Assembly: GCA_963713615.1 (NCBI GenBank) | Contig: CAVQMM010000001.1 | Span: 2,016,001 to 2,080,000 of the forward strand | Length of the DNA stretch: 64,000 nt | Direction: 5' to 3' | From: an uncultured Chlamydiae bacterium | GTDB taxonomy: Bacteria > Chlamydiota > Chlamydiia > Chlamydiales > JAJFMA01 | Shown: positions 1 through 64,000 of the stretch, one piece after another | Position numbering within the stretch: the stretch's first letter is position 1 | Layout: each line of letters starts with the position of its first letter | Position numbers and translations under genes: made by a program | The notes under the pieces: model-generated | The model's input: the letters and a program-made list of their open reading frames with translations, nothing else | What the model was told of the DNA's origin: nothing | The model's database searches: none

Positions 1-524
1 ATAGAAGTGATGTCGTAACAGAGATAATCATCCTCTAACACTTTATTCATCCACTTGGTGAAAAAGGTTTGCTTCTTATCGATGCTAATGGCGCCAAGGA
101 TTTCGCTAATCCTCTGGCTGGTTAAGCACTCAACGGAAGGCACATGGTTCTTGCACCATGTCCCGCAATAGCTCAGAGGCCCTCCTTGAATGGCAAGATA
201 ATAGGCCATTGCCTGAATCTGTTGGTACTCCTGAGGGAAGCAAGACCTCAACAACTGTTTCAGGCCTAACTGCTCGGTAATAGCATCGAGCACGATCGAA
301 GGTCCCACAACTTCAGCAGATGCAGTGACCGCGGGATCTCGAATGACTGCCTGTTCAGGTTTAAGACGCTTGGAGGGAATGAACTCTCCGGTGACTGGAT
401 CGAGCTTACCCACACACACTTGCTTATTACGAGACTGTTTTTTCTCTTTATCCCAGAATGAGGTGTATTCGTATACGTAGGTAACGCCGGTAGTCTTGTT
501 TATATGGTTGACTCTGCATGGCAT
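1..524 (-). CDS. IS1634-family transposase, N-terminal part (runs off the window)
   Basis: Not in the ORF track. Manual translation from ATG at 524: MPCRVNHINKTTGVTYVYEYTSFWDKEKKQSRNKQVCVGKLDPVTG...LTSQRISE...DYLCYDITSI, which matches IS1634 N-terminal motifs (YVYE..WDKEK, SQRISE, YDITSI). Confidence 0.85.
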   Translation of the reverse strand, partial: MPCRVNHINKTTGVTYVYEYTSFWDKEKKQSRNKQVCVGKLDPVTGEFIPSKRLKPEQAVIRDPAVTASAEVVGPSIVLDAITEQLGLKQLLRSCFPQEYQQIQAMAYYLAIQGGPLSYCGTWCKNHVPSVECLTSQRISEILGAISIDKKQTFFTKWMNKVLEDDYLCYDITS

Positions 525-632
525 ACACTATTTCCTTCCTTAAATCGTTACAATTGTAACGATGAAAAATGAAAAAATCCAGCATAAAATGTGCGCAACA
601 GGCTTTTTTTTAGTGAATTACGACAGACCTAG
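1..632 (-). mobile_element. Left end of an IS1634-family element
   Basis: Transposase 5' end plus candidate terminal sequence CTAGGTCTGTCGTAATT (minus strand from about 632). The other end is outside the window, so the boundary is approximate. Confidence 0.6.
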
Positions 633-1088
633 TTACAATTTTCGCGGGAAATGAGGTGGTAAGGTACCGTCATCGAATATGCCTTGAAGGATCTTTGCAG
701 CAGCTTGGGGCTCATCTTGAAATAGCTCTAGGTGATCTGTGCTTGAAAGCGATTCTACAGCGACTTTTTGGGAGACAAAGATTGGAACATCTACAAAAAG
801 CACTGCAGATTTGTTCTTGCTGGGTTCGACGCACTCCTGAATAATTAACTCTTGATATGAAGGAACTGGAATACTGAAGAAGTTAAGCGGATCATAATAG
901 CGGCCTTGGACGAACTTTCCTTGGATGCGATTTAAATCTAAGGCACCTGTACTATCAAAATAACGCTCACCCTCCCAACAATCTTGTACAGACCTAGAGC
1001 AACTAGATGCGATGCCAACCAATGTTAAAATGGCTAACCCAAATCGGGCAGATTGATAGAAAATCCGTGTCATCGATGAAATAGGCAT
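633..1088 (-). pseudogene. Truncated lipoprotein paralog with an internal in-frame deletion
   Basis: Lipobox LVGIASSC. Homologous to 12172-13452, but YFDSTGA is joined directly to LDLNRIQG and the C-terminus diverges after GTLP next to the IS1634 end. Confidence 0.7.
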
Positions 1089-1628
1089 TGTTGCTCCTGT
1101 GTAAGCACTATGTCCAATTTTTGTGTCTGAAGAAAAATATGCTGTCTCATATGTGGCAGTTATTCCATGCATAGTGGAGACCTAGGAAAGGACCTTGAGG
1201 ACGCCAAGGACAAAAAGTGATAATCCCACCTTCTTTCAATCATGGATACCACCTCAACGACATCATCAATTACAGTCCTCATTGTCTTCATCGTCCTCAA
1301 GGTCCTTTCCTAAGCGTCCCATAGGGCTCAAACAGCCACGAAACATACCAACTTTCCTCGAGTGGCTGGAATCGTGAAAGAATGTAATAAAACGTTTTAT
1401 TTAATGGTAATATTTTTTTATCTTGGCGCGCGGCGCTTTGACTGGAGTGCATGTCGCTCTTAGGTGAACAAGGGACCAAAAAAGTATTTGGGCTCTCATG
1501 GATCGATTCTTTAAAAAAAAAATCACTTTTTTTTGTGAGAAGGCGATTCTGGAGAGCTTAAGTGGTATGGCACTATCCAGTCTGGAAAGACAGGCTTTTC
1601 TCCCTTCCCAGGCCCGAAGGGTCGATAT
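1086..1628. repeat. Direct repeat copy 1 (~540 bp), near-identical to 2828-3371
   Basis: Read side by side: near identity from CATTGTTGCTCC to GGGTCGATAT. Contains a REP-like palindrome, an RHS 5'-end remnant and half a MITE-A. Confidence 0.9.
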
Positions 1629-1629
1629 C

Positions 1630-1920
1630 ACGCACGCTCACAGGAGGGACACCGAAAGCTATCTTTCAAAGTGTTCCCATGATAGTCGTTCTCAGTTACT
1701 ATTTACCACTCACAACGTGTTATTGATGGATCAGGATCTGTTGCGCCGAGATGAAATGTGGATTGCAGAACGAAATGCAGAAGGGATTTCCAGTTTGCTG
1801 TCTTTCAGCGAATACAAAGATGTGCGATATGACAAAGACATTCGAAAGAGCTATCTTCAAGGACGTCTAGGAGGCATTCCCCGCATTCTTCTACAATCTC
1901 CCATTGAAGGAAGCGACTAA
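1630..1920 (+). pseudogene. C-terminal fragment of an AAA_21/RloA-AbiEii-like ATPase
   Basis: [24 protein letters not shown]...[10 protein letters not shown] motif. The ORF's apparent N-terminus (1498-1628) is MITE sequence; no Walker A. Confidence 0.7.
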
Positions 1921-1942
1921 TGCTGAAAAAGCTGCGCACTTT

Positions 1943-2830
1943 TCATGACTCCATACTTGAAAACAATTCTACATCGACTTTTTGGGAGACAAAGCATGGA
2001 ACATCTACAAAGAGCACTGAAGACTTGTTCTTGTTGGGTTCAACCCTCTCCTGAATAAATAGCTCTTGAAATGAAGGAACTGGAATGCTGAAGAAGTTAA
2101 GCGGATCATAATAACGGTCTTGGACGAACTTTCCTTGGATGCGATTTAAATCTATCGTGCAAGACTCATTTCTATAGCTCATCCAAATCTTGGAAACCGT
2201 CTGTCGCAAGGTCTCTATCTTGTCATTAAGTGACGAGGAAAATGGGTTGTTTACGCTCGTAACCACCAGATGGCTATTATTGAAGAATAAGAGCCAAGCT
2301 ACATAATCATCTTGCTCTTGCCATCCCGAATTTCGGTCTTGACCTAGGCAAGGGGCCGTGCAAGTATCTCCTTGCCGTATTTTGAAAATGAGAAAAAAAC
2401 TGGTCATTGCTGATTCTTGAAGAATCTCTTCGTGGATTATTTCCGGGTGTAGGCATTTGAAGTCCGGAAAGATTTGCTCGTAAAACACTTTACGTAAGAT
2501 GTCAGCTTGTACCTCAGGGGGTTGCTGACTGAGATTTAAAGCCGCAATATTTGAAAGGTCCCTTACACAAACATTGGTTTGTGTACCAATAGTTGCGGGA
2601 AAGACAACCATTGTTCCCACATAATCAGGTAGCAGTTCTTCCCATGTGTTGTTGTGATCACATCCATCGATGACTAAGCTAAAGGTGCCTGTGCTATCAA
2701 AATAGCGTTCACCCTCCCAACAACCTTGCACAGACCTAGAACAACTAGACGCAAGGCCAACCAACATGAGAACGGCTAATCCAAATCTGGCGTACTGATA
2801 CAAAAGCCGTGTCATCGATGAACTATTCAT
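1943..2830 (-). pseudogene. Lipoprotein paralog, C-terminally truncated
   Basis: Lipobox LVGLASSC. Colinear with 12172-13452 up to VDVELFSS, then stops (MES*). Confidence 0.7.
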
Positions 2831-3371
2831 TGTTGCTCCTGTGTAAGCACTATGTCCAATTTTTGTGTCTGAAGAAAAATATGCTGTCTCATGTGTGGCA
2901 GTTATTCCATGCATAGTGGAGACCTAGGAAAGGACCTTGAGGACGCCAAGGACAAAAAGTGATAATCCCACCTTCTTTCAATCATGGATACCACCTCAAC
3001 GACATCATCAATTACAGTCCTCATTGTCTTCATCGTCCTCAAGGTCCTTTCCTAAGCATCCCATAGGGCTCAAACAGCCACGAAACATACCAACTTTCCT
3101 CGAGTGGCTGGAATCGTGAAAGAATGTAATAAAACGTTTTATTTAATGGTAATATTTTTTTATCTTGGCGCGCGGCGCTTTGACTGGAGTGCATGTCGCT
3201 CTTAGGTGAACAAGGGACCAAAAAAAGTATTTGGGCTCTCATGGATCGATTCTTTGAAAAAAAAATCACTTTTTTTTGTGAGAAGGCGATTCTGGAGAGC
3301 TTAAGTGGTATGGCACTATCCAGTCTGGAAAGACAGGCTTTTCTCCCTTCCCAGGCCCGAAGGGTCGATAT
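2828..3371. repeat. Direct repeat copy 2 (~540 bp)
   Basis: Near-identical to 1086-1628. Confidence 0.9.
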
Positions 3372-3643
3372 TGCAACAGGCCATGGCATCGCCATGGTAT
3401 ATGCCAAAACGGTTTTAGCAGCCTGTAGGGCTGCCATAAAGCGCATGCATAAATGGTGTTTGTAAACTGGCGTCTTGTAGCAGTCCTTCAGACTGCGAAA
3501 TCCCTTCCTGGCATATACCATGGCGATGCCATGGCCTGTTGCAATATCGACCCTTCGGGCCTGGGAAGGGAATGACACTCTCTTCACCGGCATCCGATTT
3601 TCAGGAAATTGACTTCGGAAAATCGGACTTCTGCAATTACCTC
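3215..3643. mobile_element. MITE-A / REPIN-like element with perfect 62-bp inverted arms (left end degenerate)
   Basis: Arms 3345-3406 and 3509-3570 are exact reverse complements. Right end TGCAATTACCTC is shared with the copies at 39833-40264 and 43426-45943. Confidence 0.85.
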
Positions 3644-3734
3644 CTATGGACAGAAATGGACTCAAGTTTTTTTTCATCAAACAGCACAGAATAAAACTCA
3701 AAATCGCCTCCAAAGTATTTCCGATTCTAGATAT

Positions 3735-4406
3735 TCAAAATCCGCGCTGTCCCCACCTCTTCCAACCTCTTCTTGATTTGCGGATAGGTTCAGGTGATGC
3801 ACAGACAGATGATTGCGATCGTGGTGTATCTGCACCACAGCATGAACAGCCCTTCGTATTATCTAAAGCTGAGTCTTCGTCTTGTATGATCTGCCACGCT
3901 TCTTCATAGATTTCTTCTATTTGAGTCAAACGCCTAGAGGAATCGTAGATGTGATATTCTAATTTTCCGTCCATAATTTGTGCTGAACTGATGTGTGGTT
4001 CACAAACATCTCGCCCATTCCTATCAATAACGAACAATATAATCTCTACTTGCTCAACGCCAAATGGTGGACGATACAAAAAAGATTCAATAGCCGGATT
4101 ATCATAAGCCACCTGTATCATTTCATGCGTACAGCTAATCAACAAACGTCGAATATACTCTTTAGGCTGAGGCCCCTTCACTTGAAGAGAGAGACAAACA
4201 AGACGAATTGGACCACCGGGCATCGAGAGCCCTGTTCCGATACAGGATACTTTATATTTCGCCTCGATCCTTTTAATTGAGTTTCTAATGACTGCACAAG
4301 CTTGCTCGGTTGACTGTTCCACTTTCGCCCAAGGCCATTGAATAAATTCCGCTTTCAGTGAAATATTGAAACAAAATAGCATTAAAAACAGCCATCGAAT
4401 AATCAT
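3735..4406 (-). CDS. Exported protein, candidate immunity protein (paralog of 13910-14581)
   Basis: Signal-peptide-like N-terminus; same 223-aa length and shared motifs (EFIQWPWAK, GTGLSMPGGPIRLVCLS). ATGA overlap with the stop of the orphan RHS tip. Confidence 0.75.
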   Translation of the reverse strand: MIIRWLFLMLFCFNISLKAEFIQWPWAKVEQSTEQACAVIRNSIKRIEAKYKVSCIGTGLSMPGGPIRLVCLSLQVKGPQPKEYIRRLLISCTHEMIQVAYDNPAIESFLYRPPFGVEQVEIILFVIDRNGRDVCEPHISSAQIMDGKLEYHIYDSSRRLTQIEEIYEEAWQIIQDEDSALDNTKGCSCCGADTPRSQSSVCASPEPIRKSRRGWKRWGQRGF

Positions 4407-4508
4407 ATTCTTTCTCCACCACTTGTTCTATATGTAGCTGTATGACGTTCTATAACACGATCCCACGTTTTACTTTGAACGGTATGATCAAACCATGAGG
4501 CTTCCGCG

Positions 4509-5747
4509 CAGGGAAATTGCATGAAGAATTTAGTTTACGCCAAGCAACCCCAATAAGTAGCCACGGTTCCACCCTGCTTTCGAACGGCGATTTTTAATCC
4601 CTGCCTTTGTCTTTTTATCTGCCTTTAAAATATTTAGCGTGGCCCGTCGAAGCACGGAAAAATTTTCCGCCCCATTATCTTTTCTTACTTTGCATCCATC
4701 CTCTGCATAGGATACATCTAGCTGCCAGTGCAACTGGTTCTCAATTGTCCAATGAGAGCGTATCGCATGGGCCATTTTCCTCGCATCGGACGAGAGGCTG
4801 GATATGTAAAACCGTGTTTCTGTTGAAGTTACACCCTTAATTGTTCTTGTACTCCTAACTGCGGCAAGACTCCTTAAACCTGTCCATTCTGTTTTTTGTG
4901 GTAGCCACTCAAGATCTTCACATACCCAAACTTCTCGTTTCTCAACTCGTCCTCGCGACTTTTCTTCGCTCACAAAAAAGTCACAACCACTGGCTTCCGG
5001 TAGACCTTCAACCACTTGCTCAAAAAAGTTTTGAGCCTCAGCATGTAGATGTCCTTGATTCCCTTTTAGACCTATCACGTAGTCTCCTCCTTGCTCCACG
5101 ATCTGCTTAACAAGTGGCCTATGACATCCTCCGGCATCCACTGTAATTGTAGCACCCCTAATATCGAGCATGGCAAGAAGCAAGGGAAAAGCAGTGATTT
5201 CATTGGATTTTAGCTCTGTTGCAAGCTGCCCTAGAACAAGTTGATTTTCCGCTGAAAATGCACTCACGATATGAATGGCTCTTACATCATTTGTCGTATC
5301 GGAAGAGTTGCATAAGGTTTTGCCGTCCAAAGCGATGATGCCACCTATCGTTTTGGCAATATGCTGAGTCCAGTTAATAAAACACCGCTCAAACGCCTGT
5401 GGGTTGACAAAGCGGAAAAAGCGCGAGAAAGTGTCATGCGAAGGGACACCATCAGAACACATTTGAAGCTCGTGTAACCATTCAAGATTAGACTCAGACC
5501 ATAAGCTAACCTCTACCCAATCATCAGCCCCGCAAAGTATAGCGAGGATGGCGATCGATACGATCTCGGAGACACTGTAGGCCTGGTTTCTTGCCTTACG
5601 AGGATCTGGTAGGATTGAAAACGCGAGCATGATAGAAGTTTCTCTGACTGCATGTTGTTGTGACATTATACATCTCCCTGATGAAAAGGAGAAGTAGTCG
5701 CAACAATTTGAAAAATAGTCAAATCATTTCTTCATGCAATTTCCCTG
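4509..5747 (-). mobile_element. ISAs1-family (H-repeat) insertion sequence, complete
   Basis: 20-bp perfect terminal inverted repeats CAGGGAAATTGCATGAAGAA; 10-bp target duplication GGCTTCCGCG at 4499-4508 and 5748-5757. Confidence 0.95.
4530..5666 (-). CDS. ISAs1-family transposase
   Basis: LPDPR, PSHDTFSR, IALDGK, KSNEI, ITVDA, LKGNQ, RSHWTIENQLHWQLDV motifs; 378 aa. Confidence 0.95.
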   Translation of the reverse strand: MSQQHAVRETSIMLAFSILPDPRKARNQAYSVSEIVSIAILAILCGADDWVEVSLWSESNLEWLHELQMCSDGVPSHDTFSRFFRFVNPQAFERCFINWTQHIAKTIGGIIALDGKTLCNSSDTTNDVRAIHIVSAFSAENQLVLGQLATELKSNEITAFPLLLAMLDIRGATITVDAGGCHRPLVKQIVEQGGDYVIGLKGNQGHLHAEAQNFFEQVVEGLPEASGCDFFVSEEKSRGRVEKREVWVCEDLEWLPQKTEWTGLRSLAAVRSTRTIKGVTSTETRFYISSLSSDARKMAHAIRSHWTIENQLHWQLDVSYAEDGCKVRKDNGAENFSVLRRATLNILKADKKTKAGIKNRRSKAGWNRGYLLGLLGVN

Positions 5748-6250
5748 GGCTTCCGCGTGGGAATCAACATCCACTATTGTGTCTCTTGCTAACCGTGCAC
5801 CTTTTCGATCTATATAAGGGATTGGATCTCGCAAAGGATTTTTGTTCCGATAGTGGTAAACCTGACGACAAGTTCCTGGAACAATATAAGCCGCAGGCGC
5901 GATGGCTAGAACCAAGATTTGCTGACGTTTTTCCTCTGAGTAGGTTAGCAGTGCATTGCGCACATGTATAGTTCCTTGACTCGTACACACTTCTAGAAAG
6001 GTTCCTCCATCTGCCAATGCTCTATCCCATTTTTCATGAAGTCGCTTCACCGGATCTGTTGTTACGCCCCATAATCCCATCACACACTCTATTAAATCCA
6101 CAACAATGCCATGCGTCTCGTTGCAAGTGCCACGTACGTTTACTCCACCTGCAAGATCACGCACATGCTTAGAATGCTCCTTCGAATCCGCTCCGTTGTT
6201 TTTTATGCCATTGGTAAAGCCAATGCCTCCACCCTCAGGGGTACCCTAAA

Positions 6251-6448
6251 TCATAGTTTTGTGAAGGAGGATACCAGGGTTGGGTCTTTATTCAAATAAT
6301 GCTTTCCTCGAGCCACAATTCGCCAGCCTTTATCTCTCAAGACCTCTCTTGAATAAGACCTAAAGACAGGCTCGTTCCATGTCGCAGCAAATGCATCTCC
6401 GGAACTAATCGCAAAAAATACCAGAAAAAATAAGTTTTTCCATTCCAC
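6251..6448 (-). pseudogene. N-terminal remnant of an exported protein (probable immunity gene of the 6448-6852 tip)
   Basis: Signal peptide MEWKNLFFLVFFAISSGDAFA; start overlaps the upstream stop; the 3' end runs into RHS-tip-homologous DNA at about 6290. Confidence 0.55.
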
Positions 6449-6852
6449 TATAAACCTCTCCTCCGCCGATCTGAAATGTTTTTTTCTACGACTGAGAGTG
6501 AATTTTGATATTCATCTTGTTGACGCTCATGGGCAGCAAAGGGATTACCGAAGGCCGAGCCGACCCATTGAACGTCGTTGGTAATACCAAACCTTGCTGA
6601 CCAATAGTTAAATGAGTCTGCAATAGCTGTTACTGGGTCTCTCCTATCTACGATATTGGTGACCGATCCCAATTTGGGATTACTGATGATTTTGGCCGAA
6701 CCTAACGTTATAGCATCAATTCTCTTAAGTTGAGAAGCGGTCGTTCGGCTGGGATGATCAATGCCCTTAAGCGCTCGATCAAGAATTAAGCCGCCTTGAC
6801 TATGTGCCTCGGTAAAAATATGCCCTCCTGCTCCTGCTGTTCCAAGAGCCAT
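6448..6852 (-). pseudogene. Second orphan alpha/beta-hydrolase tip (lipase-like), 5'-truncated
   Basis: AHSQG nucleophile elbow, RDPV Asp, AAHE His; same motif order as the RHS tip (CTSQG, RDPIP, FDH). Confidence 0.65.
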
Positions 6853-6916
6853 GCTAATCGCGTCTTCGGATGCCTGCGATTGCAGACGTGACGTGGCTTG
6901 ATTTCTATCAAAGCTA

Positions 6917-6946
6917 TTGACCGGCGGTCGGTCGATATTGTATGAT
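6917..6946 (+). promoter_or_regulatory. Sigma70-type promoter with overlapping TetR-type operator
   Basis: TTGACC-N18-TATGAT with imperfect palindrome GACCGGCGGTCGGTC, 24 bp upstream of the TetR start. Confidence 0.6.
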
Positions 6947-6970
6947 GACGTCTCTTAAACAAGGAGCGTT

Positions 6971-7609
6971 ATGGTCAGAGTGGTAAAAAAGCCAGAGGAA
7001 CGGCGGCGTGAGATCGTATCAGCGAGTCGGGATCTATTTCTCAAGCAAGACTATGAGAATACGACGATGCAGGATATCATGACACAGCTGCAGATCGCTA
7101 AGGGGACTGCCTACCACTACTTCAAATCCAAAGAGGAGTTGTTGGAAGCTGTCGTTGAAGACATGGTGGCTGAATACATAGCCGAGGTGGAGAAGGCATT
7201 GAACGAACAATGCAAAGGCAACGCTCTCGATAAAATGCGAGTGTTGATTGTTCTAGGGAGAGTTTCCCCTCGCCAAAAGGACACAATGTATAAGCTGCAT
7301 CGTCCAGGCAACATGGGAATGCATGTGCGCTTCTTGGCCGTCACTCTGTCCAGGTTGGCGCCGCTGTACGCTCGTGTGATCTCTCAGGGATGTGAGGAAG
7401 GACTTTTTCGCACAGAGCATCCTCTGGAGTGCGCGGAAATTTTGTTAGCGGGTATTCAATTTGTTACGGATATCGGTTGCTACCCTTGGAGTCAGCAAGA
7501 TCTGGAGCGTCGCGCCCGAGCCCTACCTGCGTTGATAGAAAATCAGTTGCATGCGCCAAAAGATGCGTTTAGTTTTTTGCTCGAGCAATTTAACCGTGAA
7601 GTGGCATAG
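6971..7609 (+). CDS. TetR/AcrR-family transcriptional regulator
   Basis: N-terminal HTH TTMQDI...IAKGTAYHYFKSKEEL. Confidence 0.93.
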   Translation: MVRVVKKPEERRREIVSASRDLFLKQDYENTTMQDIMTQLQIAKGTAYHYFKSKEELLEAVVEDMVAEYIAEVEKALNEQCKGNALDKMRVLIVLGRVSPRQKDTMYKLHRPGNMGMHVRFLAVTLSRLAPLYARVISQGCEEGLFRTEHPLECAEILLAGIQFVTDIGCYPWSQQDLERRARALPALIENQLHAPKDAFSFLLEQFNREVA

Positions 7610-7621
7610 CGCGAAATTTTT

Positions 7622-8467
7622 TTGAGGTTTGTCATGCCCCCAGCTTATGTCTACCATCCGGTGTGGTTCTATCTTATCACAATTTTAATAACGTTGGCTC
7701 TTGCCCCTATTGCTGCCTATTTGAGCAATCAAAAGGGAATGGAAAAGTTTCAGTTGCCTCTTCTGCTTTTTGGTTTATGTGTGCCATGCATTACTGCAGT
7801 GGCCATGATCTATGCGTCATCTAATGAGATACTCATTAAGGACTTTTGGGAGAGACTGCTGCTTTTCAACATCAGCCCTACCTACCTCATGGTGATCCTG
7901 TTACTCATGCCGTGCGCTATTTTCTCGGCTACTGGGCTATCATTATTTTTTGGCTATTCCACCGATCAGTTTTCAATCACCAATGAGTTCAGCGTCATGA
8001 AGGGATGGGCTATTCTCGGCATAGCCATTCCGCTGTTATTGGCGCCCATCATTGAAGAGCTCGGCTGGCGAGGATATGGTGTGGATAGCCTCAGAGCCTA
8101 TTTTAATTTATTTACAACGTCAGTCTTGTTTGGTGTTCTTTGGGCAGTGTGGCATCTGCCTGCATTCTTCATTAAGGGCTATTATCAGAATCAACTTTGG
8201 CATCTAGGGATAATCTATGTTATTAATTTTTTTATAAGTGTTTTACCCATTGCCATCTTGATGAATTGGATCTATTACAAGACTGGACGCAGCATTCCTG
8301 CCGTGATTCTATTTCATTCGGTTCTCAACCTCTCCTCTATGCTATTCAAGACAGAACATTTTACGAAGTGCATTGTGACGGTTCTCTTATGTATCGCTTC
8401 AACTATCCTCGTGGTTTATGACAGTGACTTTTTCTTTACCGCCGCAATACCCATGATACAGAACTAG
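7622..8467 (+). CDS. CPBP/CAAX (Abi) intramembrane metalloprotease
   Basis: EELGWRG, WAVWHLP and FHSVLN motifs; multiple transmembrane segments. Confidence 0.92.
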   Translation: MRFVMPPAYVYHPVWFYLITILITLALAPIAAYLSNQKGMEKFQLPLLLFGLCVPCITAVAMIYASSNEILIKDFWERLLLFNISPTYLMVILLLMPCAIFSATGLSLFFGYSTDQFSITNEFSVMKGWAILGIAIPLLLAPIIEELGWRGYGVDSLRAYFNLFTTSVLFGVLWAVWHLPAFFIKGYYQNQLWHLGIIYVINFFISVLPIAILMNWIYYKTGRSIPAVILFHSVLNLSSMLFKTEHFTKCIVTVLLCIASTILVVYDSDFFFTAAIPMIQN

Positions 8468-8477
8468 GACATATACC

Positions 8478-9584
8478 TTGCATCAACTAATAAAATTTGA
8501 GCTCGATCGTCTGCAGAGCCAGTATGGCTTTCCAGGTGTAACAGTCGCATATGTATTGTCAGACGGGACCATAGGCGAGGTTGCTAGTGGACTCGCAGAC
8601 ATTGAAACCAGAGAACCCATGACCACCAAGTCTCGCATGCTTGCTGCCAGCATTGGAAAAACCTTCGTTGCCGCGACCGTTCTCGCTCTTGCCAAAGAAG
8701 GTCGCCTGAACCTGAATGACCTGCTTTCACATAGGCTGAGTGACTGTAGTTGGTATTCTCGTTTGCCGAATCATGAAACAATAACGCTTCGACACCTACT
8801 GACACATAGTTCAGGAATATCCGACCATGTTTACACAACGAGATTTCTGCAATTGCTTTCTCACAAAGGGTTGCATGCCGACAGTCATTTTACTCCTGAA
8901 TCACTGGTAGAGAGCATTTTAGATAAGGCTCCGCTATTTGAAGCCGGTGAGGGTTGGGCATACACGGACACCGGATACATTCTGTTAGGCCTCGTCATTG
9001 AGGCAGTCACAGGAAACAGTTACAATGAAGAAGTAAAGCGGCGGTTTCTGAAGCCGCTCAAGCTGGACATGACGAGTCCATCCGATCGACCGGCACTTCC
9101 AGGCTTGGTAGCAGGCTATACTGCTAAAGACAATGTGTTCGGCTTGCCTAGAAAAACCATTGATGAATCGGGAATAATGGTCTGGAATCCTGTTGTAGAA
9201 TGGACTGGAGGAGGCTTGATCAGCATCTCCCGCGATCTCGCTCTATGGGCGAAACTCCTATATGAAGGCTACGCCATGCAGGCCGATTACTTAACCGATC
9301 TGTTACAGTCGGTACCAGCAGGTGATGAGGAGTCCGGAGTTCGGTACGGTATGGGCGTTGTCATAAAGCAAACGGATTTTCTAGGTGAAATGTGGGGGCA
9401 TATCGGCGTTATTCCAGGATATAGCTCTAGCATGCGTTATTATCTGAAATATGGCGTCGCTGTTGCCTTTCAAATTAATACCGATATTGGCGTCTCAGAC
9501 TTTGTCAGCGACATGGAACAATGCCTGGCGGAAATCGTCATTAGAAGAGCCACGTTAATGAAGGAAATTTATGATTACATGTAA
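8478..9584 (+). CDS. Serine hydrolase, beta-lactamase/PBP class C-like
   Basis: SxxK (ASIGK), LLTHSSG, YTD and WGHIG motifs. Confidence 0.88.
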   Translation: MHQLIKFELDRLQSQYGFPGVTVAYVLSDGTIGEVASGLADIETREPMTTKSRMLAASIGKTFVAATVLALAKEGRLNLNDLLSHRLSDCSWYSRLPNHETITLRHLLTHSSGISDHVYTTRFLQLLSHKGLHADSHFTPESLVESILDKAPLFEAGEGWAYTDTGYILLGLVIEAVTGNSYNEEVKRRFLKPLKLDMTSPSDRPALPGLVAGYTAKDNVFGLPRKTIDESGIMVWNPVVEWTGGGLISISRDLALWAKLLYEGYAMQADYLTDLLQSVPAGDEESGVRYGMGVVIKQTDFLGEMWGHIGVIPGYSSSMRYYLKYGVAVAFQINTDIGVSDFVSDMEQCLAEIVIRRATLMKEIYDYM

Positions 9585-9619
9585 AAGGCAAGGGGGAAGA
9601 AAGTCTTTCTTCATAGCGA

Positions 9620-9818
9620 AGACTCCCTAGTCGCGTACCCAACGGTTGAGCCTTTGGTGAGGACTTAGTGCACACAGAAGGTGTCCTGGTCATGCCTGGG
9701 TCCGTATTCGACCTTCCCGGTAACTTTATTCGAATTGGGTTTGGAAAAAGGAATATGCCCGAAATTTTGAAACGCTTTGAATCGTACCTCCATAACCAAG
9801 GGCAGCGTTATGCTTAAT
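9620..9818 (+). pseudogene. C-terminal remnant of a PLP-dependent class I/II aminotransferase
   Basis: Manual translation EGVLVMPGSVFDLPGNFIRIGFGKRNMPEILKRFESYL; no upstream body. Confidence 0.55.
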
Positions 9819-9882
9819 CTCCTCGGCCAAGCAACACAGGTTCTTCAGGCTTCTATAACAACTGTAGACGGAAGGAAACTGG

Positions 9883-11184
9883 ATGCTCAGTAAAAAAGTG
9901 ACGGTTTATGTGAGGCACTATTTGACCTCTGCTGGAATCAATTATTTTCAACAGGAATGGTTCCCATGGGTATACTCCATCATCAGCCAACAGAAAGGCT
10001 TTATATTCATCACTCATAAATTCAGTGGCCTATGCGCAAATATTTGCCTGCAATTTGAAGACGAGGCGACCTTTGATGCTTGGCTATTGCATCCAAGCCA
10101 TGACTGCTTAGTGGATGCCTTAGACGACTATCGCGATAGGGATTATTGGGAGGTCGTTAGAACAAGCGATGAACAAGCAGATCTGTCTCAACTTGAATGG
10201 ATAAACATAAAACCCAAGAAACAGGGATTGAATCCTAGAGAGAAAGAATTTGGAGAAACTTGGGAGGCAGCTCGCACACATTCCGGAAAACTTTTGCACC
10301 AACAAACCTTAGATGAATTGCGAGCGGGCACACTTAGTTTTTTGTGTTATGCTGGCAAGCCAGCCGATGTCAAATATGAGGATAGAGAAATTTCTGCTCG
10401 CGATGGTTTCCCTCTCTCTATTCGTATTTTTAACAGTCAACTGTCTCAAGAAACACCTGTCCTCATCTTTTACCCAGGCTGTGGTTTCATATTCGACTTG
10501 TTTGAAGTCAATAGCATCATTGGCTCCCGAATAGCCTTCTTCTCTGGCATCAAAGTCATTTTAGTACAGTTTCGACTAGCGCCGGAATACCCCATGCCGA
10601 TGAGTATTTACGACGGCTATGATGCAGCAGCCTATGTCGCCTCTCATTCGGAAAATTTTGGAGTCGATCCTAACCAACTTTTACTAGGAGGATGGTGTTC
10701 AGGAGCTCAGTGTGCTGCTGCCGTCTCCCATCTAGCTCATCAGAAGGGTCCACTAAAGGTCTATCATCAGATCCTATTAGGAGGTAGCTACGATTTAACC
10801 AACACAACTCATGATTTTGATGATTATGAGCAGCAGGACAAGATTCTCAGCCGTAAATTCATCGAGCATATAGCCAGCCGATATTACGGAATCCAACCTA
10901 GAGATCACTCCCATCCTTTGATCTCCCCCTATCATGCAGCAAATTGCACAGGATTACCGCCAACAACCATCCTGTGTGGTGAATATGACGCTCTCCGCAA
11001 TGATTCAGAAGGCTATTTTCGCAAATTAAAGCAGAACGATGTTCCTGCAGAGAAGATCGTGTTCAAAGGCCAAACCCATAATACGATTGCCATGCGATCT
11101 GTTTTGGGGGATGGACTGGACCCTGCAGAAGCCATTGCGAACGTTATTATGAGACAGTTAACTCGAGAGAGTTTTCCAGTTTAA
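9883..11184 (+). CDS. HSL-family alpha/beta hydrolase with an extra N-terminal ABM-like domain
   Basis: FRLAPEYP, EYDALRND and QTHN motifs; atypical YPGCG and GWCSG in place of HGGG and GDSAG. Confidence 0.8.
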   Translation: MLSKKVTVYVRHYLTSAGINYFQQEWFPWVYSIISQQKGFIFITHKFSGLCANICLQFEDEATFDAWLLHPSHDCLVDALDDYRDRDYWEVVRTSDEQADLSQLEWINIKPKKQGLNPREKEFGETWEAARTHSGKLLHQQTLDELRAGTLSFLCYAGKPADVKYEDREISARDGFPLSIRIFNSQLSQETPVLIFYPGCGFIFDLFEVNSIIGSRIAFFSGIKVILVQFRLAPEYPMPMSIYDGYDAAAYVASHSENFGVDPNQLLLGGWCSGAQCAAAVSHLAHQKGPLKVYHQILLGGSYDLTNTTHDFDDYEQQDKILSRKFIEHIASRYYGIQPRDHSHPLISPYHAANCTGLPPTTILCGEYDALRNDSEGYFRKLKQNDVPAEKIVFKGQTHNTIAMRSVLGDGLDPAEAIANVIMRQLTRESFPV

Positions 11185-11529
11185 AATCCGTACTTGTCAA
11201 CTCTTGGGTGGTGGAGTAGCCACTTATGTGTTGTTCTTTCCAATAACTCAGGTAAATTCTCAGTAAATTCAAGTTTCTACACAACATAGTTTTATCAAAA
11301 GTAGACTTAAAAAACATATAGCTAAAGATGATTAGCTTTGCGATCTTTTAATATAAGCCATACGGGCTTCATATGGATTATCATAAGATGAGCACGATGT
11401 TCACGTCAGCCTATTATGCTCAAAATCGACATTTGTCAGAATTGAGCATAATTAAGAACCTCTGCGCTGATTCAGCGCATCGATGTCACAGCTAAATCTA
11501 TCCTTAGCCACTAGATTGTTCATTAACCT

Positions 11530-12063
11530 TCATGCTAACCTCAAAATTGCTTCAGTCCTTTCAGGTAAAGAACCTGCGGGAATTTTTATGCACTCGAAAT
11601 CAAATTTGGCATATGTCTCAGCATGAATTTTTTCAAATGCTAAGGAATCTTCAAAGGAAATTTTTCTTGCCTCCGTGTGGGTCACAAAGCCCAAGTTATC
11701 AATAAAAAAGACCTTTTTTTGATAAACTTGTCCACTTTGCAAGCGTTCTATTTCTTTTAAAAGAACGTCAGATGGAGAATATTTCATATATACAGCAAGC
11801 GCATAGGTACAGAAGGGCGATCGATCATAAAATTGCAGTGTTGCATGGACATTTGCCATCTGAATTTCTCTCTGCTTTTGCAAGTTTACGATTTCATCAA
11901 TAAAACGTGGGTTTTCCCAGGGGGCCAGATTACCTAGAGCTTGGCTCAAGGCAATCACATCAGTTGCTGCTTCATTAACCACAGCATACCCTTTAATTTC
12001 TAAAGCTCTAATAATAAGAGTTTTTCCTGATCCTGGAGCACCTGTTAAAATATATCTTTTCAT
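11530..12063 (-). CDS. Small P-loop NTPase (AAA_28/NadR-like)
   Basis: ILTGAPGSGKT Walker A, VNEAA, FYDRS; start taken at MKRYIL. Confidence 0.85.
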   Translation of the reverse strand: MKRYILTGAPGSGKTLIIRALEIKGYAVVNEAATDVIALSQALGNLAPWENPRFIDEIVNLQKQREIQMANVHATLQFYDRSPFCTYALAVYMKYSPSDVLLKEIERLQSGQVYQKKVFFIDNLGFVTHTEARKISFEDSLAFEKIHAETYAKFDFECIKIPAGSLPERTEAILRLA

Positions 12064-12171
12064 GACTCCATAGTGTCGAAAGTACTTTTTTCGGTTCTTA
12101 TGAAAAATTGGGGTGATTCCAAGCGCCCCCAAATTCTTCCCAAGAACCTTTTTTCTGTCACAGAGTGGACC

Positions 12172-13452
12172 CTATTCAACTAAAGTCCTATCCTCATAGC
12201 AATGATTGCTCTCGTTGCGATAGTCACGTCGCATTTCCAATAACATCCGTCGTAAATGGTCTGCACACGCTGAAAATTCAAGGTCACGTACATAGGGGAT
12301 CATATTGCTCAGCTGCACCAATTGATTGTCGGAGAAGAAAAATAAAATGCCCATCAATTTGAGAGGAGGAGCCCCTCTGTGTATTTCTTGCGATGGCATT
12401 TCTAAAACCGCAAAAAGCAGCGCTTCGCTACTTTGAGGATTAATGACTTCTCGATGTTTCAAAGTGGTTCCAGGTCGTTGAACAACCATATCTGGTAAAG
12501 TACATTCATCAAACATGCTTTGAAGGATCTTGGCAGCTGCTTGCGGCTCATCGTGAAATAGCTCTAGGTGATCTGTACTTGAAAACAATTCTACATCAAC
12601 TTTTTGGGAAACAAAGAGTGGAACATCTACAAAGAGCACTGAAGATTTGTTCTTGTTGGGTTCGGCGCTCTCCTGAATAAATAGCTCTTGAAATGAAGGA
12701 ACTGGAATGCTGAAGAAGTTAAGCGGATCATAATAACGGTCTTGGACGAACTTTCCTTGGATGCGATTTAAATCTATCGTGCAAGACTCATTTCTATAGC
12801 TCATCCAAACCTTGGAAACCGTCTGTCGCAAGGTTTCTATCTTATCATCAAGCGACGAGGGAAACGGATTATTTACGCTCATAAGCACTAGGTGATTGTT
12901 TTTGATGAATATGAGAAAGGCTACATAATCATCTAGCTGTCTCCAGTCCGAATTTCGTTCTTGACCGAGGCAAAGGGCCTGACAAGTTGCCCCTTGAGGT
13001 ACTTTCATAATCAGAAAAAAGCCGGTCATTGTATTTTCTTGAAGAATCTCTTCGTGAATTACTTCCGGATTGAGACATTTAAATTCCGGAAAGATGAGCT
13101 TGTAAAATTCTTTACGTAAAATATCAGCTTGTGCCTCAGGAGGTTGCTGAATTAGATTTAAGGCCACAACATTTGGAAGAATCCTTATACAAACATTGGT
13201 CTGTGTACCAATGTTTGCGGGAAAGACGGCCATTGTACCAGCATCATCAGGTGATGGCTTTTCCCGTGTATTTTTGTAATCACATCCATCGATGACTAAG
13301 CTGAAGGCACCCGTGCTATCAAAATAACGCTCACCCTCCCAACAACCTTGTACGGACCTGGAACAGCTAGATGCGATGCCAACCAACATGAGAACGGCTA
13401 ATCCAAATCTGGCATATTGATACAAAATCCGTGTCATCGATGAACTATTCAT
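12172..13452 (-). CDS. Lipoprotein of unknown function, full-length family member with two repeated domains
   Basis: Lipobox LVGIASSC; start MNSSSM matches the paralogs; internal repeat WEGERYFDSTGAFSL vs FVQDRYYDPLNFFSI. Confidence 0.75.
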   Translation of the reverse strand: MNSSSMTRILYQYARFGLAVLMLVGIASSCSRSVQGCWEGERYFDSTGAFSLVIDGCDYKNTREKPSPDDAGTMAVFPANIGTQTNVCIRILPNVVALNLIQQPPEAQADILRKEFYKLIFPEFKCLNPEVIHEEILQENTMTGFFLIMKVPQGATCQALCLGQERNSDWRQLDDYVAFLIFIKNNHLVLMSVNNPFPSSLDDKIETLRQTVSKVWMSYRNESCTIDLNRIQGKFVQDRYYDPLNFFSIPVPSFQELFIQESAEPNKNKSSVLFVDVPLFVSQKVDVELFSSTDHLELFHDEPQAAAKILQSMFDECTLPDMVVQRPGTTLKHREVINPQSSEALLFAVLEMPSQEIHRGAPPLKLMGILFFFSDNQLVQLSNMIPYVRDLEFSACADHLRRMLLEMRRDYRNESNHCYEDRTLVE

Positions 13453-13501
13453 TGTTGCTCCTGTGTAAGCGCGCTGTGTCCATTTTTTGTGTCTGAGGAA
13501 A

Positions 13502-13766
13502 AAAGCCTCACAATCGTATCGCGGCGCGCGGCGCCGACTGCGTCGCCAATAGCCGAAAGTAACGCTAAAGAGGCTTCTTCGTGCCCAATGGCGCCTTGTT
13601 ACTTGGAAGTGCGTTTCGCTCTTGAATGGACGAAAAGGACCTAAGGGACATAAAAGACATAAAGGACTTGTAGTATGTCCTTTTCGTCCCTTAGGTCCTT
13701 TTTGTCCATTCAAGAGTGACACGCACTCCAAAGCGCTGCGCGCCGAGATACGATTGTGAGGGCTTT
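13502..13766. repeat. REPIN-like element (family D) containing a family-B palindrome (13619-13716)
   Basis: Ends AAAGCCTCACAATCGTATC...GATACGATTGTGAGGGCTTT; inner CTCTTGAATGGAC...GTCCATTCAAGAG; related to 43605-43835. Confidence 0.75.
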
Positions 13767-13909
13767 ACTAGCTGTCTATTTATGCACGCAAAAAGCATTC
13801 CCCGAAACTTCTCTACATTATAGACAACAAGAACAGTCCTAGTACCAATCAGCATGCAATCCTCTTTTTTTCTCAGGCTTCTAAATCGCTTTCAAAATCA
13901 TCTAGAAAT

Positions 13910-14581
13910 TCAAAATCTATGCTGACCCCATCTCTTCGAGCCTCTTCTTGACTTACGAATAGGTTCAGGTGATGCACAGACGGAAGATCGCGAGTCGTGC
14001 ATGTCCGAACGACAGCAAGAACAACCCTCTGAACCGTCTAAAGCTGAGTCTTCGTCTTGTATGATCTGCCACGCTTCTTCGTAGGTCTCTTCAATGTCTG
14101 TTGAACGTCCCATAACATCATAAATACAATATTGAAGCTTTCCGCCAAGAATGTGAGCCGTACGAATGTCTGGATCGTAAAGACGCCGCCCATCCTTATC
14201 GACTAGAAATAATAGAATTTCTACTTGCTCAACACCAAACGGCGGACTATATAAAAAAGATTCAAAGGCTGAATTATCATAAGCTGCTTGTATCATTTCA
14301 TGTGCGCAACTGATCAATAAACGCCGAATATGCTCTTTAGTCTCAGATCCTCTTGCCTGAAAAGAAAGACAAACAAGCCGAATTGGACCACCCGGCATAG
14401 AAAGGCCTGTGCCTATGCAGGACAGTCTATATTTTGCCTCTATTCTTTTAATAGCGTTTTGAAGAACTATAGAAGCCTGCTCGGTTGATTGTTCCATTTT
14501 TGCCCACGGCCATTGAATAAATTCAGCTCTCAGTGAAATGTTGAAACAACACAACACTAAAGCCAGCAACCGAAACATCAT
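13910..14581 (-). CDS. Exported protein, candidate cognate immunity protein of the RHS toxin
   Basis: ATGA overlap with the RHS stop; signal-peptide-like N-terminus; a paralog follows the orphan tip copy. Confidence 0.75.
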   Translation of the reverse strand: MMFRLLALVLCCFNISLRAEFIQWPWAKMEQSTEQASIVLQNAIKRIEAKYRLSCIGTGLSMPGGPIRLVCLSFQARGSETKEHIRRLLISCAHEMIQAAYDNSAFESFLYSPPFGVEQVEILLFLVDKDGRRLYDPDIRTAHILGGKLQYCIYDVMGRSTDIEETYEEAWQIIQDEDSALDGSEGCSCCRSDMHDSRSSVCASPEPIRKSRRGSKRWGQHRF

Positions 14582-17500
14582 ATTCTTTCTCCTTCGCTTT
14601 CACGATAAATTTTTAGATGTGGTCCTGTAATATCATCCCACGTTGGGCTTTGAACAGTATGATCAAACCATGGAGCATCGGGATGAGAATCGACCTCCCT
14701 TATCGTACCTCTCGCTATTCGTGCCCCTTTTCGATCGATATAAGGAATTGGATCGCGAAAGGGGTTTTTGTTCCGATAGTGGTAAACCTGACGACAGGTT
14801 CCTGGAACAATATAGGCAGCAGGCGCGATGGCTAGAACCAAGATTTGCTGACGTTTTTCCTCTGAGTAGGTTAGCAGTGCATTGCGCACATGTATAGTTC
14901 CTTGACTCGTACACACTTCTAGAAAGGTTCCTCCATCTGCCAATGCTCTATCCCATTTTTCATGAAGTCGCTTCACCGGATCTGTTGTTACGCCCCATAA
15001 TCCCATCACACACTCTATTAAATCCACAACAATGCCATGCGTCTCGTTGCAAGTGCCACGTACGTTTACTCCACCTGCAAGATCATGCACATGCTTAGAA
15101 TGCCCCTTCGACTCGGGTCCGTTGTTTTTTATGCCATTGGTAAAACCAATGCCTCCACCCTCAGGTTCCGGGCACCCCAAATCATAGTTATGCGAAGAAG
15201 GATACCAGGATTGAAACTTTTCAAACCAACTACAATGGCGCATTTTTGGTGCGTTGCTTTGCCGCTGCCTTCGACTACTACGGTCTACGTAGGGTTTCCA
15301 GCGGGGACGGGCTTGCCGCTCAAGTGGTTTTCCACACCGGCTACATCGAGCTGCTTCTAGCCCATAGAAGTCGATGTGTGTCAATGGGCTATTGTGCACA
15401 TAGGCGTAGAGATTAGGGCCGTCATCATACCCTCGGGGATCACGCGTCGTCCAACGCGCTGTCTCCGCATCATAATAGCGTCTTCCAAATAGAATCCAGC
15501 CGGTCTCGGGGTCATGTCTCTTACTCGCAAAACGCCACGGATTTGCCGATGATGGATCCGTTCCGTGTAATCCCCACAGCCACACTTGTCGATGTCGTGG
15601 CTCTTCTCCAAAAGCGGTATAGGAGTAGTTCTGCACGACTTCGCCGGTCGCATGACTCAGAAGCGCTACAACATGTCCGCTATGGTCATGCACGGGCACA
15701 TACAGGTTCGAGCCTAGTTCTATGGCCACCGCAGAGCCTATTTCCGCTCCAAATCCCTTGCCAAGTACGCGAAATTGATGCATCACGCCGTCTTTGTTGA
15801 TTGCCCCAATATCCATCTGGTCGCAATAGAGGTAATGTTCCTGGTCGCTGATGTTGCCATTGGCATCATAACAGGTTTTGCTCAGGCGCCGATTAAAGGG
15901 GTCATACTGATATCGCCAGCGACGTCCCTCCACATTAACCTCTACCAAGCGATTCAAGGCGTCGTATGCATAGGTTGCGTCTAACTTGTTGCCGGTCTCG
16001 GCGATTCGGTTCCCACGCGCATCATATTGATATTCTTTGTCTCCTTGTCTAAGCAGCTGATTCAAGGGGTCGATGTCGCAAGCAAAACGGTCCTTAACAA
16101 TGCGGTTGTTCAGCGAATCATATTGATACTGATGCTTGGATAGGCCTTCCTCACTAATCAGCTGATACAGGGGGTCAAAGGTATATTGGTTGTGGATCTC
16201 ACCCTCGGGATTTCTTAGACGCCTTTCTAGGAGATTTCCTGCTGCATCATAGCCAGTTGCAGGGATCTCTTCCTCAACATGCGGCGTGTGCATCCTACGC
16301 AGGCGTTGTAGCTGATCCCAAGTGTACGTGGCAGTCCCGGCCGATCCCACAAACTGTGCGGTTAAAACATTGCCGCTTTGATCATAGGTGAGGTAATGGT
16401 GCGTGTAACGAATATTGCCGCTAGTGTCTACACGAGAGATTTCCCTGAGGTGATTGCTATCGTGGACATATCTTACACCACTTCCATCGGGGAGGTGAAG
16501 GGAGATGAGGCGTCCAAGTGGGTCATATTCATAGGTACTGCTCAGTCCATTGCCAAGGGTCTCTTGGATGATGCGAGAGTCGGTGTCGTAGTTGCGTGAA
16601 GTGATTACTCCACTCATTTCATCAGTCACTGAGAGAATGTTGCCAAGGGGGTCATAGGTGTAGCGATAGGCTACAGAATGGTCCGATGCGGCGTGATAGG
16701 CTAAGCGTCCCAGGGGGTCGTATGTATAGCTCAGCATGAGGCCGTCGCCAAAGATGTCCCTATCCTTCTGACCAAAGGCGTTATAGTTAAAGAAGGTCTG
16801 GCGCAGCTGCGCTGTACCAGAACCTTCATGGAGTGCAATGAGGCGTCCCATGGCATCATATTGCCATTCCGTTATCACTTGTCTGTCTGGATTGTCAGCG
16901 GTCTTAACGTGATCTATGCGTTTGATGAGGCGTCCAGCGCTATCATGCGTTTGTGTTGTCCGCGCGGTTTCCTGACCAAATGAGTCTTTGCGAATCACGT
17001 TGGCTGTGCGTCCTAAGGGGTCTTGAGTGGTGATTGTTTGGTTCCCGAGGGGATCCACGACAGTCATCTGCAAGACGCGCTCTCCAAACCGATTGATATG
17101 GCTGTAGTCGTAGTGAGTAAGCGTTTCGTGTCCTTCGGCGTCGATGACCTTCCAAGGCTGACCTAGTGCATTATATAGCGTCTGAGTCATTGCGGCTCCA
17201 GAAGCGGTATGGGTGATCACAGCACAGACATGTCCTGCAGGATCATACTGCGTCTGGATACGTGAGAATATTGTGCCTTGTTTGTCTTCGATGCGCTGCT
17301 CTATGACTCTTCCGAGCAGGTCATGTTGTTCGATCGTGACGCGCACGTCATCTTCAGAGGGTCCTACCCATTGGATGGTCTTGGCTTTGTTGCCGAGGCT
17401 GTCATAGGCGTATTGCGTCCAGCCTGTAGTCTTGGAGATCCTGAGGGGGCGTCCGGCAGCGTCGTAGCTGTAATGCGTGACGTTGCCATTGGGGTCTATC

Positions 17501-20151
17501 TCGGAGAGCATGAGACTTCCGCGATAAGTTGCCGAAGAGCCTGATAGCAGTTCTCCAGCCGGCGAGTAGGTCTCTTTACTGGTGATATTGCCCAAAACGT
17601 CATAGTGTAGTTGGGTATAAGAGCCGTTTTTGCCGATTTGCTTACGCAAAGAGCCATCTAGATTATACTCAAAGCGCTCTGCAGTGCCGTCAGGGTATTC
17701 AATAAGAGTGGGCTGGCTGCGTATGTTGTAGTTTTTTCGTGTGATATTGCCTTGCACATCGGTCTCGGCGATGACGTTACCGGCGATGTCATATTCACGT
17801 CTGATTTGCAGCTCAATGGTATGGCCTTCAGCATCGGCGCAGGGGGGTAGAGTGGTGCAAATGAGTCTGTTCAGCTCATCGTATTCATAGCGCGTTTTGT
17901 TCCCGTAGATGTCAACGGAGGCTATGCAATTTCCTAAATGGTCATAGGTATAGCTTTGCTTGAGACGCAGTCCATGATTGCAGACGTGCTCTTGTGTGAT
18001 GAGACGATTGGAGCAATCGTAGGTGAATTCGAGATGAAAATCTTGGCTGGGGCCTTGTTCATAGATTTTGTTGCCATTGGCATCGAAACGTCTCTGGATG
18101 ATTTGTCCAAGAGCATTGCGTTCAAAAATGGGATTACCCATCGAGTCATAGTCCCACTGCAGAACATAGCGCAATTCGCCTTCGGCATCATGATGTGCGC
18201 ATTCCTTGATCCATCCTTCTCGTGTATAGCTGTTGGTGACAAATCCTAGGCTATGCTCTGTTTTAGTGTTGGTGTCATAGTAGTGTTCATCGATACGCAT
18301 CGGCAGGCCGATACAGGGAGCTTTAGGGTCTTGGACAAAATAGGTGATCTTGCGGACGGAAACATCGGTGTGGTCATTTACGGTCTGGCCACTGCCGTCA
18401 TCAATAAAGGTCTTAATGAGGACTCGATTTTCATCATAGTCGTGAAACTCTCGGGATAGAATGCGTTGGCCATCGCCCACGCATTTAGCTTCGGGGAGAT
18501 CTGTCTGTTGCCAATACTTCAGGGTTGTTTTACGTCCATTGGGTAATAGCTCCGACTGCAACAGACGCAATGGGGTATCGAGATACGTTCGGTTTACCGT
18601 ATAGCGTTCACAGCCATTTTCAAGGGGATGGCCTTCTCCGTTGAGTTGAGGCGCGATGGTGTTGTTGCCGCTTAGATTCCCCAAGATATGCTCAGCAACG
18701 ACGTTATGTTGTCCATCGTATTGTAGGTAGCGACATGAGCGAACGGTGCCATCAGCTTCACATAACGCTCTATTGAGGAGATTTGTGTGTTGATGATGGG
18801 CTTCTTTGCCCCAGAAGAGTTTATCCGAAAAATACTTTGTGTAGGTTGCGTCTGAGTTGCCTAAATAGTGTTCGATTCTTTGAAGACGCTGATCATCGCC
18901 ATAATGATAGAGGGTTTTGTGGTTGCTAGCATCGCGGACATCGGTAAAACCGTTTTGATAGAAAAAGCGGTGTGTCAATACGGGAGAGTCATCGGAGCCT
19001 ACAGGTGCTTTGAGAAGCCTGACACGATCTCGACGGATATCGGGTTTGTTGACTGCCTCAACACGCACTTTCTGATCTCCAACCCAGTTGTCGCCGGGCA
19101 AATAGTATTCAATCTGCTGAAAGCGTCCTTCAGGCAAGCTCCTGCTGCAGACTTTTTCCGTGGACTTGTCTTGTTCATAGGGAAGATAGGCATAGGTCAA
19201 CGGAGGAGCGTTTGGCCGAACGACCTCAGAAAGATAGGTACGATTGCTGGCAGAATTGCAAAATTTGTAGGTGACCTCTCTGCCATCATTGGCGCGCACG
19301 GTGACTTTTTCATTGGGCGGGTTATGTTCCGAATGGTCAAATGTCAATGATCCAAGCAGGCGATTTCCTGAGCTGTTGAAAAGCTGGATCTTGCTCATCC
19401 TGATATTGATCAAGTCCCAACGGCCCACTTGCTTTTGCTGCCGGAGATACTCATAGGTGACAAGAGATCCATTAGTACGCCGTTCTTCAGTGAGCTGAAA
19501 GTAGATGGGAAGTTCATCTGAATATCCGCCCCACTGTGGCTGATCAAATCGCTTAAAAGTTCTTTCGCCTCCATGACATAAATGTACGAGGAGCTTCTCT
19601 TCCGACACACGCTTGTGTGGATGATAGTAAGCGATTTGGTTTTTTAGGTTTGTGCGCCCGCTGATCTCACCTGTGCCTGTATTTGTGAGGCCTTTCTGCC
19701 ATTCTGACAAACGCTGATCGGCATGCATTCCTCTATCAGGTGTGGCATAGTAGTCTTTTTTTTGTGTAGTCCTACCTTTGCGTACGCTGCCCCATAGACC
19801 GATGTAGGAGACTGCGCCTCCGGTTGCTTCCGAAGCCTTGATGAGGTAATAGGGTCCTTCACGAGTGAGACAAGCAGTTCTGGCGTGGTTGTAGGTCCAG
19901 CCATGACAGAGCATTCCATCGGTCCAGTCAGCTGAGCAGTAAAAACGCTGTAAAGAAAGGGGCTCTGAACCGGCAATGGCGATATCGACCTCAGATTCGC
20001 TATAGGTGCCTGTGATTGCGTTAACACAGCCAGCAACGACACCTGAGGGGTCGCCCTCTACCTCTGCATGAGGCAAGTTTGTCTGCGTTTCTGCTGCTAG
20101 CAGAACCGGGACAAGACATAGATGAAACAAAACAAACAGACCACGAAACAT
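14578..20151 (-). CDS. RHS/YD-repeat protein with signal peptide and C-terminal alpha/beta-hydrolase (DUF687-like) tip
   Basis: Many YD/YDxxG repeats; core end FGRRYYD...RWTTRDP...DGPNLYAYVHNSPLTHIDFYGL; tip with FTNGI, CTSQG, RDPIP and FDH. Confidence 0.93.
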   Translation of the reverse strand: MFRGLFVLFHLCLVPVLLAAETQTNLPHAEVEGDPSGVVAGCVNAITGTYSESEVDIAIAGSEPLSLQRFYCSADWTDGMLCHGWTYNHARTACLTREGPYYLIKASEATGGAVSYIGLWGSVRKGRTTQKKDYYATPDRGMHADQRLSEWQKGLTNTGTGEISGRTNLKNQIAYYHPHKRVSEEKLLVHLCHGGERTFKRFDQPQWGGYSDELPIYFQLTEERRTNGSLVTYEYLRQQKQVGRWDLINIRMSKIQLFNSSGNRLLGSLTFDHSEHNPPNEKVTVRANDGREVTYKFCNSASNRTYLSEVVRPNAPPLTYAYLPYEQDKSTEKVCSRSLPEGRFQQIEYYLPGDNWVGDQKVRVEAVNKPDIRRDRVRLLKAPVGSDDSPVLTHRFFYQNGFTDVRDASNHKTLYHYGDDQRLQRIEHYLGNSDATYTKYFSDKLFWGKEAHHQHTNLLNRALCEADGTVRSCRYLQYDGQHNVVAEHILGNLSGNNTIAPQLNGEGHPLENGCERYTVNRTYLDTPLRLLQSELLPNGRKTTLKYWQQTDLPEAKCVGDGQRILSREFHDYDENRVLIKTFIDDGSGQTVNDHTDVSVRKITYFVQDPKAPCIGLPMRIDEHYYDTNTKTEHSLGFVTNSYTREGWIKECAHHDAEGELRYVLQWDYDSMGNPIFERNALGQIIQRRFDANGNKIYEQGPSQDFHLEFTYDCSNRLITQEHVCNHGLRLKQSYTYDHLGNCIASVDIYGNKTRYEYDELNRLICTTLPPCADAEGHTIELQIRREYDIAGNVIAETDVQGNITRKNYNIRSQPTLIEYPDGTAERFEYNLDGSLRKQIGKNGSYTQLHYDVLGNITSKETYSPAGELLSGSSATYRGSLMLSEIDPNGNVTHYSYDAAGRPLRISKTTGWTQYAYDSLGNKAKTIQWVGPSEDDVRVTIEQHDLLGRVIEQRIEDKQGTIFSRIQTQYDPAGHVCAVITHTASGAAMTQTLYNALGQPWKVIDAEGHETLTHYDYSHINRFGERVLQMTVVDPLGNQTITTQDPLGRTANVIRKDSFGQETARTTQTHDSAGRLIKRIDHVKTADNPDRQVITEWQYDAMGRLIALHEGSGTAQLRQTFFNYNAFGQKDRDIFGDGLMLSYTYDPLGRLAYHAASDHSVAYRYTYDPLGNILSVTDEMSGVITSRNYDTDSRIIQETLGNGLSSTYEYDPLGRLISLHLPDGSGVRYVHDSNHLREISRVDTSGNIRYTHHYLTYDQSGNVLTAQFVGSAGTATYTWDQLQRLRRMHTPHVEEEIPATGYDAAGNLLERRLRNPEGEIHNQYTFDPLYQLISEEGLSKHQYQYDSLNNRIVKDRFACDIDPLNQLLRQGDKEYQYDARGNRIAETGNKLDATYAYDALNRLVEVNVEGRRWRYQYDPFNRRLSKTCYDANGNISDQEHYLYCDQMDIGAINKDGVMHQFRVLGKGFGAEIGSAVAIELGSNLYVPVHDHSGHVVALLSHATGEVVQNYSYTAFGEEPRHRQVWLWGLHGTDPSSANPWRFASKRHDPETGWILFGRRYYDAETARWTTRDPRGYDDGPNLYAYVHNSPLTHIDFYGLEAARCSRCGKPLERQARPRWKPYVDRSSRRQRQSNAPKMRHCSWFEKFQSWYPSSHNYDLGCPEPEGGGIGFTNGIKNNGPESKGHSKHVHDLAGGVNVRGTCNETHGIVVDLIECVMGLWGVTTDPVKRLHEKWDRALADGGTFLEVCTSQGTIHVRNALLTYSEEKRQQILVLAIAPAAYIVPGTCRQVYHYRNKNPFRDPIPYIDRKGARIARGTIREVDSHPDAPWFDHTVQSPTWDDITGPHLKIYRESEGERI

Positions 20152-20270
20152 ACCAACTTCCTCAAAGCAGGCTGAAATCGTGGCAGGTTATAATAAAGAT
20201 TTTATTTAATGATAGTATTTTTTGCTATTCCAGCAATCGAACCTGGGTACGAAAAGCACAATAAGAGAAG

Positions 20271-20635
20271 TAGGAATTTTCACCACCGAGACACCGAGAT
20301 AGGATAGAGAGGATTAGGAGAGAATGTGCCGTTTGTGTGTCCTTGAGCAAAATTCTGCCCAAGGGCCTCTTGAGGGGTTAGCATTTTGGTAAAGCCCTTA
20401 GACAGCATTTTGCCCAAGGACACACAAACGGCACAGGTGCTCAATCTAACTTTTTTGAGGACCTGTTCAGTTACTACCGACTTCTGGACAAAGTCCTGTC
20501 TAAGGCCACTACAGCATCTTATTCCTGCAGGAACCCTTAGACTGGATTTTGTCCAGAAGTCGGTAGTAAATGAACATTCTTTCCTCTTCCTCTCTCCTCT
20601 CTTTCCTATCTCGGTGTCCCGGCGGTGAAAATCCT
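20271..20635. repeat. Nested inverted-repeat structure between the divergent RHS and nqrB genes
   Basis: Outer IR 20277-20304/20604-20631 encloses two long hairpins, 20325-20435 and 20464-20576. Confidence 0.8.
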
Positions 20636-20768
20636 AAAAAAGCCCCACGAGCTTCTATGCACCTCGGAGGGGAGGTTCCGAGTTTTTCCTTGCTTTTTCA
20701 GGGAACATATCTACAATTAAGTCTAAATCAATATCCGGTGACATTCTTTTTTTGGATCAATACAGCCT

Positions 20769-22298
20769 ATGTTACGAAAGTTATTGGATTTTCAGCTTTC
20801 TCTCACAGAGAAGGGAAAGCCCCTACACCGCATCGCTCCCCTAGTAGACGCCTTAGACACATTCCTTTACGAAGCTCCCAACGTCACCAAACAAGGTCCG
20901 CATATTCGCGATGCAGTCGATATCAAGCGCTGGATGACCATGGTCATCTTTGCCCTCATCCCCTGTATCTTCATGGCTGTTTGGAATACTGGCGTGCAGT
21001 CCATGGTCTATGAGAGCGGTGACTACCACCTTATGGATGAATATCTAACTTCCACTGGGTCCTTCGATGGGTATTGGAATTTTGTCACTAAAGACAACCG
21101 ATATCTCACAATCCTGGGCTTGGGCGCCTTGGCTTTCTTTCCTGTGATGATCATCTCCTATGCCGTCGGTGGCCTCTGCGAAGGGATCATTGCCTGCATC
21201 CGCGGCCACGACATCGCCGAGGGCTTTCTCGTTACAGGCATGCTCTACCCCCTCATTCTCCCCTCTACCATTCCTTACTGGATGGTTGCTGTTGGGGTCG
21301 CCGTCGGAGTCATTATCGGCAAAGAGGTCTTCGGGGGTACTGGGATGAATATCATGAACCCAGCGCTCGTCTGTCGCTGCTTCTTGTTCTTTACCTTCCC
21401 AGGGCGTATGTCGGGTTTTGTGTGGGCCGGAACCAACCCTACTGTCGTTCGCGATAGCCTTCTGAAGATGAATCAAGATGCCGGTACTACGGGCCTCGAC
21501 GGCTATTCGCAGGCCACTAAATTAGCTGTTTTTAATGTCAGCCATGACATCAAACGCATCCATGTCGATGCCATCGCCACCAATAATGTGGGACGTGATG
21601 TTGGTACGATCGATGTCATCGATAAGCATTTCAGCCAATGGAATGCAGCTCATGGCAGCGAGGCGACTTTAGGACAAATGACGACCGAGCAGCTTCAGAG
21701 CTTTGTCACCGCCCCTCTCCCTGATGGAGGCTTGGGCTTGTCGACAGGCGCCTTTGAGGATGCCTATCACTTCTCCGCATTACGCTATGGCATCGGTCAC
21801 AATGGCGATGGCACGTTGTTTTTCGGTGATCGGTTGGATAGCATGGGGTCTTCCTCAGTAATCGCATGTGTCATCGGCGCTATCATGTTGATCAACGCTG
21901 GCGTCGGTTCGTGGCGTACCATGCTCGCCGTTCTTTTGGGGGCCTTCGGAACAGCGACACTCTTCGAATATGGTGCTAGCTTCTTTGGTGCTGATGGTGG
22001 AGCGTGGAATCCCGCTCAATTTGATCTTCCCGCCTACAAGCATCTGCTACTAGGAGGACTGGCGTTTGGCTTGGTCTACATGGCCACGGATCCAGTCTCA
22101 TCGCCAACGATGGACTCAGCTAAATGGTTCTATGGAATACTGATTGGCGTGATTACCATCGTTATTAGAGATATCAACCCCGCCTACCCGGAAGGGGTTA
22201 TGTTGGCCATTCTCCTCGGTAACGTCGCAGCACCCCTAATCGATCATTACGCTGCCCAAATGTTTAGGAGTAGGAGACCACGCCGTGTCGCAGCCTAG
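20769..22298 (+). CDS. nqrB: Na+-translocating NADH:quinone oxidoreductase subunit B
   Basis: HIRDAVDIKRWM, KEVFGGTGMN, SQAT FMN site, MATDPVS, YPEGVM. Confidence 0.97.
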   Translation: MLRKLLDFQLSLTEKGKPLHRIAPLVDALDTFLYEAPNVTKQGPHIRDAVDIKRWMTMVIFALIPCIFMAVWNTGVQSMVYESGDYHLMDEYLTSTGSFDGYWNFVTKDNRYLTILGLGALAFFPVMIISYAVGGLCEGIIACIRGHDIAEGFLVTGMLYPLILPSTIPYWMVAVGVAVGVIIGKEVFGGTGMNIMNPALVCRCFLFFTFPGRMSGFVWAGTNPTVVRDSLLKMNQDAGTTGLDGYSQATKLAVFNVSHDIKRIHVDAIATNNVGRDVGTIDVIDKHFSQWNAAHGSEATLGQMTTEQLQSFVTAPLPDGGLGLSTGAFEDAYHFSALRYGIGHNGDGTLFFGDRLDSMGSSSVIACVIGAIMLINAGVGSWRTMLAVLLGAFGTATLFEYGASFFGADGGAWNPAQFDLPAYKHLLLGGLAFGLVYMATDPVSSPTMDSAKWFYGILIGVITIVIRDINPAYPEGVMLAILLGNVAAPLIDHYAAQMFRSRRPRRVAA

Positions 22299-23202
22299 GA
22301 CCTTTGATAATAGATCTACGATCACCTTCATGATCATCTTGAGCGTGACGTGCGCTGTCATCCTCTCTGCCTTGGCTAGCGCACTGGCACAGCCGCAGGA
22401 GCTCGCTCGCGAGATCTACCGCAGTAAGCAAATGCTAGTCTCGGCACAGATCTACAATACGGTAGGAAACTATTTTCAGATCAAGGATGCTCAGGGCCGC
22501 TACATACCTGCAAAACTACAGAATGGACGCCTTATTCCAGGTTCTATTGACGACCACCCTACTCAAGACGATATTTTGACTGTGTATCGTAGTCGGATTA
22601 GGCCCTACTTGACCGATAGCAGTGGAAAGCTGATCACTTTTGGCGAGGCGAAGATTGATGAGGGTTCCTACACAAAGCAAAATAAAAAACGCGGCTTCTA
22701 TCTGGAGCCACAAAAGTTAGTCTATGAACTGTTGCCGAATCCTGTTGAAGGCGTGGCTAAGGTTGAGCAACCGGAAGGATATATCATTCCAGTCAATGGG
22801 TTTGGTCTTTGGGATGCTATCTATGGTTATTTAGCGATTGAACCCGATGCCATGACTGTGATTGGTATTTCTTGGTATGAACAGAAGGAAACTCCTGGCC
22901 TTGGAGCCAATATCGCTGAAGCCCCTTGGCAGAGTCTGTTCCCGGGAAAGAAGATTTTCCAGACTGCCGGAAACGAACAGCAGGCAGATCTGAGTGCAGC
23001 ACCTCTTGGAATCATTGTCGTTCGAGGTAAGGTTTCAGAGGTCTTGGGGGATAGTCCTAAAGCTAAAAGTGCTGTCGACGGTATGGCAGGAGCAACCCTA
23101 ACGGGTAATGGTGTTACCAAGGCCTACAAGGACGTTTTGGACGCCTATCGTCCGTTCCTCCTTACGGTCCATAAGGCTCACACACAAACACAGAAAAAGT
23201 AA
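22285..23202 (+). CDS. nqrC: Na+-NQR subunit C
   Basis: GFGLWDAIYG, ETPGLG, VDGMAGATLT FMN motif. Confidence 0.96.
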   Translation: MSQPRTFDNRSTITFMIILSVTCAVILSALASALAQPQELAREIYRSKQMLVSAQIYNTVGNYFQIKDAQGRYIPAKLQNGRLIPGSIDDHPTQDDILTVYRSRIRPYLTDSSGKLITFGEAKIDEGSYTKQNKKRGFYLEPQKLVYELLPNPVEGVAKVEQPEGYIIPVNGFGLWDAIYGYLAIEPDAMTVIGISWYEQKETPGLGANIAEAPWQSLFPGKKIFQTAGNEQQADLSAAPLGIIVVRGKVSEVLGDSPKAKSAVDGMAGATLTGNGVTKAYKDVLDAYRPFLLTVHKAHTQTQKK

Positions 23203-23223
23203 TCGAGTATTCGGGGGAATGTT

Positions 23224-23862
23224 ATGGCGGCCGCCCAAGTGCCACTTAAATCCTACTTTACAAACCAGCTGTGGGGTGGCAACCAGGTCCTGGTCGCCAT
23301 CTTGGGCATTTGCTCCGCGCTGGGCGTTACCAATCGTCTGTCGGTAGCCATCACCATGGGCTTGTCAGTAACGTTTGTCACAGGCTTTTCCTCTCTCTTT
23401 GTTTCGATTCTGCGTGGTGTCACGCCTGATAGCGTACGCATGATCACTCAATTGGCTATTATTTCGGTCTTTGTGATCGTCATCGACCAGTTTCTTCAAG
23501 CTTATTTTTTTGATATCTCCAATGTCCTGAGTGTCTTTGTGGGGCTCATTATCACCAACTGCATTGTGATGGGACGTACCGAGAGTATGGCTAAGAATGT
23601 ACCGCCCCTTCCAGCATTTCTGGATGGCATTGGGGCTGGCTTAGGCTATGCCATTGTCCTAGTTATTGTCGGCGGCATCCGGGAATTCTTTGGCTTTGGC
23701 GAACTATTGAACTACTCGATCATCCCGCATGAATGGTACGCCACCCCTGCTAATCCCAATGGTTATGAGAACGCAGCTCTCATGGTAACGCCACCAGCGG
23801 CCTTCTTTATCTTGGGTTTCATGATTTGGATCGCGCGACTGACCACCCGTAAAACAGCGTAA
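23224..23862 (+). CDS. nqrD: Na+-NQR subunit D
   Basis: [23 protein letters not shown]. Confidence 0.96.
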
Positions 23863-23880
23863 TAAGGAGTTCCGTAGCCT

Positions 23881-24630
23881 ATGTGGATGGGAAACTACGA
23901 ATCGATTAATCTGGTAGGACTGTTGATGCAGTCGGTACTGATCGAGAATTTCCTGCTAGCGAACTTTTTGGGCATGTGCACATACTTGGCCTGTTCCAAT
24001 AAGCTCACAACGGCTAATGGTCTCGGACTTGCCGTAGTCATTGTCATAACGGCATCAGGCCTACTGAATTGGTTTGTCTATCAATTTATCACTGGAGACA
24101 ATGCCCTCGATTGGCTTTCCGTTTTTGGTCTTAATACGGCGGGGATCAATCTTAAGTTTCTTCAATTTCTGATCTTCATTTCTGTTATCGCTGGCTTCGT
24201 TCAGGTATTGGAAATTGTCATTGAAAAGTTTTCTCCCAACCTTTACATGGCTTTGGGAATGTATCTTCCACTGATCACTGTCAACTGCGCTATCCTGGGG
24301 GCTCACTTATTTGCTGTCACACGTGAATATCCAGGCATTCCCTTTCAGATCTATGTGTTTGGGTCTGGGCTCGGCTGGTGGCTAGCTATCGCATTGATAG
24401 CAGCTATTAGAGAAAAACTCCGCGTATCAAAGATTCCGCGTGGTCTGGAAGGGATGGGGATTACTTTCATCATGACAGGACTGATGTCCATGGCTTTTAT
24501 GGGATTCACCGGTATCAAGCTAGCGAATCCGGGAGGCACACCAGAAACGACACCCGGATTTAACCAGAGTGGCCCGAACTTTACCGAAGATAGTGCCAAT
24601 CCCAATAGCCCGCCACCCAGCGGTTTGTAA
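23881..24630 (+). CDS. nqrE: Na+-NQR subunit E
   Basis: FLGMCTYLACS, LPLITVNCAILG, GITFIMTGLM. Confidence 0.96.
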   Translation: MWMGNYESINLVGLLMQSVLIENFLLANFLGMCTYLACSNKLTTANGLGLAVVIVITASGLLNWFVYQFITGDNALDWLSVFGLNTAGINLKFLQFLIFISVIAGFVQVLEIVIEKFSPNLYMALGMYLPLITVNCAILGAHLFAVTREYPGIPFQIYVFGSGLGWWLAIALIAAIREKLRVSKIPRGLEGMGITFIMTGLMSMAFMGFTGIKLANPGGTPETTPGFNQSGPNFTEDSANPNSPPPSGL

Positions 24631-24644
24631 CCCGTACGCCGTCC

Positions 24645-24871
24645 AAAATGGACCTTAACAGGATATGCAGGATACTCCCATCATCTTCAAATTCATAGAG
24701 TTAACTCTATTTTTAAATTAATGAGATAGAATTGAACCAGGTTTGCCTCAAATCCTCTCCACTCCTACCCCACTTCAAGCACATTACCAGCCCCATTTGT
24801 ATTTAGAAGGTAAGAGTATCCTGCCCATCATGCCGCGAAGCGATCATGTACATCTTGTTAAAGTCCATTTT
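24645..24871. repeat. REPIN-like inverted repeat between convergent nqrE and gcvPB
   Basis: AAAATGGACCTTAACAGGAT vs ATCTTGTTAAAGTCCATTTT, with an inner GCAGGATACTC/GAGTATCCTGC pair. Confidence 0.65.
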
Positions 24872-24919
24872 AGCCTCATCTACAATGCCCTTCATCGATT
24901 CAATAAGTTAACATTGAAA

Positions 24920-26365
24920 TCATAACGTCTGTGCCCTAAGGATAGGGTGACGAGCGGCCTGGACTTCATCGAGACGCCCCACAGATAGACTGTGCGGAGC
25001 GGTACGAACCATGTCGGGATCCGTAGCTATCTCTTCAACAATTTTGCCGATGATGTCGACAAATGCATCTAGTGTGTCTTTGGATTCGGTTTCCGTGGGC
25101 TCGATAAGCATGCATTCTTTGACAATCAAAGGAAAATAGATTGTCGGGGCATAGACGCCATAGTCGAGTAGCCGCTTAGCAATATCTAAGGCTTTTACTC
25201 CCTTGTCAAGATAGTTTGTGGCCTGCAAAACAAACTCATGCATGCAGGGCTGTGGATAGGGAACGGTAAAGTACGGTGCCAAGCGAGCTTTCAGGTAATT
25301 AGCATTCAGGACCGCCTGCTCTGCGATGCGTCGCAAGCCTGCATGTCCATGCAGCTTGATGTACATATAGGCCCGCAGATAGATACCAAAATTGCCATAA
25401 AAGGACGAAACCTGTCCGATGCCATCATCAGCAGTCCATTGCACATCAAAAACGTCGTTCGCTTTCGTTATCCTAGGTAAAGGCAAGTACTGCTTGAGAC
25501 GATCATTGCATAAGACAGGCCCTGAACCTGGCCCTCCCCCACCATGCGGGGTTGAAAAAGTCTTGTGGAGGTTGATATGCATGACATCAAAACCCATATC
25601 GCCTGGTCGCACAATATTCAAAATGGCATTTAGGTTCGCTCCATCATAAAATAGCAGTGCTCCATGGGAATGCATGATGTCCGCCACTTCCAAAATATTG
25701 GTGCTAAAAAGCCCAAGTGTCGAAGGATTGGTTAACATTAGGCCAGCTGTCTTGTCTGAAACTAACTCTCTAAGATGATCCAGATCTAAGTCTCCATTAG
25801 CATCGCTGCGAATGGATACGGTATGGAACCCCACCATAGTTGCTGTAGCGGGATTTGTGCCGTGGGCATTGTCTGGTACAAGGATCTCTGTGCGGTGGGT
25901 GTCTCCGCGATGACGGTGGTACTCGGCGATCATCCGAATGCCTGTAAACTCGCCCTGGGCACCGGCATTAGGCACCAGAGTCCCTGAAGACATACCACAA
26001 ACCTCGCATAGAAGTTCTATGAGCTCATAGCCTACACGTAAAGATCCCTGCACAGTGCTAGGATCTGCCAAAGGGTGGCAACGCGTAAAACCCGGCAACG
26101 TGGCACAGATTTCGTTAACGCGGGGATTATATTTCATAGTGCAGCTACCAAGAGGGTAAAACGTTGTATCAATACCAACATTACACCTGGCTAGCTCGGA
26201 GAAATGTCGCATGAGGTCAAGCTCTGAGATTTCAGGTAACTGGACCGGTTCCTTTCTAAGTAGCTGCGGGGCTGGCTGGAACCTCGCGAAAGCCTCCTGA
26301 TCTCGTGGCAAGCTATAGGCGTGCTGACCTTCCTGGCTTTTTTCGAAAATCGTCTTTTTTGTCAT
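24920..26365 (-). CDS. gcvPB: Glycine dehydrogenase (decarboxylating) subunit 2
   Basis: YPLGSCTMKYNP, AHGTNPA, NLHKTFSTPHGGGGPG, IEPTETES. Confidence 0.96.
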   Translation of the reverse strand: MTKKTIFEKSQEGQHAYSLPRDQEAFARFQPAPQLLRKEPVQLPEISELDLMRHFSELARCNVGIDTTFYPLGSCTMKYNPRVNEICATLPGFTRCHPLADPSTVQGSLRVGYELIELLCEVCGMSSGTLVPNAGAQGEFTGIRMIAEYHRHRGDTHRTEILVPDNAHGTNPATATMVGFHTVSIRSDANGDLDLDHLRELVSDKTAGLMLTNPSTLGLFSTNILEVADIMHSHGALLFYDGANLNAILNIVRPGDMGFDVMHINLHKTFSTPHGGGGPGSGPVLCNDRLKQYLPLPRITKANDVFDVQWTADDGIGQVSSFYGNFGIYLRAYMYIKLHGHAGLRRIAEQAVLNANYLKARLAPYFTVPYPQPCMHEFVLQATNYLDKGVKALDIAKRLLDYGVYAPTIYFPLIVKECMLIEPTETESKDTLDAFVDIIGKIVEEIATDPDMVRTAPHSLSVGRLDEVQAARHPILRAQTL

Positions 26366-26433
26366 ACGGTCACCCAATTGCTGCATCAAGATAGACATGC
26401 TAGCAGATAGTACCTGCTATACACCAGTTTTTC

Positions 26434-26593
26434 GGCCTTATTCACCTTTGCGGTCAGTTTTCGGTCGACTGCAAAAGGATCGTCTGTCGCGTTTTGCTCC
26501 TCGGACATAGCTGGCGCTATGCCCTCGTCACAAACCACGACATCCGACCTTTTTCGTCCGACCGAAATTCTGACCGTAAAGGTGAACAAGGCC
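26434..26593. mobile_element. 160-bp MITE with 8-bp target duplication
   Basis: Imperfect ~36-bp TIRs GGCCTT(A/G)TTCACCTTT(G/A)CGGTCAG; AGTTTTTC duplicated at 26426-26433 and 26594-26601. Confidence 0.8.
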
Positions 26594-26745
26594 AGTTTTT
26601 CGAGATTGGAGTGCGAGAACGCCGAGACAAATCGACTTTTATCATCTTATAAAATTCTATATAAATCTATTTTAATTTAAATAAATCATTTTAATGTATA
26701 ATTATAAATATAACTGTGTCTATTAAATTTAACTATAGGTTAAAT

Positions 26746-28197
26746 ATGTTGGACGGAATTAATGAAAATAGTCGATCTCCACGTTCATATATCATGCCAT
26801 CTGACAATCCCGACTTGAGGAATAATAATGAACAAAAAATTCGAATTGTTAAAAGTGATGATAAATGTGAGCTGTTGGGCATCAAAAGTTATGATATTAT
26901 TGGTTCCGATAGTGATCCCGACCGCGCAAAACAATGGCTTTCCAAGAAAGGACTTGTGATAGTTGAACTACCAGAAGATCATAGTGCCGTCGCCGTCAAG
27001 GTAAAAGATTTGGCCGATAAGCTCCAAGTACGTTCATCCGTCGTCAAACAGGCAGCTAAAAACAATTCAGTGAGGGGTTTGATTGATAACGTGAAGAAGG
27101 TCACCAGCGAGGAGGTCGCGGCTCTTCGCGCAGATGGGCATCTCTCCAAGCGTGATGCTACAGCGATGGCAGCAGTCATCCACGAATTGCAAAGCGATGG
27201 GACCGTCTTGGGAAAGAGGGTTGAAAGCTCGGATGACTTGTCGGCCTATGCACGTCGCAAAGATTACAAGATTCCCCTCTCCGTTGAGAAAGGAGCGAGC
27301 GATGAGGTGTTTGTCCATCTTAAAGAGCATGGTACCAAACGGATAGGGAAGGGGGGGTTTGGTAAAGTCACGAAGACAATGCGAGTATCCGATGATCTTT
27401 CTAAGCCTGAACTAACCGTGCAAAAGACGCAGCGGAGCAAACTTGAAGCAGCTGTGGATTCGGTTGAAGCGATGGGACCGAAAGAGGAGGCATCCCTGAG
27501 AAGGGTACAGGGGATACCCTATGTCATCAAGATGTATCAAGCAGGTAAATATAGTGGCACAGATCATCGAAAAAATGATTCGGAGATAGAATCAGATGCT
27601 TCTAAGCCAGCCAAAATCAAGCATGGGATTGTTTTAGAACACTGTGATGCTGGCGCGTTGAGCAAGTCCAAGCTAAAAAAGATGCCTCCATCAGAGCGCT
27701 GGGAGCTCTTCGTAAAGATATTAGAAGGAGCCCATGGTATTCATGAACGAGGTCTTGTTCATCGAGATTTTAAGCCAGACAACATTTTGCTTAAACATAA
27801 CAACGAGGGAGAGCTAGAACCTCGAATCATCGATTTTGGGCTGACCATAAACCAGGGAGAGAAGGTCCTTGCGGCGGGAACTTTTCAGTATATGCCCCCA
27901 GACGTTTGGGGTCGCCGTGAGCAACCGAGGAACCACCCAGCAGTGGATGTATGGGCATTGGGGTGTATTGGGCTGGAGATCTTTGCTGGTGTAAAACCTC
28001 CAGTTGGAAGAGATATTCTCGAAGGTCGTCAATACATGGACGATATCGCTTGGGACAAGATAGAGAACCCTGAGGTCAGAGAAATTCTTAAGGAAATGTT
28101 AAGTCAAGCTTTCTCTAGTCGTTTAACACTGCGCGACGCAATCGATCGTCTCACGAACGAAATTAAAATCATGAGACAGGCAGAAGGGAAGGCTTGA
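26746..28197 (+). CDS. Eukaryote-like Ser/Thr protein kinase
   Basis: IGKGGFGKV, HRDFKPDN, DFG, GTFQYMPP, DVWALG; ~190-aa N-terminal extension. Confidence 0.92.
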   Translation: MLDGINENSRSPRSYIMPSDNPDLRNNNEQKIRIVKSDDKCELLGIKSYDIIGSDSDPDRAKQWLSKKGLVIVELPEDHSAVAVKVKDLADKLQVRSSVVKQAAKNNSVRGLIDNVKKVTSEEVAALRADGHLSKRDATAMAAVIHELQSDGTVLGKRVESSDDLSAYARRKDYKIPLSVEKGASDEVFVHLKEHGTKRIGKGGFGKVTKTMRVSDDLSKPELTVQKTQRSKLEAAVDSVEAMGPKEEASLRRVQGIPYVIKMYQAGKYSGTDHRKNDSEIESDASKPAKIKHGIVLEHCDAGALSKSKLKKMPPSERWELFVKILEGAHGIHERGLVHRDFKPDNILLKHNNEGELEPRIIDFGLTINQGEKVLAAGTFQYMPPDVWGRREQPRNHPAVDVWALGCIGLEIFAGVKPPVGRDILEGRQYMDDIAWDKIENPEVREILKEMLSQAFSSRLTLRDAIDRLTNEIKIMRQAEGKA

Positions 28198-28216
28198 GGC
28201 GGCTCCTAGACTCACT

Positions 28217-28257
28217 TTGACATTAAATTCGCAATTCCTTACCATGTAGTAAGGAAT
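28217..28257 (+). promoter_or_regulatory. TA-operon promoter and operator palindrome
   Basis: TTGACA(28217)-N17-TACCAT(28240); ATTCCTTAC-N6-GTAAGGAAT overlaps the -10 box. Confidence 0.75.
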
Positions 28258-28279
28258 ATCACGAAAGTAAGGAGAATCC

Positions 28280-28525
28280 GTGAAGTCTACAGTGACAAGC
28301 AAAGGGCAGGTGACAATCCCTCTTGCCATCCGTACACAAGCAAAGATTGTAACAGGCTCTCAGCTAGAGTTTCAGATCGAAGAGGATGGAACACTTAAAG
28401 TGCACGTTATCAGCGGTGATGTTTCCGATTTGAAAGGATGCGTAAAATCCAAACGTCGCAAACCACTGTCACTTCAGGAGATGAAGCAGGCCATTACTGA
28501 AGGATCGATCAGGAAAGCGAAATGA
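28280..28525 (+). CDS. AbrB/MazE-family antitoxin (VapB-like)
   Basis: STVTSKGQVTIP motif; ATGA-coupled to a PIN gene. Confidence 0.88.
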   Translation: MKSTVTSKGQVTIPLAIRTQAKIVTGSQLEFQIEEDGTLKVHVISGDVSDLKGCVKSKRRKPLSLQEMKQAITEGSIRKAK

Positions 28526-28929
28526 TTGGATTAGACACGAATGTGATCATACGGTACCTCGTACAAGATCATCCTGGGCAAGCTCAAAAAGCAAGTCGGT
28601 TCATAGAGAAGAGTATTGCTGCTGGAGAAACTCTTTGGATTTGTCAGATCACCTTATGTGAAATCTTTTGGGTGCTAGAGCGCTCTTATGAGTTAAGTAG
28701 GGAAGAGCTCGTGTCCACGCTGAAAATGCTACTGCGTACTCGCCAAATTCGGATTGAACGAGATGACATCGTAAAGCTGGCATTGCAAGACTACGAAAGA
28801 AACCCAAAAGTCGACTTCCCAGATTGTATGATAGGCCGACAAAATGCTTCTTTCGAATGCGTCAGTACCTGTACTTTTGATAAAAATGCTGCCAAACAAC
28901 TGCCAGATCGCTTTTCGCTTCTCCCCTAG
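28522..28929 (+). CDS. vapC: PIN-domain toxin (VapC-like)
   Basis: IGLDTNV, LCE, DFPDC and TFD acidic PIN residues. Confidence 0.88.
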   Translation: MIGLDTNVIIRYLVQDHPGQAQKASRFIEKSIAAGETLWICQITLCEIFWVLERSYELSREELVSTLKMLLRTRQIRIERDDIVKLALQDYERNPKVDFPDCMIGRQNASFECVSTCTFDKNAAKQLPDRFSLLP

Positions 28930-28947
28930 GCTAGGCCGAGCCATATA

Positions 28948-29850
28948 CTAGCCCTCAATCACATAATGAAGTGGTGTCCAACCTTGAGTATCGACGATAT
29001 TAGCATTGGCACCTCCCTCGATTAACAACCGCGCAACCTTGATGTCTTTTCTTTTGGCTACCAGATGAAGAGCGGTAGAGCCATCAATATCTTGCGTATC
29101 CAATGGAGCTTCAGCTTTGATAAGTGCGCGAATGAGAGGAATACTTCTCGAGAGAACCGCTATATGCATCGGACTGAATCCAAAGCGATTCACCGGCCGT
29201 ACCAGAGCTCCCTTTTTTAGAAGTAAATTAGCAATCTCATGATGACCATCTTTGGAAGCCCAATGTAAGGGGGTGGCATCCCATGTGGTAACGGCAGTAG
29301 GATCGGCCTCGTGAGCTAAAAGAATACGCACGCAGCTTGTAAAGCCTTCTGATGCTGCCCAATGCAAGGGAATAAAGCCCAAATCACTAGCGGCATTAAC
29401 ATGTGCACCACTGCGGAGCAAAACGTTAAGGATCGCTTCATACCCAAAACGAGCAGCCCAATGAAGAGGGGTTTCCAAGCGATAGTTAGAGCAATTCACC
29501 TCGGCCTTATAGCTAATAAGCAGCTCTACGATTGGCAAGTGCCCCCCTACAACAGCATAATGAAGCGGGGTCCAGCCATATTGATCACGCTCAGAACAAT
29601 CGCAACCATTCTTTAGCATGGTTCTAACGGAAGAAACAGCACCAAGAAATGCAGCTTTCTGAAGAGGGGATTGGAATGACAGACATTCTTCAGTGCGCAC
29701 AGTATATAATTTGATCACCCACAGAGCGTCTAAGTTGGCATCTGAAAGAGGCAGATATTCTTCAAGAAAAAGGTCAGGAAGCCCTTGAGTTTGTTGTTTT
29801 TGAAAGGCCTCGACAAATCGCGATGAGCTTGGTGCCGCGTCATTACTCAT
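28948..29850 (-). CDS. Ankyrin-repeat protein
   Basis: Repeated G-x-TPLH-x-A motifs (about 7 repeats). Confidence 0.92.
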   Translation of the reverse strand: MSNDAAPSSSRFVEAFQKQQTQGLPDLFLEEYLPLSDANLDALWVIKLYTVRTEECLSFQSPLQKAAFLGAVSSVRTMLKNGCDCSERDQYGWTPLHYAVVGGHLPIVELLISYKAEVNCSNYRLETPLHWAARFGYEAILNVLLRSGAHVNAASDLGFIPLHWAASEGFTSCVRILLAHEADPTAVTTWDATPLHWASKDGHHEIANLLLKKGALVRPVNRFGFSPMHIAVLSRSIPLIRALIKAEAPLDTQDIDGSTALHLVAKRKDIKVARLLIEGGANANIVDTQGWTPLHYVIEG

Positions 29851-29989
29851 ATTTTATACCTCGCCTCTTTTTCTTAAAACGGACTTTATCATCCTATCAA
29901 TTTTGCAAAAATTCTTCAAATCTATTGAAGGTAAATATAAGACTGCAATTCCTCTAAACATTTATTTTCTGTAAAAACTCAGTTGCATA

Positions 29990-30895
29990 TTAGCGATTGC
30001 CTATGTAATAGAGTGGCGTCCAACCTTTGGTGTCAACAATATTCGCATTAGCACCACCCTCCATAAGCAACCGCGTCACCTTGACGTCTTTTCTCTTTAC
30101 GGCCAGATGAAAAGCGGTAGAGCCATCGATATCTTGCATATCTAGCGGAGCTTCGGCCTCGAGAAGCGTGCGAATAAGGGGAATACTCCCAGAAAGAACA
30201 GCCCAATGCATGGGGGTAAACCCAAAGCGATTAGCAAGCCGTACCTCAGCTCCTTTTTGCAGCAACAGTTTGGCTATTTCGTGAAAACCATCTTTGGCAG
30301 CCCAATGCAAGGGCGTCGCATGATAAGTGGTAACGGCTGTGACGTCAGCGTCATGGGATAGAAGTATGCGTACACACTCTGTAAAACCTTCGGCCGCCGC
30401 CCAATGCAATGGAGTGAAACCCAAATCACTGGCAGCATTGACATGCGCACCATTGCGGATGAGATGGCAAATCATCTCTTCATTCCCAAGACGCGCAGCC
30501 CAAAGCAGCGGCGTTTCCAGACGAGAGGTAGCGCAGTTCACCTCCGCTTTATGCTGAATAAGCAGCTCCACGATCGGAACATGGCCACCCACAATGGCAT
30601 AATGAAGGGCTGTCCACCCATTATGATCTTGCTCAGAGCAGTTACAGCCACTTTCTAGCATGGTTTTAACGGAGGAAATACAACCAAGGAATGCAGCCTT
30701 TTGAAGCGGTGATTGTTGCGATAGACATTCCTCTGAGCGCTCAACATAGAGTCTAACAACCCAAGGAGCATCCAAGTTAGCGTCAGAAAGAGGAAAGTAT
30801 CTCCCCGCTGCCAAGAGCCTGGGGAGGTCATGATCATCATTTTTCTTAAAGGCTTGGGCGAATTCGGAAGGTCTAAATGTCGATTGATCACTCAT
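29990..30895 (-). CDS. Ankyrin-repeat protein (tandem paralog)
   Basis: Colinear with 28948-29850, including the N-terminal PLSDANLDA...EECLS.QSPLQKAAFLG. Confidence 0.92.
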   Translation of the reverse strand: MSDQSTFRPSEFAQAFKKNDDHDLPRLLAAGRYFPLSDANLDAPWVVRLYVERSEECLSQQSPLQKAAFLGCISSVKTMLESGCNCSEQDHNGWTALHYAIVGGHVPIVELLIQHKAEVNCATSRLETPLLWAARLGNEEMICHLIRNGAHVNAASDLGFTPLHWAAAEGFTECVRILLSHDADVTAVTTYHATPLHWAAKDGFHEIAKLLLQKGAEVRLANRFGFTPMHWAVLSGSIPLIRTLLEAEAPLDMQDIDGSTAFHLAVKRKDVKVTRLLMEGGANANIVDTKGWTPLYYIGNR

Positions 30896-30996
30896 ATTTT
30901 TTTCTCAGTTTAGAACGGCCTTCCGTGTTGTAGCAACTTTTTAAATATTTGACTAATTGTGATACCATTTACGAAATCATGCAACCCATTTAAAGA

Positions 30997-32307
30997 CTAA
31001 CGAGAAAGTACCGCTACATAGCGGTCGAGCTGCTCGATGTTTTTTGTTTCCGTTACTGCTACGAGAAGTTGGTTGGCGCGTTCCGGGTAGTAGCGTCCGA
31101 GGTCGAGCCCAGGCTCGATTCCACTCTCTTTGAAGCGCGCACGAATCTCTTTAATAGGCTTTGAAAATTCAACCACAAATTCATTAAGGATGGGCTGTGA
31201 AGTATCAACCTTCACACCAGCTATAAGGGATAGACGCTCTCGAAGATAGGAGGCACGCTGAAAGTTGGTCAAGGCCAGCTCTTTGAGGCCTTCCTTACCA
31301 TACCAAAGCACTGCGACCAGGCTTGCCAGGGCAGCCAAAGACTGATTCGTACAAATATTCGACGTCGCTTTTTCGCGGCGTATATGTTGCTCACGCGCCT
31401 GAAGGGTGAGTACAAAGCCTCGCCGGCCCTCGGCATCAGTCGTTTCGCCGACTAAACGCCCAGGCAGCTGACGAACCCACTCCTTCCTACAAGCCATGTA
31501 GCCAGCGTACGGACCGCCAAACTGCAGTGGAATGCCGAATGGCTGCATATCACCAACAGCAATATCCGCTCCGATATCGGCGGCGGAGGCATACAAGCCA
31601 TATACCAAAGGATTAGCGCATACAATACCCAAAGCACCTTTGTCACGCCCACAAGCAAAGATAGGAGCGACATCATCAATGACACCGAAGAAGTTGGGTC
31701 GTTGGATAAGTACTGCGGCTGTCTGATCATTAATCAACGCCTTCAGCTGCTCGCAAGGGGCCGTGATAATATCAAGATTGTGACTCCCAAGATATTGTAA
31801 AACAACCGCACGATAATGCGGGTGCAGACTATCGGCCAATAGAATACGATGGCGATCGGGTCGACAACGCAAACTCATCAAAACTGCCTCTGCGCAGGCG
31901 CCAGCGCCATCATATACGGAAGCATTAGCGATATCGAGGCCTGTTAGGGCACATACGGCGGATTGAAACTCAAAGATTGCCTGGAGAAGCCCTTGAGACA
32001 TCTCTGCCTGATAAGGGGTATAGGCTGTGAGAAACTCCGACTTACTACAAATAGCGCCGACCAAAGTAGGCACATGATGCTCATAAGCTCCGGCGCCTAA
32101 GTAGCTTTCGAATGCTGGAAAAGTATTTTCGTTTGCGATCCCTTCCAGCAAACGCAATCCTTCATACTCAGATAAGCCATCGTCACCAACTGGAGGACGA
32201 CGCATTAACTCTGTGGGTATGGCCTGAAAAAGCTCTTCGACATTACTTAACCCTAGCAAAGCTAACATCTCACGCCTTTGCTTGTCCTTATTTGCGACAA
32301 AATCCAT
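30997..32307 (-). CDS. gcvPA: Glycine dehydrogenase subunit 1
   Basis: FLTAYTPYQAE, NASVYDG, LQAREQHIRREKATSNICTNQ. Confidence 0.96.
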   Translation of the reverse strand: MDFVANKDKQRREMLALLGLSNVEELFQAIPTELMRRPPVGDDGLSEYEGLRLLEGIANENTFPAFESYLGAGAYEHHVPTLVGAICSKSEFLTAYTPYQAEMSQGLLQAIFEFQSAVCALTGLDIANASVYDGAGACAEAVLMSLRCRPDRHRILLADSLHPHYRAVVLQYLGSHNLDIITAPCEQLKALINDQTAAVLIQRPNFFGVIDDVAPIFACGRDKGALGIVCANPLVYGLYASAADIGADIAVGDMQPFGIPLQFGGPYAGYMACRKEWVRQLPGRLVGETTDAEGRRGFVLTLQAREQHIRREKATSNICTNQSLAALASLVAVLWYGKEGLKELALTNFQRASYLRERLSLIAGVKVDTSQPILNEFVVEFSKPIKEIRARFKESGIEPGLDLGRYYPERANQLLVAVTETKNIEQLDRYVAVLSR

Positions 32308-32317
32308 GCGACCTAAG

Positions 32318-32680
32318 CTATTTTCCTACGAGTTTTTGATACGCTTCTTCTTCCATGAGCTGCGACAGCTCCGCGGTATCGCTGAGTTCCACCTTAAACA
32401 ACCAACCATCCTGTTGCGGCGATTGATTAACGGTCTCTGGGGATTGCTTAAGCGCTGTATTGATAGCTATAATCTTCCCTGAAACGGGAGAATACACATC
32501 GGCAGCCGCTTTGGTAGACTCTAGGACGACAGCTTCGTCACCTTTTTTGACGACTTTGCCTATTTGAGGCAATTCAATGTACACGATGTCTCCAAGCTCC
32601 TTCTGGGCATATTGTGTGACACCGACAGTGCCTACCTTGGCATCCACAGCAATCCATTCATGCGATTCAGTATATTTCAT
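32318..32680 (-). CDS. gcvH: Glycine cleavage system H protein
   Basis: YTESHEW; LESTKAAADVYSPVSG lipoyl-Lys motif. Confidence 0.97.
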   Translation of the reverse strand: MKYTESHEWIAVDAKVGTVGVTQYAQKELGDIVYIELPQIGKVVKKGDEAVVLESTKAAADVYSPVSGKIIAINTALKQSPETVNQSPQQDGWLFKVELSDTAELSQLMEEEAYQKLVGK

Positions 32681-32701
32681 GCCTAATGATCCCTCACTAA
32701 A

Positions 32702-33775
32702 CTAAGCTTTATAGAATGGTAGTTTGAGCACTTCGCCCTTAAGACGGCGATTGCGCACCTCGATCTCTACCCTTTCTCCGATAGCGAGGTTATGACTAAC
32801 CATCACTATAGCAATCCCCTTTTGTAGACAGGGTGAATGTGATCCTGATGTCACAATACCTATCTCACGACCACTTTTATATACCCTACAGCCCGCTCGG
32901 GGAATCCCGTCGTCTAAGAGAGCTATACCATGCTGTGAGCGTCTATCGGGACTATTCTGAAGAAGAAGGAGTGCCTCCTGTCCCAAAAAATCGCCCTTTT
33001 TCCACTTCACGGTCCACGAAGAAATACTCTCCGTGGGGGCAATATCGTCGGTAAGCTCGTGGCCATACAAAGCATAACCGGCTTCCAGGCGTAATGTGTC
33101 ACGAGCCCCAAGACCCGCAGGCTGAACACCAAATCCTCTACCAATAGACAACAGCTGCTGCCATAGGGAGGGCAAAAGGGCGTTAGGAGCCATAATTTCA
33201 TACCCACCAGAGCCGGTATAGCCCGTTCTAGAAACTGTAACTGGGATGCCTTGAAATGGCAGTATGGTGAAACACATCGCGCTAAGCAACCAGCTACCAG
33301 GAAAGATTTCGTGAACCAAAGCATCCGCCATAGGGCCTTGAACCGCAATAATTCCATCCTGGTCATATCGAGGGGTAATATGCACGCGATAACTGCGCGC
33401 CAATTTAGTCAGGTGTTCTAGGTCTTTAAGGCGGTTGCTGGCATTAACGACCACAAAAGCCTCTGTGGCTTTTTGGCGATAGACGATAATATCGTCCACA
33501 CTGCCCCCTTGAGGCGAAGCCATGACGGTGTAAATAGCCTGATAATCCGACTGCCCAGCAATTGTATTTGTACATGCAAAATCGAGGAAAGCCTCAGCTT
33601 CGGGACCGGTGACGAAAATACGGCCCATATGAGATACGTCAAAAAGGCCAACATACTTGCGGACAGCGAAATGTTCGTGAATAACCCCCTCATAAGAAAG
33701 CGGCATTTCCCAACCAGCAAAATCTACCATTTTCGCCCCTAGGGCTACATGCTCGCCATAAAGAGCAGTTCTCAT
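32702..33775 (-). CDS. gcvT: Aminomethyltransferase
   Basis: FAGWEMP, FDVSHMG, SRTGYTG, GARDTLRLEAG. Confidence 0.96.
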   Translation of the reverse strand: MRTALYGEHVALGAKMVDFAGWEMPLSYEGVIHEHFAVRKYVGLFDVSHMGRIFVTGPEAEAFLDFACTNTIAGQSDYQAIYTVMASPQGGSVDDIIVYRQKATEAFVVVNASNRLKDLEHLTKLARSYRVHITPRYDQDGIIAVQGPMADALVHEIFPGSWLLSAMCFTILPFQGIPVTVSRTGYTGSGGYEIMAPNALLPSLWQQLLSIGRGFGVQPAGLGARDTLRLEAGYALYGHELTDDIAPTESISSWTVKWKKGDFLGQEALLLLQNSPDRRSQHGIALLDDGIPRAGCRVYKSGREIGIVTSGSHSPCLQKGIAIVMVSHNLAIGERVEIEVRNRRLKGEVLKLPFYKA

Positions 33776-34503
33776 GCAGAAAGCCTTAGACTCGCCCATA
33801 AACTTGGTTGCTGTTCAACCTGAAAATCGCGGGAACAAACAGCAAAATGTTGAGGATTATCTCCAGGCCGATTAATGCGGTAGGTGAAACCTAATCGGTC
33901 GAATTGATCAGGATCATATCCATGCAAGCAGTGAGCGGGTATGAAGAGATCCAGACTATATTCCTCAGCACCTAGATGCGGTGTCACCTTCAATTCCTTA
34001 GGATCACACCATTCATGGACATCTTCGGTCCTAAAGCGAGTGATCTCACCAGCCACATGCCCATCAATAGCTTGCGGAAGAAAGAAGAAGTGATGGCAAA
34101 AGCGTGTACTAAACCCGGAAGCTTTGGAATCACGCGTATCGATAAATAGCTCGACACTATCGCCATTACGGATTTCAGGAAAGAATGCCCGCTCAAACGG
34201 CTTAGTAGTAGAAACCGTTGCCCTGATGCCATCTTTGTTCCAGGCGATAGCGACAGAGGCAAATGGGTTTTCAGCACAAAGAGCGCTCAGCCGCGGCAAC
34301 ATATACTGACGCGATAACGCGGAAGTCTTTGACTGCTCGTTGTGACGTCGACATATTGCCGAAACGGAAAAGAAACTCACAGGACTAATTTTAAAGGATT
34401 CATCCGCTAAGGGGTTGCTGCCTTCTGAAGTGTCGCTGCTCTTTTCGTGCCAAAGGTCATTGCCGTCCGTATGATGTTTACGGACTGTCTTGTGTCTCCT
34501 CAC
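33772..34503 (-). CDS. Conserved hypothetical protein (DOMON/CBM9-like motif); start uncertain
   Basis: GDSVELFIDTRD motif; ATGA-coupled to gcvT. Confidence 0.65.
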   Translation of the reverse strand: MRRHKTVRKHHTDGNDLWHEKSSDTSEGSNPLADESFKISPVSFFSVSAICRRHNEQSKTSALSRQYMLPRLSALCAENPFASVAIAWNKDGIRATVSTTKPFERAFFPEIRNGDSVELFIDTRDSKASGFSTRFCHHFFFLPQAIDGHVAGEITRFRTEDVHEWCDPKELKVTPHLGAEEYSLDLFIPAHCLHGYDPDQFDRLGFTYRINRPGDNPQHFAVCSRDFQVEQQPSLWASLRLSA

Positions 34504-36940
34504 GCGTGCCTCCTACTGAAGAACGATGTTTTGCACCGCTCTCATCACGCTCCAGATAACCGAAGCTGATTGCGTTCTTTTCTTTGATCTTATGTAGGAC
34601 CTGGTACATCAACATACGTTCGCCTTCATCAGCTAGCTCAGCCTGAGCTTTGCTAATCTGCTGTCCGGCAACAACGCTGTTTTGTGCTGGTCCGATTTGT
34701 TTTAATTGAAAAAACCAGAGCTCCCCAGTGGGCCGACTGGCCACATCTGTCCACTGATGAGGTGTCAGAGCAAAAATCACCTCACGCCCTTGCGAGGCAG
34801 CATCATCGCTGCGTCGAAGGGATAGGGAACTTTGCTGTAGCTTCCACTGGTCAGCTAAAGCCTCGGCAGGTGCAAGATGATCTGGCTCAGCCTTGGCTTT
34901 GGCAGGAGCTACCCACTCTTCAACCTTTGTAGGGTCCTTCTGAATGGCAGTACGAGCCTGTCGAACATACCACAATAGGCGGTTAGCTGCGGCGCCATTA
35001 GTCCCTAATGCTACAGAAGACTCTCCGCCGCCTTGCTGGTCGCGGTATTCCTTTTCGATAGCGCTAAGAAGATCTTTGTAATAGTCAGTAGCCACGAGAT
35101 CCTGAACTTCCTCAATAGGCTTCCACGATTGATCACCCTGGCGATATTTTGTGGGCTCGGTGGCTCGGATTTTCTGGTAGAAGGGATCTAACACTGCCTG
35201 TACTTGCTTATTGAGGGCATCGCCTTTGGCAGCTTCAGCGAAGGTGAAAATCTCCCAACCTTGGCCACGATCGATGACATCAATTCGGTAGTAGTTGCGC
35301 TTATCTCCGGAAAAACGCTGAAGCTTTGCTTGGGCCTCTTTAGCTATGGGAGAGGCTTCTTCAACATCATTCAATGGAGCTGCATCGAGCAGCTTAATGA
35401 ATCCCTCGCGATCCTCAACGCCTATGAGTGGTAGAGCCCCTTCTTTTAAGGTAACGTTTAGAGCACGGCGTTCCGCTTTGGCACCGGCTAGAGCATCATC
35501 CATCCAATCGGGATGTGCCTCCACAATGGCGGAACGTGCAAAGTCATCAACGCGTGCACGAGTGGTGGGGTCGAGGACATCTAGTAGGGCAAAGCGTTCC
35601 GAAGAATTGCTAGCTTTTTTCGTGGCCAGCTCGGGAAATTCCTTCTTGAGTAGCTCCCAATGATCATCTTGAACTTCCCAATTCCACATTTCCCTGACGC
35701 CTACACGTCCTTGAAGGCTTTTCTTGCTCACTTCGGCGATATCCACCAGATAGCGTTTGTGGACTAATTCAGGATACTTTTGTTGCACCTGAGCAGGTGT
35801 GAGAAAGCGAGTAGGCAGTGCTAGTGGTGTTTTGCGTGAAGCGGGATCTGAAACGGCGTTGAGATAGACCTCAAATTTCTGTAAAGCTCGAAAATCCTGC
35901 AGACGCACTGCATCAGGAAGTTGGTACAGAGTACCTTCAGCGGTCTCCAGCGCGTAGTTGGTATATTGCAGAAACAGCTGAGGATCCACAAAAATTGCCG
36001 ACCCAACGCCATCGAAAAGCCTTCGGAACAGCAACACCTGCTGCCATATTTTTACAGCGCGTACCTCATCCATGCCCATGCGGCGCAATTGTTCATTCAT
36101 GTACTGGCGTGGAGTAGCACCAATATTAACCTGATTGCTAAGCTCTTTGAAGCTTAGTTCCGCTTGAAAGATTAGGTCTGCAAGAGCTTCTTGAAAAGAG
36201 ACCTCATAACCTTTCGACTGGGCAATCTTAGCGGCATTGATAATAAACTCACTGACCAGGCGCACGAAACGGGGTCCAAACCAGTCCTCGAAGGTATGAT
36301 ATCCAAAAAGCGAGAGATCAGTACGGGGAAGGTTAGGATCTGGTGCTATCCAATTATACTGCTGCTCTTGATAGCGAAGTACCTGAGATAAGACTTGTGC
36401 TGGAAACTGTTGTTCGGCGAGATACAACTGAACGCGGGCATTAAAAGATTCTGGTTTCACAGCCTCTTCTGTAGCACGAAGAACATCTAGGTTCTTTTTG
36501 ACATCAGGGGCAAAGTAGGTCCAAGCGGCATCAGCGCTAATAAAACGTGCGGAGGGATGAACGTAGAAGGTAGCACCGCGTTCACGCTTTAACCTGGGCT
36601 CAAGATCACCCTTAAGGTAGTCGCTATATTGTACAACCAATTGTTCTGCTAGCCCCGTGCGTAAAAAATCATTTACGATGACGCCATCATTGAGAAAATT
36701 GTTACCCCAAGTTCCGCCTGCATTTCTCTTCATCGCAGCATCGGTGCCAAGGAAGAGGGCCATGCCCTCGAGGTCGGAAATGCGTATGTCCTGCCCATCA
36801 ACAGCGACAAATGCAGTACGGTCTGTATGCGATGTGGTTTCTATCGAGCTGTAGGTGCCGAAGAAGGAAAACGACAGCACGATGATCGTTGTGACAACGA
36901 TGAAGAAGTAGCGTTGATATTTTCGGAAAAATTGCAACAT
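34478..36940 (-). CDS. Conserved chlamydial membrane-anchored protein (PpiD/SurA-like N-terminus)
   Basis: MLQFFRKYQR plus TM segment (SFSFFG); 820 aa; syntenic between gcvH and lipoate ligase as in Chlamydia. Confidence 0.7.
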   Translation of the reverse strand: MLQFFRKYQRYFFIVVTTIIVLSFSFFGTYSSIETTSHTDRTAFVAVDGQDIRISDLEGMALFLGTDAAMKRNAGGTWGNNFLNDGVIVNDFLRTGLAEQLVVQYSDYLKGDLEPRLKRERGATFYVHPSARFISADAAWTYFAPDVKKNLDVLRATEEAVKPESFNARVQLYLAEQQFPAQVLSQVLRYQEQQYNWIAPDPNLPRTDLSLFGYHTFEDWFGPRFVRLVSEFIINAAKIAQSKGYEVSFQEALADLIFQAELSFKELSNQVNIGATPRQYMNEQLRRMGMDEVRAVKIWQQVLLFRRLFDGVGSAIFVDPQLFLQYTNYALETAEGTLYQLPDAVRLQDFRALQKFEVYLNAVSDPASRKTPLALPTRFLTPAQVQQKYPELVHKRYLVDIAEVSKKSLQGRVGVREMWNWEVQDDHWELLKKEFPELATKKASNSSERFALLDVLDPTTRARVDDFARSAIVEAHPDWMDDALAGAKAERRALNVTLKEGALPLIGVEDREGFIKLLDAAPLNDVEEASPIAKEAQAKLQRFSGDKRNYYRIDVIDRGQGWEIFTFAEAAKGDALNKQVQAVLDPFYQKIRATEPTKYRQGDQSWKPIEEVQDLVATDYYKDLLSAIEKEYRDQQGGGESSVALGTNGAAANRLLWYVRQARTAIQKDPTKVEEWVAPAKAKAEPDHLAPAEALADQWKLQQSSLSLRRSDDAASQGREVIFALTPHQWTDVASRPTGELWFFQLKQIGPAQNSVVAGQQISKAQAELADEGERMLMYQVLHKIKEKNAISFGYLERDESGAKHRSSVGGTREETQDSP

Positions 36941-37018
36941 ACGCAGACGAACTCCCTCAATTTTTTACACAATTCCGCAAATTAATCAGGTTAATGCTAC
37001 CAGAGGCGCTGCTTTCTC

Positions 37019-37444
37019 TCAAACTTTTTTTGGTAGTGGTTGCTTAGTCCAACGTGCGACTGGAATGATTTGGATGCCTCCGCGAGGCGTAAACTCACCG
37101 CGTACCTCAATAGAATGAGGGTCTAAAGTTTTCACCAAGTCATCGCATATACGATTGACGATAAACTCCGCAAACATGCCCACATTGCGAAAACCCGCTA
37201 GATAGAGCTTAAGACTCTTGGATTCCACGAGCCATTGATCCGGTACAAACGTGACAAATATGGTTCCAAAATCAGGCTGGTTGGTGACTGGACACAGACT
37301 GGTATATTCGTCGCAGATCAGGTTCACCTCATAATTGGAGTTAGGCCATCGATTGGGGATAGCCTCCAGAATTTTACTATCGACTTCCTGAGGCAGTGGA
37401 ACTTTGTTTCCAAGTGCTGTAAAAGTCATTTCAGAGGGGTTCAT
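37019..37444 (-). CDS. queF: 7-cyano-7-deazaguanine reductase (type I QueF)
   Basis: EYTSLCPVTNQPDFG, VESKSLKLYL, FTPRGGI. Confidence 0.92.
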   Translation of the reverse strand: MNPSEMTFTALGNKVPLPQEVDSKILEAIPNRWPNSNYEVNLICDEYTSLCPVTNQPDFGTIFVTFVPDQWLVESKSLKLYLAGFRNVGMFAEFIVNRICDDLVKTLDPHSIEVRGEFTPRGGIQIIPVARWTKQPLPKKV

Positions 37445-37471
37445 AGAATTCTCCTTGAATGATGATCATTT

Positions 37472-38191
37472 TTATAATAGCTCGCCAAAGCACTCGACAA
37501 GTAGTTGTCGCAGCTGCTGTCGCCCTTCGCGAAGCGCTTCGTTTGTGGGATAAGGGCCCATTAATGGGTAGCTGACAGCTCGCATACCTGCGGCAACATG
37601 CGTCCCTGGTAGCAGGACTTCCGCCAGACATTCCTCATCCACCAGTCCAAGACAAATAGAACCCTGATGAAGAAGCCCGTGACGAGTGCGTCGCTGAGCT
37701 GCTCCGCCGACCTTGCGACCATCAAGCATGACATCATAGTGCGTGGGATGAGCCATACAGAAATGTTGAACAGCACTATCGCATGGTAGGGTGGGTGTAA
37801 CAAGTAGCATGGGATTGGGGTGTGCGGCCTTAAATCTCTCGATGACCCGCAAAACAATTCCGTTAATATAGGCGTAGTTAGCTAGCGTACTATGCGAAAA
37901 ACTTGGATGACTGGCGGGTAGCAATAGCGAAAAGGCTAGATCATTAGTGTGGAAAATGATTCCACCACCAGTAGGCCGACGTGCACAATGAATTTCCCAC
38001 TTCTCTAGGCCTGCAGCTATTAGGTGAGCCAAGGGATCGACAAAATATCCATAGGTTAAGGAATTTCCTAACCAATCATATAGGTGCAAAATAGGTAATG
38101 AGCCATCAGCCAAGTCGCGAAGTAACATCGCATCCTGACGCATGTTTTCATCTGCAGTAGCTGGACCTGTATCGAGAACTTTGCAATTCAT
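37472..38191 (-). CDS. Lipoate-protein ligase/octanoyltransferase family
   Basis: ENMRQD, RRPTGGG, RKVGGAAQRR, LHQGSI. Confidence 0.88.
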   Translation of the reverse strand: MNCKVLDTGPATADENMRQDAMLLRDLADGSLPILHLYDWLGNSLTYGYFVDPLAHLIAAGLEKWEIHCARRPTGGGIIFHTNDLAFSLLLPASHPSFSHSTLANYAYINGIVLRVIERFKAAHPNPMLLVTPTLPCDSAVQHFCMAHPTHYDVMLDGRKVGGAAQRRTRHGLLHQGSICLGLVDEECLAEVLLPGTHVAAGMRAVSYPLMGPYPTNEALREGRQQLRQLLVECFGELL

Positions 38192-38291
38192 GATCTTTCC
38201 ACATGTTCAATGGAAAGAGCATATCAGCTAGAAGGACAGAGTGCAACAGCTAGGCATTGGCTAAAAGTTAGTTCATGGAAGGAAACGACCT

Positions 38292-39176
38292 CTAGATAGC
38301 TTTGGAAGAGTCCTCATGGTGAAGCCGCAGATAAACCGGAATCTCATGCCCATCTTCATCCAAAGATCCTGTGTAGGTGTAGTCGATACGAGTCTTGTAA
38401 ACGAGTGCATTTTTTCGACTCCAAACGGCCTTTCCGTCGATCTCACCCGACATTTGGAGATGTTGAGGCGACTTTGCCTCTGCCTTATGGGCTAATGCAT
38501 CTCCATGAATTTCTACAGAATCAAATCCCCCATGAATCACCGCACGAACTTCCGAATCGGTAATATTGGCTATTTTGTAGGTTATCTTCATGGGAACGCT
38601 ATGGTCAGCACCTAGTGCTAATTGAATCGTATATTCATCACCCACATGTAGATCACGGCCCGCAAGAGCGAAGAGGTTTTGTAATAGCTCCGACAGCAGA
38701 TTGGTCGTACGAAAGCCGCCTAGCTGTTCCAGGCTACGAGATAACTTTACAAAGTCTTTGGAATCGGACTCCACTGCAAGATTAGCTCCAACAGCAACTT
38801 TGACAGGTCTTCCAATGACTTTAGCGACTTCACTCATGAGTGGAGACTTTTCAGGGTTGCTAGAATCAAAAGAGACTGAATGCCCTCTAGCATCAATGCC
38901 AACTTTCAAAGATTCGATGACGACATTGAGATCTAGAGGAGGGTGCAAAGCTACCTGCTGTTGACCATCGCCAGTGACAGTCAGTTTAGCTTGAATTTCC
39001 TGATGGGCTATTGAAGGGACTGTTTTATGGGGATCCCCATGTGTCAATTCGACATGTACAGTACTCGTTTGCAGCACCGGTTGGTTCGCTAGATATTGTA
39101 GACGTACCGAATCGGATCCCGCCACAAGGAAAGAAGGGATAATCATTGTCGCTATAAACTGATAAAACTTGGCCAT
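38292..39176 (-). CDS. Hypothetical exported beta-rich protein
   Basis: 294-aa ORF with a signal-like N-terminus; family not recognised. Confidence 0.65.
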   Translation of the reverse strand: MAKFYQFIATMIIPSFLVAGSDSVRLQYLANQPVLQTSTVHVELTHGDPHKTVPSIAHQEIQAKLTVTGDGQQQVALHPPLDLNVVIESLKVGIDARGHSVSFDSSNPEKSPLMSEVAKVIGRPVKVAVGANLAVESDSKDFVKLSRSLEQLGGFRTTNLLSELLQNLFALAGRDLHVGDEYTIQLALGADHSVPMKITYKIANITDSEVRAVIHGGFDSVEIHGDALAHKAEAKSPQHLQMSGEIDGKAVWSRKNALVYKTRIDYTYTGSLDEDGHEIPVYLRLHHEDSSKAI

Positions 39177-39312
39177 TCTGACATCCCATGGGTTGCTTTT
39201 TTTTGGCAGCTAGCAACACTAGCCGACATTTAAGCGTTTACTAAACAAAAAATGAGGCTTGTATTGCAAGTTTTTTCTTCGATCGCTAGGGGTAGGGTGG
39301 GCGAGTAACCTC

Positions 39313-39341
39313 TTGACAACCACGGTTTTTGCTGTCATAAT
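39313..39341 (+). promoter_or_regulatory. Sigma66/70-type promoter
   Basis: TTGACA-N17-CATAAT upstream of 39381, which has a GGGAGG RBS. Confidence 0.65.
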
Positions 39342-39380
39342 ATTTCGAGCAACCAAGTAAGTTAATGGGGAGGTCGTATT

Positions 39381-39782
39381 GTGAGTGCAAGTGCATTAGT
39401 TGTGTCAGCAAACAGGCTTTTGAGTCTCGGTATAAGCGTCGGCTCCGCAGAAGTTGTGGGACGTAACGCCAACTACATTGGAGGTACCTCCTATCCCGCC
39501 GGGGTTGGCGCCATGGCAGGCATTATTCAGTATTCCCTGCATGCTGCCTTAGAACCCACATGGACTGCCATTAGGATTAGTATGCAGCTCAACCCTCTGG
39601 GGCAGGCTCTGTTCTGGTTGGCACAAGTATTGGTAGAAGCCCTTGTAACAGCGGTAGCCATGCAACAGGTTTTCAAACGTGGGCTATCAACACAGCAGGC
39701 AACCGTCCTCTCTGCTGAAAGCACGCTTTGTGCAGCGGTGACAACATTCCTGGTCGATGCCGTTCGCAAATCGCTAGCCTAG
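39381..39782 (+). CDS. Small hydrophobic hypothetical protein
   Basis: GTG start with strong RBS and promoter; several hydrophobic segments. Confidence 0.65.
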   Translation: MSASALVVSANRLLSLGISVGSAEVVGRNANYIGGTSYPAGVGAMAGIIQYSLHAALEPTWTAIRISMQLNPLGQALFWLAQVLVEALVTAVAMQQVFKRGLSTQQATVLSAESTLCAAVTTFLVDAVRKSLA

Positions 39783-39832
39783 TGGAAGTGTGCCGGAATG
39801 CGGTGGTTCTTGAATGGACGAAAGGACTAAAA

Positions 39833-40264
39833 GAGGTAATTGCAAAATTATTTGAGCCCTTGAGAATCGATTCTCAGAAAAAAAGGTTACCTTTTTATGC
39901 GAGAAGGCGATTCTGGAGAGCTCAAATGGCATGGCACTATCTAGTCTGGAGAGACAGGCTTTTATCCCTTTCTAGGCCCGAAGGGTCGATATTGCAACAG
40001 GCCGGGGCATCGCCCTGGTATATGCCAAGGGGGATTTCGCAGTCTGAAAGACTGCCACAAGACGTCTGTATTCACACGCTATTTATGCAAGCGCCTTATG
40101 GCAGTCTTTCAGACTGCGAAATCCCTTCCTGGAATATACCAGGGCGATGCCATGGCCTGTTGCAATATCGACCCTTCGGGCCTGGGAAGGGAATGACTCT
40201 CTCTTCACCGGCATCCGACTTTCAGGAAATTGACTTCGGAAAATCGGACTTCTGCAATTACCTC
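39833..40264. mobile_element. MITE-A, complete uninterrupted copy (432 bp), inside a family-B palindrome
   Basis: TIR GAGGTAATTGCA(A/G)AA; long internal inverted arms; flanked by GTTCTTGAATGGACGAAAGGAC...GTCCTTTCGTCCATTCAAGAAC. Confidence 0.85.
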
Positions 40265-40298
40265 TTTAGGTCCTTTCGTCCATTCAAGAACGATGCCG

Positions 40299-41006
40299 CT
40301 AACGATATAGCACAGGATGATGCTGATCGACTAACCGATCGCCAAAGCTGTAACCCAAAGTCTTTAGATAGTGCGTATGAGGATCCGCAGGGCTAAGAAC
40401 ATACCTTGTCACAGCACGACAATACACGATGAGCAAATGGCTTTCACCGTTCATGGTCAGAAGTTCAGGTGTGTTCAAAATGGTTCCGGGTGATAGAAAA
40501 ATACCATTGCCTTCTACGCTAGGCCATGGACATGTCCCCACGACCGTTTTGGGGGCGAGTTCATGCTGTGGGCTACGCTGCAGAGCAATCAAAAGGCCAC
40601 ACAATAGCCCTTGCATGCACGAAATCTCCTCCAAAGAACTCCCTTTCTGCAGCATCTGAAGCTCTGTACTGGGTTCTTTTGAAGTTGAAGTCATCAAAAT
40701 CTGGTCGTAGGCCAACCGTACAGGTGTGGCTTCGACCAGATTGGAAGCTATTTCAGCATAGGTACGATTACAAACAGCAGCTTTAATCACCTCATTGTCA
40801 CGCCAAAGGTCATGTCCCTTCAGCATCGCCTGACTAATAGAAACTCGGGCCGTACGTTCGGATGTCATCGCAAGGCGATGCGCCATCACCTCGGTGATGG
40901 CGCGTCGCAACTCATAGACTTTGTCCTGAGTCAACAGCTGCTCGAATTCAATCCAGCCATGAGACGCAAAAAATTCTCGGTGCTTGTTGTCTACGATAAA
41001 CTTCAT
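40299..41006 (-). CDS. CT296/DcrA-like conserved chlamydial protein (PhyH/cupin-like)
   Basis: N-terminus KHREFFASHGWIEFEQLL recalls CT296; located near rnc/radA/sod as in Chlamydia. Confidence 0.6.
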   Translation of the reverse strand: MKFIVDNKHREFFASHGWIEFEQLLTQDKVYELRRAITEVMAHRLAMTSERTARVSISQAMLKGHDLWRDNEVIKAAVCNRTYAEIASNLVEATPVRLAYDQILMTSTSKEPSTELQMLQKGSSLEEISCMQGLLCGLLIALQRSPQHELAPKTVVGTCPWPSVEGNGIFLSPGTILNTPELLTMNGESHLLIVYCRAVTRYVLSPADPHTHYLKTLGYSFGDRLVDQHHPVLYR

Positions 41007-41049
41007 GACAAACAGCGTATCCTAATCAGGAGAAAACCTCCATTATTAC

Positions 41050-42189
41050 TTAGTCAGAGACAACTACTGCCGCCTCACGCCCTGTAACAAAAGTGGGAAG
41101 CGAATTCAAAAAAGCTTCCGTAAAGTAGTGCTTAGTCTTTCCAAGGATACCGTCCTCTTCCAGTTTTATCTCAGGAGGATTCCAATGACCACTCCATTGC
41201 TGTGCAACCTCGATGCATCGAGCCAAAGTACCAATGTTATGACACGCAGGACTTTTATTTTGATCCGGATGAACGATTCCACGATACTTTCTTACTTTTT
41301 TGTCTACATCGCCGCTAATAGCCTTTGCCACATCCAGACTCAGTACTTTGCCTGCGAAATCAGGATTTGGAATTCCTGGGGCCTGGTAGGGCATTCCAAT
41401 CAGAGGCTCGCATGCCGCCAGTATCTTTTGCCCAAGTCCTTTTTTGAGGCGAGGACATGTATCCAATCCACTAAAGTCTTCCTCAGTGAATGGCATAAGT
41501 CGTTTCTGAGCAGTTTTGGGGTCAATAGGGTCTTGAGGAACATCCTGAATCTTTTCTTTTTGCTCTTCGATCAGCTCTTTTTTTTCTTCGACCAGTTTGT
41601 TCTCTTCCTCTATCTGGTCTTCAGGAAAACAAGGCTCATAGTCGTCGTCTGAGTTTTCATCCGCTTTGTTCTGCGCATTCGCAAAGTATCCGTTATTGTA
41701 TATATAAGCGGCCGCAAGACCCATTGATCCCAAGGAAAAAAGTGCCGATGCTGCAGCTTTAGGATGATTGAAAGGCCATTTAGCAACATTAATCACCTTT
41801 TGCCATCTTCCTGGTTTCGGTGCATCGAGAAAGATGTCTGTGACACAATTGGAAAGGCGATTGCTAGGTGCCGTGAGCGATTGCGATGGAGCAACAATCG
41901 CTGTGACTACCGATGGAAGAATTGATAAAGTGTGTTGTACCGCACGTCTGTTCCAATATTTTTGCGTTGGCGAATCCAAAACCATGGCTACACAAACCAA
42001 TGAGCCATTGCCAACGACTCCCAATACATTGTAGGTCGTGTTGAGCGTCCCAAGTGATGCAGTAGCAACTACATAAATGAAACGAGAGACCACTTCACGA
42101 TTGAGCCAGGATTGATCAGGCCCTGTTAATTCAGATAAGGTGCCTGCAAGACTCCTACTATATTCCTGTACAAAACTCGCTACTTTCAT
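41050..42189 (-). CDS. Hypothetical membrane protein with acidic coiled coil and HPD/J-domain-like segment
   Basis: TM-like AASALFSLGSMGLAAAYIY; EEENKLVEEKKELIEEQKE; KVLSL...KKVRKYRGIVHPDQNK. Confidence 0.6.
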   Translation of the reverse strand: MKVASFVQEYSRSLAGTLSELTGPDQSWLNREVVSRFIYVVATASLGTLNTTYNVLGVVGNGSLVCVAMVLDSPTQKYWNRRAVQHTLSILPSVVTAIVAPSQSLTAPSNRLSNCVTDIFLDAPKPGRWQKVINVAKWPFNHPKAAASALFSLGSMGLAAAYIYNNGYFANAQNKADENSDDDYEPCFPEDQIEEENKLVEEKKELIEEQKEKIQDVPQDPIDPKTAQKRLMPFTEEDFSGLDTCPRLKKGLGQKILAACEPLIGMPYQAPGIPNPDFAGKVLSLDVAKAISGDVDKKVRKYRGIVHPDQNKSPACHNIGTLARCIEVAQQWSGHWNPPEIKLEEDGILGKTKHYFTEAFLNSLPTFVTGREAAVVVSD

Positions 42190-42332
42190 AATTCTTCCTC
42201 CCTGGATAAAATACGTCCCAAAGAGCATAGCTCTTTCCCGCTTTTTTTTCAATAAGTTAGACTTTGAGATGTATTAGATAATGACTTTTTGAACACGGCT
42301 AGCGTATACTAACACAACCATCTTCATCACAA

Positions 42333-43391
42333 ATGATACTCATGGCAGCAATCGGCAAGACAGGCATTCTTCTTGTTAATCTAGGCACTCCTAAATCACC
42401 GGAGCCCGGAGACGTCTTCCACTATCTGAACGAATTTCTTACGGATGAAAGAGTTATAGATCTCCCTTGGTTGAGACGTCAAATTCTGGTGCGAGGGGTC
42501 ATTGTGCCAAATCGTTACAGGCAATCAGCTGCAACCTACACCAAAGTGTGGACAGAGCAGGGATCTCCCTTACTTGTCTATAGCCGGTCTATGCGCGACA
42601 AGCTCCAAGCACGGCTAGGCGATGATTTTGTTGTCCAATTAGCCATGCGCTATCAGGAACCATCGATAGCCTGTGCCATGACAAACTTGGAAGCTCATGG
42701 GTTAGATCACCTGATCATTTTACCCCTATTTCCTCAATATGCCTCGGCAACAACGGGATCGATTCATCAAAAAGTCATGGAATATCTACGCAATTGGAAG
42801 CTGATTCCCTCATTATCCTTCATCAGCGCCTTTGCAACACACCCCGCTTTTCTTAATGCCTTTGTGACGATCGGAGAGAGGTATCAACCGGAAACTTTCG
42901 ACCACGTCCTGTTTAGTTTTCATGGGCTCCCCGAAAGGCAAATCACCCAGACAGACACCTCCGGGTGTTGTCTTAAGCGATCCAAATGCTGCGAGACATT
43001 ATGCGAACGCAACCATCAGTGTTATCGTGCTCAGTGCTATGCCACGGCACGCCTCTTGTCCGACAGACTCGGGTTGCGTCAAAACAAATACACAGTCTCT
43101 TTTCAATCGCGTCTGGGAAAGGAGCCATGGACTCAACCGTATACTGAAGACAAAGTGAAAGAATTTGCTAGCATAGGCTTAAAAAACGTATTGGTATTTG
43201 CGCCGGCTTTCGTGGCTGACTGTTTGGAAACGACCTATGAAATCGGCCTTGAATATGGCCATCTCTTTGAGCAAATGGGTGGAAAGCGTCTGCAGCTTGT
43301 GGAGAGTTTAAATGATAACGAGATCTGGATCGAAGCCTTGCGCAGCATCATCTTGGAACGAGTACCGGCTTGTGGCGCGGTCATTCCATGA
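42333..43391 (+). CDS. hemH: Ferrochelatase
   Basis: LLVNLGTP, LAMRY, PLFPQYA, FSFHGLP, FQSRLG, FVADCLET. Confidence 0.96.
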   Translation: MILMAAIGKTGILLVNLGTPKSPEPGDVFHYLNEFLTDERVIDLPWLRRQILVRGVIVPNRYRQSAATYTKVWTEQGSPLLVYSRSMRDKLQARLGDDFVVQLAMRYQEPSIACAMTNLEAHGLDHLIILPLFPQYASATTGSIHQKVMEYLRNWKLIPSLSFISAFATHPAFLNAFVTIGERYQPETFDHVLFSFHGLPERQITQTDTSGCCLKRSKCCETLCERNHQCYRAQCYATARLLSDRLGLRQNKYTVSFQSRLGKEPWTQPYTEDKVKEFASIGLKNVLVFAPAFVADCLETTYEIGLEYGHLFEQMGGKRLQLVESLNDNEIWIEALRSIILERVPACGAVIP

Positions 43392-43548
43392 GAAAAAAGG
43401 ACCAAAGGGACATAAATGACATAAGGAGGTAATTGCAGAAGTCCGATTCTCCGAAGTCAATTTCCTGAAAATCGGATGCCGGTGAAGAGAGAGTCATTCC
43501 CTTCCCAGGCCCGAAGGGTCGATATTGCAACAGGCCATGGCATCGCCA

Positions 43549-43857
43549 CATAGGCCTCAACCTAACAGGTCTTTTGAGCTTATATCTCAATGACTTAGGA
43601 CTTCACAATCGTATCTCGGCGCGCAGCGCTTTGGAGTGCGGTCGCTTGCGACCGCTTTTCGTTCCTTGGGACGGCAATGCTAAACGGCATTGTATGGATT
43701 CGTCGAAGGCTGCATGTACTAACTATTTTACCCTTAGGGAATTATAGTAATGCCGTTGCACACGACCGTCGCAAGGAACCCAAAGCGGTCGCAAGCGACC
43801 GCACTCCAAAGCGCTGCGCGCCGAGATACGATTGTTAGGCTTAGGTTGAGGCCTATG
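43549..43857. mobile_element. MITE-C (IS4-like ends), 309 bp
   Basis: Perfect 17-bp TIR CATAGGCCTCAACCTAA; 11-bp duplication TGGCATCGCCA at 43538-43548 and 43858-43868; contains perfect 54-bp inverted arms 43605-43658/43782-43835. Confidence 0.88.
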
Positions 43858-44044
43858 TGGCATCGCCATGGTATATGCCAAAACGGTTTTAGCAGCCTGT
43901 AGGGCTGCCATAAAGCGCATGCATAAATGGTGTTTGTAAACTGGCGTCTTGTAGCAATCCTTCAGACTGCGAAATCCCTTCCTGGCATATACCATGGCGA
44001 TGCCATGGCCTGTTGCAATATCGACCCTTCTACCATAGGATTTT

Positions 44045-44265
44045 GCAAACGATTATCGACGGTAATAGGAAAAGACAAAAAACATTTCTCTAAGGTATCA
44101 TTTTGGCCGACGAAGGTGTGGCCGTGTGCCCTTAGCGAATGTTTGTTCGCCTGGCCCGATATGCCGCCTTCGTCGTTTGCATCATCCAATAATTCCGTTC
44201 GGGATGGTGCCAATCTTCTGATTGTGGCTCTGTAAGTAGAAGTGGAATTTGGGTGAAATTTAACG
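44045..44265 (+). ncRNA. Predicted IS110 bridge RNA (target-binding loop ~44108-44175, donor-binding loop ~44184-44255); ends approximate
   Basis: Two stem/internal-loop/hairpin units whose loop strands match the target (GCCCTT, GGCCCGA) and the donor junction (CGGGATG, GTAGA). Confidence 0.85.
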
Positions 44266-44293
44266 CTCACAAACACTTAACAGGGCATTTATC

Positions 44294-45490
44294 ATGCAAA
44301 ATCAGTCCGAACTTCGTATTTGTCTAGATATCGGTAGCGTTCGACACTATGTAGCCATAGGCTTGTCCACAGGAGAACGCATCGATGGATTTTATCTAAA
44401 CCACACTTCTGAAGACATTGAGCAGTTTTTTGAGAAAATTGAGAAGCTTAGAATTTCCTATAACATGCCTGTTGTCATGGCTATGGAGGGGTTTAATGGC
44501 TATGCTAGACCCATCGATAGATATGCTCTTGATCACGGATATTCTTTGTATAGTGTCAACAACATGAAATTGGCTAGATTTAAGGAAGTTTTTCCTGGTC
44601 CAGCCAAAACAGATCCAATTGACGCTTGGGCTATTTTTAGCTTGTTTCAAGTTCAAGAGACCTTACCGTTGGCAAAAAATATTCTGCAGAAAGTAGAGCC
44701 TCCACCGGTATGCAACGAGCAACTTAAACATATTTCAAGGCGTCGTAGAGAGTTGGTAAAAGAAAAGACAAGAATCATAAATCGACTTCAAGGGGATCTA
44801 CAGGCTGTTTGCCCCGGTCTACTGTCTATTACAAAAAATCCAGCAAATCTTTGGTTTCTACGATTTCTTGCTTCGAAGGAAGACATGACCATGTTGCTTC
44901 GAATGCAAAAAAGAAGCCTGTTGCAAATCAAGGGCGTTGGAGAGGTTTATGCAGAGGAAATTCAGAAATGGCAAAAGACGGCTAAGTTCTCTTCAAAGGT
45001 TGAGTGGATAGGAAAATTAATAGTACGAGATGTCAGAAGGCTACTCGAGATGCTAGATGAAATAGCGCAGTTGGAGGTATTGATAGAGGGTTTGATCCCA
45101 CAATCCAAGATAGCATCTCGGATTGAATCTATTCCTGGATATGGTTCCATTTGTGCCGCAGAACTCGCTGGAGAGATTGGTAGTATCGATCGGTTTAAGT
45201 CGGAGGCTAGTCTAGCGCTCTACTTGGGAATAGGAATTCTGAACAAGAGTTCTGGCCAATATGAGGGGTCTCGATCGCCTCGAAATATTAACTGGAGGGG
45301 AAAGGGAGCTATGATGACCGGAGCTGCTCGACATATACAACTATGTGATGAGGCTGCACAGTACTACAAGAAGAAGAGAGCAGAGGGAAAAAAACATAAC
45401 CAAGCAGTACGAGCATTTGCCCGTCATATGATAAGAGTAATATGGTCGATACTCATACATGACAGGGATTACCGTCAGAAGGAAGACTGA
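44294..45490 (+). CDS. IS110-family DEDD recombinase/transposase
   Basis: RuvC-like DEDD residues (ICLDIG, AMEG, KTDPIDA); C-terminal SIPGYG, LAGEIG..RF, KSSG serine motif; KKHNQAVRAFAR. Confidence 0.95.
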   Translation: MQNQSELRICLDIGSVRHYVAIGLSTGERIDGFYLNHTSEDIEQFFEKIEKLRISYNMPVVMAMEGFNGYARPIDRYALDHGYSLYSVNNMKLARFKEVFPGPAKTDPIDAWAIFSLFQVQETLPLAKNILQKVEPPPVCNEQLKHISRRRRELVKEKTRIINRLQGDLQAVCPGLLSITKNPANLWFLRFLASKEDMTMLLRMQKRSLLQIKGVGEVYAEEIQKWQKTAKFSSKVEWIGKLIVRDVRRLLEMLDEIAQLEVLIEGLIPQSKIASRIESIPGYGSICAAELAGEIGSIDRFKSEASLALYLGIGILNKSSGQYEGSRSPRNINWRGKGAMMTGAARHIQLCDEAAQYYKKKRAEGKKHNQAVRAFARHMIRVIWSILIHDRDYRQKED

Positions 45491-46109
45491 GTTAGTTTAG
45501 CAAACGGGCTTTGTTCTGTTTGGCCTGAATGAACAAGGTCAGCAAATTCGGCGATGTTAGCTGAGCAGAAAAGGAGCACGGCTACTCTGCTTCGGCAACC
45601 CCATAGGAGTTGTATACAACCTTCCTAAGTAAATTCACCGTGTCCCTTCGCAGTTGAAAGGAGCACGGCTACTCTACTTCGGCTCTATAAATTTAGCAAA
45701 ATTAGAAAATAATTAAAAGTTTCAAAACCGAAGGAATTGGCATCGAAAAATCGCCTGAAAGCTACGAAAAATCTTGAAAAATTCTAGCGGGATGTCGGGC
45801 CTGGGAAGGGAGAAAAGCCTGTCTTTCCAGACTGGATAGTGCCATACCACTTAAGCTCTCTAGAATCGCCTTCTCACAAAAAAAGGTAACCTTTTTTCCC
45901 GAGAATCGATTCTCAAGGGCTCAAATAATTTTGCAATTACCTCTAAGGGACACAGGAGTATATTCTTACCAAGTCCTTTATGTCTTTTATGTCCCTTTGG
46001 TCCTTTTTGTCCATCAAGGGCGACCGCTCTCCTGAGCGCTTTGCGCATGTTATTCCGCTTTTTTAATGCCTATTGCATATCTTGCATGCCAAAAAAATAG
46101 TCATCCACT

Positions 46110-46841
46110 ATGCTTGTTGACATGAACTTCTACGAGAAACTTACCAGTGATTCGTCTGCGATTGAGGCTAAGATTGGCTATGTCTTCACCGACAAACAGC
46201 TATTGTCGTTAGCCTTCGTACACCGTTCATTTATTAATGAAAACCGCGAATTCATTGAACAGCATAACGAGCGTCTTGAATTCCTCGGGGACTCCGTCCT
46301 TGGACTATTAGTAGCCGAGTACCTGTACCGCTATCTGCCTGGAACGCCAGAAGGTGAGCTGTCCTACCTGCGCTCTAGGCTAGTGGAAGCCAGTTCCTGC
46401 GTTCTTTATGTGCAAAAGCTGGACCTTGGCGCCTTTCTCCTACTCGGCAAGGGAGAGCGTATGAACGATGGACGCGGTCGCGAGTCCATCCTGTCAGACC
46501 TCTTTGAGGCTGTCATCGGAGCCATCTACCTTGATGGAGGCATCGAAGCCGCTCGACGTTTTTTATTCAAGAACTACTCAGCAGAAATGCAAAGCATCCT
46601 AAGCCGTCCTGTACGCAATTGGAAGGCCCTTCTTCAAGATTACACTCAGAAAAAATATCAAGTCACTCCATTCTACCAAGTCATCGAAGAATCAGGACCG
46701 GACCACAGCAAAGAATTCGAAGTGGCAGTATTTGTAAAAACTGAGGAGTGGGGACGAGGCATAGGTCAGAGCAAGAAGGAAGCCCAACAAGCCGCTGCGG
46801 CTGACGCCATCTCTGATCTAGATCTTGAGGAATCTCAATAA
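46110..46841 (+). CDS. rnc: Ribonuclease III
   Basis: HNERLEFLGDSVLG, DLFEAVIGAIYLDGG, dsRBD. Confidence 0.97.
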   Translation: MLVDMNFYEKLTSDSSAIEAKIGYVFTDKQLLSLAFVHRSFINENREFIEQHNERLEFLGDSVLGLLVAEYLYRYLPGTPEGELSYLRSRLVEASSCVLYVQKLDLGAFLLLGKGERMNDGRGRESILSDLFEAVIGAIYLDGGIEAARRFLFKNYSAEMQSILSRPVRNWKALLQDYTQKKYQVTPFYQVIEESGPDHSKEFEVAVFVKTEEWGRGIGQSKKEAQQAAAADAISDLDLEESQ

Positions 46842-46853
46842 AGGAAGTCGGTC

Positions 46854-48224
46854 TTGGCAAAGCTAAAAAGCATGTGGGCCTGTTCCAGTTGTGGACAATC
46901 CCAACACAAATGGACGGGGCAATGTCCCACCTGCCGAGAATGGAACACCTTGTGCGAAGAAATTGCCGAGGTGAGTCGCTCCGATCGCTTTGACACAAGC
47001 AAGAGCGAGCCGAGCAGACCCATGCGTCTCAGAGAGGTTACTGCAGATTCAACTCCACGCATCGTCACAAACATTCAGGAATTCGATCGTTTGTTAGGCG
47101 GTGGCATTGTCCCTGGGGCCCTAACACTTGTTGGTGGTGACCCAGGTATCGGAAAGTCAACACTGATGTTGCAGCTTGCCAGCTCTTTGGCCAAGCAAGG
47201 GTTGATCGTCCTCTATGTGTGCGGTGAGGAGTCCGTTGAACAAACTTCCCTTCGTGCGCGTCGCTTAGGGGTAGACTCTGATAATTTGCTGCTTCTGAGC
47301 GAGACAAACTTCTCCGTGATCACGCGTCAAATCGACGAGGTACGTCCTGATATTCTTGTCATCGACAGTATCCAGATTGTTTATAAAAGCGATCTTCCCT
47401 CCGGTCCAGGTTCTGTCCCACAAGTTCGTGAAATCGCCACTGAGTGCATGCACATCGCCAAAGGACGTCGTTTAGCCACGTTCCTCATTGGGCATGTGAC
47501 CAAAAGCGGGGATTTGGCTGGACCTCGCGTACTCGAACATTTGGTAGATACCGTTCTCTACTTTGAAGGAGACCGTCAGCATAACTATCGCCTGGTTAGA
47601 GTGGTAAAAAACCGCTTTGGAGCCACCGACGAGGTGGCCGTTTTCCAAATGGCCGAACAGGGCCTTGTAGAAGTGCCTAATCCCTCTCAGCTATTTCTGG
47701 AACATCGCATGAAAGAGGTCATCGGCTCGGTGATCATTCCGACCATCGAAGGCTCTAGGCCTATCTTAGTCGAAGTGCAGGCTCTAGTCACCGATACAGT
47801 CTTCAGCACGCCTTCTCGACGCTGTACGGGATTAGACCAAAACCGCCTTGCCTTGCTTCTAGCGGTGATAGAGAAACGCGTACACTTCCCTCTGCATGGT
47901 TGCGATATCTTTGTTGCCATTGCTGGAGGCATGCGCGTTGTAGAGCCGGCTTTAGACCTAGGAGTGCTTCTAGCAGTAGCCTCTTCGTACCGCAACAGAC
48001 TTTTTGATCCAGAAACTGTTGTGATCGGTGAAGTCGGCCTTGGCGGGGAAATACGCTCAGTGCCTCGCATAGAAAGCCGCCTCAAAGAAGCCATTACAAT
48101 GGGTTTTAAAAGATGTCTATTGCCTAAGAGTAGCTTGAAAGGTCTAAGCCCCTCGCTAACAAAAAAAATAGAACTCAAGGGTGTTCAGCTTGTCGAAGAG
48201 GCTATCGATGTTCTCCTCGCCTAA
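46854..48224 (+). CDS. radA: DNA repair protein RadA/Sms
   Basis: C4 zinc finger, GDPGIGKST, KNRFG. Confidence 0.97.
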   Translation: MAKLKSMWACSSCGQSQHKWTGQCPTCREWNTLCEEIAEVSRSDRFDTSKSEPSRPMRLREVTADSTPRIVTNIQEFDRLLGGGIVPGALTLVGGDPGIGKSTLMLQLASSLAKQGLIVLYVCGEESVEQTSLRARRLGVDSDNLLLLSETNFSVITRQIDEVRPDILVIDSIQIVYKSDLPSGPGSVPQVREIATECMHIAKGRRLATFLIGHVTKSGDLAGPRVLEHLVDTVLYFEGDRQHNYRLVRVVKNRFGATDEVAVFQMAEQGLVEVPNPSQLFLEHRMKEVIGSVIIPTIEGSRPILVEVQALVTDTVFSTPSRRCTGLDQNRLALLLAVIEKRVHFPLHGCDIFVAIAGGMRVVEPALDLGVLLAVASSYRNRLFDPETVVIGEVGLGGEIRSVPRIESRLKEAITMGFKRCLLPKSSLKGLSPSLTKKIELKGVQLVEEAIDVLLA

Positions 48225-48885
48225 ACATATTGCTGTAGGCGCGCGCGCCTCACCTCTTTCACATGCCCAGGTAGATGAGGTTCAGCATGAGTTGGTTTTA
48301 GTTCATCCTCACGTCATCTTGAAGGCTTTTTTTGTCGAGACCACTGGTGATCTCGATCAAAAAACCTCGCTAAGAACCTTAGGGCGCACCGATTTCTTCA
48401 CCAAGGAAGTGGATGCTCTGGTGCTATCGGGCCAATGTCGCATTGCAATACACTCAGCTAAAGATCTACCGGAACCGCTAACAAGGGGGCTGACGCTCAT
48501 TTGCCTCACGCGTGGACAAGACCCGGCCGATTGCCTGGTGCTTAGGGATGGGGAAACTCTAGAATCACTTCCTAGCGGTGCAGCCATCGCTACATCATCA
48601 GAGCGACGCGAAGCCGCAGTGCTAAAGCTACGCGATGACCTCGCCTTTTGCGATGTGCGAGGAACGATATCTCAGCGGTTATCGCTCCTGGAAGAAGGGC
48701 TAGCTGACGGAGTAGTTGTCGCAGAAGCAGCGTTAATTCGACTGGGACTCACGCATCTCAACCGTATCCGATTGCCAGGGGCCACTACTCCCCTGCAGGG
48801 ACAATTAGCCATAGTCGGCCGCGAAAAAGACTTTGAGGTACAGGAGCTTTTTTCCTGCCTAGACACACGCCCGGCATTGGTATGA
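48208..48885 (+). CDS. hemC: Porphobilinogen deaminase (short chlamydial type)
   Basis: GARASPL, TTGD, FTKEVD, IHSAKDLP, ATSSERR. Confidence 0.92.
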   Translation: MFSSPKHIAVGARASPLSHAQVDEVQHELVLVHPHVILKAFFVETTGDLDQKTSLRTLGRTDFFTKEVDALVLSGQCRIAIHSAKDLPEPLTRGLTLICLTRGQDPADCLVLRDGETLESLPSGAAIATSSERREAAVLKLRDDLAFCDVRGTISQRLSLLEEGLADGVVVAEAALIRLGLTHLNRIRLPGATTPLQGQLAIVGREKDFEVQELFSCLDTRPALV

Positions 48886-49526
48886 AGGTTCTTTATCTAG
48901 GCCTTACGCCTCCAGCTTCAACGGCAGACCGAGAGATTATCCATTACCCTGTTATCAGCATTTCTCCCGTTTCACCGAATGCAACAGACATTGTCAACGC
49001 CCTAAACCATTTCTCAAGCTATACTCACGTACTGTTCACCAGTAAGACATCCGTGAAACTTCTATGCGAAGCCATGGCCTTCCATGGCCTAGCGTCAGCG
49101 ATCCTCAGTCTCAAGTGTATTGTTGCGGTCGGCACAGCGACGGCCTCGGAAGCACAAAGCCGTGGCATCCATGTCTCCACCATTGCCTGCCAAGAAACTG
49201 CTGAAGGTGTCGTTCAGGAATTGGAAAAAGAGACACTCGACAACGCTCACGCTTTCTGGCCTAAAGCTTCACAAGCCCGAACAGTTCTCATTGATTTCTT
49301 TGAGCATAGAAACATTCCTCTCACACAATGCGTCCTCTATCACACAAAGCTATGTAAGCCTTCAGTTGTGCCGGATCTCGCTCGGATCGACGAAATCTTT
49401 TTTTCCAGCCCATCCACAGTAGACGGTTTTTTGGCCATTTTTGGTTCATTACCAACCAACAAGAAGCTTTCTACACAAGGCCCCATCACTCAAGCTTATC
49501 TAAGTTCTATCATGTGCGGTTTGTGA
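48882..49526 (+). CDS. hemD: Uroporphyrinogen-III synthase
   Basis: LFTSK, AVGTATA, FSSPSTV, QGPIT; ATGA-coupled to hemC. Confidence 0.88.
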   Translation: MKVLYLGLTPPASTADREIIHYPVISISPVSPNATDIVNALNHFSSYTHVLFTSKTSVKLLCEAMAFHGLASAILSLKCIVAVGTATASEAQSRGIHVSTIACQETAEGVVQELEKETLDNAHAFWPKASQARTVLIDFFEHRNIPLTQCVLYHTKLCKPSVVPDLARIDEIFFSSPSTVDGFLAIFGSLPTNKKLSTQGPITQAYLSSIMCGL

Positions 49527-49703
49527 GCTCTTCTTTGCGCCTTTGCGTTAAAAAAGGCTACACGAACCGTTCTTATGCCTACCGCGTGAACGGTTACAAA
49601 TCTAACCATACGTGGTAGATCAGCAATATTGCCAAGAAGACGCTTTTCCCTCACAATGAACTCAGCTTAGGTAAATGAACTTTTGAATAGAGGAGGAACC
49701 CCG

Positions 49704-50324
49704 ATGTCACCAAAGCAACAATATCAGCTCCCCGAGCTGCCCTATGCCTTCGACGCTCTAGTCCCCGTCATCAGTGCGGAAATTATGGAGCTACATTACA
49801 AAAAGCACCACCAGGCCTATGTAACAAACCTTAACAAGGCACTAGAGCAATACGCCGATGCCGAAGCTAAGGGCGACATCGCCAAAATGATCGAATTGCA
49901 ACAAGCTATTCGTTTTAATGGTGGCGGTCATGTCAACCACAGCATCTTCTGGAATAACCTTGCCCCTGTGAATAGCGGCGGCGGACAGCCCCCTGAAGGC
50001 GCCTTGGCAGATGCAATCAATAAGAACTTCGGTTCCCTACAAAATCTCGTTGATCTAATGTCCGCCAGAGCTATAGCCGTCCAAGGCTCAGGTTGGGCAT
50101 GGTTAGGTTGGGATCCCGAACGCAAGCAATTGAGTATCTGTCCATGCGCCAATCAAGACCCCCTTTCCACTCATCACCGCATACCTCTATTAGGTATCGA
50201 TGTGTGGGAACATGCCTATTACCTCCAATATAAGAATGTCCGCGCCGATTATGTTAAAGCGATTTGGGGCGTTATCAACTGGAAGGATGTGGCTACACGT
50301 TTTGAAAATGCCACAAAGGCATAA
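49704..50324 (+). CDS. sodA: Superoxide dismutase (Mn/Fe family, likely Mn)
   Basis: [30 protein letters not shown]. Confidence 0.93.
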
Positions 50325-50485
50325 CTTATTACACGTTTGAGGGTCGCAGGAGATTTTCCTGCGACAAATGCAGCCAAAATGCATCAAATATCATCATAAA
50401 TCATCAAGTTGAGCAAATCAGCTTGTGAAAATTGATCGTATCCGAATACAATTGCATCAGCTTTACAGCAGAGAGAGTTGTAGTT

Positions 50486-51457
50486 ATGGGCTTATTTTCG
50501 CGTGACAAACCGAAAATCAAGGTGCAGTCGACCAAAAAGGATGGCTTTAGCGGATGGCTAAAGTGTACCCACTGCACCGAGCTGATTCATACCAATGAAC
50601 TAGCTCAAAATTATAATTGTTGTCCCAAGTGCGACTATCACTACCGTCTCACAGCGCAAGAAAGAATCAAGCTTCTGGCCGATGAAAATTCCTTTGAAGA
50701 GCAGTTTAACGAAATTGAACCTCTCGACCCCTTAAACTTCTCTGATACACAGCCTTATGTCGATCGCCTGGCAAGCGCCAAGGAGACTGCTGGTTCTAAT
50801 GAGGCTGTCGTCGTCGGCACTTGCACACTTAATGGGCATGCTATTGCCTTAGGGGTCATGAACTTCAACTATATGGCCGGGTCAATGGGCTCGGTTGTGG
50901 GTGAGCGCCTTACCCTTCTGATGGAAGAAGCCCTTCAAAAACGAATCCCCCTAATCATTGTGACCACCTCCGGCGGGGCTCGCATGCAAGAATCTATTCT
51001 TTCACTCATGCAGATGGCCAAGACCTCTGCCTGCCTCGCCAGACTTCATGAAGCCCAAATTCCCTATATTTCCGTGTTCACCAATCCTACCGCGGGAGGC
51101 ATCACGGCTTCGTTCGCTTCGCTTGGCGATATCATCATCGCTGAACCAAACGCACTTATTTGCTTCGCTGGGCCACGGGTGATTGAACAGACACTCAAGC
51201 ATAAGTTACCGCCTGATGCACAAAAGTCTGAGTTCTTGTTAAAACATGGAATGATCGACTGCATCGTCCGTCGCCCCGACCTAAAAGAAAAGCTCGGCAC
51301 ATTCCTGAATTACCTGAACCCTCGCCAGGAAGAACAGAAGACGAAGGATTCTTTAAAAGCTCCTCGTCGCGTAAACGACCAGCGCGCTCAAGAAACACCT
51401 GTCCCTCCAAGGCGCATCCGAGAAAAGACTCCAGTCGAAACTGTAGAATCACGGTAA
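50486..51457 (+). CDS. accD: Acetyl-CoA carboxylase carboxyltransferase beta
   Basis: Zinc finger WLKCTHC...[31 protein letters not shown]. Confidence 0.97.
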
Positions 51458-51462
51458 AACAA

Positions 51463-51918
51463 ATGAATACTGACATCCAACAGATTGATATCGAAGTCCT
51501 CGCCCAGGTAGGCGCGCAATTCCCCACCTATGGGTCGCCACTTGCCGCTGGCGCTGACATCCGCGCTCACCTCCCCGAGCCTCTTATTATTCCAGCTGGC
51601 AAAAGCGCATTGATTCCCACCGGTCTGCGTATGGCCATACCGGAAGGATATGAACTACAAATTCGTCCGCGAAGCGGTCTAGCCCTTAAAGACCAAATCA
51701 CCGTTTTGAATACGCCCGGAACCATCGATAGTGACTACCGTGGTGAAATCGGCGTTATTCTCATCAACCATGGATCGCAAGACTTCGTGGTCACTCCCGG
51801 AATGCGTATCGCTCAAGTAGTGGTCGCACCGATTTGCCAGGCTCGTTTTGTAGAGGCCGTCCAGCTCGATACCACTCACCGTGGTGAAGGCGGGTTCGGC
51901 CACACTGGTAGACACTAG
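51463..51918 (+). CDS. dut: dUTPase
   Basis: [36 protein letters not shown]. Confidence 0.97.
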
Positions 51919-51959
51919 ACACTGATCCCTTGATGGTCCAATTAGTGTGATTAGCTAAT

Positions 51960-52412
51960 ATGATTGATATTTCCAAATATTTGGAACCAGGCCTGGTCTG
52001 CTTTCTTGATGTCAACTCACGCGACGAAGCGCTCAATGCCATGGTTGACCTTGTCCAAGCCAGAGGCAAGATTGATAACAAAGAAGCTTTCTACAAGGCT
52101 ATCATCAACCGTGAAGAGATCGTCACCACCGGCATCGGCATGGGGGTTGCCATTCCTCACGCCAAAATGCCTTCCTATGACCAATTTTTCATTGCTGTGG
52201 CCATACTCAAGAAAGGTGTCGACTGGAAAGCACTAGATAGCGCTCCAGTCCGTCTTATCTTTATGATTGGTGGGCCAGACGACAAACAATCTGAATACCT
52301 ACAAATTCTATCAAGTTTGACGGCTGCGTTACGCGACGAAGAGCGTCGCAAGAAGATTTTGACAGTGGACAGCCCCCAGGCGGTGCTAGACCTACTCATT
52401 AAGCATTCCTAG
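51960..52412 (+). CDS. ptsN: PTS EIIA (Ntr/Fru-type)
   Basis: TTGIGMGVAIPH phospho-His motif. Confidence 0.9.
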   Translation: MIDISKYLEPGLVCFLDVNSRDEALNAMVDLVQARGKIDNKEAFYKAIINREEIVTTGIGMGVAIPHAKMPSYDQFFIAVAILKKGVDWKALDSAPVRLIFMIGGPDDKQSEYLQILSSLTAALRDEERRKKILTVDSPQAVLDLLIKHS

Positions 52413-52428
52413 TGAATCGAGGATAATC

Positions 52429-53148
52429 ATGGATCTGAAGCTGAAAGATGTCGCTGAATTGCTAAATGTCTCAAAGACAACTATCCGTCGCTGGCTCTCC
52501 GACGGTAAAATGCCTGCGTATCGCATCAACAATCAATACCGGTTTAACCGAGGCGAAATTGAAGACTGGGTCATGCGGCACCGCGTCGATGCTTCCCCTG
52601 AAGAAACACAATCACCCGAGTCTTTGGATGTCGAAGATGGTGATGATGAGGCTGTTGGCAAGGGTGGACACAAACAATTCAGCTTATACCGCGCCATCAA
52701 TAAGGGCGGGGTGCTTTATCAGGTTCCTGGTAACACCAAGGAACAGATCATTCGACATGCCATGGCCATTACTGCCAATTCACTGAATCTTGATGGTGAG
52801 GTTTTGACCGATCTACTACTCGACCGCGAAAAGATGATGCCTACGGCTCTCGGAAGTGGGATTGGAGTTCCTCATACTCGCGATTTTCTTCTCAATGGCC
52901 AGCAAGATGCTGTCATCGTAGCCTTCCCTGAAAAGCCCATTAACTATGGCGCCCTGGATGGCAAGCCAGTACATACGCTGTTTTTCTTGTTTGCCTGTGA
53001 CGACAAACGTCATCTGCATCTCCTAGCTAAAATAGCACACCTTAGCAGCCAACCGGAAACTCTCGAACTGCTGAAGTCTCGTCCGCCCAGAGGCGTATTG
53101 CTCGAATACGTCAAAAATTGGGAATCCCAAGTTCCACAGCCACGCTAA
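52429..53148 (+). CDS. ptsN: HTH(excisionase-like)-PTS EIIA fusion
   Basis: KDVAELLNVSKTTIRRW HTH; PTALGSGIGVPH. Confidence 0.88.
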   Translation: MDLKLKDVAELLNVSKTTIRRWLSDGKMPAYRINNQYRFNRGEIEDWVMRHRVDASPEETQSPESLDVEDGDDEAVGKGGHKQFSLYRAINKGGVLYQVPGNTKEQIIRHAMAITANSLNLDGEVLTDLLLDREKMMPTALGSGIGVPHTRDFLLNGQQDAVIVAFPEKPINYGALDGKPVHTLFFLFACDDKRHLHLLAKIAHLSSQPETLELLKSRPPRGVLLEYVKNWESQVPQPR

Positions 53149-53272
53149 GGACTGGCTGAGGTAAACGCAGAAGTCCGGTCAGAGGAAAGGACCCCTAGGA
53201 CGATGACGACAATAAGGACTCTAATGACCAAAAACTTAAGATCCAACCTTAGAATTCAACACATCATCACTG

Positions 53273-53613
53273 TTGCACATTTTTTGGATACGCAAATTCC
53301 CTAAAGCGCACCGCTGCGCGGTGCAGGAACATTTTGTGCGATACCAGGGGTGCTAGCGCTTCGCGCTTGAGCACCCCTGGCTACCTGACGGTGACCACTT
53401 CGTGGTTGAGGATGATCATGTGGCTAGGCAACAATGCACCGGAGGTGACTAGCGCTTGGTGGCTTTAGGATTAATTACCACACGATGACATTATTACCAC
53501 GAAGTGGTGACCGGCAGGTAGCCAGGGGTGCTCAAGCGCGAAGCGCTAGCACCCCTGGTATTACGCGACATGTCCCTGCACCGCAAACGCGGTGCGCTTT
53601 ATGGGATTTTGCG
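53273..53613. repeat. REPIN-like element family F, copy 1
   Basis: Perfect 47-bp inverted arms 53341-53387/53515-53561 inside longer imperfect arms; first ~145 bp directly repeated at 54417-54562. Confidence 0.85.
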
Positions 53614-53689
53614 TCAATCAATTGATATTCATAACACAAAGTTAAGATCTGAACATGCCATTTACTTCTCAACAAAAGTAACCAAGTAA

Positions 53690-53718
53690 TTGACTAACAG
53701 CACATAAAACATCATAAT
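53690..53718 (+). promoter_or_regulatory. Sigma66/70-type promoter
   Basis: TTGACT-N17-CATAAT upstream of 53797 (AAGGA RBS). Confidence 0.55.
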
Positions 53719-53796
53719 TCATAATGTCATTTAATAAACAATAAACTCGAATATTAATGGCGAAATTTTTAACTTAAATACAACAAGGAAAATAAA

Positions 53797-54406
53797 ATGA
53801 ACATAGGCAACTGTTCATCAGCTGTTTACCCGGCTGTTGGGGAACTTCTTAACACAAGCACATGCTGGGTTAGCGACAGCTTGAATCAAGGAATAACAAT
53901 CGCTCAACCTGTTCTAGAGATAGCAAAAGAGACGATTGGTGATCTTGGACACTACCTTAAAGGCGTAGCTGAATACCTTCCAAGCGCTAGTCAAGCTCTC
54001 GCGCACACATTAACTCACCTTCAGATGGATTGGTCGCTGTATACCTCAGCCTCTAGTCGCCAATACGATCTTTTCTGCTATCCTAATTTCTCGAACGATG
54101 ACAAATTCCATTATGAGCCCACACGCTGGACGAGCTTGTAGGATTAGAGGTGCAGCAGGAATCTATCTTAGCTTAGTACTTCTGGCAGCCCCTTCTTTTT
54201 TTAGTGGGTGGCTAGAAAAGCTCGTTCTAGTGGGTTTCACCGCATGTTGCATCGGAAACGCGGCATTAGCTCTCTCCGTCATCGCAAAAAAAATACACGC
54301 ACTAGCTGTGCCAGATGCGCCCGTAAACGTCGCGCCTAATGAGGCTCCTCTTGCTGCTCCAGTGGGACAAGTTTTACCAGATAACCAACCGCCGGCTGCA
54401 GCCTAG
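53797..54406 (+). pseudogene. Frameshifted membrane protein gene (Inc-like hydrophobic hairpin)
   Basis: The frame of ORF 54098-54406 is open back to 54014 (LTFRWIGRCIPQPLVANTIFSAILISRTMTN...), so one indel near or after 54010 would join the two ORFs. Confidence 0.5.
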
Positions 54407-54416
54407 TTGCTGGACT

Positions 54417-54651
54417 TTGCACATTTTTGGATACGCAAATCCTCTAAAAACGCACCGCTGCGCGGTGCAGGAACATTTTGTGCAATACCAGGGGTGCTAG
54501 CGCTTCGCGCTTGAGCACCCCTGGCTACCTGTCGGTAACCACTTCGTGGTTGAGGATGATCACAAACATTGTTACTGCGAAGCGGTTGCAACCCCTGGTA
54601 TTGCACAAAATGTTCCTGCACCGCAAAGCGGTGCGCTTCAGGGAATTTGCG
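54417..54651. repeat. REPIN-like element family F, copy 2 (abuts the clpC stop)
   Basis: CGCAAAT..CGCACCGC..GCGGTGCAGGAACATTTTGTGCAATACCAGGGGT and its inverse CCCCTGGTATTGCACAAAATGTTCCTGCACCGC. Confidence 0.85.
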
Positions 54652-54654
54652 ACG

Positions 54655-57226
54655 CTACTTCGCGGTTTTGGCCGGTTCCTTTTCCTTATCCTTATTCCTG
54701 TCCCTGCCCTGAGGGTCCGAGTGGTTCACCGCGAAGACTTCCTTGTCCTTAAAGACAAGTTTGTCGTCCTCGACAGTCACCAACACGCGACGGCCCTCCT
54801 CGGGGTGAAGCAAGAGCTTCTCGGCCAAAGGATCCTCCAAGTACTGTTCAATCAGGCGGCGAAGTGGCCTTGCGCCCATCTCTGGCTGGAAGCCCTTCTC
54901 GACCAGATGCTTCTTGGCTTTGTCATCCAGAACCATGTAGATTTCTTTCCGCTGCAAGCGGTCCGAGACTTTCTTAACTTCAAGCTCAATGACTTTTAAG
55001 AGACTTTCCTTGTTCAATGGACGGAAAATCACCACATCATCAACACGGTTTAAGAATTCCGGCTTGAACTGCTTTTTCACAGCCTCAAGGATTTTTTCCT
55101 TGATTGTGTCATAATCCGGCGCGCCTTCCTGCACACCAAAACCCACCGTCGTCCCCTTACGGATCAGGTCCGCCCCAAGGTTCGAGGTCATAATGACAAT
55201 AGCATTGCGGAAGTCGACGCGTCGTCCAAACGAATCCGTCAGGCGCCCTTCTTCCAGGATCTGCAATAGCAAGTCCATGACGTCAGGGTGAGCCTTCTCA
55301 ATCTCGTCAAACAGGACCACAGAATAGGGCCGCTGACGCACCTGTTCGGTGAGCTGTCCGCCTTCTTCATGTCCGACATATCCTGGAGGCGATCCCGTCA
55401 TACGGCTGACGGCAAACTTCTCCATATATTCGGACATATCGACTTGGATAAGGGCCTCTTCGCCACCAAACATATGGATAGCGAGTAGACGCGCCAGGAG
55501 GGTCTTACCGACCCCTGTAGGACCCATAAAGAGAAAGGCGCCGATAGGTCTGTTGGGATCCTTGATATCAGCTCGGCTGCGACGAATGGAGCGGCACACG
55601 GTGCTGAGGGCTTCCTCTTGGCCGATGATCTGCTTGCCGAGATCCTCTTCCATTTTGAGGACTTTCTGCGTCTCACCCTGCAGTAAGCCGTGTCAGTGGC
55701 ACACCGGTCATCTTGGCAACGATGTTGGCGACATCTTCGTCTTCAACGATAACTTCATTCTCGGCCTTATTGATCTCCCATTCGGTACGGCTCTGCTGAA
55801 GCCGCTCGCGCAGTTGCTTTTCCTTGTCGCGCAGCTTGGCGGCTTTTTCGTATTCCTGACGTCCAATGGCCTCTTCTTTAGCGATGCGAGTCTCTTCGAC
55901 TTCGCTTTCATACTTACCGATGTCTTGCGGTTGGCTCATCATAGAAATCCGCATCTTGGCGCCGGCTTCATCGATGAGGTCAATCGCCTTATCAGGCAGG
56001 AAACGACCATGGACATAGCGGTCGGATAAACGTGCCGCGGCTTCTAGAGCCTGAGGCGTGTAAATGCACTTATGGTGCTCTTCATACTTAGATTTGAGGC
56101 CATTAAGAATTTCGATGGTCTCATCAACAGAGGGAGGAGCCACCAAAATCTTCTGGAAGCGACGCTCGAGGGCTGCATCTTTCTCAATATGTTTGCGGTA
56201 TTCGTCGACAGTCGTCGCACCAATACACTGAATCTCACCACGAGAAAGCGCTGGCTTCAGGATGTTGGAGGCATCGATAGCCCCCTCAGCAGCCCCAGCA
56301 CCAACAATTGTGTGCAACTCGTCGATGAACAGCAAGATCTGGCCGTTCTTCTTGATCTCGTCCATGACGGCTTTGATGCGCTCTTCAAACTGACCGCGGT
56401 ACTTAGTCCCTGCGATCATCAAGGCAAGATCAAGATTGATCAGTTTCTTCTTGCGCAAATTATCGGGAACATCACCGCGGACAATAGCCTGTGCGAGACC
56501 TTCGACGATTGCTGTCTTACCTACACCGGCCTCACCGACCAACACCGGGTTATTTTTGCGTCGTCGACATAGGATGAGGATCAGGCGTTCCACCTCTTCC
56601 TTCCGGCCGATGACGGGGTCCATCTTGCCTTCACGGCATAACTCGGTGAGATCGAGGCCATATGCTCGCAGAGCAGGCATCTTATCAGCACCGCCGCCAG
56701 AATTGGCTTTTTCATAGCTCTTACCCTGTGAACCTCCACCTGCCGGTGCCGTACCACTGCTAGCAGAAATCGGCGGAAGTTGCAGATTGAAGGTCTCAAG
56801 TTCCTTGAGAACCTCTTTACGCACTTCTTTAAGGTTAACATTTAGGTTCTCGAGTACCTGAGCAGCAACACCATCAGTCTGACGCAAAAGGCCTAGCAGA
56901 AGGTGTTCAGTTCCTACATAGTTGTGGTTAAGACTGGCCGCCTCTTCGTTGGCATATTCGAAAACCTTCTTAACCTTGCCCGTCAAGGCAGGATCGCCAT
57001 AAACTTGTATCTCGGGGCCATAACCCACGAGTTTTTCAACTTCGGAACGCACCGTCTCGAAGTCAATATTGAGATTGCGCAGCACATTAACCGCAACACC
57101 CTGGCCAAGTTTCAATAGGCCGAGGAGGACGTGTTCCGTCCCCAAGTAGTTGTGATTAAGTCTTTGAGCTTCCTTTTTGGCTAGCTTAATGACTTGCTTT
57201 GCGCGATTGGTAAATTTGTCAAACAT
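54655..57226 (-). CDS. clpC: ATP-dependent Clp protease ATPase ClpC, split by a +1 frameshift at ~55680
   Basis: Clp N-domain, [11 protein letters not shown] domain and GPTGVGKT lie in two ORFs; deleting G55680 restores ...[16 protein letters not shown]... Confidence 0.93.
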
Positions 57227-57356
57227 CGGCTCACCCGCCTACTAAAGATGAAATGTATGAGCTTCTAGTTATGTATACCTCAGTATGCCAGATGGTAGGG
57301 AGCCCTCTCATTTATTTCAATTTCGAGGAGGGCAAAGAGCAAACAAAATAGCAACA

Positions 57357-58715
57357 TCAGGCAAATACTGGTTTCGCAGCCCCAATTTTGGAGGCTACAA
57401 TACGCGCGCGCTCAATGCAATCATTAACCGAGACTCCATTAAAACTGCTGCCTATAAGAGTCAGTTGGGGAAATAAATGCATCATGCGCCGCTGAATTTC
57501 TTCCATGCAACATCCGTGCCCCAAATAATATTGGGGTATTGCCCGCCGGGCGATCTTTATCGCGATGCTATCGGGAGTACGCTTCTTACCCAGGTGCCGC
57601 CCTACAGCCTCAAGGGCAATGGCGCCAAAGTCTTCGCTGACATATGAATCAAAATTGGGCATTCGCTCACCCCCAATCATGCATGTAAGACGCGTTTCAA
57701 CATCGAAGCTGTTTTGCTGAGGAAATACCGACGAGTCCCATACCATTCCCAAAACTCTCTCGCCTTCCCTTGAAGGAATCAAATAGCCAAAGCCCTCTTG
57801 GTCCAACATGTTTGCGCGATATCCCAAAGCAACTACAGCTACCGAAGTACTATGGATGCTTTGCAATAATCGAGCCAACTCATGATCGTGATGAACAATC
57901 AGTGTAGCCAACGCCGCAGTAGGCAACGCGGAGATAACCTGGTCGGCCTGGAAAACTTCGCCTTGTTGCGTCACAACACTGAGCCCTCCAAGGGTTCTTT
58001 CAATCGCTACCACTGGGCTATTCATCCGAATACAAGAGCCTAGCCGTGTGGCAAGAGCATCGACAAGCTGTTGCATCCCCCGCCGCAGAGAGATAATCCC
58101 TTGCCTGGAAGCCTTAGCCTGCTTAGAACGCTGAGCGAACAGACCTCTCAGGATGGAGCCTGAATCGCGCTCCCACTGATGCAGGAAGGGAAAACAGGAT
58201 TTAACCGACAAACGCGTCGAATCTCCCGCATAAATGCCTGCTACTAACGAATCGGCAAAGGTGTTCGCGGCATGCCCGCCAAACCGACGTTTGATGAAAT
58301 CGTGCACAGACTCATCAGCGTGGCCGCATGGGCCTATGCTCCACTCACGCAACAGCGGCCAAAGTAAGGGGCGCGTCAACGGTGAAGTTAAAAAGGACAT
58401 CGGTCCCGAAGGGATAGACTGAAGGCGTCTTTGGGTATAGAGAAATCGCTTGCGAACAGCAGGAGCGGCTGAGATGACTTCTCCCTCGAGACCAAGCTGC
58501 TCGATGAGATTCAATGTCTCCACACCATTACCTGATGTGCGGCAACTGCGTGGCCCCAAATCAAATAAAAATCCGTCTTGATGGATCGTCTCGATCCAGC
58601 CCCCTACGCGAGAAGAGGATTCCAATAGCGTAACATCCTGTCCTTGAAGCTTGAGAAACCATGCTGCGGCTAGACCTGCGATGCCGCCGCCTAGAATCAC
58701 AACCTTGTTACTCAT
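57357..58715 (-). CDS. hemY: Protoporphyrinogen/coproporphyrinogen oxidase (HemY family)
   Basis: GGGIAGL FAD motif, RVGGWI, GIYAGD, GFGYLIP, AIPQY, GVSVNDC. Confidence 0.92.
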   Translation of the reverse strand: MSNKVVILGGGIAGLAAAWFLKLQGQDVTLLESSSRVGGWIETIHQDGFLFDLGPRSCRTSGNGVETLNLIEQLGLEGEVISAAPAVRKRFLYTQRRLQSIPSGPMSFLTSPLTRPLLWPLLREWSIGPCGHADESVHDFIKRRFGGHAANTFADSLVAGIYAGDSTRLSVKSCFPFLHQWERDSGSILRGLFAQRSKQAKASRQGIISLRRGMQQLVDALATRLGSCIRMNSPVVAIERTLGGLSVVTQQGEVFQADQVISALPTAALATLIVHHDHELARLLQSIHSTSVAVVALGYRANMLDQEGFGYLIPSREGERVLGMVWDSSVFPQQNSFDVETRLTCMIGGERMPNFDSYVSEDFGAIALEAVGRHLGKKRTPDSIAIKIARRAIPQYYLGHGCCMEEIQRRMMHLFPQLTLIGSSFNGVSVNDCIERARIVASKIGAAKPVFA

Positions 58716-58716
58716 C

Positions 58717-60111
58717 TTATACCCCCTTGGAAAATCGACCTACGCCACCTTTTCGCTGGAGATACCAGTCAAAAATCGCCGCTACATTACGAATAAAAAG
58801 TCTTCCGGTAGCCGTCGCAACTAACTTATGGCCATCGTCATACAGAAGCCCATCGTTAACTGCTTCGTCTATTGCCGGCTTTTCCTCCGCAAAATAACGG
58901 GGAAATGGAACGCCATAGAGTCGCTCAAACAACCCCTTGTCCAATTCAAACTGACACATCAACTGATTGATCACCCAGCGTCGTACACGATCCGCCTCAG
59001 ACAATACTTTACCACGATGGACCGGCAATTGGCCATCATCCAATGCATGGTAATACGCATCGAGTTCCTTAAGATTTTGAAAATAAGCGTCACGACAGTA
59101 TCCAATGGATGTAATCCCAAACCCAAGCATATCTTCCGCCAAATTCAGCGTGTATCCTTGGAAGTTGCGATGCAGCTTCTGCTCCAGAAAAGCGACTGAT
59201 AAAGGGTCTTGACGCAAGGCAAAGTGATCTAAGCCAAGTCCTAAATAACCCGCTGCGATCAGCTGACTGCGCGCTTGAACATAAATTTTAAACTTTTCTT
59301 CAGTTGACGGGAGGGTTTCGTCAGGGATAGCCTTTTGATGAGCCTTAAGCCATGGCACCTTAGCATAGGAGAATAGAGCAATGCGATCAGGACGCATGGC
59401 CACCAGCTTACCAATCGTATCATCGAAGGTCGTCACACTTTGAAAGGGCAACCCATAAATAAGGTCGACATTGATGCCCTTAAACCCAATCTCTCTAGCC
59501 ATCTCGTACGTATGCAAAGTCATCGCATACGACTGCCGACGTTTCACGGCCTCTTGAACTTTTGGGTCGGTATCCTGAACACCGAAGCTCACTCTGTTAA
59601 AACCTAGCTGCTGAAGAAATCGCAATTTATGGCCATTATCTTCAACAACGGTGCGCGGATCGATCTCTATGGACACCTCGGCATCCGGCGACAGATTGAA
59701 GCGTTCTCTAATACGCGAAACAATCGCCTCGATTTGTAGTGTGCCGAGCTTAGTAGGAGTCCCTCCTCCAAAATGAACTTGAGTCACCACGTGATCAGCG
59801 CGTAATTGCTGAGATACCAGGTCGACTTCCTTCAATAGATAGGAGACATAGCGTTCCTCATTTTCCGGGCGACGGTTCAGCACGACGCTACACCCGCAAA
59901 ACAAGCACATCGTCTGGCAAAAGGGGATATGAAAGTATAGGGAGAGAGGACGCACCTCTGCATTAAGAGCTGCAAGGTGATCCTGGTAGTGCGTGGAGTC
60001 CAAAGTTTCCCACTCTGGAGCTGTCGGATAGCTGGTGTAGCGTGGAACAGGTTTGTCGAAACGTTGTAAGGTTGCTACATCGATGGTCTCTGAGCCGAAA
60101 TCGGAGTTCAT
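58717..60111 (-). CDS. hemN: Oxygen-independent coproporphyrinogen III oxidase
   Basis: PRYTSYPTAP, YFHIPFCQTMCLFCGC, GGGTP, LHRNFQGY. Confidence 0.96.
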   Translation of the reverse strand: MNSDFGSETIDVATLQRFDKPVPRYTSYPTAPEWETLDSTHYQDHLAALNAEVRPLSLYFHIPFCQTMCLFCGCSVVLNRRPENEERYVSYLLKEVDLVSQQLRADHVVTQVHFGGGTPTKLGTLQIEAIVSRIRERFNLSPDAEVSIEIDPRTVVEDNGHKLRFLQQLGFNRVSFGVQDTDPKVQEAVKRRQSYAMTLHTYEMAREIGFKGINVDLIYGLPFQSVTTFDDTIGKLVAMRPDRIALFSYAKVPWLKAHQKAIPDETLPSTEEKFKIYVQARSQLIAAGYLGLGLDHFALRQDPLSVAFLEQKLHRNFQGYTLNLAEDMLGFGITSIGYCRDAYFQNLKELDAYYHALDDGQLPVHRGKVLSEADRVRRWVINQLMCQFELDKGLFERLYGVPFPRYFAEEKPAIDEAVNDGLLYDDGHKLVATATGRLFIRNVAAIFDWYLQRKGGVGRFSKGV

Positions 60112-61133
60112 ACCAGCACCTCCCGATGCTCTTGAACACATTGTACTAAAGTCTCTACAGCCTCAACGGGGGTTTGGGGAAGGACGCCATGACCTAATCC
60201 CAATATAAAAGCAGGATCTCCCTTCATGCTATTTAAAAGGATCTTGACCTCAGTCCTAATAACTTCGAGAGGCGCGAACAATAGAAATGGATCCAAGTTA
60301 CCCTGTAGAGCCACATCAGGCCCCAGCCGCTTGCGCTGCTGCGACAGGTCACTATTCCAATCGATACTAATAGCCGCTGGTGCAAGCTCAGCAAGCTGTT
60401 CAGCAAAGACTGACGAGCCGCGGCAAAATAGGATGATTGGCTTTCCACTAGCCCTTAGGGCAGTGACGATCTTGCCCAAATAGGCCAAAGAAAATTCTCG
60501 AAACTGTCGAGCAGCCAAAACATGCGCCCATGAGTCAAAAATTTGAATTGCCTGCACACCGCTGTCGATCTGAAATTGCAGCTGACGAATGCTGGCGCGG
60601 GTGATCTTTTCGAGGAGAGCGTGAAAGCTGGTGGGATCTTGGAACATCCAACGCTTGGTTAGGGCCAAGTCGCGGCTCGTGCCGCCTTCGATCAGATAGC
60701 TAGCGACGGTGAAAGGCCCTCCACAAAAACCGATGAGAGGCACATTAAGCACTTTTCGCAGTTGTTTGATTCCCTCGCCGACAAAACTCAACGCCTCGAG
60801 ATGTGCTTCTGGAAGTCCTGCTACATCTTGCGCGGTACGTACAGGCTGCTCGATGACCGGACCGCGCCCCTCTTCAAAAGCTACCTTGCGACCGAATGCC
60901 TCCAAAATGAGTAAGATGTCTGAGAATAGAATGGCGGCATCCATCCCAAACCGAGTGATAGGCATGAGGGTAACTTCAGCAATCAGGTCCGGGTCGTGGC
61001 ACATCTGCAGAAAGGAGCAACGCTGTCGAAGAGCTCGATATTCGGGAAGATAACGGCCAGCCTGACGCATTAGCCAAACCGGTGGCCTATCAAAATTTTG
61101 ACCTTGCAAGGCACGTAGAAAGCGATCGTTCAT
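60108..61133 (-). CDS. hemE: Uroporphyrinogen decarboxylase
   Basis: PVWLMRQAGRYLPEY, AAILFSDIL, QGNLDP, LGHGV. Confidence 0.97.
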   Translation of the reverse strand: MNDRFLRALQGQNFDRPPVWLMRQAGRYLPEYRALRQRCSFLQMCHDPDLIAEVTLMPITRFGMDAAILFSDILLILEAFGRKVAFEEGRGPVIEQPVRTAQDVAGLPEAHLEALSFVGEGIKQLRKVLNVPLIGFCGGPFTVASYLIEGGTSRDLALTKRWMFQDPTSFHALLEKITRASIRQLQFQIDSGVQAIQIFDSWAHVLAARQFREFSLAYLGKIVTALRASGKPIILFCRGSSVFAEQLAELAPAAISIDWNSDLSQQRKRLGPDVALQGNLDPFLLFAPLEVIRTEVKILLNSMKGDPAFILGLGHGVLPQTPVEAVETLVQCVQEHREVLV

Positions 61134-61221
61134 ACACTCCACACGACAGATGTTTTCTTGGAACTGCCCTTCAAGGTATACCACACTCGGTCATAAAGGC
61201 GAAGGTCAGTGTAGCTATTAT

Positions 61222-62406
61222 TTAATGGGATACGGAAGACGAACCGACTTCAGGGAAACACTCCAAGAGCCCCTGCTTCCAAGGATAACACGTGACGTGG
61301 GCAAATTTCTTTGTAAAGCGATCTTGACTTAGAACGATTGCTTCACAATTTTCAATATCATTCGTAATCCTACTGAAAGCTCTAATATCCATATCACTGA
61401 TTGTATCGGAACTTTTTATTTCGATGCATAGAAGCGGCTTTCCAGGCCTTTCAATCACTAAGTCTATTTCCACATCCCCAGCCGTACGGATGAAAGAAAA
61501 TCGATAGTCCGGCTGAAAATAGCTCGCCAATCGCACAAATTCTAATAAAATGAAATGCTCGAATGCCTCCCCGTAAGCCGCCGTTTTTGGAATCAAAGGA
61601 ACCGAAAGCCTTCTGGATAAACTGCGAACTACTCCTGGATCAAAGAAATAAAATTTTGGCTTTTCAACTAAACGTTTACGAAAAGAATTATGAAACGGTT
61701 CCAAAAAGAACCCAATCATTGTATCCTCAAGAATAAAAAAATATTCTTTGACCGTCTTATCATCAACACCAACATCCCGTGCAATATTTGCATAGTTAAT
61801 AATTTTTCCATTACATTGAGCAGCCACCTCAAGAAAGCGACGAAATGGTTGTAACTTTCGTATCACTTGTTCATTCCATATCTCTTCTTTAAGATAAGTT
61901 TCTGCATACGAACGTAAAAATTCATCCTTCTCTTTATCATCTTCTAAACCAAAAATTTTAGGTAAAGTCCCCCACTGTAAGGCTCTCTCTAAATTAAATT
62001 GCTCCTTCAATTCAAAGCAAGAGAGCGCGAATAAGTGATAAACAAAAGCACGGCCAGCAAGTAAATTTGCTCCTCCATGCTTAAGTTTACGCGCGCTTGA
62101 CCCCGTTAGGACAAATACTTTATTCGTTTCTTCAATTAGGCGATGGACCTCGTCAAGTAACCTTGGAACCTTCTGTATTTCGTCGATGACTACATATAAG
62201 ATTTCTTCTGGAAGTGCTTTCACAATGGCATAAAGATGACTTGGGCTCCGAAAAAACTGATCTTCCACACCAGAGTCTAAGAGATCCAACCATAGGCATT
62301 TACTTTGATCAAACCTCTTTTTAAGTAAGGTACTTTTGCCTGTACCGCGAGGACCGAAGAGAAAAAAGCTGTGTTTATGAGAAAGGTGCCGTAAACGAGA
62401 AAACAT
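61222..62406 (-). CDS. AAA_14 + DUF4143-type ATPase with PD-(D/E)XK-like tail
   Basis: GPRGTGKST, IDEIQK, LTGSS, PKFYFFDPG, EIDLV...IEIK; more AT-rich than its neighbours. Confidence 0.88.
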   Translation of the reverse strand: MFSRLRHLSHKHSFFLFGPRGTGKSTLLKKRFDQSKCLWLDLLDSGVEDQFFRSPSHLYAIVKALPEEILYVVIDEIQKVPRLLDEVHRLIEETNKVFVLTGSSARKLKHGGANLLAGRAFVYHLFALSCFELKEQFNLERALQWGTLPKIFGLEDDKEKDEFLRSYAETYLKEEIWNEQVIRKLQPFRRFLEVAAQCNGKIINYANIARDVGVDDKTVKEYFFILEDTMIGFFLEPFHNSFRKRLVEKPKFYFFDPGVVRSLSRRLSVPLIPKTAAYGEAFEHFILLEFVRLASYFQPDYRFSFIRTAGDVEIDLVIERPGKPLLCIEIKSSDTISDMDIRAFSRITNDIENCEAIVLSQDRFTKKFAHVTCYPWKQGLLECFPEVGSSSVSH

Positions 62407-62566
62407 ATCACACTCCGAAATTGCTTGGCAATTTCGGAATATACTCCATTTTTGTCGACAAATCAAGCTCTTGATCGAACTTTTCCGGAGCATGCTCCGG
62501 TTTTGCCTGACAAAAAGGTTGTTATGCTTGAATTAGAAACGGCTCAATCGCTCTGAATAGGAGTCA

Positions 62567-62598
62567 GGATTTTTTACCACCGAAACGGTAAAAAATCC
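62567..62598 (-). terminator. Hairpin downstream of tkt
   Basis: GGATTTTTTACC-N8-GGTAAAAAATCC, 9 bp after the stop. Confidence 0.6.
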
Positions 62599-62607
62599 TA
62601 ACTATTA

Positions 62608-64000
62608 CTACAGGATTCGTTCTAGAATAGACTCTACGGTAAAGCCGAATTCTCGAGCTAATGCACTCGCCGGTGCGGATGCCCCGAAGGTCTCCATACC
62701 GATCATGATACCATCCATGCCGATGTACTTATGCCACCCGAGCTCCACACCCGCTTCGATAGCGACACGACGCCCTAGATCGCCCCCTAAAACACTCTTC
62801 TTGTATTCAGAATTTTGTGCCTCATAGAGTTCCCAGCAGGGCATCGAAATGACCCTAACGGACTTACCAAGTTTCTCAAGCTCTTGAGCGGTGTCTAAAG
62901 CCAGCCACAATTCTGATCCCGTCGCAATCAACGTGAAATCTGGCTGTCTAGCCTCTTTCTTCACGATGTAGGCACCACGTCCCATGCCATCCTGATAGCT
63001 GACATTGGTACAGTCAAGAGTCGGCAGGTTTTGACGCGACAGCACAATTGCCGTGGGACCGTTATAGCGCAAAGCAGCAAGCCATGCCATGGCGACTTCA
63101 TGAGCATCTGCAGGACGAATCAGCTGCAACTGAGGAACAGCTCGCAACGAAGCCAATTGCTCGATGGACTGGTGTGTGGGGCCATCCTCGCCCAAAAAGA
63201 TGGAGTCGTGTGTAAACTGGTAAAAAACCTTAGCGCGCTGCAAAGCCGCCAGACGAATAGCGTTGCGCATGTAGTCGGAAAAGGTAAAAAAGGTTCCAAT
63301 AAACGGTTGCAATAGGCCCGTTTGCACGATCCCTGTGGCCATTGTAGCCATTCCAAACTCACGCACGCCATACTTAATGTTCCGAGCGGTGAAAAGCCCA
63401 GGAGCTACCAAGCCACCATCTTTAATCATCGTAAGGTCAGAGCATGACAAATCTGCCGACCCGCCAATCAGCTGAGGTAATCGGCTTGCCAGGGCATTAA
63501 TAATCGCGTTGGAGGCTGCTCTGCCGGCTATCGGGCTAGCGATTTTGACCCCTTTCAAATAGGCCTCTAGGTCTTCAGGCACGGCGCCTTTGATCATCAC
63601 CTCGTACGTCTTGGCCAACTCAGGGTTCGCGCGCTGCCAAGCCGCAAACTGATCATTCCAACGGGTTTCGCGCTCAGTATCTTTCTCAAGCTTATGTGCA
63701 AAATAGTTCTTCACAGCCTGAGGGATAAAAAATTTGTCTTGTGGAATTCCTAAAGCCTCTTTGGTCAACTTCACTTCCTCTTCGCCCAAAGGAGCTCCAT
63801 GAGCTGCTGAGGTGCCAGCCTTATGCGGAGATCCCTTTCCAATGATCGTATGAGCCACAATCAGGCATGGGCGTGTCTGGTTCGTCTTGGCTTTTGTAAA
63901 AGCATGGTGAATAGCATCAAAATCACCGCCATCGATCTCCTGAACATCCCACCCGTAGGCGCGGTAACGCTCGATGGTATCTTCAGAGCAGCATTGTGAT
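62608..64000 (-). CDS. tkt: Transketolase (C-terminal part; starts outside the window)
   Basis: GGSADL, YGVREF, THDSIFLGEDGPTHQ, LSRQN, FGASAP; frame continues to the window edge. Confidence 0.96.
   Translation of the reverse strand, partial: SQCCSEDTIERYRAYGWDVQEIDGGDFDAIHHAFTKAKTNQTRPCLIVAHTIIGKGSPHKAGTSAAHGAPLGEEEVKLTKEALGIPQDKFFIPQAVKNYFAHKLEKDTERETRWNDQFAAWQRANPELAKTYEVMIKGAVPEDLEAYLKGVKIASPIAGRAASNAIINALASRLPQLIGGSADLSCSDLTMIKDGGLVAPGLFTARNIKYGVREFGMATMATGIVQTGLLQPFIGTFFTFSDYMRNAIRLAALQRAKVFYQFTHDSIFLGEDGPTHQSIEQLASLRAVPQLQLIRPADAHEVAMAWLAALRYNGPTAIVLSRQNLPTLDCTNVSYQDGMGRGAYIVKKEARQPDFTLIATGSELWLALDTAQELEKLGKSVRVISMPCWELYEAQNSEYKKSVLGGDLGRRVAIEAGVELGWHKYIGMDGIMIGMETFGASAPASALAREFGFTVESILERIL

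Follow-up and report, generated by a model that had tools for sequence, protein, structure and literature searches.

The locus considered here raises the question of whether the left end of an IS110 element in a probably chlamydial genome encodes a bridge RNA, with guides matching both the insertion site and the element's own joined ends, and of how such a system compares with those already described. The window, i.e., the whole stretch of 64,000 nucleotides that was analysed, carries an IS110-group element present in several copies. In its left end a bridge RNA of IS621 type is very probably encoded, predicted to act at a TC core with a host repeat as target, and the element was likely re-aimed from relatives directed to G-rich sites. 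The ends, the copy number, the target, the shared two-base TC, the guide complementarity, and the conserved scaffold can be read from the DNA sequence; the steps of the reaction are proposed by analogy with IS621. The features are located in Table 1.

Table 1. Coordinates of the element, its predicted RNA, and its insertion site within the window (positions numbered as in IS621).
Feature	Position	Strand	Evidence
Host repeat unit between hemH and rnc, nested inverted arms	43394..46008		sequence
Left target half (positions 1-7), part of host repeat arm	44022..44028	+	copies vs empty sites
Left TC core (positions 8-9)	44029..44030	+	9/9 copies
Left end, 263 nt	44031..44293	+	identical in 9/9 copies
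Target-binding module: outer stem, 3-bp stem 44120-22/44163-65, inner hairpin 44135-50	44108..44175	+	folds, compensatory changes
Left target guide	44126..44134	+	sequence
Right target guide, 7/7 to positions 14-8	44153..44159	+	sequence, covariation
Predicted target-loop handshake guide	44160..44161	+	sequence; register from the available text of PMC11208158
Donor-binding module: outer stem 44191-96/44244-49, inner stem from 44209-11/44226-28	44191..44249	+	compensatory changes
Left donor guide, 7/7 to donor 1-7	44200..44208	+	sequence
Split right donor guide	44231..44240	+	TG in 56/61; IS621 split alike (available text of PMC11208158)
Predicted donor-loop handshake guide AG	44241..44242	+	sequence
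IS110 recombinase, 398 aa	44294..45490	+	Pfam matches, alignment to homologues and IS621
Right end, 304 nt, 27-nt direct repeat; left donor 45788-94	45491..45794	+	sequence
Right TC core and right target half	45795..45801	+	copies vs empty sites

The element and its repeated target

The element extends from 44031 to 45794 and its catalytic motifs are intact by sequence. Its assignment to the IS110 family is based on the domains, residues, and profile match of the recombinase: the 398-aa ORF matches both PF01548 and PF02371 above the cut-off in a profile search, and residues D12, E65, D107, D110, and S320 align with D11, E60, D102, D105, and S241 of IS621, D12, E65, and D110 being invariant and D107 and S320 nearly invariant among 58 aligned homologues. 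N68 occupies the position of IS621 G63, and Asn is found there in 57 of the 58 proteins of the window clade. A single-sequence search with IS621 and the window protein gave no match; the profile search alone connects them, the family profile matching IS621 at E 7e-13 and ISCro4 at E 1.6e-13.

Nine copies of the element are present in the 3.97-Mb genome, eight with a complete and identical protein and the remaining one split by another element. IS110 copies and repeat units have themselves been invaded by other elements (G000:C1:433042-435846 and six similar 2.8-kb units; C1:1751220-1754079; C1:3548261-3551525); judged by protein features, the genes inside one repeat unit and one IS110 right end are presumably of IS66 type, and a pair interrupting one recombinase gene is taken to be IS21-like. 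The left end begins with right-donor bases 10-14 and a predicted -10 box (44031-36), and a -35 box is predicted in the right end at 45774-79. The right end measures 304 nt versus 23-64 nt in most relatives, and it is without match among the best 80 of 543 relative loci; its 27-nt direct repeat occurs at 45570 and 45657, where hairpins are predicted. The spacing from the core to the target module is 86 in the window (44031-44115) versus 61-67 in most relatives, i.e., about 24 extra bases.

The element occupies the right arm of its host repeat unit, the left arm of which contains an empty site, with junctions reading GACCCT-TC-TACC (44023-34) and CGGGATG-TC-GGGCC (45788-801). Genome-wide, TC abuts nine of nine left ends and nine of nine right ends, all insertions being at one phosphodiester position, and the comparison with 256 empty sites gives a short shared core without target duplication in every copy; the target GACCCT-TC-GGGCC and the circular donor junction CGGGATG-TC-TACC proposed by the first-pass annotation agree with these ends, the donor junction being a reconstruction. 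The empty 14-mer target has exactly 256 exact occurrences in the genome, including one near 43521 on the minus strand, within the window's own repeat unit. Of the 296 arms counted, 248 are empty arms of the main form and 14 are empty arms of the variant, 9 are filled, and 25 are others. Most arms form inverted pairs with 180 or 500 bases between them; 267 of the 272 genomic sites fitting the guide-read motif fall in this repeat. The family as a whole numbers about 290-300 arms, arranged either as inverted pairs nested in one another or as 473-bp tandem arrays, and is nearly restricted to the window genome, its motif being found in 1 of 20 related genomes, there as two diverged copies. REP repeats are linked with Y1 transposases; the genome has six Y1-transposase matches, one of which directly adjoins a cluster of variant arms, and the repeat is on this basis called REP-like, a role of such an enzyme here being no more than a candidate. 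This IS200-like transposase (C1:3243412) may be the repeat's mobiliser.

The repeat variant occupied by one copy (G000:C1:3248365, minus strand) agrees with the guide 7/7 over its left half. The guide-matching variant is not preferred (1/15 filled vs 8/264, Fisher p 0.40) and the insertions have no strand bias (6/9 lagging, p 0.51). At two of the positions distinguishing the two repeat forms the guide carries Gs, and wobble allows either form. Single arms deviate at the insertion site by a missing T, an additional T, or a deletion of 7 bases, and may be scars left by imprecise excision.

In line with the first-pass annotation, the host is in all probability a chlamydia, and an environmental one: its genome contains an Hc1 match above cut-off and weak OmcB-family matches, and gave no match for MOMP. 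The DNA was found in peat and soil runs, and the rnc-radA-hemC order at the locus is that of Chlamydia.

The predicted bridge RNA

The predicted RNA is located in the left end, which places the element in the IS110 group rather than in the IS1111 group, and is organised as two stem-enclosed loops, target then donor, on a conserved scaffold. This IS621-type layout had been recognised in the first-pass annotation, whose eight motifs and both inner-hairpin arms are all found in place in the sequence, and it is borne out by covariation within the scaffold and between guides and sites. With positions numbered as in IS621 (available text of PMC11208158), the left target guide forms on the main repeat a G.T wobble at position 3 and Watson-Crick pairs at 4-8, leaving C9 unpaired, and pairs 7/7 with the TGCCCTT repeat variant; its loop strand has 12 nt in the window versus 11 nt in 59/61. 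In the donor loop, the left guide word is followed by G44207, which is unpaired (a predicted bulge), and by T44208, which could read T8. The right donor guide is composed of TG (44231-32), which reads donor 14-13, three unpaired bases, and GTAGA, which reads 12-8, so that the 3′ strand of this loop has the order linker 2, guide 2, bulge, guide 5, handshake 2, linker 1. The handshake guides are predicted to engage the non-cognate DNA at position 7, as in IS621: once the strands have been exchanged, AG of the donor loop would pair with T7 and C6 of the target, and the target-loop guide would pair with the donor through a U44160.G7 wobble and A44161-T6, target T7 and C6 being unpaired with it. 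Neither handshake guide had been recognised in the first reading, which had also overlooked the 5′ portion of the right donor guide. All four guide words were held by 0/5000 dinucleotide shuffles of the 263-nt left end, and three of them by 2. The left end is without match in Rfam at E up to 1.

The left-end region folds better than 200/200 shuffles (z -2.93), and the predicted folds contain the outer stems as well as the inner hairpin of the target loop. On paper, the minimum-energy fold of the window RNA nevertheless buries parts of all four guides by mutual pairing, an outcome that had been named beforehand as speaking against a bridge RNA, and opening the loops costs 14 kcal/mol (-50.4 vs -36.4) for the window RNA alone. 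Among 61 distinct left-end sequences, the consensus fold comprises 32 pairs, and double-sided changes occur in 19 of 28 scaffold stem pairs; four consensus pairs join the two target guides and are devoid of double-sided changes, and the self-complementarity of these guides is due to the palindromic target. The guide-burying fold can be given less weight than the covariation, since the protein is expected to hold the guides open.

Two studies provided RNA-library contigs over 44141-44414, at a depth of 2-4 that is similar to that of coding pieces, and these contigs may be DNA; RNA libraries X18 and X19 are represented by small shares. A discrete small RNA was not seen in the RNA-library contigs, and no circle joint was present in eight contig sets, four of RNA and four of DNA, which drop rare forms. 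Contigs also lie over the right end in three of four RNA libraries, two of them stopping at 45671/45673, a weak hint.

By analogy with IS621, a circle would form from the element and its joined ends would build a TTGAAA-17-TACCAT promoter, from which the RNA would start near 44043. A recombinase tetramer would open both loops, the top strands would be cut after C9 and then exchanged, and the handshake pairs A44241-T7, G44242-C6, U44160.G7, and A44161-T6 would drive the reaction forward. The Asn at the IS621-G63 position is a candidate cause of the change of core. For the family in general, the excision mode, cut-out or copy-out, is debated in the available text of recent reports (10.64898/2026.08.31.748434; 10.1101/2025.10.25.684509; PMC13626964).

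Relatives and the position of the crossover

A metagenome scan provided 543 confirmed loci, the best 80 of which (47-58% identical) were used; guides were parsed in 62 loci, the left junction in 44, and the right junction in 55, the right junction of L094 being dropped as a mis-call and L033, L057, and L101 being omitted from the left-guide test for mis-parsed slots. Genome contigs contained four related loci, one at 56% identity; viral contigs contained none, and the 30 plasmid matches listed did not exceed 25-27% identity. Among 399 scored genomes of the phylum, one other has a close homologue (60%), with a G-rich guide. A further genome (G056, including L008 and L011), of the same order, has 19 matches to a distant IS110-like protein.

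The relatives' parse is target GGGG-TC-AG and donor GGGATGT-TC-TAC. TC is shared in 44/44 left and 53/55 right junctions, counts that are partly by construction, as the junctions were located by patterns containing core and donor motifs. The core and the parse are fixed by the near-constant distance from the left junction to the RNA, which is independent of the pattern, and by the single-T empty sites adjoining L062, L067, L068, and L092. A parse of the relatives with a GT core and a two-T target was rejected, motif counts over the best 80 of 543 loci favouring one T (19 vs 1 and 12 vs 1). On these junction sequences, the TC core noted in the first reading appears clade-wide.

In relatives that are not independent, and whose kinship inflates the guide-flank tests, the left target guide matches the flanks at 274/360 positions (shuffle mean 256.0; 40 distinct pairs) and the right target guide at 233/329 (shuffle mean 205.6; 47 distinct pairs), values reached by 0/5000 shuffles in either case; the target guides track the insertion sites across relatives. 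The expected covariation is found for the target guides; the donor guides match their sites but vary little: on the left covariation is weak (226/5000 shuffles reach it, 8 distinct pairs), and on the right there are two distinct pairs, too few to be informative, with one covarying position (37 G:C and 7 A:T loci). In 55/55 relatives, donor T7 faces a purine of the left donor guide that has no partner, and the first handshake base fits position 7 of the other DNA as A:T in 54/55 and as C:G in 43/44. The left target guide of relatives reads T8 in 41/42 loci and C9 in 40/42, so that a core fully read by the right guides alone, as first proposed, is not supported as a novel architecture. Against the main reading stands the observation that on the main repeat this guide has in the window only five Watson-Crick pairs and a wobble, missing C9.

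There is a low probability that the same RNA-guided element crosses over one base farther to the left, between mismatched cores (target TT and donor GT; in relatives GT and TT). The invariant T, present as T8 in 55/55 right junctions, would then correspond to IS621 T9, the "first handshake" bases would be core readers preset for the partner DNA, and the left target guide of the window would have 9 nt and a 1-nt linker, like IS621. The off-pattern junctions, which are informative for the position of the strand cut, are also in its favour, namely a T at left position 7 in L031 and an A at right position 9 in L033 and L065, as is the partial covariation of the relatives' left donor guide at position 0. 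However, the shared homology is exactly TC in 53/55 right junctions and in 9/9 copies of the window genome, position 7 never swaps between the junctions of these nine copies and follows the target in 43/44 relatives, and the 3′ strand of the donor loop fits IS621 base for base only in the TC register. The T8T9/G8T9 core, with the left guides in the IS621 register, had been considered as the main parse, and was demoted because of the extra donor T and the single-T empty sites of the relatives. If the mismatched crossover were true, the rule of a core common to target and donor would be lifted, and re-aiming would have entailed a swap of this asymmetry in the element.

Slightly less probable still is a selection of the target mainly by a DNA hairpin of the repeat or by the protein, with the RNA acting chiefly as donor guide and scaffold. 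The target site does lie in the loop of a predicted DNA hairpin, with a second hairpin adjacent; ISPpu10 requires a target stem-loop besides base pairing (available text of 10.64898/2026.03.19.712850), and activity of IS621 with a donor-only half-match has been reported (available text of 10.64898/2026.08.31.748434). The 7/7 match of the right target guide, the covariation of both target guides with the flanks, and the single phosphodiester position of the nine insertions argue for guide pairing, which a hairpin requirement could supplement and not substitute. That the left end has no functional RNA and that its guide matches are due to chance, which the length of the words (merely 5-7 nt) and RNA-library contigs no denser here than over coding sequence might suggest, is effectively refuted by the joint shuffle test, the compensatory stem changes, and the guide-flank covariation.

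Likely re-aiming and comparison with known systems

Under the reading preferred here, an RNA-guided element crossing over at TC, the relatives target G-rich sites while the window element targets the host repeat. A midpoint-rooted tree of 71 proteins places the window protein within a clade of 19 members (support 0.996), and six of the six members with known DNA carry a G-rich guide, so that the state of the window is likely derived and the element has likely been re-aimed naturally from ancestors targeting G-rich sites; the closest proteins have 59-64% identity, and about 11 of them are outside the DNA set, which leaves this comparison without intermediate states. The window differs from relatives in the left and right target guides and in both first handshake bases; its left-target loop has gained one base, and its right end has lost one T (donor T7), a loss that likely turns the left-donor mismatch into a bulge. 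The first handshake bases have changed together with the DNA, A44241 facing target T7 and U44160 facing donor G7 (wobble), and the second handshake bases also pair. The joined ends rebuild, at the level of sequence, a sigma-70-like promoter, with 17 nt between the -35 and -10 boxes in 34 of 39 relatives; of the other five junctions, four have, by eye, a looser -35 with the same spacing and one is a mis-call. In the window, the spacer of 17 is kept through an extra A beside the -35 box. Within this comparison, the failure of the left target guide to read C9 is best seen as a derived one-base slip and no new design.

IS621 (PMC11208160, PMC11208158; PDB 8WT6), as described in the available text of these papers, likewise has PF01548 and PF02371 with DEDD and catalytic Ser residues, a left-end RNA with the target loop followed by the donor loop, a 7-nt right guide span, a split right donor guide, handshake pairing at position 7, a junction promoter, and a REP-like target. 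In contrast, its core is CT instead of TC, and the core-reading G63 is replaced by N68 in the window protein, which is distant from it; in addition, the loop strands of the window RNA are shorter, its left guides are slipped by one base, and the right end (304 nt) exceeds the left end (263 nt). In the same papers, the left donor guide of IS621 normally ends at position 8 and T9 is read via the G63 backbone (PMC11208158), and core pairing on both strands is strongly preferred, the second T being almost invariant (PMC11208160, PMC11208158), which counts against the main reading. The element therefore falls outside the IS621/ISCro4 clade proper, characterised by a CT core, a near-invariant T9, and G63. 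ISCro4/IS622 (10.1101/2025.05.14.653916; PDB 9T56) shares the mechanism predicted here, 14-nt sites, and handshake guides, but has a CT core and is 88% identical to IS621, the window clade being far from both. In Pseudomonas putida, ISPpu10 and ISPpu9 (available text of 10.64898/2026.03.19.712850 and PMC12288879) are likewise multi-copy IS110 elements, inserted at one dinucleotide in abundant intergenic REP repeats; the core is CT in ISPpu10 and AG, as the authors write it, in ISPpu9, and the stem-loop requirement was tested in ISPpu10, whereas the hairpin at the site of the window element is a predicted one.

A readable bridge RNA is in itself ordinary, as its mode of action has already been published and predictions assign such an RNA to 85.7% of catalogued IS110 elements (PMC11208160). 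The RNA-guided mechanism is known; what is new is the TC-core clade and a likely natural re-aiming that can be traced. The cores reported in the available texts are CT (IS621, IS622, ISPpu10), AG as written (ISPpu9), and the engineered GT, AT, and TT, and a literature search found no TC-core IS110 bridge system in the texts searched, of which supplementary material and figures might show one. According to the available text of 10.64898/2026.04.29.721476, the characterised enzymes use CT, with GT, AT, and TT being less well tolerated, and orthogonal cores are sought against cross-talk between bridge RNAs; a widespread TC-core clade adds value in this direction. The slip of the left target guide suggests that the loops tolerate a shift of one base, and the joint change of the guides, both handshake bases, the element end, and the promoter spacer offers evolutionary support for the handshake model.

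What the first reader, a model, noticed from the sequence alone, without database searches (positions are those of the whole stretch)
45774..45796. IS110 ends form a promoter only when circularised
Seen: joining the right end to the left end through one TC core gives TTGAAA(45774-79)-17 bp-TACCAT(44031-36), pointing into the predicted bridge RNA and the recombinase. Established: IS110/IS1111 circles assemble such junction promoters. This independently supports the element boundaries and suggests it may still be active.
Basis: partly seen in the sequence, partly recalled or inferred. Interest (0 to 1): 0.7.

Follow-up and report, generated by a model that had tools for sequence, protein, structure and literature searches.

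The report
IS110 element with two promoters
This is a recently spreading RNA-guided jumping gene whose two ends, once joined in a circle, are predicted to form a promoter (a known trait of the family), and it also carries a second, likely always-available promoter right in front of its guide RNA, so it is probably not silent until it circularises.

Summary
Joining the ends through the TC core gives TTGAAA (45774-79), 17 bp, TACCAT (44031-36). The element (44029-45796) is an intact IS110 bridge recombinase: 9 near-identical copies, all at one site of an abundant repeat, and a further insertion at a site empty in this genome. The junction promoter is textbook for IS110, and this scan noted it before on other DNA. 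It is conserved here: a -35-like hexamer at 17 bp in 11 of 11 right ends and TA[C/T]CAT in 10 of 11 left ends. This element keeps the spacing through a compensating indel, and a covarying RNA helix starts at the predicted start site. No circle was seen in the assembly or in 8 runs (contigs only), and no activity was measured. 'Only when circularised' fits that hexamer pair but probably not the element. A second -10 box (44096-44101) sits 7-8 nt before the bridge RNA's first stem in 10 of 10 left ends compared. The likely design is a weak internal promoter plus a strong circle promoter, as shown for ISPpu10. Verdict: known kind, modest new variant.

The parts
44029..45796 (+). IS110-family element, 1768 bp including both TC cores
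   Evidence: 9 copies with identical junctions; empty sites abundant
44029..44030 (+). left copy of the TC core
   Evidence: the only bases shared by left junction, right junction and empty site
44031..44036 (+). -10 box of the predicted circle-junction promoter (TACCAT); overlaps the donor bases read by the bridge RNA's right donor guide
   Evidence: TA[C/T]CAT after the core in 10 of 11 left ends
44036..44048 (+). left sub-terminal inverted repeat (11 of 13 with 45774-45786)
44044..44053 (+). 5' strand of a predicted leader helix that pairs with 44172-44181; it begins at the predicted junction start site
   Evidence: cognate pairing best in 6 of 9 relatives, permutation 4 of 362,880
44072..44101 (+). 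predicted internal promoter: weak -35 AAGACA 44072-77, G at -14, -10 TATCAT 44096-44101
   Evidence: activity untested
44109..44174 (+). bridge RNA target-binding loop: left guide 44124-44133, right guide 44153-44159, handshake 44160-44161
   Evidence: outer stem covaries in 7 of 13 pairs; guides follow each relative's own flanks
44181..44256 (+). bridge RNA donor-binding loop: left guide 44200-44208, right guide 44236-44240, handshake 44241-44242
44294..45490 (+). IS110 recombinase, 398 aa, D12/E65/D107/D110 and S320
   Evidence: PF01548 and PF02371; residues kept in 118-119 of 119 homologs
45570..45683 (+). right-end module: 27-nt direct repeat (45570-45596, 45657-45683), function unknown
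   Evidence: like sequence is implied by C-terminal read-through of homolog proteins
45774..45779 (+). -35 box of the predicted circle-junction promoter (TTGAAA), within the right sub-terminal repeat 45774-45786
   Evidence: TTGAAA 8, TTGATA 2, TTGCAA 1 at the same distance from the core in 11 of 11 right ends
45795..45796 (+). right copy of the TC core
43975..44028 (+). left part of the palindromic host repeat used as target (continues at 45797-45810)
   Evidence: 281 CCCT-TC-GGGC sites against about 5 expected

Best explanation
This is an intact IS110 bridge-recombinase element present in nine near-identical copies in one host repeat, and it likely runs on two promoters: a weak internal one, predicted to make bridge RNA and recombinase while the element sits in the chromosome, and a stronger one that would form only when the right and left ends are joined in the circle. 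Shown directly: the boundaries, the core, the copies, both hexamer pairs, their conservation, the guide-to-flank matches and the covarying stems. Inferred steps: (1) RNA polymerase with the housekeeping sigma starts weakly at about 44109, the first G of the target-binding stem. (2) The recombinase-RNA complex makes a circle. (3) TTGAAA and TACCAT come 17 bp apart and start a longer RNA at about 44043-44045, whose first bases pair with 44172-44181. (4) The boost in expression drives insertion into the TC of a further repeat copy.
For: Junction promoter. The hexamer 17 bp before the -10 position is TTGAAA, TTGATA or TTGCAA in 11 of 11 right ends found, while the middle of the spacer varies; TA[C/T]CAT follows the core in 10 of 11 left ends (relatives at 44-60% protein identity). 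This element has one base fewer between GGGATG and the core than all 10 other right ends, and one more next to the -35, so 17 bp is kept. The left-end mirror of TTGAAA varies among relatives, so inverted-repeat symmetry alone does not fix it. A helix whose 5' strand starts at the predicted start site covaries (cognate best in 6 of 9; 4 of 362,880 permutations). The motif fits the chlamydial consensus TTGA / TANNNT (PMC3333780, passages). TTGAAA-17-TAnnnT occurs 11 times upstream of this genome's ORFs and 0 times inside them (2561 ORFs). Internal promoter. TAnnnT lies 16-17 nt before the bridge-RNA motif GTGGC in 10 of 10 left ends, no other offset exceeds 2 of 10, and the per-sequence shuffle chance is 2-8%. 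Two relatives have a perfect TATAAT. G is at -14 in 8 of 10 (P 2.5e-4). The distance to the stem stays fixed while the distance to the core varies from 41 to 67 nt. No shared RNA helix contains the hexamer. Precedent: ISPpu10 has a weak native and a strong hybrid promoter (PMC12288879, passages). Activity: 7 full copies at 99.94-100%, and an identical element in L005 next to a unique flank that is empty in G000.
Against: No circle junction was found in the assembly or in 8 of 8 runs laid; contigs drop rare forms. No promoter was assayed and no start site mapped. The junction -10 overlaps donor bases that the right donor guide pairs with, and the -35 lies in the sub-terminal repeat, so part of their conservation has another cause. 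The internal -35 is poor here (AAGACA, spacer 18) and only 2-3 of 6 in 5 of 10 left ends. Its apparent enrichment (P 6.5e-4) is confounded, because in several relatives those bases form the leader helix. The leader helix is weak or absent in 3 of 9 (L007, L040, L044 rank 5-6) and its windows were chosen after inspection. The 16/17 offset was also read from the data. The relatives share ancestry, so the P values overstate. The upstream-versus-inside count is confounded by A+T content. ISPpu9 shows that an IS110 junction need not be a promoter.
Confidence: 0.65

Rival explanations
1. IS621-like: the junction promoter is the only promoter. The integrated copy depends on read-through from host genes, and the conserved internal TAnnnT is part of the RNA or a protein-binding site.
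For: This is how IS621 behaves (PMC13626964, passages). The internal -35 is weak. 5 of 9 copies have the nearest upstream long ORF on the same strand. The leader helix implies that the long RNA matters.
Against: The invariant positions are those of a -10 box (T, A, final T 10 of 10) with variable middle bases, 7-8 nt before the stem. There is no common helix. 4 of 9 copies have the nearest upstream long ORF on the opposite strand.
Confidence: 0.22
2. ISPpu9-like: the joined hexamers are a by-product of end recognition (sub-terminal repeat plus donor guide pairing) and are not a working promoter. The internal promoter does all the work.
For: ISPpu9 circles form no hybrid promoter. Both hexamers have a second role. 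The match is only 9 of 12, with a chance level of 1-3%.
Against: The compensating indel keeps 17 bp. TTGA is fixed while its left-end mirror varies. Three relatives have TATCAT, closer to consensus, although two of them keep the GTAGA guide. The leader helix begins at the predicted start.
Confidence: 0.1
3. The element is a recent but now inert relic and the circle is no longer made.
For: No circle was seen. 2 of 9 copies are interrupted by other elements, and a 16-bp left-end remnant exists.
Against: 7 intact copies differ by at most one silent base, the catalytic residues are intact, and there is an insertion polymorphism.
Confidence: 0.03

Closest known systems
IS621 of E. coli with its bridge RNA (PMC11208160, PMC11208158, PMC13626964)
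   Same: DEDD plus serine recombinase, left-end bridge RNA with target and donor loops, 2-nt core, handshake bases, sigma70-type promoter across the circle junction, repeat target
   Different: Core TC, not CT. No IS621 chain was hit by phmmer against the PDB at E 0.001. A conserved internal -10 box sits before the bridge RNA, whereas linear IS621 relies on read-through. There is a longer imperfect sub-terminal repeat and a 304-bp right end.
ISPpu10 of Pseudomonas putida (PMC12288879; 10.64898/2026.03.19.712850)
   Same: REP-targeting IS110 with a weak native promoter and a strong hybrid junction promoter
   Different: In the passages read, the native promoter was shown by reporter only and was not placed at the bridge RNA's first stem. 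No antisense RNA was looked for here.
ISPpu9 of P. putida (PMC12288879)
   Same: IS110 in REP sequences, a native promoter, extra non-coding material downstream of the gene
   Different: ISPpu9 circles form no hybrid promoter, whereas here the junction pair is conserved. No free copies of the right-end module were found in this genome.
IS1111 group (ISEc11 and others; PMC11187229)
   Same: Junction promoter and sub-terminal inverted repeats
   Different: The guide RNA here is upstream of the gene and the repeat is imperfect.

Membership tests
IS110 family, IS110 group | DEDD RuvC-like domain plus Transposase_20 domain with catalytic serine | tested here: met
   PF01548 E 1.3e-19, PF02371 E 4.8e-13; D12, E65, D107, D110, S320 in 118-119 of 119 homologs
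IS110 family, IS110 group | Site-specific insertion at a 2-nt core shared by donor and target | tested here: met
   9 of 9 copies at CCCT-TC-GGGC
IS110 family, IS110 group | Bridge RNA in the left end with guides matching target and donor | tested here: met
   97.4% of cells paired, 9 of 19 pairs with changes on both sides, slid controls 40-59%; left guides match own flanks at 6-9 of 9 nt in 9 of 9 relatives; this element's left guides are one base off the usual register
IS110 family, IS110 group | -35 from the right end and -10 from the left end at promoter spacing | tested here: met
   (sequence only)
IS110 family, IS110 group | Circular intermediate is formed | tested here: inconclusive
   not seen in the assembly or in 8 of 8 runs, all contigs
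IS110 family, IS110 group | Junction promoter is transcriptionally active | not testable with these tools
   no raw RNA reads were offered
IS1111 group | Guide RNA downstream of the transposase | tested here: not met
   the guide RNA is upstream; 9 of 11 right ends reach the core within 37-52 nt of the last aligned codon
IS1111 group | Sub-terminal inverted repeats of 7-17 bp | tested here: inconclusive
   an imperfect 11 of 13 repeat is present; its outer part is not kept in relatives

The most novel reading that the evidence does not exclude
This IS110 clade makes two bridge-RNA isoforms from two promoters: a short one from a dedicated internal promoter in the chromosome, and a long one from the circle junction whose leader clamps the target loop's base and the linker. 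The promoter switch therefore also changes the guide RNA's fold and may bias the complex towards excision in the chromosome and insertion from the circle.
Probability: 0.2. Interest if true: 0.7.

Novelty: new variant of a known kind. Interest (0 to 1): 0.4.

Why it matters
The junction promoter alone is ordinary. The internal box bears on how an integrated IS110 gets the guide RNA it needs to excise before any circle exists. For IS621 the published answer is read-through from host genes. This clade, found in chlamydiae and in at least two other phyla, appears to carry its own starter promoter, which is cheap to test. It also supplies a natural TC-core bridge recombinase whose guides tolerate a one-base register shift, and it marks the likely minimal bridge RNA (about 44109-44256) for anyone who characterises it.

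Tried and rejected
Circle junction: 0 exact matches in G000. No go-back joint in 8 runs of contigs (8 of the 22 runs listed were laid). The one empty-site joint in X2 can come from any empty repeat, so it is not evidence of excision.

Idea that the right-end repeats are an antisense to the target guide: P 0.057 in this element and no cognate preference in L006 or L030; rejected.

Idea that the internal TAnnnT is held by a conserved RNA helix: the partners differ between relatives; not supported.

Rfam: 0 matches at E 1 over 43400-46100. PDB sequence search: 0. Plasmids, phages and viral contigs: no locus. The right end does not fold better than shuffles (z -0.61 and -0.94). The three-way right-end alignment was uninformative.

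More relatives with DNA: in the window's own phylum, order and the family of G359, only G359 besides G000 matched (2 of 401, 2 of 391, 1 of 23). One search repeated the group. The right end of the G359 element was not recovered. The target repeat was not found in 5 related genomes.

Left out of the counts: L002-L004 and L008-L028 (distant or partial, at most 41% identity), L029 and L031-L033 (own copies), L034 and L045 (same elements as L001 and L044), L039 (left end truncated), L046-L055 (chance pattern hits), and L042 from the statistics (near copy of L038). L030 and L040 had no right end, and L035 no left junction.

RNA contigs covering part of the bridge RNA (X16 44149-44414, X17 44141-44401) show neither strand nor start and were not used as support. 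The ISEc11 promoter paper (PMC1483014) is not held. No supplements were read; bridge-RNA start sites of other orthologs may lie there.

Full report
Observation. Joined through one TC, the ends give TTGAAA, 17 bp, TACCAT: 9 of 12 against the sigma70 consensus and the only such pair across the junction. Random genome joins give one in 1.1% and shuffled ends in 2.6%. In 9 of 9 integrated copies the left flank offers no -35 at spacers 16-18.

The element. The ORF 44294-45490 has PF01548 and PF02371, with D12, E65, D107, D110 and S320 kept in 118-119 of 119 homologs. G000 holds 9 copies. 5 are identical, 2 differ by one silent base, and 2 are split by other multi-copy elements of 2.9 and 3.3 kb. 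All sit at the TC of CCCT-TC-GGGC, a site found 281 times against about 5 expected, inside a palindromic repeat mosaic. Metagenome contig L005 carries an identical element beside a unique 72-nt flank that is empty in G000, an insertion polymorphism. Its right flank belongs to another copy, as expected for a collapsed repeat. The host is an environmental chlamydia. That label is inferred from the window's genes and an earlier scan note, not named by a tool. The runs that hold half or more of the stretch's words are peat and soil metagenomes.

Bridge RNA. The left end folds into target- and donor-binding loops. On 10 left ends, a 19-pair structure that I named is 97.4% paired, with 9 pairs changed on both sides; slid controls give 40-59%. 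Left target guides match each relative's own flank at 6-9 of 9 nt in 9 of 9 relatives. Right target guides match well here (7 of 7) and in L006, and only partly in others such as L036. The first handshake base of each loop follows the opposite partner's base next to the core, the pattern described for IS110 orthologs (PMC11208158, passages). In this element both left guides are one base off the relatives' register, in opposite directions.

Junction promoter in relatives. Of 13 loci examined for a right end, 11 had one. The hexamer 17 bp before the -10 position is TTGAAA in 8, TTGATA in 2 and TTGCAA in 1. Of 11 left ends, 10 have TA[C/T]CAT after the core. I located left junctions with that motif, but the guide-to-flank matches confirm them independently. 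This element lacks the base that all 10 other right ends have before the core and has an extra base beside the -35, so the spacing survives. The bases just after the predicted start (44044-44053) pair with 44172-44181. The pairing covaries: cognate best in 6 of 9, 4 of 362,880 permutations, with windows chosen after inspection and related sequences. This suggests an RNA that begins there. The motif fits the C. pneumoniae consensus TTGA / TANNNT (PMC3333780, passages) and this genome's upstream regions. Against: both hexamers have second roles in end recognition, and no circle was seen in the assembly or in 8 runs of contigs.

The second promoter. The scan also lists AAGACA-18-TATCAT at 44072-44101. 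One such hit is at chance level: 6 found against 3.8 expected in the region. Across relatives, however, TAnnnT lies 16-17 nt before the bridge-RNA motif GTGGC in 10 of 10 left ends, no other offset exceeds 2, and the sequence upstream averages 37% identity. G at -14 occurs in 8 of 10. The box stays with the RNA stem while its distance to the core ranges from 41 to 67 nt. The first stem base follows 7-8 nt later, at 44109 here. No shared helix holds the hexamer. The -35 is weak and its signal is confounded by the leader helix. I put the odds that this is a working promoter at about 0.7; this is inference.

Mechanism (inferred). Weak internal transcription supplies bridge RNA and recombinase in the chromosome. 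A circle forms. The junction promoter raises expression and adds a leader. The complex inserts into another repeat copy. Whether the circle is cut out or copied out is untested. Copy-out of one strand is reported for IS621 (10.64898/2026.08.31.748434, abstract) and for CazIS110-1 (10.1101/2025.10.25.684509, passages).

Comparison with what is known. Junction promoters are established for IS621 and relatives (PMC11208160, passages and section 12; PMC11187229, passages; 10.64898/2026.03.19.712850, passages). This scan's earlier notes record them on other DNA (unchecked). Linear IS621 is transcribed weakly by read-through (PMC13626964, passages). ISPpu10 has a weak native plus a strong hybrid promoter, and ISPpu9 has no hybrid promoter (PMC12288879, passages). 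A weak-plus-strong design is therefore known. I found no report of a clade-wide -10 box fixed at the bridge RNA's first stem, or of a junction-specific leader helix, in three searches (0 papers; 8 listed, none on this by title and abstract start). The library lacks most subscription papers and I read no supplements. The bRNA architecture section of PMC11208158 (section 7) mentions a 5' stem loop in IS621, which may be a partial analogue of the leader.

Verdict. The element is a member of the IS110 group on every feature that could be tested from sequence. The likely internal promoter makes it a modest variant. Interest 0.4.

Noticed in passing
window 45570-45683; L006 2475-2566; L030 39-155: The three closest relatives have long right ends, each with a 21-27-nt direct repeat 68-96 nt apart, whereas 9 other right ends are 37-52 nt. 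C-terminal read-through of homolog proteins P0002, P0003, P0009, P0015, P0017 and P0023 resembles translations of this module, so it may be a conserved non-coding element. RNA contigs of two studies stop at 45671 and 45673, a weak hint.
   Followed up: partly
window 43500-44028 and 45797-46020: A mosaic of palindromic repeat modules, each with about 140-420 BLAST hits in the genome, some in arrays of about 473-bp period; not found in 5 related genomes. The genome has 6 Y1_Tnp (PF01797) matches that could be mobilisers.
   Followed up: partly
window 44124-44133 and 44200-44208: Both left guides are one base off the register seen in 9 relatives, in opposite directions. The left target guide fits a minor repeat variant (8 empty copies, 1 occupied) at 9 of 10 nt, better than the major target.
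   Followed up: partly
G000 C1 near 678061: A left junction with only 16 bp of the element's left end: remnant of a tenth copy.
   Followed up: no
G000 C1 1751221-1754078 and 3548262-3551524: Two other multi-copy elements (2858 bp; 3263 bp with about 220-bp inverted ends) interrupt two copies; each has several near-identical copies.
   Followed up: no
G000 C1 2769885, 2145904, 374916: Three further, unrelated PF01548 (IS110) matches, one with an internal stop.
   Followed up: no
L042 upstream of the element: The relative in G919 is inserted directly beside an array of repeated 28-nt units that looks like a CRISPR array (label from recall).
   Followed up: no
L007, L001, L035, L037, L041: Many relatives share the target GGGG-TC-AGGTC, itself a repeat in their flanks; this element and L006 have been retargeted to other sequences.
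   Followed up: partly
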